From NCBI GenBank assembly GCA_964474205.1, contig CAYYRW010000004.1, forward strand, positions 67,050 to 131,049: DNA of 64,000 bases. The letters are read 5' to 3'. Positions 1-64,000 of this stretch are shown here, one piece after another. The notes beneath the pieces are model-generated. The model did not search any database. It worked only from the letters and a program-made list of their open reading frames with translations, and was not told the origin of the DNA. Origin of the DNA: an uncultured Nitrospirales bacterium (GTDB taxonomy: Bacteria > Hydrogenedentota > Hydrogenedentia > Hydrogenedentales > CAILVY01). Each line of letters begins with the position of its first letter. Positions within the stretch are counted from its first letter, which is position 1. The position numbers and the translations under genes were made by a program.

Positions 1-51316: not shown

Positions 51317-54300
51317 ATGCATAAATGGCCGTTTGGTGCAATGCTTGTTTTATGGGCGCTGTGCAATGGTTTTTTTCCGGGGCTGGCCCCGTCCGCACTC
51401 GGGGAAGAAAACGCAGACCTTTCGTCCCTGTATGTTCGGGAATCGTCCTGGCAAAGTACCATGCAGACTGCGCGGGAACGGTATCAGGCATGGCGGGCGG
51501 AACAATTGGGCGGAGCGGACATTGCCTTTGGGACTTGGTATGTAACGAGCCCGTTCAAGATTGCCGCCTCTTCGGAAGCTTTTCCCCCGGAACAAACCAT
51601 TGATGTCAACGCCACAACGCCTGACGGAAAACCCCTCTGGACGATTCGAAATGACTTTGTGGATGGCGCGGTGCATTCTCTGCCGGGCGACAATCTTGCC
51701 GCCGTGTATCTGACGCGCACCCTCACCACTCCAAAGCCTCTGACAATCAACGTTGGCCTGGGCGGCGATGATAACCTGACGCTCTGGCTCAATGGGGCCA
51801 AGGTGACCACCACGGATGTCCGGCCCGGCGCCTCACAGGATGCCGCCACCGCAAGGCTTGCCCTGAATGAAGGCGAGAACCGGCTGGTGTTGAAGGTCTA
51901 CAACCTGACGGGGTCCTGTGCGTTCTATTTCTCCATTCAGAATGATCCGGTGATGACGCTCTGGAACCGGATCAAACAAGACTTCCCGATGGAAACCGGC
52001 TGGGTGGAGCGTGATGCGCCGGACGAGCGGTATGTGGAATGGTTTTCGCTTCCGGACAACAAGAGCGCCCAGGAAGCTTTGCTCACACAGGTTCTGCGTG
52101 ACAGTGGCGAGGCCGGTGAACCCTTGCGAAAAGAACTGGTTGAGCTCGGAAAGGTGCCCGCCCAAGATAAGCAATGGCTGGACTTCTATGTCAAGGCCTG
52201 CACGTTTCGCCAGGGCATGGCGGAACTCGCCCAAGTCAATTTCCCGGCCTTGCGGCTTGCGGTTCAGGATCTGGCGGCCACGTTCCCGGACCGTTACACA
52301 AAATCCAAAAAGTTGCTCGCACACCTCGACGACTATGAAAAAAGAATCCCCAAGATTCAGCAGCACCTTGCAGAAGGCGATGATAAAGGCCTGAAACAAG
52401 TCGAAGAAATTCTTGCGCTCCAATACGAGGCGCTTGGGACCAACCCGCTGCTGGACTTCGACAAACTGCTCCTGGTTAAGCGCGCGGAAGGCAATCTGGG
52501 GTTGCCGCAAAACTGGCAGGGCAACTGTGCCATAGCTTCCGCGGGATATGACAATGAAATCGCCGTGCTCTCCCCCGTCAGCGCCGGGGGCATGCTGACC
52601 ACCTTCTTCAAGCCGGAGAAAGGCGCCTTCGCCGGGGACCTCGATTTGAATTTCGACGCGGACAAAATTCTCTTCTCCATGCCCGGCGCGAACAACCGCT
52701 GGCAGATTTGGGAAATCCAGGCGGATGGCTCCGGGCTGCGCCAGGTCACCCCCGGAGAAGAACCGGACGTGGACAATTACGATCCCTGCTATTTGCCGGA
52801 TGGCCGCATCATTTTCGCGTCCACCCGATGCTTTCAGGGCATTCCCTGCGTGGGCGGCGGGAATACCGTGGCCAACCTGTGCCGCATGGATGCGGATGGA
52901 AAGAACACCCGCCAGCTTTGTTTTGACCAGGACCACAACTGGTGCCCCACGGTGCTCAATAACGGGCGGGTCATGTTTTCGCGCTGGGAATACTCGGACA
53001 CCCCGCACTATTTCAGCCGCCTCTTGTTCAACATGAATCCCGACGGCACAAACCAGAGCGAGTATTACGGCAGCAATTCCTTCTGGCCGAATTCCATCTT
53101 TTACGCCCGGCCCATTCCCGGAAACCCCACACAGGTCGTAGCCATTATCTCAGGGCATCACGGGGTTCCACGCATGGGCGAACTCATTATCCTGGATCCC
53201 GCCAAGGGACGCTTCGAGGCGGATGGTGTGGTGCAGCGCATTCCCGGGCACAATAAAGCGGTCGAGCCCGTTATCATGGACACGCTCGTGGACGGCGTAT
53301 GGCCCAAGTTCCTGCATCCGTATCCGCTGAGCGACAAGTATTTCCTCGTTTCGTGCAAGCCCACCCCGGATTCCCTGTGGGGCATTTATCTGGTGGATGT
53401 TTTCGACAACCGTCTTCGCTTGTGTGAAGTTCCCGGATACGCCCTGCTGGAGCCGGTTCCCTTCCGCAAAACGCAGCGTCCGGCCGTCATTCCCGACACC
53501 GTGAAGCTCGACCGGACGGACGCCACGGTCTATCTCACGGACGTCTATCGCGGCCAGGGATTACAGGGGGTTCCGCGCGGCACCGTCAAATCATTGCGCG
53601 TGTTTGAGATTTATTACACCTATCCCCAGATGGGCGGGCACATCAACATCGGCGTCGAAGGCCCGTGGGATGTGCACCGCATCCTGGGCACGGTCCCGGT
53701 GTACGAAGACGGTTCCGCATATTTCAAAATTCCGGCGAATATCCCCGTGGCGGTGCAGCCGTTGGATGACCAAGGCCGGGCCGTCCAAATCATGCGGAGT
53801 TGGTTTGTGGGCATGCCCGGCGAATCGGTATCGTGCGTGGGATGCCACGAGCAACAGAACATGACGCCGCCTTCCATCCCGACCCTTGCCGCGCGCCGCG
53901 CGCCGGTGGACATTACGCCGTGGAAAGGCCCTGCGCGGGGGTTCAGCTTCAAACGCGATGTGCAGCCGGCGCTCGATACGTTCTGCGTCGGCTGTCACAA
54001 TGGCGCGGGGGAGAACAAAATTCCCGACTTTTCGTCCAAGGATAAACAAGGCCAGAATAATTTTACGCCGTCTTATCTGGCTTTGCATCCCTATGTGCGC
54101 CGCCCGGGGCCTGAGAGCGACTATCACATTCAGAAACCTTTAGAATTCCATGCAAGCACCAGTCCGCTCATCCAGATGCTGGAGAAAGGACATCATGGGG
54201 TGAAGCTCGATTCGGATGCCTGGGACCGTCTGTATACCTGGATCGACCTTAACGTTCCGGATCATGGAACCTGGGGCGAGCACCGCGCCATCCCGGGCGA

Positions 54301-55348
54301 TTTCCATCAACGGCGCTTGGAGATGCGTACAAAGTATGCCAACCGGCCCGAAGATCCGGAAGCCATCCCCGATCTCAAACTGCCCCCGGCTGTGTTCGTC
54401 AAACCCGAGCCTCCCGCCGTCCCCGCGCAACAAGACGTGACCTGCGAAGGCTGGCCATTCGACGGACGCACGGCAGCGGCCTCCCAGCAGCGCCGGACTG
54501 TGGATCTCGGCAATGGCGTCGTGCTTGAGTTTGTGTTGATCCCGCAGGGTGAATTTATCATGGGCGGCAAAGACGGATGCGCCGACGAACAACCGCGCAC
54601 CCGCGTTAAGATTGATAAGCCGTTCTGGATGGCCGTAACTGAAATTACAAATGCGCAATACGCACAGTTTGATCCGAAGCATGAAAGCGGTGTCATTGAT
54701 CAGCATAACAAGGATCACACAACGCGTGGCTATCCGGCCCAGGCCCCCAAGAATCCCGTCATTCGCATTTCCTGGAATGAAGCCATGGCCTTCTGCCAGT
54801 GGCTGTCCCAGAAAACCGGTGAAGCCTGCGCGCTGCCGACCGAAGCCCAATGGGAATGGGCCTGCCGCGCCGGGACGGATACGCCCTTGTGGTACGGTAA
54901 CCTGGATTCCGATTTCTCCGCCTGCGCCAATCTCGCGGACAAGTCGATCCAGCGGCTCGCCGTCGCAGGGATTAATCCACAGCCCATCGAGAACCCCAGC
55001 CCCTTCGATGATTTCCTGCCCAAGGAGCCTCGCTTCAATGATGGCGAACGGATTGTAACCGAGACCGGAAAATACCAGCCCAACCCCTGGGGATTATTCG
55101 ACATGCACGGCAACGTGGCCGAGTGGACCCTTTCCACCTTCCGAGCCTATCCCTATGTGCCTTCGGATGGCCGTGACGATCCCAAAACGCCGGGCAAAAA
55201 GGTGGTTCGTGGCGGTTCCTGGTTCGACCGGCCCCAAACCGCCCGCTCCGCCTACCGCCTCGCCTACGAACCCTGGCAGCCGGTGTATAACGTCGGTTTC
55301 CGGGTGATCTGCCCCGTGAACGACGCCGCTAAAATCGCCCAGAAATAA
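51317..55348 (+). CDS. Giant secreted multidomain protein: PA14-like + TolB-like beta-propeller + di-heme c-type segment + C-terminal FGE/SUMF1-like domain
   Basis: Signal peptide. The PA14-like block is INVGLGGDDNLTLWLNGAKV. Propeller-like repeats include DPCYLPDGRIIFAST and CPTVLNNGRVMFSRWEY. Two CxxCH motifs are CVGCHEQQ and CVGCHNGAG. The C-terminal FGE-like domain carries GEFIMGG...PxxxV, WNEAMAFCQWLSQ, HGNVAEW and RGGSW. Confidence 0.85.
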   Translation: MHKWPFGAMLVLWALCNGFFPGLAPSALGEENADLSSLYVRESSWQSTMQTARERYQAWRAEQLGGADIAFGTWYVTSPFKIAASSEAFPPEQTIDVNATTPDGKPLWTIRNDFVDGAVHSLPGDNLAAVYLTRTLTTPKPLTINVGLGGDDNLTLWLNGAKVTTTDVRPGASQDAATARLALNEGENRLVLKVYNLTGSCAFYFSIQNDPVMTLWNRIKQDFPMETGWVERDAPDERYVEWFSLPDNKSAQEALLTQVLRDSGEAGEPLRKELVELGKVPAQDKQWLDFYVKACTFRQGMAELAQVNFPALRLAVQDLAATFPDRYTKSKKLLAHLDDYEKRIPKIQQHLAEGDDKGLKQVEEILALQYEALGTNPLLDFDKLLLVKRAEGNLGLPQNWQGNCAIASAGYDNEIAVLSPVSAGGMLTTFFKPEKGAFAGDLDLNFDADKILFSMPGANNRWQIWEIQADGSGLRQVTPGEEPDVDNYDPCYLPDGRIIFASTRCFQGIPCVGGGNTVANLCRMDADGKNTRQLCFDQDHNWCPTVLNNGRVMFSRWEYSDTPHYFSRLLFNMNPDGTNQSEYYGSNSFWPNSIFYARPIPGNPTQVVAIISGHHGVPRMGELIILDPAKGRFEADGVVQRIPGHNKAVEPVIMDTLVDGVWPKFLHPYPLSDKYFLVSCKPTPDSLWGIYLVDVFDNRLRLCEVPGYALLEPVPFRKTQRPAVIPDTVKLDRTDATVYLTDVYRGQGLQGVPRGTVKSLRVFEIYYTYPQMGGHINIGVEGPWDVHRILGTVPVYEDGSAYFKIPANIPVAVQPLDDQGRAVQIMRSWFVGMPGESVSCVGCHEQQNMTPPSIPTLAARRAPVDITPWKGPARGFSFKRDVQPALDTFCVGCHNGAGENKIPDFSSKDKQGQNNFTPSYLALHPYVRRPGPESDYHIQKPLEFHASTSPLIQMLEKGHHGVKLDSDAWDRLYTWIDLNVPDHGTWGEHRAIPGDFHQRRLEMRTKYANRPEDPEAIPDLKLPPAVFVKPEPPAVPAQQDVTCEGWPFDGRTAAASQQRRTVDLGNGVVLEFVLIPQGEFIMGGKDGCADEQPRTRVKIDKPFWMAVTEITNAQYAQFDPKHESGVIDQHNKDHTTRGYPAQAPKNPVIRISWNEAMAFCQWLSQKTGEACALPTEAQWEWACRAGTDTPLWYGNLDSDFSACANLADKSIQRLAVAGINPQPIENPSPFDDFLPKEPRFNDGERIVTETGKYQPNPWGLFDMHGNVAEWTLSTFRAYPYVPSDGRDDPKTPGKKVVRGGSWFDRPQTARSAYRLAYEPWQPVYNVGFRVICPVNDAAKIAQK

Positions 55349-55459
55349 ATCCCTGAGCTTCAGCATGCTTGGCGCCCCCTGTGGTGGCAAGTATTTTTCC
55401 CATGTGGTTCGTGGTGTATTATTAAAAGGGGTCTTTTTGTTCCGGGGACCCACACAATG

Positions 55460-55681
55460 TTAATTATGTGTTTGTGATTTTTCCGAAATCCTAATATCCG
55501 GATTTCCAATCTCAAGTTGTTTTCTTATTAGTATGCACAGACTATTCGGCAATTCACCATGGCGGGGCACCGGCGCTTTTCGCTGTGTGCGTGGATTTTT
55601 GTAAATGTCATGGTTGGCTCCTCTGCGAAGAAGTACACACCCCGCCCTCTTGAGTTCCTGTATAAATTCCGTCCGCTTCAC
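55460..55681 (-). CDS. hicA: HicA-family mRNA-interferase toxin
   Basis: VKRTEFIQELKRAGCVLLRRGANHDIYKNPRTQRKAPVPRHG-ELP matches the HicA dsRBD-like toxin. GTG start overlaps the hicB stop (GTGA). Confidence 0.75.
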   Translation of the reverse strand: MKRTEFIQELKRAGCVLLRRGANHDIYKNPRTQRKAPVPRHGELPNSLCILIRKQLEIGNPDIRISEKSQTHN

Positions 55682-55884
55682 ACGTGAAGAACCAGTTCTT
55701 TGATACAGATATCGGCGCCTGAAGGACCTTCCTCGTCCATCATCATCAGTTCGTAGGCTTCTTGAATGTTGTGTTCCAGTTCTTCCAGGGTTTCTCCCTG
55801 TGAGAAAACACCCGGCACTTCCTTGAGGCGGCCCACGTACCAACCTTCATCTTTCCAATACTCAAGGGCAAATGTGCGTACCAT
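55678..55884 (-). CDS. hicB: HicB-family (UPF0150-like) antitoxin
   Basis: YWKDEGWYVGRLKEVPGVFSQGETLEELEHNIQEAYELMM matches the HicB N-domain consensus (Y-A-x-PELPG-SQG-T-EEA-N-EA). AGAGGAGA RBS. Confidence 0.75.
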   Translation of the reverse strand: MVRTFALEYWKDEGWYVGRLKEVPGVFSQGETLEELEHNIQEAYELMMMDEEGPSGADICIKELVLHV

Positions 55885-55906
55885 ATCGGAAAATCTCCTC
55901 TATCAG

Positions 55907-56100
55907 GGAGTATACCATATCGCTGTCTGATTCAACGTTAATTTAACGGCGCCGGAGGCCGCCGAGGAGGTCTTGAAATTCGGGGATTTTGAGGGCGTGT
56001 GAAACACCGATAAAGCTGAGGCCGGCCACGGTGATGGCGACGCCAAAGACGGATAGGGGCAGTTGCACTAGGCGGTTGGCGTAAAACAGGGCGGAAATGA
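55907..56100 (-). pseudogene. murJ 3'-end remnant with internal deletion
   Basis: 55907-56037 is about 91% identical to 56782-56912 (murJ C-terminus plus downstream leader). 56038-56100 is about 87% identical to the internal murJ segment 57518-57580. The translated remnant is ...SALFYANRLVQLPLSVFGV-AITVAGLSFIGVSHALKIPEFQDLLGGLRRR*. Confidence 0.7.
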
Positions 56101-56146
56101 AAAATCAACCCCGAAAACAAAGGACTTATAGCGATTCCATAATTAT

Positions 56147-56533
56147 TCACTCTGCGGTTTTATCAACAATGGGTAATCTCCGGACACGAATGGAATCCTG
56201 GCGTATGGCCAAAATGGCTCCTGCTTGAAGCGCTTCGCCACACGTATTCATTGCTTCCTCAAGACGTGGAATTACCGACTCCGCTGTCTCATCATCCAAT
56301 CGAAAAATGATTGTGGATGGCGCCTGCCACCCGCTCTGGGCCAATAAATAGCCAAAATCCAAGTCCATTGTAAGGAGTATCCGGTCCTCATCGCGAGCCT
56401 TTTTCAGAACAAAAGGATCTCTCAATGTCTGAAGTCCTTGTTCCCGGAGATGTATCGCATTGTGATCAGCATTTTTCAGCCATTCGACAACATGCCTGGA
56501 AATCCCCATATCAGCCAAGAAGCGCATATGCAA
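56147..56533 (-). CDS. DUF5615-family PIN-like protein (toxin partner of DUF433)
   Basis: MHMRFLADMGISRHVVEWLKNADHNAIHLREQGL...DEDRILLTMDLDFG matches the DUF5615 consensus (FL-DEN-S-L...G-D..H......SDEEI-A-RIL-T-D-DFG). Confidence 0.75.
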   Translation of the reverse strand: MHMRFLADMGISRHVVEWLKNADHNAIHLREQGLQTLRDPFVLKKARDEDRILLTMDLDFGYLLAQSGWQAPSTIIFRLDDETAESVIPRLEEAMNTCGEALQAGAILAIRQDSIRVRRLPIVDKTAE

Positions 56534-56536
56534 CCT

Positions 56537-56761
56537 CTAACCAACCTGAATTTCGTCCCGTGCGAGCCATGCGGCATATTCTAATGATTGCGAAATGTCC
56601 TCGGGGGTAAGATCTGGATACTCGTCTATGATCTGTTGTGTGCTTTTTCCGTGCGCAACCAGATTGATGATCAAAGAAACAGGAATCCGCATACCTCTGA
56701 TGCAGGCTTGGCCTCGCATGATTTCTGAATCAAATGTTATTCGATTAAACACTGGAAACAC
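56537..56761 (-). CDS. DUF433-family protein (antitoxin-like partner)
   Basis: RITFDSEIMRGQACIRGMRIPVSLIINLVAHGKSTQQIIDEYPDLTPEDISQSLEYAA matches DUF433 (ITxDP-xGGKPCIRGTRIPV...IL-DYP-LT-EDI-AAL-YAA). GTG start with AAAGGAGA RBS. Confidence 0.75.
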   Translation of the reverse strand: MFPVFNRITFDSEIMRGQACIRGMRIPVSLIINLVAHGKSTQQIIDEYPDLTPEDISQSLEYAAWLARDEIQVG

Positions 56762-56781
56762 AGCAAAATCTCCTTTGTCAA

Positions 56782-56912
56782 GGAGTATACCATATTGCTG
56801 TTTGATTCAACCCTGACTTAACGGCGCCGGAGGCCACCGAGGAGGTCTTGGAATTCGGGGATTTTGAGGGCGTGGGAAACGCCGACAAAGCTAAGGCCGG
56901 CCACGGTGATGG
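56782..56912. repeat. Native murJ 3' end plus downstream leader; right copy of the ~131-bp direct repeat
   Basis: About 91% identity to 55907-56037. Homology extends roughly 20 bp further, covering the RBS of the first gene of each TA cassette. Confidence 0.85.
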
Positions 56913-58395
56913 GTATCACCACGTTGATGCCTTGGGTCCAGAGCGCTTGATGGCCGAGGAAATGATCCAGGCGCACATAGACGCCGTAGGTGACCGCGGA
57001 CATTATGGCGGTGGCCGCGATAATCCGTGCAAAGGCGAAGAGCATGTCTTTGTCCCAGAGCATGCCGAACCGGTTGCAGAGCAGAACGTAGAGGAGCAGG
57101 AAGTTGACCGTGTAGGAGAGGGTGGTGGCGAGGGCGAGGCCGCGGAATCCGAGCGGTCCGACGAGCGCGCAGATCAGGAGGATGTTGAGGGCCATGCTGG
57201 CGGTGGCGATGATCACGGGGGTTTTGGTGTTTTGTTCCGCGTAGAATCCCTGAACGCAGACCTTAACCCAGGCGAAGGGGAGGAGGCCGGTGGAGAAAAA
57301 GATCAGGCCGGTGGTGGTCATGTCCGTCATATTGGGGCCGAAATTGCCGTGTTCAAACAAAAAACGAATGACGGGGCGGCCCATGATGATGAGCCCGGCG
57401 GTGGCGGGGAGCATCATAAAGAAGCTGAGGCGCAGGCCATGGGTCAACGTATCGCGAATCACCTCCTGTTTTCCGCGCGCGGCGGCACGGGAGATCTCCG
57501 GGAGGATGGCGACCGCGACGGCGACGCCGAACACGGACAGGGGCAGTTGTACCAGGCGGTTGGCGTAAAACAGGGCGGAGACGACGCCGCTTTCCAGCGA
57601 GTAGGCGAAAAAGCTGTCCACCAGCTTGTTCACTTCGCCCGTAGCCTGCCCTAAAATCACCGGTATGAGCAGCCACACGATTTTTTGGACACCGGGCTGT
57701 TTCAACTTGAAATTCGGCGTGATGACGCCGACATGTTTTTTCATGGCGGCCCACAACACGAGCAGTTGCGCGATGCCGCCCACCCACACGCCCACAGTGA
57801 GCGCCCAAGCCGGGTCCGGAAAGAAGCGGGACAAACCCAAACAGCAGACAATCAGCCCGATGTTCAGGAGCATGGGCGACCAGGACGGGGTGCTGTAATG
57901 CCGTGCGGCGAAGAGCGGCCCCATGGCGAACACCGCCATGCCGATCAAAAACATGTAAGGGAAATTCCATTCGATCAGTTTGACGGTGAATCGCAGGTGT
58001 TCATCGCTCTTGGGGGCGGCATGGGTCAGGGGGCGCAGCAGTTCCAGCAGCCAGGGGATAAACGGTATCAGGAGCAACCCGATCAGGGTGAGCGCGGAAA
58101 ACAAAATCAGCATGCCGGACATCGCGGCGGACACCAAGGCACGGTATTGCTCCGGCGGGTCTTTTTCCTGGCTTTCCGTGAATACCGGCACAAACGCCGC
58201 GTTGGCCGCGCCCTCGCCCAGCATGTCGCGCAGCATGTTGGGGAACCGAAAGGCGAAGAAGAAGGCGTCGCGCGAGGCGTCGGGCACCACATAGCCGATG
58301 ACCATGTCGCGAAACATGCCGAGCACGCGGCTGACCAGCGTACCGCCGGCAAAAATGGCCGTATAGCGGGAAATTTCTTTTTTGGAGGTTTTCAT
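56818..58395 (-). CDS. murJ: Lipid II flippase MurJ
   Basis: 525 aa, 14 TM. N-terminal ...AIFAGGTLVSRVLGMFRDMVIGYV...AFFFAFRFPNMLRDMLGEGAANAAFVPVF is the canonical MurJ/MviN signature. Confidence 0.9.
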   Translation of the reverse strand: MKTSKKEISRYTAIFAGGTLVSRVLGMFRDMVIGYVVPDASRDAFFFAFRFPNMLRDMLGEGAANAAFVPVFTESQEKDPPEQYRALVSAAMSGMLILFSALTLIGLLLIPFIPWLLELLRPLTHAAPKSDEHLRFTVKLIEWNFPYMFLIGMAVFAMGPLFAARHYSTPSWSPMLLNIGLIVCCLGLSRFFPDPAWALTVGVWVGGIAQLLVLWAAMKKHVGVITPNFKLKQPGVQKIVWLLIPVILGQATGEVNKLVDSFFAYSLESGVVSALFYANRLVQLPLSVFGVAVAVAILPEISRAAARGKQEVIRDTLTHGLRLSFFMMLPATAGLIIMGRPVIRFLFEHGNFGPNMTDMTTTGLIFFSTGLLPFAWVKVCVQGFYAEQNTKTPVIIATASMALNILLICALVGPLGFRGLALATTLSYTVNFLLLYVLLCNRFGMLWDKDMLFAFARIIAATAIMSAVTYGVYVRLDHFLGHQALWTQGINVVIPITVAGLSFVGVSHALKIPEFQDLLGGLRRR

Positions 58396-58410
58396 TATTT
58401 GTGGGCCGAT

Positions 58411-60036
58411 CTAGGACCGTTTCTTTGTTGGTTTCCCTTTGGAGGCGGCCTGCGGTTCCGGCGCGGCCGGCGTAGAAAACCCCAGTTTCAAGACTGCACC
58501 CATCACAAACAGGAGCGCCACGCCCAGGCATAACCACGGAAAGATCACCGGCCCGCCGGGAATCGGCCGGTTCGCGGAGGCCGCCACCTTGAGCGCGCCC
58601 ATGCAGCGTTCCATGATGAACATGGCGGGATCTTCAATACGTTCTTTCGGCCATTCGTGATACCGGCCTTGATAGAGCATGGCATTCACGCTTTCAAAGC
58701 GGCCCCAAGGATCAAATACGCCGGAAATGCCGGAATTGGCCACGTGAATCAGCGGCAGCCGGGATTCAATCGCCCGGAAGCGCGCCAACTCTAATTCCTG
58801 CGGGATGGCGTTGCTGCGTCCGAACCAGCCCAGATTCGTCACCACCACCAGGGTATCCGCGCCCATGCGCCGCAGATTCTCGACGAGGGGCGCAAAGAGC
58901 ACCTCGAAACAAATGAGCGGCCCCAAGCGGCGGTTTTCCAAGGTCATTACCTTTTGTTCCGTGCCGGCATCCACGTCAATGGGGGTGATGTGGCGCAGGA
59001 AGGGGAAAATGCTGGAAAAGGGCATGTATTCGCCAAAGGGGGCGAGGTGAACCTTGTCATAATACCCGGCCACCGCGCCTTCCGGCGTCAACAGCAGGCT
59101 GGAATTATAGCTGCGCACCGATCCTTGCACCTCCGCATCGCGCGTGGACCCCGTGAACAGGTGGGCGCCCGTCTGCTTGACTAAATCCGCCATGGGCTGC
59201 ATAAGTTCCGGCGCGGAGTAATCAGACATCACGAGGGCTTCCGGCCAGAAGAAAGATTGGACCGGGTGTTGTTCCGCCAAGGCCTGCGAATGTTCCGCGG
59301 CCTTGACCACCATGTCCCGCGTATAGTCCCGGTCCCATTTCATCTCTTGCGGGAAATTGGATTGAAACAGGCCGGCCGTAAACGGCTTTGACACATAATC
59401 CGCCGGACCCAGCAACATCGAACCGGCCAGGTGCGCGGCGATAACGAGGATAATGGCGGCAACAAGGCGGGTCACGCGCCCGCGCCGCCCGGCTATAGCC
59501 AGTGCGAGCAGCGCGTTAAACGCCACCAACAGGAAGGAAACCGCGGAAACGCCTCCCAGCGCCGCGAATTGCGCCAGCGCGGGGTCTTTGCCCTGGCAAT
59601 AGCCCAGGGCGCTCCAGCCGAAGCCTGAAAAAAGATTGGCCTGGCACCACTCCATCCAAACCCACAGGACGGCGAGGGCTATCGCCCCGGCGAAGGGGGT
59701 TCGTTGACGCGCCCACAGCCAGAGCATGCCCAAACCGGCCCAGAAGAGGGCCAGCGCAATGCAGAGCAGTTGATATCCTATGACGGCCCAGCCGCCGCCC
59801 CAATAGATGTTGCTCATGAGCCATTGCAGCAGAATGCTGTGGAATGCCCAGCCCGCGGCAAAGAAGCATAGGCCCCCGCGCCAGAGGGAGGAGCATTTCA
59901 CCGCCGTGAGAAGGAGCGGGACCAAGGCCACCCACGCCAATACAAAAAGGTGATAGGTGGGAAAGCTCCAGGCCAGGAGCACTCCCGAAACGGGCGGCAA
60001 TATGTATCCGCCATATGCTCGAATGCGTTGTATCAT
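58411..60036 (-). CDS. lnt: Apolipoprotein N-acyltransferase
   Basis: N-terminal 6-7 TM helices, then the CN-hydrolase domain with catalytic-triad context (...ICFEVLF...). Confidence 0.9.
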   Translation of the reverse strand: MIQRIRAYGGYILPPVSGVLLAWSFPTYHLFVLAWVALVPLLLTAVKCSSLWRGGLCFFAAGWAFHSILLQWLMSNIYWGGGWAVIGYQLLCIALALFWAGLGMLWLWARQRTPFAGAIALAVLWVWMEWCQANLFSGFGWSALGYCQGKDPALAQFAALGGVSAVSFLLVAFNALLALAIAGRRGRVTRLVAAIILVIAAHLAGSMLLGPADYVSKPFTAGLFQSNFPQEMKWDRDYTRDMVVKAAEHSQALAEQHPVQSFFWPEALVMSDYSAPELMQPMADLVKQTGAHLFTGSTRDAEVQGSVRSYNSSLLLTPEGAVAGYYDKVHLAPFGEYMPFSSIFPFLRHITPIDVDAGTEQKVMTLENRRLGPLICFEVLFAPLVENLRRMGADTLVVVTNLGWFGRSNAIPQELELARFRAIESRLPLIHVANSGISGVFDPWGRFESVNAMLYQGRYHEWPKERIEDPAMFIMERCMGALKVAASANRPIPGGPVIFPWLCLGVALLFVMGAVLKLGFSTPAAPEPQAASKGKPTKKRS

Positions 60037-60117
60037 AGCGGGGGAATCATGCGAAACGGCCAGGCACTAAATCAAGTGTCTGGCCGCCAAGACTTTTTGC
60101 CTCCAAAAACAGGACCG

Positions 60118-61278
60118 CTACAATTCGTCCTGCAACATTTTGATCTCTTTCTTGAGATCCTCCTGATGTTTCCATTCACTGCCCTTTTCCCGCCAGAATT
60201 CGAGCGCGCTGCCCGCATCTTCGGTCAGGCTGCGTAAATCCACCACGGTGGGGGACACAAACACGAGCAAATGGCGCACATCGGCCTCCGCCTTGCGTTT
60301 TCGGAAGGCCATGCCCAACACAGGAATTTTCCCGAGGAGCGGAACGCGCCGCTCTTCCTTGGTGACGGTGCGGCTGGAGAGTCCGCCGATGACCAGGGTC
60401 TGTCCGCTGGGCACCACCACAAAGCCGGTTTGCGAGCGTTTGGAGAAAACGGGCAAATCCAGCGCTTTTACCTTGACGGTGGTATTTTCACTTACTTCCA
60501 ATTGTTGCAAATGGAGTTGCACGAAATCATTGGGCAGGATGGTGGGCTGAAGGGCCATGTTCACGCCGACATCGCGCCACGCCATGGCCAGGGCCGGCGC
60601 GCCTTTGGGGTACGTAACGGATTGATAGGGCACCTGCGACCCCGCTTTAATCGTGGCGACGGTGCCATTCACCACCAGAATCTCCGGCTTGGAAATCAAA
60701 TCGAGATCCGTCTTGCTTTCAATAGCGCGAAAAGCGCCTTCCAAGGTGCCTGAGCCAGAAGCAATAATCCCCGCTTCCATGCCGAATCCGCTGGGGACCG
60801 TGCCGGTGCGCAAGGGCGTGGAAGCAACTGTGGGGACGCCCCCCACGCCCGGGGCGAGCGGGGGCGCGGCTGAAGGCGCGGGCAACGTGGCCGTTCCGAA
60901 ATCGTTGGCCGCATTGAACATTTGTGTGCTTACCTGCCGGAGACTGTTATTCTGTTCATTATATTGCTGCGGGTTGGTGGCAAATTCCGCCGGGGTAAAA
61001 CGGGTATAGGAAAGGTTTGCTCCCAGTTTGCGCACGCCGTTTTCGTCCGTTTCGCTGATCCAGACTTGAACCTGAACCTGCCGGATATCCGCAGGCGGCG
61101 GTGGAGGTTCGGGGGCCGCAGGGGCCGCTTCCGGCGCGGGCGCGGGGGCGGGGGCTGGCGCTGCTTCCGGCGCGGGCGCGGGGGCCGGCGCGGGCGGCGG
61201 GGCTTGTGTATTTCCCCATGGCGCCGCCACCAGGAGCAGCACAGCACCCAAGAGAACTATACGCATGCTCCGTTTCAT
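60118..61278 (-). CDS. Secretin-family protein (short, canonical C-terminal secretin domain) with Pro/Ala-rich N-terminal linker
   Basis: Signal peptide. PAPAPAPAPEAAP repeats. Secretin signature ...GQTLVIGGL...VPLLGKIPVLGMAFRKRKAEADVRHLLVFVSPTVV. 4-nt ATGA overlap with the upstream secretin paralog. Confidence 0.8.
   Translation of the reverse strand: MKRSMRIVLLGAVLLLVAAPWGNTQAPPPAPAPAPAPEAAPAPAPAPAPEAAPAAPEPPPPPADIRQVQVQVWISETDENGVRKLGANLSYTRFTPAEFATNPQQYNEQNNSLRQVSTQMFNAANDFGTATLPAPSAAPPLAPGVGGVPTVASTPLRTGTVPSGFGMEAGIIASGSGTLEGAFRAIESKTDLDLISKPEILVVNGTVATIKAGSQVPYQSVTYPKGAPALAMAWRDVGVNMALQPTILPNDFVQLHLQQLEVSENTTVKVKALDLPVFSKRSQTGFVVVPSGQTLVIGGLSSRTVTKEERRVPLLGKIPVLGMAFRKRKAEADVRHLLVFVSPTVVDLRSLTEDAGSALEFWREKGSEWKHQEDLKKEIKMLQDEL
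61127..61198. repeat. In-frame 36-bp tandem repeat x2 encoding the Pro/Ala-rich linker
   Basis: gcttccggcgcgggcgcggggg occurs at 61127 and 61163. Very GC-rich. Confidence 0.8.
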
Positions 61279-62402
61279 TGTTTCTTGTCTCCACCCAGTT
61301 CCGCGGCCACGGGATCCTTTTTCTGATCTCCGGATATGCCATGCACAATGTTTTGCGGGATATCCGTGATGCCGCCAATGACGCCGGTGATGACATCGGA
61401 AGGCGATTTTTTCTTGGACTCTTTTTTGTCCGTTTCTTTATCGCCGGCGTTTTCTTCGGTGAATCCGAAATCATCGGCCACCGTAAACGCGGGCTTCCAC
61501 AATTCGGCTTTGATCAAGAACACCAACTCGCGGCGGATGTCGCGGTTATCCTGTTTTCCCACCGAGGCCGACATGGGCACCTGGGGGACCGTGAACGGCA
61601 TGATCCGCTGCACCAGGCTGTTGGTGAAATCTTCCCCCTGGGCCAGCCAAGGCAGGGTGGAGAGGTCTTTCTGATTCTTCTTGAAATACAGGCCGCCCAA
61701 CACCAGCACTTGGCCGTGGCGCACCCAGACCGTGGTGGTGATGCTCCGGGAAATAAATTCCGGAACTTCGATCGTGCTGCCCCCCATAATAGGGTCAAGG
61801 GCCACGCTCATGGATTGTCCGCGGTCATTCACCGTGGCGGTCAAGGTGAGTTGAATATAGGTGTCTTCCGTGGTGGCCGGATTGCCGTCATCGTCCACCA
61901 CCTTGGTGGCCAGGACGTTCAGCGTGACGCCGGTGGGTTTGAAATTGGTGACGCGCGTGGCGGTCACCCCCACCACCACGATGTCTTCATAGGGGACTTC
62001 TCGGGTGGTTTCGATGATGGTGGGAACGGTTTGGCCCACTTGGACCATCACTTTGGGCTGGGAAAGAATGGAGGCGCGGTTTTGCGACACCAGCGCCTGC
62101 AGGGTAACTTCCATCTGGCCGTAGGCGGTGTAAATGCGGTCGACAAACACGGAGAGCGCGGCGTCCGGGGCGGGGAAGGTGATGTCCGCGCTCTCGATGT
62201 GGCCATTGTGATCGGCGACGCGCCCGTACGGCTGGGGATTGTCCTTATGTTTGAAATAGGCGTTCAAGCCGGTTTCCAGCAGCTTGTTCATTTGGAACTC
62301 AACCACTTTCACCGACACATTCACCTGTTGTTGTTCCTGTGCCGCCGTGAAGGTGGCGCCCGCCAGAAAACTTCCCAGCGCTATGTAAAAAAGCCGTTTC
62401 AT
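61275..62402 (-). CDS. Secretin-family paralog (divergent C-terminal gate/S-region)
   Basis: Signal peptide MKRLFYIALGSFLAGATFTAAQ (ATG 62402; ORF open to 62537). Secretin core SQPKVMVQVGQTVP...ITTTVWVRHGQVLVLGGL. The C-terminal segment lacks the usual IPxLG motif. Confidence 0.75.
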   Translation of the reverse strand: MKRLFYIALGSFLAGATFTAAQEQQQVNVSVKVVEFQMNKLLETGLNAYFKHKDNPQPYGRVADHNGHIESADITFPAPDAALSVFVDRIYTAYGQMEVTLQALVSQNRASILSQPKVMVQVGQTVPTIIETTREVPYEDIVVVGVTATRVTNFKPTGVTLNVLATKVVDDDGNPATTEDTYIQLTLTATVNDRGQSMSVALDPIMGGSTIEVPEFISRSITTTVWVRHGQVLVLGGLYFKKNQKDLSTLPWLAQGEDFTNSLVQRIMPFTVPQVPMSASVGKQDNRDIRRELVFLIKAELWKPAFTVADDFGFTEENAGDKETDKKESKKKSPSDVITGVIGGITDIPQNIVHGISGDQKKDPVAAELGGDKKQ

Positions 62403-62406
62403 GCGG

Positions 62407-63432
62407 TTACCGTTGGAACGTGCCGAGGCATTCATAGCGTTCCACGTTGTCAATGGTGTCAAAATTGGTGAACCGTGCGCTGAACGGGCGCTTTTCGCCC
62501 GGCTGCATCCGGCCCACCGCGAACGTTTGCGTGTCATAAATCATGTTGCCAAAGCCGTAGATGGTGATGATCACCTGGACGTTGCTCAAGGCCTCCTGCC
62601 CCCGGTTCACTACTTCGCCCGTGACGTTATAGGTGGTGTCCTTGAGCGAACTGTTGGTCCATGAGCCAAAGCGTCCGCTGCGGAACGACCGGGTGTTGTA
62701 CACCACCACGGGATTCTGTTCGGCGAAGCGCCGTTCCACTTCCGCGGGCGTCAGGACCGTGAACGAGCCGTCCGGTTCGCGTTCCATCCGGTTTCGGATG
62801 GTGGCGTCGGAAACCAGTTGTGGCCATTGCTGAAGAATTTGTCTATACACCTCACCCGCTTCGGCGTACTGGCCGTTCTTCCAATATAAGTCGGCCAGTT
62901 CGAGTTGTTCGGGAAAGGAGTCCGGCGGTTGCTGCCGCGCTTCGGCGATTTTAACCTGCACGGCTTCTTTTTCCGCTTTCGCGCGCGCCGCCTGGTCTTC
63001 GAGTTTTGCCACGTAGTCGCGGCTCATGGCGGCATATTGTCCATCCGGGGCTTTTGCCAGATAGTCCGAAAAGTAATTATGGGCATCGCGGTAACCGCCG
63101 ATCTTGTAATAAGTCAATCCCAGAAAATAGCGTGCCTCAATGCCCGGCTGGGTGCTGGAATTTTTCGAGAGCACCTGCATGAGGCGCGGGATCGCCAGGG
63201 AATATTCGCCCGCCCGCACCATCCGCTGGGCCACGGCCAGTTCCGTATTGGCCGCCCCGGTGTTCAACACGGGATTGTCCTGGATGGGATTGGCCCCCAC
63301 GGCGCGGGTGGAATTGCTGGGGGCCGTGGCGCAGCCCGCGCAAATCAAGGCAAGGCAGCATGCGCCCGCCGCGCGAAATAAATGATAGCCCGTGCTCCGG
63401 CTCACTATCCGCCTGGATTTGACTGAGGTCAT
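62407..63432 (-). CDS. TPR-repeat lipoprotein (pilotin/PilF-like candidate) with extra C-terminal domain
   Basis: Signal peptide plus lipobox-like LALICAGCA. TPR-like helices (ARYFLGLTYYKIGGYRDAHNYFSDYLAKAP, LADLYWKNGQYAEAGEVYRQIL). 4-nt gap to the secretin gene. Confidence 0.65.
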   Translation of the reverse strand: MTSVKSRRIVSRSTGYHLFRAAGACCLALICAGCATAPSNSTRAVGANPIQDNPVLNTGAANTELAVAQRMVRAGEYSLAIPRLMQVLSKNSSTQPGIEARYFLGLTYYKIGGYRDAHNYFSDYLAKAPDGQYAAMSRDYVAKLEDQAARAKAEKEAVQVKIAEARQQPPDSFPEQLELADLYWKNGQYAEAGEVYRQILQQWPQLVSDATIRNRMEREPDGSFTVLTPAEVERRFAEQNPVVVYNTRSFRSGRFGSWTNSSLKDTTYNVTGEVVNRGQEALSNVQVIITIYGFGNMIYDTQTFAVGRMQPGEKRPFSARFTNFDTIDNVERYECLGTFQR

Positions 63433-63449
63433 GCCACCGTTTCCAGTAC

Positions 63450-63857
63450 TTAGTTGGTTTGATCCATCTTCTTCAGCACAAGATCCGTGATATCGTCCGC
63501 GGGAATGGGGGGCTGCAATGTGCCCAAATAACTGGCGGCGGCGATAAAATCATAGGACCCGTCTTTCGCGGCTTCGGCAATCAGCCGGACAGCATGGTTG
63601 CTGGCTTGACTGACGAGTATCCAGTACTTCGCCGTGTTTTGCTCAATCTTGTTTTTCTTGATGGACAGATATTCCGGAGTTGCCTTCACCACGCGCTCGT
63701 AGTTCACCTTGGCCGGTTTCTGGAAACTGCTGGCGGAGCCCCAGTACACCTTCTTGGCATCCACTTTCTCCACCGGGATGGTATACGTCTCAGCCACCAC
63801 GGTTGACGCAAGCAGCGCACATATTGCCCCCATGGCTATGTAATGGCGTATTCTCAT
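63450..63857 (-). CDS. Small secreted hypothetical protein (135 aa)
   Basis: Signal peptide MRIRHYIAMGAICALLASTVVAE. First gene of the apparent small-protein/TPR/secretin/secretin/lnt/murJ string. Confidence 0.5.
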   Translation of the reverse strand: MRIRHYIAMGAICALLASTVVAETYTIPVEKVDAKKVYWGSASSFQKPAKVNYERVVKATPEYLSIKKNKIEQNTAKYWILVSQASNHAVRLIAEAAKDGSYDFIAAASYLGTLQPPIPADDITDLVLKKMDQTN

Positions 63858-64000
63858 GGATTTCTTCGCCTCTATACACCCCCTGGTGGTCCTTCCTGTG
63901 AGGAAAGGCTTCCCATGGGGGTCTCGGTTCGTTCCTTCTTTCTGCCAATTCTACGATTTCGGGCAGGATATGTCAAGTATTACCCTTTGGGGGAACAAAA

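What the first reader, a model, noticed from the sequence alone, without database searches (positions are those of the whole stretch)
51317..55348. 1343-aa secreted protein fusing PA14-like, beta-propeller, two CxxCH heme motifs and an FGE/SUMF1-like domain
The C-terminal 300 aa carry the hallmarks of formylglycine-generating-enzyme/SUMF1-family domains: WMAVTEITNAQYAQF, WNEAMAFCQWL, HGNVAEW and RGGSWFD. The preceding region has two c-type heme-binding motifs (CVGCH twice, about 55 residues apart) after a TolB-like propeller. The N-terminus has a PA14-like beta-sandwich. A periplasmic/secreted di-heme FGE-like oxidase fused to carbohydrate-binding and propeller modules is a very unusual architecture. 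It might perform oxidative post-translational or glycan chemistry outside the cytoplasm, with electrons supplied through the hemes. It could relate functionally to the type I sulfatase at 25534-27024, which has the CxPxR motif and no signal peptide. However, canonical FGE is cytoplasmic/ER and copper-dependent with no hemes.
Basis: partly seen in the sequence, partly recalled or inferred. Interest (0 to 1): 0.65.

Follow-up and report, generated by a model that had tools for sequence, protein, structure and literature searches.

The report
Hydrazine-synthase-like dihaem protein with FGE-fold tail
The gene encodes an exported two-haem protein whose core is a full-length relative of the alpha subunit of anammox hydrazine synthase, with a cysteine-less FGE/PvdO-type domain fused to its end. 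It belongs to a very large uncharacterised family that repeatedly sits in an operon of sugar-type catabolic genes, so it is neither a sulfatase-maturing enzyme nor a rare oddity.

Summary

- **Domains.** There is an FGE-sulfatase domain (Pfam E=1.5e-45). There are two CVGCH motifs, at aa 840 and 890, invariant in 78 homologs. A six-bladed propeller and an N-terminal beta-sandwich with weak PA14-like similarity are also present.
- **What the core is.** Residues ~380-1010 are a full-length homolog of hydrazine synthase alpha (Pfam HZS_alpha E=3.7e-32; Foldseek 5c2v_A E=2e-25 over 781 columns). The two CxxCH motifs fall at the positions of haems alphaI and alphaII.
- **Not hydrazine synthase.** The Tyr591 ligand specific to hydrazine synthase is absent.
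- **Not FGE.** The C-terminal domain lacks the FGE catalytic cysteine pair. Its closest solved structure is periplasmic PvdO.
- **Not rare.** At least 576 species genomes and 4824 50%-identity clusters hold relatives, from PVC phyla, Hydrogenedentota, Sumerlaeota and Armatimonadota.
- **Conserved neighbours.** These are not sulfatases. They are a VOC-like protein, DhaK, DhaL, an LsrF/DhnA-type aldolase and a Tat-exported D-lyxose-isomerase-family cupin. Many relatives also carry a fused HZS beta-gamma-like dihaem protein, which this window lacks.

Best reading: an exported haem redox subunit tied to a carbohydrate-type pathway, chemistry unknown. Non-anammox HZS-like clusters were reported in 2023 and 2025. 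I did not find the FGE-fold fusion or this operon link in the papers I could search.

The parts
47515..47543 (+). sigma-70-like promoter match (TAGACT-17-TATAAT, TG-extended) upstream of the first gene of the cluster
   Evidence: The number of such sites in the region is not above the shuffled expectation, so this is only weakly indicative.
47589..47909 (+). 106-aa VOC/glyoxalase-like small protein, first gene of the conserved cluster
   Evidence: tblastn to the 104-107-aa first genes of related clusters gives 59-64% identity. The L005 homolog has a faint Pfam Glyoxalase match (E=0.066). The window copy has no NCBIfam hit.
47954..48955 (+). DhaK (Dak1) subunit of a dihydroxyacetone-kinase-family kinase
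   Evidence: Pfam Dak1 E=1.9e-104. NCBIfam dhaK1 scores 318 bits, below its equivalog cut-off of 406. Coordinates from tblastn.
48977..49621 (+). DhaL (Dak2) subunit
   Evidence: Pfam Dak2 E=4e-49. NCBIfam dha_L_ycgS scores 172.6 bits against a cut-off of 138.3.
49614..50498 (+). DeoC/DhnA-type class I aldolase family protein, LsrF-like
   Evidence: Pfam DeoC E=4.3e-19. NCBIfam NF006081 (3-hydroxy-5-phosphonooxypentane-2,4-dione thiolase) scores 438 bits against a cut-off of 297; ADH-synthase models are next. The 294-aa gene start comes from homologs.
50534..51202 (+). 222-aa Tat-signal cupin of the D-lyxose/D-mannose isomerase family
   Evidence: No Pfam or NCBIfam hit for the single sequence. 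A profile of 19 homologs matches D-lyxose isomerases 7nzo (E=7.7e-26) and 2y0o (E=1.2e-23). The RR motif in the N-terminal signal and the H122/H124/E135/H191 positions are conserved.
51203..51316 (+). intergenic spacer with a strong GC hairpin and no U-tail
   Evidence: RNA fold -44.1 kcal/mol, z=-2.46 against shuffles. Function not tested.
51317..55348 (+). the 1343-aa protein (whole ORF with stop)
51317..51403 (+). aa 1-29, putative Sec signal peptide
   Evidence: Read by eye from the sequence (printout). No predictor was available.
51524..51946 (+). aa ~70-210, N-terminal beta-sandwich, weakly PA14- or GH2-sugar-binding-like
   Evidence: AF2 model pLDDT 93.1. Foldseek PDB hits to PA14 and GH2 sandwiches at E 1e-4 to 1e-3, TMt <=0.43. 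No Pfam PA14 hit. It is the least conserved part (33-54% identity against 64-79% for the rest). It was not recognisable in about a quarter of relatives that carry the FGE-fold domain.
51950..52441 (+). aa ~212-375, all-helical domain, no known family
   Evidence: AF2 secondary structure, pLDDT >90. No Pfam hit.
52466..53551 (+). aa ~384-745, six-bladed beta-propeller equivalent to the N-terminal domain of HZS-alpha
   Evidence: AF2 model. Foldseek 5c2v_A/D and TolB. The profile aligns collinearly with the propeller of 5c2v_A.
53579..53851 (+). aa 755-845, HZS_alpha middle domain ending in the first haem motif
   Evidence: Pfam PF18582 E=3.7e-32, 111 bits, positions 1-98 of 98.
53834..53848 (+). 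CVGCH (aa 840-844), at the position of the haem alphaI site
   Evidence: Invariant. Aligned to CSGCH of 5c2v_A (chain 559-563 = alphaC583-H587). The position of alphaTyr591 is Asn848.
53864..54346 (+). aa ~850-1010, helical cytochrome c-like domain equivalent to the C-terminal domain of HZS-alpha
   Evidence: AF2 helices. Foldseek alignment to 5c2v_A covers 781 columns.
53984..53998 (+). CVGCH (aa 890-894), at the position of the haem alphaII site
   Evidence: Invariant. Aligned to the CAMCH motif of 5c2v_A within chain 640-669.
54527..55309 (+). aa 1071-1331, FGE-sulfatase-fold domain without the catalytic Cys pair (PvdO-like)
   Evidence: Pfam PF03781 E=1.5e-45. Foldseek PvdO 5hha TMt 0.78, FGE TMt ~0.65. 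The Cys pair is replaced by the W-x-D1304-R-P-x-x-A1309 loop.
55400..55414 (+). terminator-like hairpin plus T-run downstream of the stop codon
   Evidence: Consensus match only, and the count is not above chance.

Best explanation
Shown:
- The protein has an N-terminal sandwich and helical module, followed by a complete homolog of hydrazine synthase alpha: a six-bladed propeller, the 'middle' domain and a helical cytochrome domain.
- Two c-type haem motifs sit at the positions of haems alphaI and alphaII.
- A C-terminal FGE-fold domain lacks the copper-binding cysteines and most resembles periplasmic PvdO.
- It is one member of a very large family.
- Its gene is the last in a same-strand cluster: VOC-like, DhaK, DhaL, LsrF/DhnA-type aldolase, Tat-exported D-lyxose-isomerase-family cupin. 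This cluster recurs across phyla.

Inferred:
- It is exported and works as the haem-bearing redox subunit of a 'hydrazine-synthase-like' enzyme.
- The sandwich and FGE-fold domains hold a carbohydrate-derived or other small organic substrate.
- The first haem, His-ligated here rather than Tyr-ligated as in HZS, is the reactive or near-substrate centre. The second haem relays electrons to or from a partner. In most relatives that partner is a fused beta-propeller/CCP-MauG-like dihaem protein. In this genome it would be a partner encoded elsewhere, or a soluble cytochrome.
- The product, or the sugar set free, is isomerised by the exported cupin and taken up. DhaKL then phosphorylates it at a hydroxymethyl-ketone end, and the LsrF/DhnA-type enzyme splits it into DHAP plus a C2/C3 fragment.

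It is neither a formylglycine-generating enzyme nor a hydrazine synthase.
For: - **Anatomy.** Pfam HZS_alpha E=3.7e-32 and FGE-sulfatase E=1.5e-45. AF2 models have pLDDT 85.6 and 93.1. Foldseek gives 5c2v_A/D E=2e-25 to 4e-24 over 781-786 columns, TMt 0.58-0.61, and PvdO TMt 0.78. A profile of aa 380-1069 hits only HZS-alpha significantly in the PDB (E=7e-10), with mostly collinear segments that put both CxxCH motifs on the two haem motifs.
- **Conservation.** Both CxxCH motifs are invariant in 78 homologs. The core is 64-79% identical across phyla.
- **Not FGE.** The Cys pair is absent family-wide.
- **Not HZS.** Asn sits at the Tyr591 position. The NCBIfam hydrazine_alpha score is 49 against a cut-off of 800. 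The literature finds key HZS residues not conserved in non-anammox homologs (PMC12758564).
- **Operon.** Gaps between the six genes are 44, 21, -8, 35 and 114 nt.
- **Synteny.** The same gene set lies next to homologs in MAGs labelled Hydrogenedentota, Planctomycetota, Phycisphaerae and Verrucomicrobiota. Gene order is shuffled in L065, L067, L074 and L077. Of 33 loci with >=6 kb on both sides, 15 have the Dak/LsrF genes, 12 have the beta-gamma-like gene and 10 have both.
- **Partner.** The neighbour gene matches HZS-beta (E=2e-35) and HZS-gamma (E=9e-28).
- **Cupin.** It is a D-lyxose isomerase family member with a conserved twin-arginine signal.
- **PvdO parallel.** PvdO is a periplasmic FGE-fold protein needed for an oxidation. 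It was purified without a detectable cofactor and inactive, and the review leaves open whether it needs an electron-transfer partner (PMC6206403).
Against: - There is no experimental datum for any member of the family.
- The window and its 90%-identical relative lack the beta-gamma-like gene. About half of the well-flanked loci have none of the cluster genes within 10 kb. Many genomes carry several paralogs, so the operon link may hold for one subfamily only.
- Haems are not in the AF2 model and I had no coordinates. Axial ligands and any substrate pocket are therefore unassigned.
- An exported sugar isomerase feeding cytoplasmic kinases needs a transporter. A sodium/solute symporter lies 3 kb upstream on the same strand, beyond a divergent GH106 gene, but it is not part of the conserved set.
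- A 114-nt spacer with a strong hairpin separates the cupin gene from this gene, so co-transcription is not certain.
- Cys-less FGE-fold proteins can be pure binding modules (Tsi3). The FGE-fold domain may have no redox role at all.
Confidence: 0.55

Rival explanations
1. It is a MauG-like protein-modifying machine. The FGE-fold domain binds a peptide segment of an exported protein, as FGE binds its sulfatase peptide. The haems, together with a CCP/MauG-like beta-gamma partner, would oxidise a residue of that protein. A candidate target is the co-encoded Tat-exported cupin.
For: - The FGE fold is a peptide-binding scaffold in FGE, and a protein binder in Tsi3.
- The partner in related loci is CCP/MauG-like (Pfam CCP_MauG 1.8e-10; HZS-gamma E=2e-29, peroxidases next).
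- The cupin is the most constant exported neighbour (28 of 81 loci).
Against: - The cluster also holds four cytoplasmic small-molecule enzymes, which fit a catabolic route better.
- The beta-gamma-like partner is missing in this window.
- No cofactor-bearing target protein is evident.
- Nothing was tested directly.
Confidence: 0.15
2. It is a nitrogen-oxide or hydroxylamine enzyme, working like hydrazine synthase alpha or as an exported NO/NH2OH detoxifier. The sugar-gene neighbourhood would be incidental.
For: The only characterised homolog of the core is HZS-alpha. Hzs-like genes in Phycisphaerae were once proposed as possible novel anammox markers (PMC10732223).
Against: - No Tyr at the alphaTyr591 position.
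- NCBIfam hydrazine_alpha scores 49 against a cut-off of 800.
- In the partner from L005, gammaHis144, gammaCys165 and gammaAsp168 align to Met, Gly and His, in a low-confidence stretch.
- The 2025 study rejects anammox function for non-anammox homologs.
- No nitrogen-cycle gene family was among the recurrent neighbour families; the recurrent ones are sugar-type genes.
Confidence: 0.08
3. It is a non-catalytic protein: an electron-transfer cytochrome with binding domains, or a structural or adhesive envelope protein, as PorK/GldK are FGE-fold structural proteins.
For: The best sequence hits for the C-terminal domain in the PDB are PorK/GldK (E~4e-17). The Cys-less FGE fold is a pure binder in Tsi3.
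Against: - GldK model score is 103.6 against a cut-off of 350.
- No lipobox is evident by eye. No gldL/M/N-type neighbour was seen in the gene tables of the homolog contigs or in the window ORF list.
- Very high conservation of many polar residues in the propeller and around the haem motifs across phyla (64% mean column identity) is typical of an enzyme.
Confidence: 0.1
4. It is a genuine formylglycine-generating enzyme that matures sulfatases, such as the one at 25534-27024, with haems supplying electrons.
For: FGE-sulfatase Pfam hit. A CGPSR sulfatase lies in the same window.
Against: - Both catalytic cysteines are absent in all homologs. The loop is three residues shorter.
- The protein carries c-type haem motifs and a signal-like N-terminus, so it is exported, whereas that sulfatase has no evident signal peptide.
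- The sulfatase is 24 kb away, and no sulfatase family was among the recurrent neighbour families in 85 loci.
Confidence: 0.02

Closest known systems
Hydrazine synthase alpha subunit (HzsA, Kuenenia stuttgartiensis, PDB 5C2V chain A)
   Same: - Same three-domain core in the same order: six-bladed propeller, 'middle' beta domain and helical haem domain.
- Two CxxCH motifs at equivalent positions.
- Relatives of this gene are usually adjacent to a beta-gamma-like partner gene.
   Different: - Only ~18% identity.
- Asn instead of the haem-ligating Tyr591, so ordinary His ligation is expected.
- Extra N-terminal sandwich plus helical module, and an extra C-terminal FGE-fold domain.
- No beta-gamma gene in this window.
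- The closest relatives are MAGs labelled Hydrogenedentes or Nitrospirales, not anammox bacteria, and the genomic context is sugar-type.
Non-anammox HZS-like alpha + fused beta-gamma gene clusters (Dalcin Martins et al. 2023, PMC10732223; Hagglund et al. 2025, PMC12758564, clades I-IV)
   Same: - Alpha-like gene next to a fused beta-gamma-like gene in Planctomycetota and other phyla.
- Haem sites kept, HZS-specific residues lost.
- Function unknown.
   Different: - The main text of the 2025 paper, searched by keyword, does not mention an FGE-fold fusion or the DhaK/DhaL/LsrF-like/cupin neighbourhood.
- The excerpts of the 2023 paper that I read do not mention them either; that paper was not searched for these terms.
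- Only one 'SUMF1/EgtB/PvdO family' 1110-aa hit appears in a supplementary table of the 2025 paper.
- Their clades I-III are associated with FG-GAP/CRTAC1 and ABC-transporter genes instead.
- Whether this family equals their clade IV was not established.
PvdO (periplasmic FGE-fold protein of pyoverdine maturation, PDB 5HHA)
   Same: - Best structural match of the C-terminal domain (TMt 0.78).
- Periplasmic.
- The closest sequence models are sub-threshold for both families.
- PvdO is needed for an oxidation, but as purified it had no detectable cofactor and was inactive.
   Different: - NCBIfam PvdO scores 94 against a cut-off of 500.
- Here the domain is fused to a dihaem module.
- No pyoverdine genes are nearby.
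Formylglycine-generating enzyme (SUMF1/FGE)
   Same: Same Pfam family and fold, with the conserved RGGSW and GFR motifs.
   Different: The catalytic or Cu-binding Cys336/Cys341 pair is absent. The protein is exported, and it has no conserved sulfatase association.
Isomerase-kinase-aldolase sugar routes (e.g. FucI/FucK/FucA, RhaA/RhaB/RhaD) and the Lsr route (LsrK/LsrG/LsrF)
   Same: The neighbouring genes supply the same three or four types of step: a cupin aldose-ketose isomerase homolog, a kinase for a hydroxymethyl-ketone, a class I aldolase or thiolase of the LsrF/DhnA type, and a small VOC-like protein. The comparison to the named routes rests on established knowledge of those pathways.
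   Different: - The enzyme families differ from those of the classical routes.
- The isomerase homolog carries a Tat signal.
- The substrate is unknown.
- No haem protein takes part in the known routes.

Membership tests
Pfam HZS_alpha (PF18582) domain family | Score above the gathering cut-off over the whole model | tested here: met
   111.2 bits against 26.6, model positions 1-98 of 98, aa 755-845.
Hydrazine synthase alpha subunit (HzsA) | Three-domain fold: propeller + middle domain + C-terminal haem domain | tested here: met
   Foldseek 5c2v_A E=2e-25, 781 aligned columns of 768 target residues, TMt 0.58-0.61.
Hydrazine synthase alpha subunit (HzsA) | Two c-type haem motifs at the alphaI and alphaII positions | tested here: met
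   The profile alignment puts CVGCH-840 on CSGCH (chain 559-563) and CVGCH-890 on CAMCH (within chain 640-669).
   Sequence after the motif is CHEQQN. Asn848, nearly invariant, is at the Tyr591 position. The Zn ligand alphaCys303 could not be placed.
Hydrazine synthase alpha subunit (HzsA) | NCBIfam equivalog NF052339 at or above 800 bits | tested here: not met
   49.1 bits.
Hydrazine synthase alpha subunit (HzsA) | Co-encoded beta and gamma subunits | tested here: not met
   No beta-gamma-like sequence anywhere in the 64-kb window (tblastn). It is present next to many homologs. The rest of the genome was not available.
Hydrazine synthase alpha subunit (HzsA) | Hydrazine synthesis from NO/NH2OH and ammonium | not testable with these tools
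   Needs enzyme assays.
Formylglycine-generating enzyme (FGE/SUMF1) | FGE-sulfatase fold (PF03781) | tested here: met
   E=1.5e-45. Foldseek matches human, S. coelicolor and T. curvata FGE at E~1e-11 to 1e-12.
Formylglycine-generating enzyme (FGE/SUMF1) | Two active-site cysteines (human C336/C341) that bind Cu(I) | tested here: not met
   The human segment was verified against 1y1e_X. The aligned loop here is WFDRPQTA, three residues shorter. No Cys occurs between aa 1204 and 1331, and the loop is conserved as W-x-D-R-P-x-x-A in 34 homologs.
Formylglycine-generating enzyme (FGE/SUMF1) | Association with CxPxR sulfatases | tested here: not met
   The only sulfatase found is 24 kb away. No sulfatase family is among the recurrent neighbour families in 85 loci.
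PvdO (dihydropyoverdine dehydrogenase) | NCBIfam equivalog NF051459 at or above 500 bits; pyoverdine gene context | tested here: not met
   94.4 bits. The structural similarity is nevertheless the highest of all FGE-fold structures (TMt 0.78).
T9SS PorK/GldK | TIGR03525 at or above 350 bits; lipoprotein signal; gldL/M/N neighbours | tested here: not met
   103.6 bits. No lipobox by eye. No gld-type neighbours in the window ORF list or the homolog gene tables.
PA14 domain (PF07691) | Pfam hit, or a clear fold match with a sugar or Ca site | tested here: inconclusive
TolB/PD40 propeller | PD40 repeats or the TolB model | tested here: not met
   No PD40 Pfam hit. TIGR02800 scores 15.5 bits against a cut-off of 343. 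There is fold-level similarity only (Foldseek E~7e-10, TMt ~0.5).
Non-anammox HZS-like alpha/beta-gamma clusters (PMC12758564) | Alpha-like gene co-located with a fused beta-gamma-like gene | tested here: inconclusive
   Met in 24 of 81 related loci, but not in this window or its closest relative. Assignment to their clades was not tested.

The most novel reading that the evidence does not exclude
The hydrazine-synthase-like alpha(+FGE-fold)/beta-gamma haem complexes of heterotrophic PVC, Hydrogenedentota and allied bacteria are a new class of exported haem enzymes. They would act on a carbohydrate-derived substrate and feed a dedicated route of Tat-exported isomerase, DhaKL kinase and LsrF/DhnA-type lyase. 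This would be the ancestral kind of chemistry from which anammox hydrazine synthase was recruited. The fused PvdO-like domain would then show how Cys-less FGE-fold 'oxidoreductases' obtain their redox partner.
Probability: 0.25. Interest if true: 0.8.

Novelty: new variant of a known kind. Interest (0 to 1): 0.6.

Why it matters
Hydrazine synthase was long regarded as an enzyme without relatives, and its origin is an open question in the evolution of anammox. Distant alpha and beta-gamma homologs outside anammox bacteria were reported in 2023 and 2025, but without any clue to their function.

This locus belongs to what may be the largest branch of those homologs, with thousands of 50%-identity clusters. 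It adds two concrete handles:

- a fixed fusion to a PvdO-like FGE-fold domain;
- a recurrent operon partnership with a Tat-exported sugar-isomerase homolog, a DhaKL kinase, an LsrF/DhnA-type aldolase and a VOC-like protein.

That turns 'unknown haem protein' into testable hypotheses: which sugar or keto compound induces the operon, what the cupin and the kinase accept, and whether the haem protein oxidises it.

It also warns against reading 'FGE-sulfatase' hits as sulfatase maturases, and against reading hzs-like hits as anammox markers.

Tried and rejected
- **FGE function.** Rejected on the missing Cys pair. BLASTP of the two short C-terminal fragments gave no alignment, so a Smith-Waterman alignment was used instead.
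- **Link to the sulfatase at 25.5 kb.** Rejected on synteny.
- **True hydrazine synthase.** Rejected on Tyr591, the NCBIfam score and the partner residues.
- **PorK/GldK, EgtB and PvdO membership.** All are far below their curated cut-offs.
- **Riboswitch or other RNA clue upstream of the operon.** No Rfam hit in the whole window.
- **Promoter and terminator scan.** Sites fit an operon running from 47.5 to 55.4 kb, but counts are not above chance.
- **Beta-gamma-like, RidA-like or a second alpha-like gene in the window.** None found.
- **Other conserved neighbours.** All-against-all clustering of ORFs from 82 loci gave only the genes listed, plus a RidA/chorismatase-like protein, an NHL/ScyE-like propeller and Tat-signal Gfo/Idh/MocA oxidoreductases in about 8 loci each. 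The greedy ORF caller also produced spurious antisense families.
- **Rhamnosidase adjacency.** GH106 here and GH78 in L005, but not recurrent, so treated as incidental.
- **Exact look-up of the protein on contigs.** It failed. The identical record was found through the cluster listing instead.
- **Literature.** Searches for the operon combination and for 'hydrazine synthase' with 'FGE-sulfatase' or 'Hydrogenedentes' found nothing relevant. Ringel et al. 2018 on PvdO was not held.

Full report
**Observation**

The ORF is exactly as described: 51317-55348 on the + strand, ATG start, 1343 aa. An identical 1343-aa product is on record in NCBI and JGI/IMG, on a 259-kb contig.

Pfam gives two significant domains:
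- FGE-sulfatase, aa 1071-1331, E=1.5e-45;
- HZS_alpha, the 'middle domain' of hydrazine synthase alpha, aa 755-845, E=3.7e-32, covering the whole model.

There is no PA14 or PD40 hit at E<=1.

CVGCH occurs at aa 840 and 890, 50 residues apart. The protein's own composition predicts 0.008 such motifs by chance. The N-terminus (MHK, a hydrophobic stretch, SALG|EEN) looks like a Sec signal. I could judge that only by eye, but covalent haem c attachment itself requires export.

**Anatomy**

Two AlphaFold2 models built on a 78-sequence alignment are confident. The model of aa 380-1343 has pLDDT 85.6 and pTM 0.85. The model of aa 28-400 has pLDDT 93.1.

From N to C the protein has:
- a signal peptide;
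- a short helical pair;
- a beta-sandwich (aa ~70-210);
- an all-helical domain (aa ~212-375);
- a propeller of about 24 strands, i.e. six blades (aa ~384-745);
- the beta-rich HZS_alpha middle domain, ending in the first CVGCH;
- a helical cytochrome-like domain holding the second CVGCH (to aa ~1010);
- a Pro-rich linker;
- the FGE-fold domain.

The sandwich matches PA14 and GH2/GH3/GH31 sugar-binding sandwiches only weakly (Foldseek E 1e-4 to 1e-3, TMt <=0.43). 'PA14-like' is therefore a fold-level resemblance, not family membership. The sandwich is also the least conserved part, at 33-54% identity against 64-79% for aa 380-1343. It was not recognisable in about a quarter of the relatives that carry the FGE-fold domain.

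**The core is a whole hydrazine-synthase-alpha homolog**

- The best structural match of the aa 380-1343 model in the PDB is HZS-alpha of Kuenenia (5c2v chains A and D). E is 2e-25 to 4e-24, with 781-786 aligned columns for a 768-770-residue target and TMt 0.58-0.61. TolB appears only much further down.
- A profile of aa 380-1069 from eight family members finds HZS-alpha as the only significant PDB sequence hit (E=7e-10). The segments are mostly collinear through the propeller, the middle domain and the second haem region.
- CVGCH-840 aligns with CSGCH (chain 559-563, i.e. alphaCys583-His587, haem alphaI). CVGCH-890 aligns with CAMCH (haem alphaII).
- Both motifs are invariant in 34 and in 78 homologs.
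- The feature that makes haem alphaI special in HZS is proximal ligation by Tyr591, with His587 diverted to a zinc site (as described in PMC12758564, and PMC12607021). That feature is absent here. The sequence is CHEQQN, with a nearly invariant Asn at the Tyr position. Ordinary His ligation is expected.
- The NCBIfam hydrazine_alpha equivalog scores 49 bits against a cut-off of 800.

**The C-terminal domain is FGE-fold but not FGE**

I verified the human FGE active-site segment against PDB chain 1y1e_X and aligned it to this protein. Human GGSYMC(336)HRSYC(341)YRYRCAAR corresponds to GGSWFDRPQTA---RSAYR here. The loop is three residues shorter and has no cysteine. No Cys occurs between aa 1204 and 1331.

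The replacement loop W-x-D1304-R-P-x-x-A1309 is conserved in all 34 aligned homologs. The copper site that defines FGE is therefore missing family-wide.

The closest solved structure is periplasmic PvdO (TMt 0.78), ahead of FGE (~0.65). All curated NCBIfam models (GldK, PvdO, EgtB, SenA, OvoA) are far below their cut-offs.

Two literature points bear on what such a domain can do:
- PvdO is required for the last oxidation of dihydropyoverdine in the periplasm. It was purified without a detectable cofactor and inactive. The review leaves open whether it acts alone or needs other components such as an electron-transport system (PMC6206403).
- Cys-less FGE-fold proteins can also be pure protein binders (T6SS immunity protein Tsi3, bioRxiv 10.1101/2021.05.21.445229).

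In this protein a PvdO-like domain is covalently joined to a dihaem module.

**Distribution**

The architecture is common, not rare.
- The word-indexed search returned 1732 hits. The best 120 all carry PF18582+PF03781, are mostly 1290-1370 aa long, and are 55-90% identical.
They are labelled Hydrogenedentota, Planctomycetota (Phycisphaerae, Pirellulales, Planctomycetales and others), Verrucomicrobiota/Akkermansiaceae, Kiritimatiellae, Lentisphaerae, Sumerlaeota and Armatimonadota. The 80 listed are almost all MAGs.
- An exhaustive HMMER search of 1.84 billion cluster representatives gave 4824 proteins at E<=1e-30. Most of the best 150 span both the HZS-like core and the FGE-fold domain, with lengths of 1040-3230 aa.
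- Within 85 fetched loci, 54 copies have the full architecture and 23 lack a recognisable N-terminal sandwich. Another 14 are 'core-only' paralogs (propeller, middle domain and second haem domain; 800-1000 aa) in the same loci.

The closest relative (90% identity) is in a MAG labelled 'uncultured Nitrospirales'. The next ones are labelled Hydrogenedentes or Nitrospiraceae. I did not resolve the taxonomy.

**Genomic context**

In the window the gene is the last of six same-strand genes, with gaps of 44, 21, -8, 35 and 114 nt:
- a 106-aa VOC/glyoxalase-like protein (47589-47909);
- DhaK (47954-48955; Pfam Dak1 E=1.9e-104);
- DhaL (48977-49621; NCBIfam DhaL above its cut-off);
- a DeoC/DhnA-type class I aldolase family protein. 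It scores above the cut-off of the LsrF model (438 against 297 bits), with ADH-synthase models next (49614-50498);
- a 222-aa protein (50534-51202) with no Pfam or NCBIfam hit.

A profile of 19 homologs of that 222-aa protein matches D-lyxose/D-mannose isomerase cupins (7nzo E=7.7e-26; 2y0o E=1.2e-23). The metal-ligand positions are conserved. So is a twin-arginine signal (S/T-R-R-x-hydrophobic).

The same gene set flanks homologs at 50-67% identity in MAGs labelled Hydrogenedentota, Planctomycetota, Phycisphaerae and Verrucomicrobiota. The order is rearranged in L065, L067, L074 and L077 while the content is kept. Of 33 loci with at least 6 kb on both sides:
- 15 carry the Dak/LsrF-like genes;
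- 12 carry a ~610-aa gene;
- 10 carry both;
- 15 carry none of the cluster genes.

Dak genes are usually present once or a few times per genome (my general knowledge, not computed here). Their presence within 10 kb in about half of the loci, across phyla and with shuffled order, therefore argues for a functional link rather than inherited synteny.

The ~610-aa neighbour is a fusion of an HZS-beta-like propeller (5c2v_B E=2e-35) and an HZS-gamma-like, CCP/MauG-type dihaem domain (5c2v_C E=9e-28). In the copy I examined, gammaHis144, gammaCys165 and gammaAsp168 align to Met, Gly and His, in a low-confidence stretch.

This window has no beta-gamma-like gene, and neither does its 90% relative. HicA-like and DUF5615/PIN-like genes lie downstream of the alpha-like gene, before MurJ.

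No sulfatase family is among the recurrent neighbour families.

**What is already known**

Genes resembling hzsA next to fused hzsBC were reported in Phycisphaerae MAGs. [quoted passage not shown]

A 2025 study surveyed such homologs by sequence and structure and sorted co-located pairs into clades I-IV. It showed that key HZS residues are not conserved and proposed that HZS evolved from pre-existing periplasmic haem proteins (PMC12758564). Its main text mentions no FGE, SUMF1 or sulfatase-type domain and no dihydroxyacetone-kinase neighbourhood. One 1110-aa 'SUMF1/EgtB/PvdO family' protein appears in a supplementary hit table.

In the excerpts of the 2023 paper that I read, neither feature is mentioned; I did not search that paper for these terms. 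I found no paper on the operon combination.

**Mechanism: shown and inferred**

Shown: the domain architecture, the conservation and placement of the haem motifs, the loss of the FGE cysteines and of the HZS tyrosine, and the recurrent gene neighbourhood.

Inferred, in decreasing confidence:
1. The protein is exported and binds two c-type haems.
2. It is a redox enzyme subunit rather than a scaffold. This follows from the very high conservation of polar residues across phyla.
3. Its usual partner is the beta-gamma-like dihaem protein. In this genome the partner would be encoded elsewhere, replaced by another cytochrome, or dispensable.
4. Its substrate belongs to carbohydrate-type metabolism.
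   - The neighbours form the classical logic of aldose-ketose isomerase, kinase for a hydroxymethyl-ketone, and class I aldolase or thiolase giving DHAP. A VOC-type enzyme could handle a reactive aldehyde or diketone.
   - The two accessory domains are of kinds that bind sugars or peptides.
   - One concrete possibility is an exported isomerisation plus haem-dependent dehydrogenation that yields a deoxy-diketo sugar. DhaKL would phosphorylate it, and the LsrF/DhnA-type enzyme would split it. This is speculation that fits the families but was not tested.
5. The PvdO-like domain presents the substrate to, or exchanges electrons with, the haem module.

**Rivals**

- A MauG-like protein-modifying complex. 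I cannot exclude this.
- Nitrogen-oxide chemistry. This is disfavoured by the residues and the context.
- A non-catalytic binder or electron carrier.
- A true FGE. This is contradicted.

**Verdict**

The protein is a member of a huge but uncharacterised family. It is a variant of the recently recognised non-anammox HZS-like haem proteins, distinguished by a fused Cys-less FGE/PvdO-fold domain and by a conserved partnership with a sugar-type catabolic gene set.

The interest lies in that family and its context. It offers a handle on what the relatives, and perhaps the ancestors, of hydrazine synthase do. The interest does not lie in sulfatase maturation.

**Limits**

- There are no experimental data.
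- There were no model coordinates, so no haem ligands or pockets could be assigned.
- Most related sequences come from MAGs.

Noticed in passing
window 42692-44296 (+): A sodium/solute symporter (TIGR00813, 320 bits) lies upstream of the cluster. The longer overlapping ORF 42514-44307, in another frame, has no family hit and is probably spurious. The symporter could import the pathway's substrate, but it is not among the recurrent neighbours.
   Followed up: partly
window 44431-47304 (-); also L005 17230-19473: A GH106-like alpha-L-rhamnosidase homolog is divergently oriented next to the cluster. A Phycisphaerae relative has a GH78 rhamnosidase 3 kb downstream of its cluster. This hints at 6-deoxy-sugar use, but it does not recur across loci.
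   Followed up: partly
window 55460-55843 (-) and 56147-56533 (-): A HicA-toxin-like gene and a DUF5615/PIN-like gene lie downstream of the alpha-like gene, before MurJ. Related loci carry the HZS beta-gamma-like gene just downstream. This suggests loss or replacement of the partner gene in this lineage.
   Followed up: partly
window 51203-51316 (+): The 114-nt spacer between the cupin gene and the haem-protein gene folds into a strong GC hairpin (-44.1 kcal/mol, z=-2.46) with no U-tract. It could be an intra-operon processing, stability or attenuation element.
   Followed up: partly
window 50534-51202 (+): This D-lyxose/D-mannose-isomerase-family cupin carries a conserved twin-arginine export signal. 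To my knowledge an exported member of this normally cytoplasmic enzyme family is unusual. It escapes Pfam and NCBIfam single-sequence detection.
   Followed up: yes
window 25408/25534-27024 (+): A type I sulfatase (PF00884 E=3e-43) with a CGPSR motif and no obvious signal peptide. The window contains no FGE with the Cys pair and no second FGE-fold gene detectable with this protein as query, so its maturase is not identified here.
   Followed up: partly
window 5920-7668 (+): A DsbD-type thiol:disulfide interchange protein (DsbD_N, DsbD_TM, thioredoxin-like). This kind of protein supplies reductant for periplasmic cytochrome c maturation.
   Followed up: no
L005 16004-17134; L004 15989-17065 and 17139-18065; about 8-10 related loci: Downstream of the beta-gamma-like gene, relatives often carry two further genes. 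One encodes a ~370-aa RidA-domain protein with sub-threshold similarity to FkbO/Hyg5 chorismatases. The other encodes a ~310-aa secreted NHL/ScyE-like propeller. Neither is in the window.
   Followed up: partly
L008, L010, L018, L019, L025, L032, L051 and other related loci: Core-only paralogs (propeller, middle domain and second haem domain; 800-1000 aa; no FGE-fold domain) occur in the same loci. In the contig of P0008, one lies between the FGE-fused copy and the beta-gamma-like gene.
   Followed up: partly
aa 1127-1136 of the protein (window 54695-54724): A His-rich insert in the FGE-fold domain, I-D-Q-H-N-K-D-H-T-T, has invariant K1132, D1133, H1134 and T1135. It may be a metal or ligand site specific to this family.
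   Followed up: no
L006, L007, L014, L029 (record titles): The MAGs carrying the closest homologs are labelled Nitrospirales or Nitrospiraceae in NCBI. The other nearest homologs and the gene content (PulG-like pilin, many glycoside hydrolases) point to Hydrogenedentota-like organisms, so the taxonomic labels may be unreliable.
   Followed up: no
window 4269-5672 (-), 35361-37508 (-), 110-556 (-): Other exported or envelope genes are present: a DUF2961 protein, a right-handed beta-helix/NosD-like protein, and a small protein with a type IV pilin/PulG-like N-terminus (FTLIELMIV, by eye).
   Followed up: no

Follow-up and report, generated by a model that had tools for sequence, protein, structure and literature searches.

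A displaced murJ tail between two predicted toxin-antitoxin operons as a probable scar of additive recombination

The locus behind murJ in the window, that is, in the whole 64-kb stretch of DNA that was analysed, is best read as a scar that one homology-anchored, additive recombination left between the murJ regions of two sister lineages. The coding sequences of these lineages would differ by about 7%, and behind a common leader each would have had a toxin-antitoxin (TA) operon of its own, a reading to which we assign a probability of roughly 60%. It is supported by the anatomy of a repeat, the synonymous nature of its changes, the junctions, the lack of a recombinase, the low GC content of the TA region, the distance of the TA homologues, the empty site in the closest genome (L001), and the arrays at loci L012 and L019. 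Most likely, the locus represents a known kind of recombination event that is not usually noted for TA cassettes, and the movement of chromosomal TA cassettes without mobility genes is poorly documented.

Gene content of the murJ locus

On the minus strand, which carries all of these features, the order is intact murJ, a 56-nt leader, a DUF433/DUF5615 pair, a spacer, a 152-nt murJ remnant, a second leader and a HicB/HicA pair, with gene identities confirmed by Pfam. The anchor gene murJ (56818..58395; Pfam MurJ, E=5.6e-105) has 525 codons, is equal in length to its relatives and aligns with them without gaps; if the preferred model holds, the donor may have supplied its 3' part. It is followed by leader copy 1 (56762..56817), read directly from the sequence, and by the gene for a putative DUF433 (COG2442) antitoxin of 74 aa with a GTG start (56537..56761; E=4.9e-23), a call that is identical in the JGI annotation and agrees with the 74 aa of its homologues. 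Directly downstream, after a gap of 9 nt, lies the gene for a putative PIN-like DUF5615 toxin of 126 aa (56147..56527; E=1.3e-22). Across 17 homologues, including the protein from the window, D37, D55 and D57 of DUF5615 are invariant and E47 is conserved, and these acidic residues probably make up the catalytic site.

The original prediction had described two classical type II TA pairs. The domain content of both was recovered with Pfam, but DUF433/DUF5615 is not quite classical, namely, a predicted PIN-COG2442 pair of VapBC-like type, with one validated relative, VapBC10 of Synechocystis (PMC3834315). Like VapBC10 and HicAB systems, the pairs at the murJ locus combine the same domains in the same gene order, with genes that are closely spaced or overlap, and have an inverted repeat in the promoter region; they differ in that the HicB of the window has no DNA-binding domain, and toxicity and its neutralisation are predicted functions for the pairs of the window.

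The second pair, a predicted type II TA system, starts with a HicB-like (UPF0150) antitoxin gene of 68 aa (55678..55884), scored by Pfam at 29.8 bits against a cut-off of 27.3. Its product falls below the cut-off of the HicB_lk profile, and neither a second domain nor a C-terminal DNA-binding domain was detected in it by Pfam. In many, not all, HicB proteins such a C-terminal domain serves autoregulation. More than 2000 homologues of this HicB were found, and most of them have 68 aa. The HicA toxin gene (55460..55681; 73 aa, GTG start) matches HicA_toxin (PF07927; E=9.3e-9) with 35.7 bits against a cut-off of 27, covering profile positions 3-58 of 58, and its GTG overlaps the hicB stop codon as GTGA, so that the adjacent genes would be translationally coupled. 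The GC content of the TA region is 47%, against 58-60% in its surroundings, and the region has no match in plasmids and no viral match.

The murJ remnant and the leader

The repeat of tail plus leader spans 55890-56037 and 56765-56912, which are identical at 133 of 148 positions (90%; blastn E=4e-46), with 89/95 in the coding tail and 44/53 in the leader; homology ends 3 nt before the GTG of the DUF433 gene and 5 nt before the ATG of hicB. The copies of ~131 bp and about 91% identity that had been predicted are indeed there (119/131, or 90.8%, between 55907-56037 and 56782-56912). So is the internal murJ segment proposed for the distal copy, a piece of 57 nt (56038-56094) that matches murJ at 57522-57578, 1,484 nt upstream, in 52 positions. 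By alignment, the remnant as a whole (55943..56094; weak Pfam MurJ match, E=3e-4) consists of murJ codons 273-292 joined in frame to codons 496-525 and the stop codon. It reads, as anticipated, as an in-frame, internally deleted MurJ, namely SALFYANRLVQLPLSVFGVA followed by ITVAGLSFIGVSHALKIPEFQDLLGGLRRR and the stop codon, which implies an in-frame deletion of 609 nt (203 codons). The statement that each cassette is preceded by a duplicated murJ tail needs rewording, in that the repeat is present in both places but consists of one real murJ end and one remnant. No third tail copy was found after hicA, the intergenic region up to the convergent gene of 1343 aa (55349..55459) having neither a murJ nor a leader copy by sequence comparison. 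Thus, just one duplication event is recorded, and serial insertion is not seen at this locus.

Polarisation of the substitutions, with L001 and L002 as outgroups, showed that all five remnant-specific changes are synonymous, the murJ-specific ones being five synonymous changes and one I->V. Given an expected synonymous fraction of 0.28-0.32, the probability of five out of five is 0.002-0.003, and therefore the remnant diverged within a working murJ and not by decay in place: it is a xenologous murJ allele from a sister lineage. Since its identity to murJ of the window (93.7% and 91.7%) is higher than to that of the nearest relative, L001 (85.7% and 90.6%), donor and recipient would be sister lineages. 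The same synonymous pattern disfavours an in-place tandem duplication of a 1,484-bp unit (murJ 3' part, leader, DUF433/DUF5615 and spacer) with subsequent long divergence, internal deletion and replacement of the second DUF433/DUF5615 by hicBA, where the non-functional copy should have gained mostly non-synonymous changes. Tandem duplication is a common class of event, and from start to start the internal piece is spaced by exactly one unit; however, at least three further events would be needed, among them the precise exchange of one set of coding sequences for another behind the leader, and we hold this history to be highly improbable. Against the preferred model, on the other hand, stands the lack of a clear recombination breakpoint inside murJ when compared with L001, where sliding identity runs from 0.86 to 0.95 without a step.

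The 5' junction of the remnant, J1, lies ~760 nt inside murJ and shows a microhomology of only 1 nt. It closes the spacer of about 52-53 nt that follows the DUF5615 stop codon (56095..56146), which has no similarity to any other sequence compared. So little microhomology, together with a 5' junction deep in murJ, argues for illegitimate joining and not for an att site. The microhomology of the novel junctions with their partners, 1-5 nt (at most 9 nt), is also far under the k-mer sizes of assemblers; moreover, 3.2 kb are base-for-base identical in two separate assemblies, one from JGI and one from Logan, and a 259-kb NCBI contig is listed in the protein cluster. On these grounds an assembly artefact was ruled out, and a chimera of two co-existing strains with different cassettes behind murJ, conceivable in metagenomic data, where strain mixtures are common, has a negligible probability.

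Leader copy 1 contains TTGAAT-15 nt-TGgTATACT, promoter-like by eye, and also the inverted repeat CTCCTTGACAAAGGAG, within which the ribosome-binding site lies and after which ATTTT follows; this hairpin was flagged as terminator-like by a sequence scan. Leader copy 2 occupies 55885..55942. It is plausible that the leader acts as a promoter, a reading made by eye only and not flagged by a sigma-70 consensus scan. The idea of a riboswitch or another structured RNA was rejected (no Rfam match at E<=1; fold z-scores of -0.86 and +0.63, not significant), and the unflagged promoter and the lack of a significant RNA fold both count against the preferred model. Two unrelated antitoxins cannot both take the shared leader as a specific operator. 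It does not behave as a repeated or mobile element either, with two occurrences only in the window and none in viral contigs, and its homology to the native leaders of DUF433 homologues, 16/24 with L012 and weaker elsewhere, was judged marginal.

Additive recombination and its alternatives

Under the preferred model, the incoming DNA would have consisted of a murJ 3' part, the leader, DUF433/DUF5615 and about 53 nt. It would have recombined homologously within murJ, its far end being joined illegitimately to the resident murJ at ~codon 272, either by homology-facilitated illegitimate recombination or, equivalently, by one crossover of the Campbell type with a circle of 1,484 bp. A complete murJ would thereby have been rebuilt, with the resident murJ 3' part, leader and hicBA displaced downstream, and the later 609-nt deletion would have cut the displaced murJ copy to 152 nt. 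Expression of both TA operons may start in the duplicated leader or come from murJ read-through. The older cassette would have been kept together with its leader because loss of the antitoxin gene or its promoter would be lethal, which, with murJ being essential, would leave additive outcomes as the only viable ones.

Homology-facilitated illegitimate recombination is documented for natural transformation (de Vries and Wackernagel, 2002; Prudhomme et al., 2002; Meier and Wackernagel, 2003; as cited in PMC5361080) and for conjugation (PMC3240628). The murJ locus resembles it in combining one homologous anchor with a junction of little or no microhomology, and in the addition of foreign DNA without any enzyme of a mobile element. 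However, in experiments the recipient DNA beside the anchor is usually deleted, whereas at the murJ locus the homologous segment is kept and a duplication results, a difference that weighs against the preferred model. So does the position of the cassettes, which begin 3-8 nt past the shared leader and demand two different TA operons behind one leader in sister lineages.

Serial site-specific or homology-driven insertion that regenerates the gene end had been put forward for this locus, as had an integron-like cassette array. Homology-driven insertion and the regenerated end agree with the xenologous remnant and the deep 5' junction, but the site-specific component found no support. First, no integrase or transposase family was matched among 40 ORFs of at least 120 aa picked across the 64 kb (Pfam) or in the gene tables. 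Second, neither the spacer behind DUF5615 nor the 111 nt that follow hicA yielded any inverted repeat such as an attC palindrome would form, and no sequence is common to the 3' sides of both cassettes. Third, no identical att cores with fixed boundaries were found, the copies being only 90% alike and the displaced one starting well inside murJ. With neither recombinase nor attC-like repeats in the 64 kb, the integron-like array was abandoned.

Integrative and cis-mobilisable elements accrete in tandem at the 3' ends of genes, for example tRNA genes and fda in Streptococcus thermophilus. As at the murJ locus, the target 3' end is regenerated and a displaced copy of it is left where the insert ends on the far side, and arrays can grow. 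This process, however, depends on a tyrosine integrase and on att cores that are short, identical and fixed in their boundaries, none of which was found in the 64 kb. By this route, the DUF433/DUF5615 unit would be an integrase-less, cis-mobilisable-like satellite carrying its own murJ end, and a recombinase with the murJ 3' end as its target would have inserted it in trans. The intact regenerated gene end and the displaced end distal to the insert would be accounted for, a perfect 37-nt repeat at another locus (L021) could be an att-like core, and the leader contains GTTGAAT, which agrees with the loose integron core consensus GTTRRRY, an agreement with a chance expectation of ~5% per strand. 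We nevertheless consider this route very unlikely, given the lack of a recombinase in the 64 kb and of attC-like palindromes after either cassette, copies of 90% identity without an obvious identical core boundary, a remnant that starts ~760 nt inside murJ, tail copies in L012 and L019 that differ in their 5' ends, and the vacancy of all six related murJ sites.

Indeed, none of the six related murJ loci (L001, L002/L003, L004, L005, L009 and L010) carries a TA cassette behind murJ, and the claim that the murJ 3' end is an integration hotspot was not upheld. Neither a donor nor a recipient state, with one alternative module behind murJ, was seen among these six, and the absence of the murJ-leader-DUF433/DUF5615 donor lineage from them speaks against the preferred model. 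The closest genome, L001, with 91% nucleotide identity and synteny for 5.6 kb upstream, has an empty site with only the first 20 nt of the leader. The site downstream of murJ is a synteny breakpoint among the related loci.

In these 20 nt, copy 1 differs from L001 at two positions and copy 2 at seven; copy 1 being nearer, the murJ-proximal copy looks vertically inherited. This favours an event of opposite polarity, in which a resident murJ-leader-DUF433/DUF5615 would have received a second murJ from codon 272 onwards with its own leader, hicBA and downstream DNA, anchored by downstream homology in the convergent 1343-aa gene, while the murJ end of the fragment was attached by illegitimate joining at a point 53 nt past DUF5615. 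Such an event would be a classic one-sided homology-facilitated illegitimate recombination, with no duplication step required. At L012 and L019, however, the older common cassette is distal, and lineage-specific cassettes lie upstream, on the side of the anchor gene. By analogy with these loci we infer that DUF433/DUF5615 was incoming and hicBA resident, and regard the opposite polarity as unlikely.

Comparable arrays and tail copies at other loci

A "C-terminal displacement" model has been put forward to explain effector-immunity arrays of type VI secretion as well as Rhs loci (Jackson et al., 2009; Kirchberger et al., 2017, PMC5361080). In Rhs, CdiA and type VI systems, arrays with orphan modules have an intact 5' anchor gene, a new module adjoining it, and an older module downstream behind a 3' fragment of the anchor; no recombinase is involved, the proposed route pairing homologous recombination at one end with illegitimate joining at the other, and an "addictive" protective gene is kept. 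The murJ locus has the same order of anchor, module, fragment and module, a remnant from a diverged functional allele, and in J1 a junction with 1 nt of microhomology. The differences are as follows. First, the anchor is an essential housekeeping gene, whose tail is neither polymorphic nor part of a toxin. Second, the modules are autonomous type II TA operons and not C-terminal toxin tips with immunity genes. Third, the repeat runs through a non-coding leader to the ribosome-binding site. Fourth, only one displacement is recorded.

Taken alone, the murJ locus is an ordinary recombination scar. It gives a clean, polarisable example, with an essential gene rebuilt, a displaced allele preserved as a scar that can be dated, and unrelated cassettes, two in number, behind one leader. 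If the pattern at two other loci, described below, were general, gene-tail remnants would be a simple genomic marker of the order of cassette acquisition, of recombination between diverged strains, and of the proposed forcing of accretion over replacement at hotspots by addiction modules.

The DUF433/DUF5615 pairing was found in five other contexts. The closest homologues of either cassette, from several phyla and contexts, have 73-78% amino-acid identity, and the search for near-identical copies that would define a mobile unit failed, DNA homology (~70%) being limited to the coding sequences. Unexpectedly, homologous DUF433/DUF5615 cassettes in two unrelated loci, too, lie beside tail duplications of adjacent genes, serially in one case. 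First, L012 and L019 contain, between small cassettes, 2-3 tail copies of an unannotated 389-aa gene that vary in their 5' ends; both loci have the inner cassette A'-DUF433-DUF5615 in common (79% identical) and differ in the cassette upstream of it, which is exactly what addition beside the anchor gene predicts. Second, at L021 the pair is flanked by the perfect 37-nt direct repeat, which derives from the tail of a Proton_antipo_M (nuoN-like) neighbour.

Tail duplications were present in three of five independent DUF433/DUF5615 contexts examined, namely, murJ of the window, L012/L019 and L021, and the tail copies at the two further loci hint at a wider pattern. It is tempting to speculate, though we consider it doubtful, that small integrase-less TA cassettes, notably DUF433/DUF5615, spread by "tail-anchored accretion", that is, that they travel with the 3' end of a conserved neighbour, integrate there by host recombination and add to the resident cassette, since antitoxin loss would be lethal, giving rise to arrays punctuated by gene-tail copies. 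A serial tail-copy array does exist at L019, with another gene and in another organism.

A displaced murJ copy between two toxin-antitoxin cassettes

On the minus strand of the window, lnt (60036..58411) lies first, upstream of an intact murJ of 525 aa (58395..56818), which is followed by a 56-nt leader (copy 1), a DUF433 gene with a GTG start (56761..56537) and a PIN-like DUF5615 gene (56527..56147). About 53 nt of spacer then separate the latter from a 152-nt partial copy of murJ, the remnant (56094..55943), behind which come a second leader copy, a HicB-like gene (55884..55678) and hicA (55681..55460), the latter beginning with a GTG that shares bases with the stop codon of hicB. Between hicA and the end of a convergent gene on the plus strand (51317-55348) there are 111 nt of intergenic DNA. 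The curated Pfam cut-offs were exceeded by all four toxin-antitoxin (TA) proteins, and the JGI and Logan gene calls concur with this annotation, hicA excepted. This gene was left uncalled here and likewise in several homologous loci (L014-L017, L031-L034); HicA genes of its type may be under-annotated in metagenomes. The convergent gene encodes a 1343-aa protein with an HZS_alpha (hydrazine-synthase-alpha) middle domain and a C-terminal FGE-sulfatase domain. Upstream of lnt, two 386-aa secretin genes stand in tandem (60118-62440, minus strand), and a long antisense ORF from a greedy ORF list (61101-62471) is probably spurious.

The original prediction, that each cassette is preceded by a duplicated murJ tail and a shared leader, was confirmed as regards the duplication itself, the internal murJ segment and the in-frame remnant. 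The repeat spans 148 nt (55890-56037 versus 56765-56912), of which 133 are identical (119/131 with the coordinates first proposed), namely, 89/95 in the coding part and 44/53 in the leader. Homology breaks off 3 nt short of the GTG of DUF433 and 5 nt short of the first codon of hicB. The internal piece matches murJ 57522-57578 at 52 of its 57 nt, and murJ codons 273-292 are joined in frame to codons 496-525, from which an in-frame deletion of 609 nt follows. However, only the tail before hicBA is a remnant, the other being the real end of murJ, and sequence comparison found no third copy of the tail 3' of hicA. Thus, a single duplication event is recorded, and the serial insertion also envisaged for murJ was not borne out.

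An assembly artefact was ruled out, since the two novel junctions have only 1-5 nt in common with their partners, and an assembler could not have produced them from so little. Separate JGI and Logan assemblies match the 3.2-kb region without difference, and a 259-kb NCBI contig is also listed in the protein cluster.

The leader (GTTGAATCARACAGCRATATGGTATACTCC...GGAGATTTT) includes a 31-nt pattern present at exactly two places in the window, where none was expected. It also contains an inverted repeat, CTCCTT-GACA-AAGGAG in copy 1 (56770-56785, minus strand) and CTCCCT-GATA-GAGGAG in copy 2 (55895-55910, minus strand), with the ribosome-binding site in the 3' arm; both arms differ between copies, in a manner that is not cleanly compensatory. 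This element could be a weak murJ terminator, a hairpin masking the ribosome-binding site or a protein operator. In the one experimentally validated relative of the PIN-COG2442 (DUF433) pairing, VapBC10 of Synechocystis, the antitoxin binds an inverted repeat within its own promoter (PMC3834315). The leaders matched no Rfam family and folded no better than shuffled sequence; searches for the leader in viral contigs and for the region in plasmids gave no match.

Origin of the remnant and a probable homology-anchored addition

The remnant and murJ differ at 11 coding positions, which we polarised with two related murJ loci as outgroups: L001, the nearest, which is 91% identical to the window at the nucleotide level and keeps synteny for 5.6 kb on the upstream side of murJ, and L002, which like L003 is 82% identical across murJ. 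Six changes are specific to murJ (five synonymous and one I->V) and five to the remnant, all synonymous. If these codons mutated at random, 28-32% of the changes would be synonymous (P(5/5) = 0.002-0.003), and hence the differences of the remnant arose under purifying selection, within a working murJ. This signature argues against an old tandem duplication decaying in place. The remnant is, moreover, nearer to the murJ of the window than to L001, and so derives from a sister lineage and turned into a pseudogene recently. Its divergence as a functional gene favours recombination between diverged alleles, and supports the proposal of a homology-driven event that regenerates the gene end.

An integron-like or site-specific process, the other possibility raised by the original prediction, found no support here. 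Pfam searches of 40 ORFs covering the 64 kb detected no integrase, recombinase or transposase families, 13-kb gene tables around the locus were likewise without recombinase genes, and neither attC-like palindromes at the locus nor sequence shared 3' of the two cassettes were found. The repeat copies are 90%, not fully, identical, and at its 5' end the remnant begins ~760 nt inside murJ.

Most likely, every part of the locus is explained by a single homology-anchored additive recombination. Incoming DNA carrying a 3' part of murJ, the leader, DUF433/DUF5615 and about 53 nt would have undergone a homologous crossover inside murJ and illegitimate joining at resident codon 272; instead of this joining, a 1,484-bp circle would yield the identical product through one crossover. 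The outcome would be a complete murJ and the new cassette, followed by the resident 3' part of murJ, the leader and hicBA, with the 609-nt deletion trimming the displaced copy afterwards. The opposite polarity, with hicBA and the remnant incoming and anchored downstream, is a less likely alternative. Homology-anchored addition at murJ corresponds to the displacement model put forward for Rhs loci and for type VI secretion effector-immunity arrays, which explicitly invokes homology-facilitated illegitimate recombination (PMC5361080), and the locus is a variant of this known type of recombination scar. We infer that selection through the essential murJ and the addictive antitoxins eliminates all but additive recombinants. 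Both unrelated TA operons start a few nucleotides past the end of the shared leader, a precision for which the model does not account.

The murJ 3' end in relatives

Downstream of its murJ stop, L001 has only the first 20 nt of the leader, beyond which lies a convergent gene. No TA cassette follows murJ in L002/L003, L004, L005, L009 or L010, where other neighbours are present. While lnt-murJ and the genes upstream are conserved among the window, L001 and L002, three different genes lie downstream of murJ (window murJ stop at 56818; 7579- in both L001 and L002). These differing neighbours mark the murJ 3' end as a synteny breakpoint rather than as a demonstrated TA hotspot, and the suggestion of an integration hotspot was thus not upheld among the related loci compared. 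The window belongs to a Hydrogenedentota-like organism. L001 (CAYXPO010000088.1) is titled 'uncultured Nitrospirales', whereas the other relatives of the window are labelled Hydrogenedentota; given its identity and synteny with the window, this contig is probably mis-binned or mislabelled.

The GC content of the TA region is 47%, versus 58-60% in its surroundings. The closest homologues of the TA proteins are at most 78% identical; their contexts are unrelated, their hosts include KSB1, Zixiibacteriota, Thermodesulfovibrionales and cyanobacteria, among others, and DNA similarity is confined to coding sequences. Both pairs are ordinary, horizontally mobile TA families.

Tail duplications at other DUF433/DUF5615 loci

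Unexpectedly, inspection of the surroundings of the nearest DUF433/DUF5615 homologues brought up duplicated tails of a neighbouring gene at two loci besides murJ. Tail duplication is therefore present in three of five independent DUF433/DUF5615 contexts examined, a small sample, not blindly chosen, that makes a wider pattern a lead rather than a result; other HicB contexts gave 0/3. The murJ locus carries a wider, testable hypothesis on how integrase-less TA cassettes accrete.

First, in L012 (1976-4366) and L019 (1-2326), small cassettes alternate with copies of the 3'-terminal 24-60 codons of a 389-aa gene, 'A', which is unannotated and has no Pfam match. The order is A, GNAT, A', DUF433-DUF5615 and an insertion sequence in L012, and DUF2442, A', DUF433-DUF5615, A'', methyltransferase and A''' in L019. 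The tail is present in as many as three copies, with variable 5' ends, of which two (A'' and A''') are frameshifted; two copies also have ~45 nt of post-stop flank in common. The inner A'-TA unit is common to both loci (79% identical) and the cassette upstream of it differs, as serial addition beside an anchor gene predicts. This array is a serial counterpart, in an unrelated organism, of the murJ pattern.

Second, in L021-L030 a perfect 37-nt direct repeat stands on either side of the DUF433-DUF5615 cassette (2602-2638 and 3542-3578 in L021), one copy lying within the last ~22 codons of a convergent Proton_antipo_M (nuoN-like) gene. This cassette adjoins an RHH_1 (RHH) gene, behind which lies a short ORF of 71 aa, read here as a putative truncated PIN toxin.

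Follow-up and report, generated by a model that had tools for sequence, protein, structure and literature searches.

The window, a 64,000-nucleotide stretch of a single contig, comes from a member of Candidatus Hydrogenedentota, and the PVC membership assumed in an earlier note on this DNA is therefore wrong. Towards its end a run of minus-strand genes encodes a small periplasmic protein, a TPR lipoprotein and two secretins, here termed A and B, followed on the same strand by lnt and murJ (Table 1). The gaps are 81 nt between secretin B and lnt and 15 nt between lnt and murJ. The candidate promoter agrees with the sigma-70 consensus at 11 of 12 positions, a consensus match only, and the neighbouring gene upstream runs divergently, which fits a start of the operon at this point.

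Table 1. Features of the secretin locus, in window positions
Feature	Position	Strand	Length	Basis
secretin A gene	61275..62402	minus	375 aa	PF00263 match
secretin B gene	60118..61278	minus	386 aa	PF00263 match
TPR lipoprotein gene	62407..63432	minus	341 aa	TPR models, FxLYD domain, lipobox
small periplasmic protein gene	63450..63857	minus	135 aa	signal peptide; sub-threshold Pfam OmpH match
lnt (apolipoprotein N-acyltransferase)	58411..60036	minus		TIGR00546, 266.8 bits vs cut-off 132.9
murJ (lipid II flippase)	56818..58395	minus		TIGR01695, 385 bits vs cut-off 235.6; ends the same-strand run
candidate sigma-70-like promoter	63948..63976	minus		TTGACA-17-TAGAAT, ~90 nt upstream of the operon's first gene

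The ATG of secretin B overlaps the TGA of secretin A by 4 nt (ATGA; junction sequence ...AAACAATGAAACGG). The start of secretin A was picked from the N-termini of its orthologues and lies 4 nt past the stop codon of the TPR gene; alternative longer ORFs starting at 62435 and 62537 are possible, without support. The ORFs and the junction sequence confirm two secretin genes overlapping by ATGA, as the earlier note had read them, and the overlapping stop and start bear out its claim of translational coupling. Its reading of the two genes ahead of the pair, as a lipoprotein with TPRs and a small secreted protein, also holds, given the lipobox of the one and the signal peptide of the other.

Two divergent secretins

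Secretins A and B are genuine, complete and distantly related secretin paralogues. Both exceed the Pfam PF00263 gathering score of 27.5 bits, secretin A with 67.8 bits (E 1.2e-18, profile positions 1-138 of 169) and secretin B with 126 bits over the full profile (E 1.5e-36, positions 1-169), and the secretin domains assigned to both ORFs in the earlier note are thus upheld by HMM. Behind its signal peptide, secretin A has an N3-like domain that carries a disordered insert, followed by the secretin double-barrel core. It retains the LGGL and VPEF.SRS core motifs and has an extended, acidic lip loop (DDDGN) and a conserved C-terminal tail (SPxDVITGV..IPQGIxEGI), and family alignments show an expanded LPWL..QGED helix region replacing the canonical VPxLGxIPxLGxLF loop. 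Secretin B has a signal peptide, a Pro/Ala-rich N-terminal extension, an N3-like domain with a disordered insert and a canonical core that includes VPLLGKIPVLGMAF and is followed by two C-terminal helices. The IPVLG motif, previously taken for a C-terminal S-region, belongs to this conserved core and aligns with PulD VPLLGDIPVIG. Likewise, the supposed Pro/Ala-rich tether follows the signal peptide as a free N-terminal extension. Its length ranges from ~20 to 130 aa across the orthologues, and as it lacks a lipobox it forms no lipid tether.

Identity between the two proteins is 25% and confined to the core (hhalign probability 98.3%). Their lip loops and LPWL regions, which face the membrane, are strongly divergent, as are their C-terminal tails. 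AF2 models were of single chains; that of secretin A reaches pLDDT ~80-90 across core residues 100-300 and keeps the long barrel and gate hairpins at high confidence. In a Foldseek search against the PDB the top 39 matches of the secretin A model were all secretins, as were the top 40 Foldseek matches of the secretin B model.

Conservation and co-evolution of the cassette

Secretin B lies directly downstream of secretin A in all 71 Hydrogenedentota species loci with room for both, and the stop and start overlap in 68 of these (by 4 nt in 52, by 1 nt in 16). The Skp-like and TPR genes are both found upstream of the pair in 63/64 species loci, with one lipoprotein gene accompanying each A-B pair. 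In contrast, lnt follows secretin B in only 41/63 species loci (murJ then follows in most), and is not downstream of the pair in locus L003 nor in any out-group locus; lnt-murJ therefore falls outside the core, and lnt is a frequent yet dispensable downstream neighbour. The lnt-murJ operon setting of the earlier note thus describes this locus, where both genes follow on the same strand, but is general only to the extent of those 41 species. An exported GH42-like protein is linked to the module in 31/39 loci.

Beyond the phylum, a TPR–A-like–B-like triad was found in 6/6 out-group metagenome loci with room, the lipoprotein orthologues again lying upstream of the pair (A4 profile E 1e-55 to 1e-63). 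One triad sits on a 677-kb contig that also bears the candidate-division BRC1/Sumerlaeota cluster of P0381. The triad is present in Sumerlaeota and other metagenomic lineages, comprising at least two further candidate phyla. Conservation of the tandem pair, a question raised by the earlier note, thus extends from every Hydrogenedentota species locus to other phyla. The phylogeny of the two copies, raised there too, gives two separate clades: in a neighbour-joining (NJ) tree an A clade of Hydrogenedentota and out-group sequences was recovered in 100/100 replicates and a B clade in only 62/100, and a clade uniting Hydrogenedentota A and B in 0/100. As A and B form separate old clades, the duplication predates these phyla.

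Between the pairwise-distance matrices of A and of B the correlation is r = 0.92, pairwise distances being non-independent points and paralogues having structural constraints in common. With the lnt and murJ signal removed A and B keep a partial r of 0.84, whereas the other pairs in the cassette give 0.36-0.54, and pairing with the shared lipoprotein 0.36-0.39. Mean distances of A and B are equal (0.74 and 0.73), and below those of murJ (0.85) and lnt (0.97). Rate covariation together with synteny would also be expected from separate rings acting within one pathway.

When the other 40 large ORFs of the window were surveyed with Pfam, none proved to be an ATPase or platform gene of a T2SS, T4P or Tad system. 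Nor do ATPase, platform or pilin genes occur within ~8 kb of the module at any of 91 loci, whose flanks add up to about 1.1 Mb. The window does contain a classical type IV pilin gene (110-556, minus; MSKKTGFTLIELMIVV...). The earlier statement that the window has no cognate pilus or T2SS inner-membrane genes stands for ATPase and platform genes, with this pilin as a correction.

Relation to known secretin systems

The best PDB sequence relatives of secretin B were GspD/PulD (1.8e-21), then PilQ, then RcpA (8e-15), and B can be aligned with PulD along the gate hairpins, the lip and the VPLLGxIPVxG loop. The match of both A and B to the GspD and PilQ models begins at the N3 domain. However, neither contains an N0, N1, N2 or AMIN domain (model alignments begin at N3); both are half the length of GspD and PilQ, score far under the equivalog cut-offs, lie outside any gsp or pil operon, and form an invariant pair of divergent paralogues rather than a single gene. 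The Tad secretin RcpA/CpaC with TadD (PDB 8odn) resembles the present case in that a short secretin stands beside a dedicated outer-membrane lipoprotein, RcpA turns up in both the sequence and the fold matches, and some A orthologues are labelled 'CpaC' by JGI. TadD is a TPR lipoprotein. Nevertheless, no tadZABC/cpaEF genes or flp pilin lie near module loci, RcpA is the nearest relative of neither A nor B, and the TPR lipoprotein here has an additional FxLYD domain and no specific TadD similarity. A specific Tad/RcpA affinity, hinted at by the earlier note, was not recovered: A and B match neither the PF13629/BON-like N-terminal domain nor Secretin_N, and B is nearest to GspD and PilQ. The best sequence match of secretin A among solved structures is an Acidithiobacillus caldus 'type II and III secretion system protein' (PDB 8jvb, 9wfd), which has the '..LPWLG' motif in common with A. 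The match is weak (E 1.8e-4 by single sequence, 2.3e-7 by profile), and the A. caldus protein differs in being a homo-oligomer of 502 aa subunits (28 chains in two entries, consistent with a 14-mer).

The TPR lipoprotein carries a lipobox (..ICAGC) whose Cys is conserved in orthologues, TPR_14, TPR_16 and TPR_19 matches above cut-off, and a C-terminal FxLYD beta-sandwich domain (NF038353, 35.3 bits vs cut-off 23). Like the T4aP pilotins PilF, PilW and Tgl it is a TPR-repeat lipoprotein encoded beside a secretin, and it matches PilW and Tgl weakly (E 8.5e-6 and E 0.05), but it scores far below the cut-off (25.5 vs 154 bits). Similar or better matches to PrsT, YbgF, BamD, PorW, MamA and LapB show the TPR similarity to be generic; it is BamD/CpoB-like at most, and specific to none of PilF, PilW and TadD. 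We propose a role for this lipoprotein as pilotin or docking protein for the two secretins.

For the small protein, OmpH was the sole Pfam match (17.2 bits). OmpH was also the best or only match for 8/10 orthologues (E 1e-4 to 0.05), every match lying in the C-terminal third of the OmpH profile, below the 32.4-bit cut-off; JGI annotates one orthologue as 'Skp family chaperone' and three have a precomputed PF03938. Among 105 homologues, all at E <= 5e-32, every organism-named one is Hydrogenedentes/Hydrogenedens. The C-terminal half of the protein resembles the OmpH family, although the match is sub-threshold and the protein is shorter than Skp. A small exported protein encoded with a secretin and a lipoprotein also recalls the T4bP systems BfpG-BfpB (PDB 9u5s) and TcpQ-TcpC, and BfpB-BfpG is among the fold matches of secretin A. 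The small Skp/OmpH-like gene is absent from the out-group triads. It probably encodes a distant, shortened Skp/OmpH-like protein, a putative dedicated chaperone or secretin-associated subunit.

A proposed paired channel and its alternatives

We consider it about an even chance (roughly 0.5) that A and B form an obligate two-paralogue minimal secretin channel, one mixed ring with its pilotin and chaperone, serving a type IV filament machine. Genomic evidence suggests the heteromeric A/B assembly, and the machine served is probably encoded elsewhere. Each with a signal peptide, one N3-like domain and a barrel, A and B would be made from overlapping genes at a fixed ratio and would join one complex, likeliest a single ring in which alternating subunits build the double beta-barrel and gate. 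The TPR/FxLYD lipoprotein would act as an outer-membrane pilotin or docking ring, readied for outer-membrane sorting by N-acylation, which the frequent lnt neighbour may reflect. In Hydrogenedentota, escort or capping of the subunits would fall to the shortened, periplasmic Skp-like protein. A type IV pilus or T2SS-like machine with genes elsewhere in the genome would use the channel as its exit across the outer membrane. The earlier proposal of a working pair is strengthened by the 71/71 loci, the recurrence in other phyla, lineages older than those phyla and covarying rates.

A distinctly less likely reading is that A and B are separate homo-oligomeric channels for two machines or substrates, for instance one for a pilus and one for a secretion pseudopilus, with the genes kept together only because pilotin, chaperone and regulation are in common. 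Each of the solved secretins retrieved has a single secretin sequence (12-15 chains per entry), so a mixed ring is without precedent among them. A-B identity is low, and the divergent lip loop, LPWL region and tails could mean different partners. However, neither paralogue has been lost or separated in 71 + 6 loci from at least three phyla, the conserved stop/start overlap points to a fixed ratio, and the partial correlation of A with B far exceeds that with the shared lipoprotein. Somewhat less likely again is an autonomous housekeeping channel, unattached to a type IV filament machine and tied to envelope biogenesis, whose cargo, exported or taken up, might be a polymer, a lipoprotein or another component of the envelope. 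In characterised systems N0 links the secretin to the inner-membrane platform, and its absence here, together with flanks free of ATPase, platform and pilin genes at all 91 loci, makes the filament-machine link weak. The lack of N1 and N2 as well, the envelope neighbours (lnt-murJ in 65% of Hydrogenedentota loci, PBP4 and PAP2 adjoining the module in one out-group locus), the linked GH42-like protein, the Skp-like and BamD-like partners and the stronger conservation of A and B than of Lnt and MurJ also favour such a channel. On the other hand, housekeeping neighbours are weak evidence and variable among loci, and to our knowledge every functionally characterised secretin works together with a machine of the filament, needle or phage-assembly kind. 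A type IV filament in a diderm requires a secretin, and the pilin encoded in this genome needs an outer-membrane exit.

It is improbable that secretin A is a degenerate pseudosecretin that no longer forms a pore and instead scaffolds the assembly of, caps or regulates a channel made of B alone. Loss of the canonical loop motif, the incomplete Pfam match and the near absence of sequence similarity to solved secretins would fit this, but A is as conserved as B and keeps its core motifs and, in the model, the barrel and gate hairpins. Moreover, out-group A-type proteins keep the canonical loop motif, so the A lineage is not generally degenerate. Finally, apart from the 4-nt overlap nothing speaks for one ancestral secretin gene broken in two near 61275 by a frameshift or a sequencing error, and we reject this as having a negligible chance: both ORFs come with a signal peptide, an N3-like domain and a complete core of their own, with a full predicted barrel, and neither is thus half of a split gene, the same junction recurs in 68/71 independent species assemblies, and the identical protein is found on independent contigs. 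If the mixed A/B ring is true, its pore would be built from two different subunits, an arrangement unseen in any solved secretin.

Two coupled secretin genes in a compact cassette

At the end of the window the minus strand carries six tightly packed genes. Four of these form a cassette (a small exported protein, a TPR lipoprotein and two secretin genes, A and B) and are followed by lnt and murJ. The coordinates are given in the table below. The start of A at 62402 was favoured over possible longer ORF starts because of the N-termini of its orthologues and the junction sequence, which places it 4 nt past the stop codon of the TPR gene. The A/B junction is an ATGA overlap. The first cassette gene is preceded, at a distance of ~90 nt, by a strong sigma-70-like promoter match, and the next gene upstream, read on an identical metagenome contig, is divergent. 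Therefore, the operon begins with the small gene. The DUF433/DUF5615 gene pair directly 3′ of murJ is probably a toxin-antitoxin-like module. The window is also rich in genes for glycoside hydrolases (GH106, GH172/DUF2961) and sulfatases, as would fit an organism that lives by degrading polymers.

Features of the cassette and its surroundings, with positions in the window unless a locus is named
Feature	Position	Strand	Description
Sigma-70-like promoter match	63948-63976	-	TTGACA-17-TAGAAT, 11/12 consensus
Small protein	63857-63450	-	135 aa, signal peptide
TPR protein (lipoprotein)	63432-62407	-	341 aa
Secretin A	62402-61275	-	375 aa
Secretin B	61278-60118	-	386 aa
lnt	60036-58411	-	equivalog model matched above cut-off
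murJ	58395-56818	-	equivalog model matched above cut-off
DUF433/DUF5615 gene pair	56147-56761	-	directly 3′ of murJ
UPF0150-family ORF	55678-55884
Exported protein	51317-55348	+	1343 aa, HZS_alpha-like domain (JGI Pfam table), C-terminal FGE-sulfatase domain
Type IV pilin or pseudopilin gene	110-556	-	148 aa
GH42-like protein	L001:3623-6196, just past the window end (>64000)	-	exported, 857 aa
Two tandem cassettes of one species	L062:2501-11853		small-TPR-A-B, then TPR-A-B-lnt

A and B are members of the secretin superfamily. Both score above the gathering threshold of PF00263 (67.8 bits for A and 126 bits for B, cut-off 27.5), which bears out the assignment made in an earlier note from the sequence alone. 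Judged by eye, signal peptides begin both proteins (MKRLFYIALGSFLAGATFTAAQ in A, MKRSMRIVLLGAVLLLVAAPWGNTQA in B) and are kept in their orthologues. Both can be aligned to the GspD and PilQ models, starting at the N3 domain and reaching the end of the core, and the two share 25% identity in the core only (BLASTP E 2e-9; hhalign probability 98.3%). AlphaFold2 models of single chains, built from 40-sequence family alignments, gave a confident barrel and gate hairpins in both proteins (core pLDDT about 80-90), with disordered inserts inside the N3-like domain of each and a disordered C-terminal tail in A. When these models were searched against the PDB with Foldseek, the top 39 matches for A and the top 40 for B were all secretins with a probability of 1.00, including PilQ, GspD/PulD, InvG, BfpB, RcpA and phage pIV. 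The TM-scores were low (about 0.3) because a lone protomer was modelled.

B is canonical, with PulD as its best PDB sequence match (1.8e-21). Its loop VPLLGKIPVLGMAF aligns to VPLLGDIPVIGALF of PulD, and therefore the IPVLG motif that had been read as an S-region belongs to the secretin core. The S-domain-like part of B comprises instead two helices after the last strand (residues 353-365 and 372-385 of the model). A is divergent, and its sole single-sequence PDB match was the Acidithiobacillus caldus secretin 8jvb (1.8e-4). Searches with Pfam and NCBIfam found no N0, N1, N2, AMIN or PF13629 domain in either protein; both are ‘minimal’ secretins. Directly after its signal peptide B carries a Pro/Ala-rich (PAPAPEAAPA-type) stretch at residues 25-62, which contains no lipobox and varies in length from ~20 to 130 residues across orthologues (P0238, P0222 and P0228 among them). 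This extension may be a periplasm-spanning spacer in place of the N0-N2 domains. Similar acidic or Pro-rich N-termini were seen on some A-type proteins (P0034, P0078, P0367, P0368).

The TPR protein combines a lipobox, whose cysteine is conserved (C34 is nearly invariant in the family alignment), with TPR repeats (TPR_14, TPR_16 and TPR_19 above cut-off), as in the PilF/PilW/Tgl/TadD pilotin class, and ends in an FxLYD domain (35.3 bits, cut-off 23). It falls far below the cut-offs of the PilW (TIGR02521, 25.5 bits against 154) and Tgl (NF033762, 12.9 against 225) models, and its best 60 PDB profile matches include no protein named PilF, PilW or TadD. Its likeness to PilW, Tgl, BamD and CpoB is generic TPR similarity. 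The small protein is highly conserved (mean column identity 57%). Its only Pfam match is to OmpH (PF03938), at 17.2 bits and below the gathering threshold of 32.4. OmpH was also the best or only match in 8 of 10 orthologues (14-23 bits, all below cut-off), always on profile positions about 67-141 in the C-terminal third, with no match in the other two. Three database orthologues carry a precomputed PF03938 assignment, and profile searches of PDB sequences with the small protein gave no match. We regard it, with moderate confidence, as Skp-like.

Conservation and gene neighbourhood

The databases contain homologues of A, of B and of the small protein in the hundreds, and every named one is from Candidatus Hydrogenedentes or Hydrogenedentota. 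The PVC origin that had been assumed for the pair was therefore rejected. One genome per GTDB species was then scanned; 96 relatives of A turned up, and we retrieved 80 loci. B lies immediately 3′ of A in all 71 loci with room for it. Between the stop of A and the first in-frame start of B there is a 4-nt overlap in 52 of these loci and a 1-nt overlap in 16 others. The small gene and the TPR gene precede the pair in 63/64 loci. One species (L062) has two tandem cassettes, the second of them without the small gene. Many cassette-bearing public MAGs are labelled ‘uncultured Nitrospirales’ or ‘Nitrospiraceae’ (L004, L006, L011 and others), one ‘Bathyarchaeia archaeon’ and one ‘FCB group’ (L065, L082). 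Such MAGs, carrying a Hydrogenedentota-specific cassette, are probably mislabelled or contaminated bins.

The flanking ORFs of 83 loci were clustered. Apart from the cassette genes, lnt and murJ, just a GH42-like gene recurred; there were no conserved pilus or T2SS neighbours. The pair had been described as embedded in an lnt-murJ envelope operon. This holds for the 41 of 63 species in which lnt lies 3′ of the pair, in most of these with murJ behind it, and fails for locus L003 and the out-groups described below, where both are missing. In a 3.6-Mb genome unrelated genes come after the pair. Besides lnt and murJ, the downstream neighbours are Rnf, YebC/RuvC, CorA and citrate synthase. We therefore regard lnt-murJ as a frequent neighbour rather than a core component. 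The GH42-like gene is divergent from the small gene in 31/39 loci and has moved to downstream of murJ in two (L002, L009). Its product has a weak TIM-barrel match (PF02449, E 6.5e-6) and none in NCBIfam, and could be a cargo or partner of the channel. By eye, the ‘NEP’ motif expected of clan GH-A reads ‘AEKP’.

None of the 40 other large ORFs of the window was assigned by Pfam to an ATPase or platform gene of a T2SS, T4P or Tad system, in agreement with the earlier note. The window does contain one classical type IV pilin or pseudopilin gene (N-terminus MSKKTGFTLIELMIVV; MSKKTGFTLIELMIVVAIIAIIAAIAIPNLL). It adjoins a GH106 gene, and assembly genes are missing from its vicinity both here and on an independent contig (L084). 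A motif screen run without a positive control detected no GspE-type ATPase motif in about 1.1 Mb of flanking sequence from 91 loci, and no ATPase, platform or pilin genes near the pair in this sequence.

Relation to known secretins and age of the duplication

As defined by models, domains and operons, A and B lie outside the GspD, PilQ and RcpA/CpaC families. Neither reaches the GspD equivalog cut-off (TIGR02517, 351; B 126.2 bits, A 50.4 bits), and the alignments are confined to N3 and the core (model positions about 335-591 of 600). A full-length match to GspD of the T2SS includes the N0-N1-N2 periplasmic domains, which A and B lack, and neither gspC-M nor other T2SS genes occur in the 64-kb window. 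The PilQ model (TIGR02515, cut-off 284) is likewise not reached (B 123.3 bits, A 57.2 bits). PilQ of T4aP has AMIN and N0 domains and a pilMNOPQ context, whereas A and B have no pilMNOP nearby. Neither PF13629 nor PF03958 matched A or B at E <= 0.1. RcpA/CpaC combine PF13629 with a secretin domain inside a tad/cpa locus; A and B lack both that domain and that context, and the motif screen of the flanks, again without a positive control, found no TadA/CpaF-type ATPase near the pair. The module most resembles the secretin and TPR-lipoprotein pilotin pairs RcpA-TadD and PilQ-PilF/PilW/Tgl, and its small partner is reminiscent of BfpG and TcpQ. It differs from the known systems in its obligate pair of divergent paralogues and in its minimal architecture.

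Searching 1.84 billion representative proteins with the A profile returned 28 matches at E <= 1e-30. A second tier of matches consisted of secretins of 290-390 aa, with named members from Candidatus Sumerlaeota (BRC1) and Candidatus Calescamantes. Compared with these, Hydrogenedentota A proteins have one hairpin tip extended by an acidic DDDGNPxTTxD insertion; this hairpin matches the ‘NEGD’ turn of PulD in the alignment, and we take that turn to be the extracellular lip. They also have an expanded helical LPWLxQGED... region where the canonical VPxLGxIPxLGxLF loop would be, whereas out-group A-type proteins keep that loop. A conserved C-terminal tail, SPxDVITGV..IPQGIxEGI, is the third feature specific to the lineage.

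A metagenome scan with the out-group proteins recovered eight loci, six with room downstream. All six carry a B-like secretin gene (B profile E 1e-31 to 1e-43) behind an A-like one, with overlapping or abutting ends in three of them. Where a locus also extends upstream (four cases), the A-like gene is preceded by one for an orthologue of the TPR/FxLYD lipoprotein (E 1e-55 to 1e-63). The out-group pair proteins (L085-L091) are shorter still, at about 300-345 aa each. Neither a Skp-like gene nor lnt or murJ accompanies these pairs; annotated neighbours at L085 are PBP4, PAP2, an epimerase and Kelch proteins. Therefore, the conserved core is the lipoprotein with A and B, and the Skp-like gene is probably a Hydrogenedentota addition. 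In a neighbour-joining tree of the core region the A-type proteins of Hydrogenedentota group with those of the out-groups in a single clade (100/100 bootstrap) and the B-type proteins fall in a separate one (62/100), whilst a clade of Hydrogenedentota A plus B was never recovered (0/100). The phylogeny called for in the earlier note thus separates the two copies, and places the A/B duplication before the divergence of Hydrogenedentota and the out-group phyla. The pair itself appears to be carried by Hydrogenedentota, Sumerlaeota/BRC1 and relatives, with A-like short secretins also in Calescamantes.

A candidate two-subunit channel

The module thus contains two complete secretins and one lipoprotein, with coupled translation and deep co-conservation. 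Across 32 genomes A and B have mean Kimura distances of 0.74 and 0.73, with MurJ (0.85) and Lnt (0.97) evolving faster. Their pairwise-distance matrices correlate at r = 0.92 (the distances are not independent), and a partial correlation of 0.84 is left after the lnt and murJ signal is regressed out, compared with 0.36-0.54 for other cassette pairs. Invariant adjacency and coupling, equal rates and covariation are what obligate partners would show. Together they do not prove one mixed ring, since paralogues share constraints.

Heteromeric assembly of A and B is plausible, at an even chance or somewhat less. Most simply, they would co-assemble as alternating subunits of one double barrel. We put at roughly 0.4 the probability that they form such a single alternating ring, which would be the first hetero-oligomeric secretin and an ancient design kept with its TPR/FxLYD lipoprotein in several uncultured phyla. 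Every characterised secretin that we retrieved is a ring of one protein, and two independent homo-oligomeric channels served by common assembly factors are a serious if unlikely alternative. A channel acting autonomously in envelope housekeeping would sit well with the pair’s distance from ATPase, platform and pilin genes; we consider it rather improbable. That A is a non-pore accessory is harder still to credit: although its sequence is divergent, the gate hairpins are kept in both proteins. The chance that the pair is one ancestral secretin split by a frameshift near 61275, an artefact raised in the earlier note, is practically nil; both ORFs are complete and the junction is kept in 68 of 71 species.

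The acidic lip of A is longer and its membrane-proximal helix different, features that A would bring to an alternating ring. In T2SS, pilotins are bound by S-domains; the lipoprotein here may act as a pilotin or an outer ring and may bind the distinct C-terminal tails of A and B. The Skp-like protein would be a lineage-specific chaperone or periplasmic partner, and the proximity of lnt may reflect the lipoprotein’s need for N-acylation, or simply operon history. The cargo is the weakest step. A type IV filament in a diderm needs a secretin, and the pilin gene of the window shows that the organism makes such a filament, which might therefore be the cargo. This step is weak because N0 is missing from the pair, and the flanks covered by the motif screen, run without a positive control, never place it close to an ATPase, platform or pilin gene. 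With no N0 coupling domain, any inner-membrane partner would be reached in a new way.

In the open-access literature we found no account of heteromeric or tandem secretins, nor any of secretins from Hydrogenedentes or Sumerlaeota, which is weak as evidence of absence. The module is real, strongly conserved and previously undescribed in the searchable, incomplete literature. Its two secretin lineages, though divergent, have remained neighbours with coupled translation from before the separation of several phyla, and their dedicated lipoprotein and lack of the usual periplasmic coupling domains point to a two-subunit channel, possibly with a different docking to the envelope. If confirmed, this would change the view of secretin symmetry, gating and assembly, offer a compact system of roughly 300 residues per subunit for structural work, and reveal the probable exit route for secretion or pili in abundant uncultured bacteria that degrade polymers.
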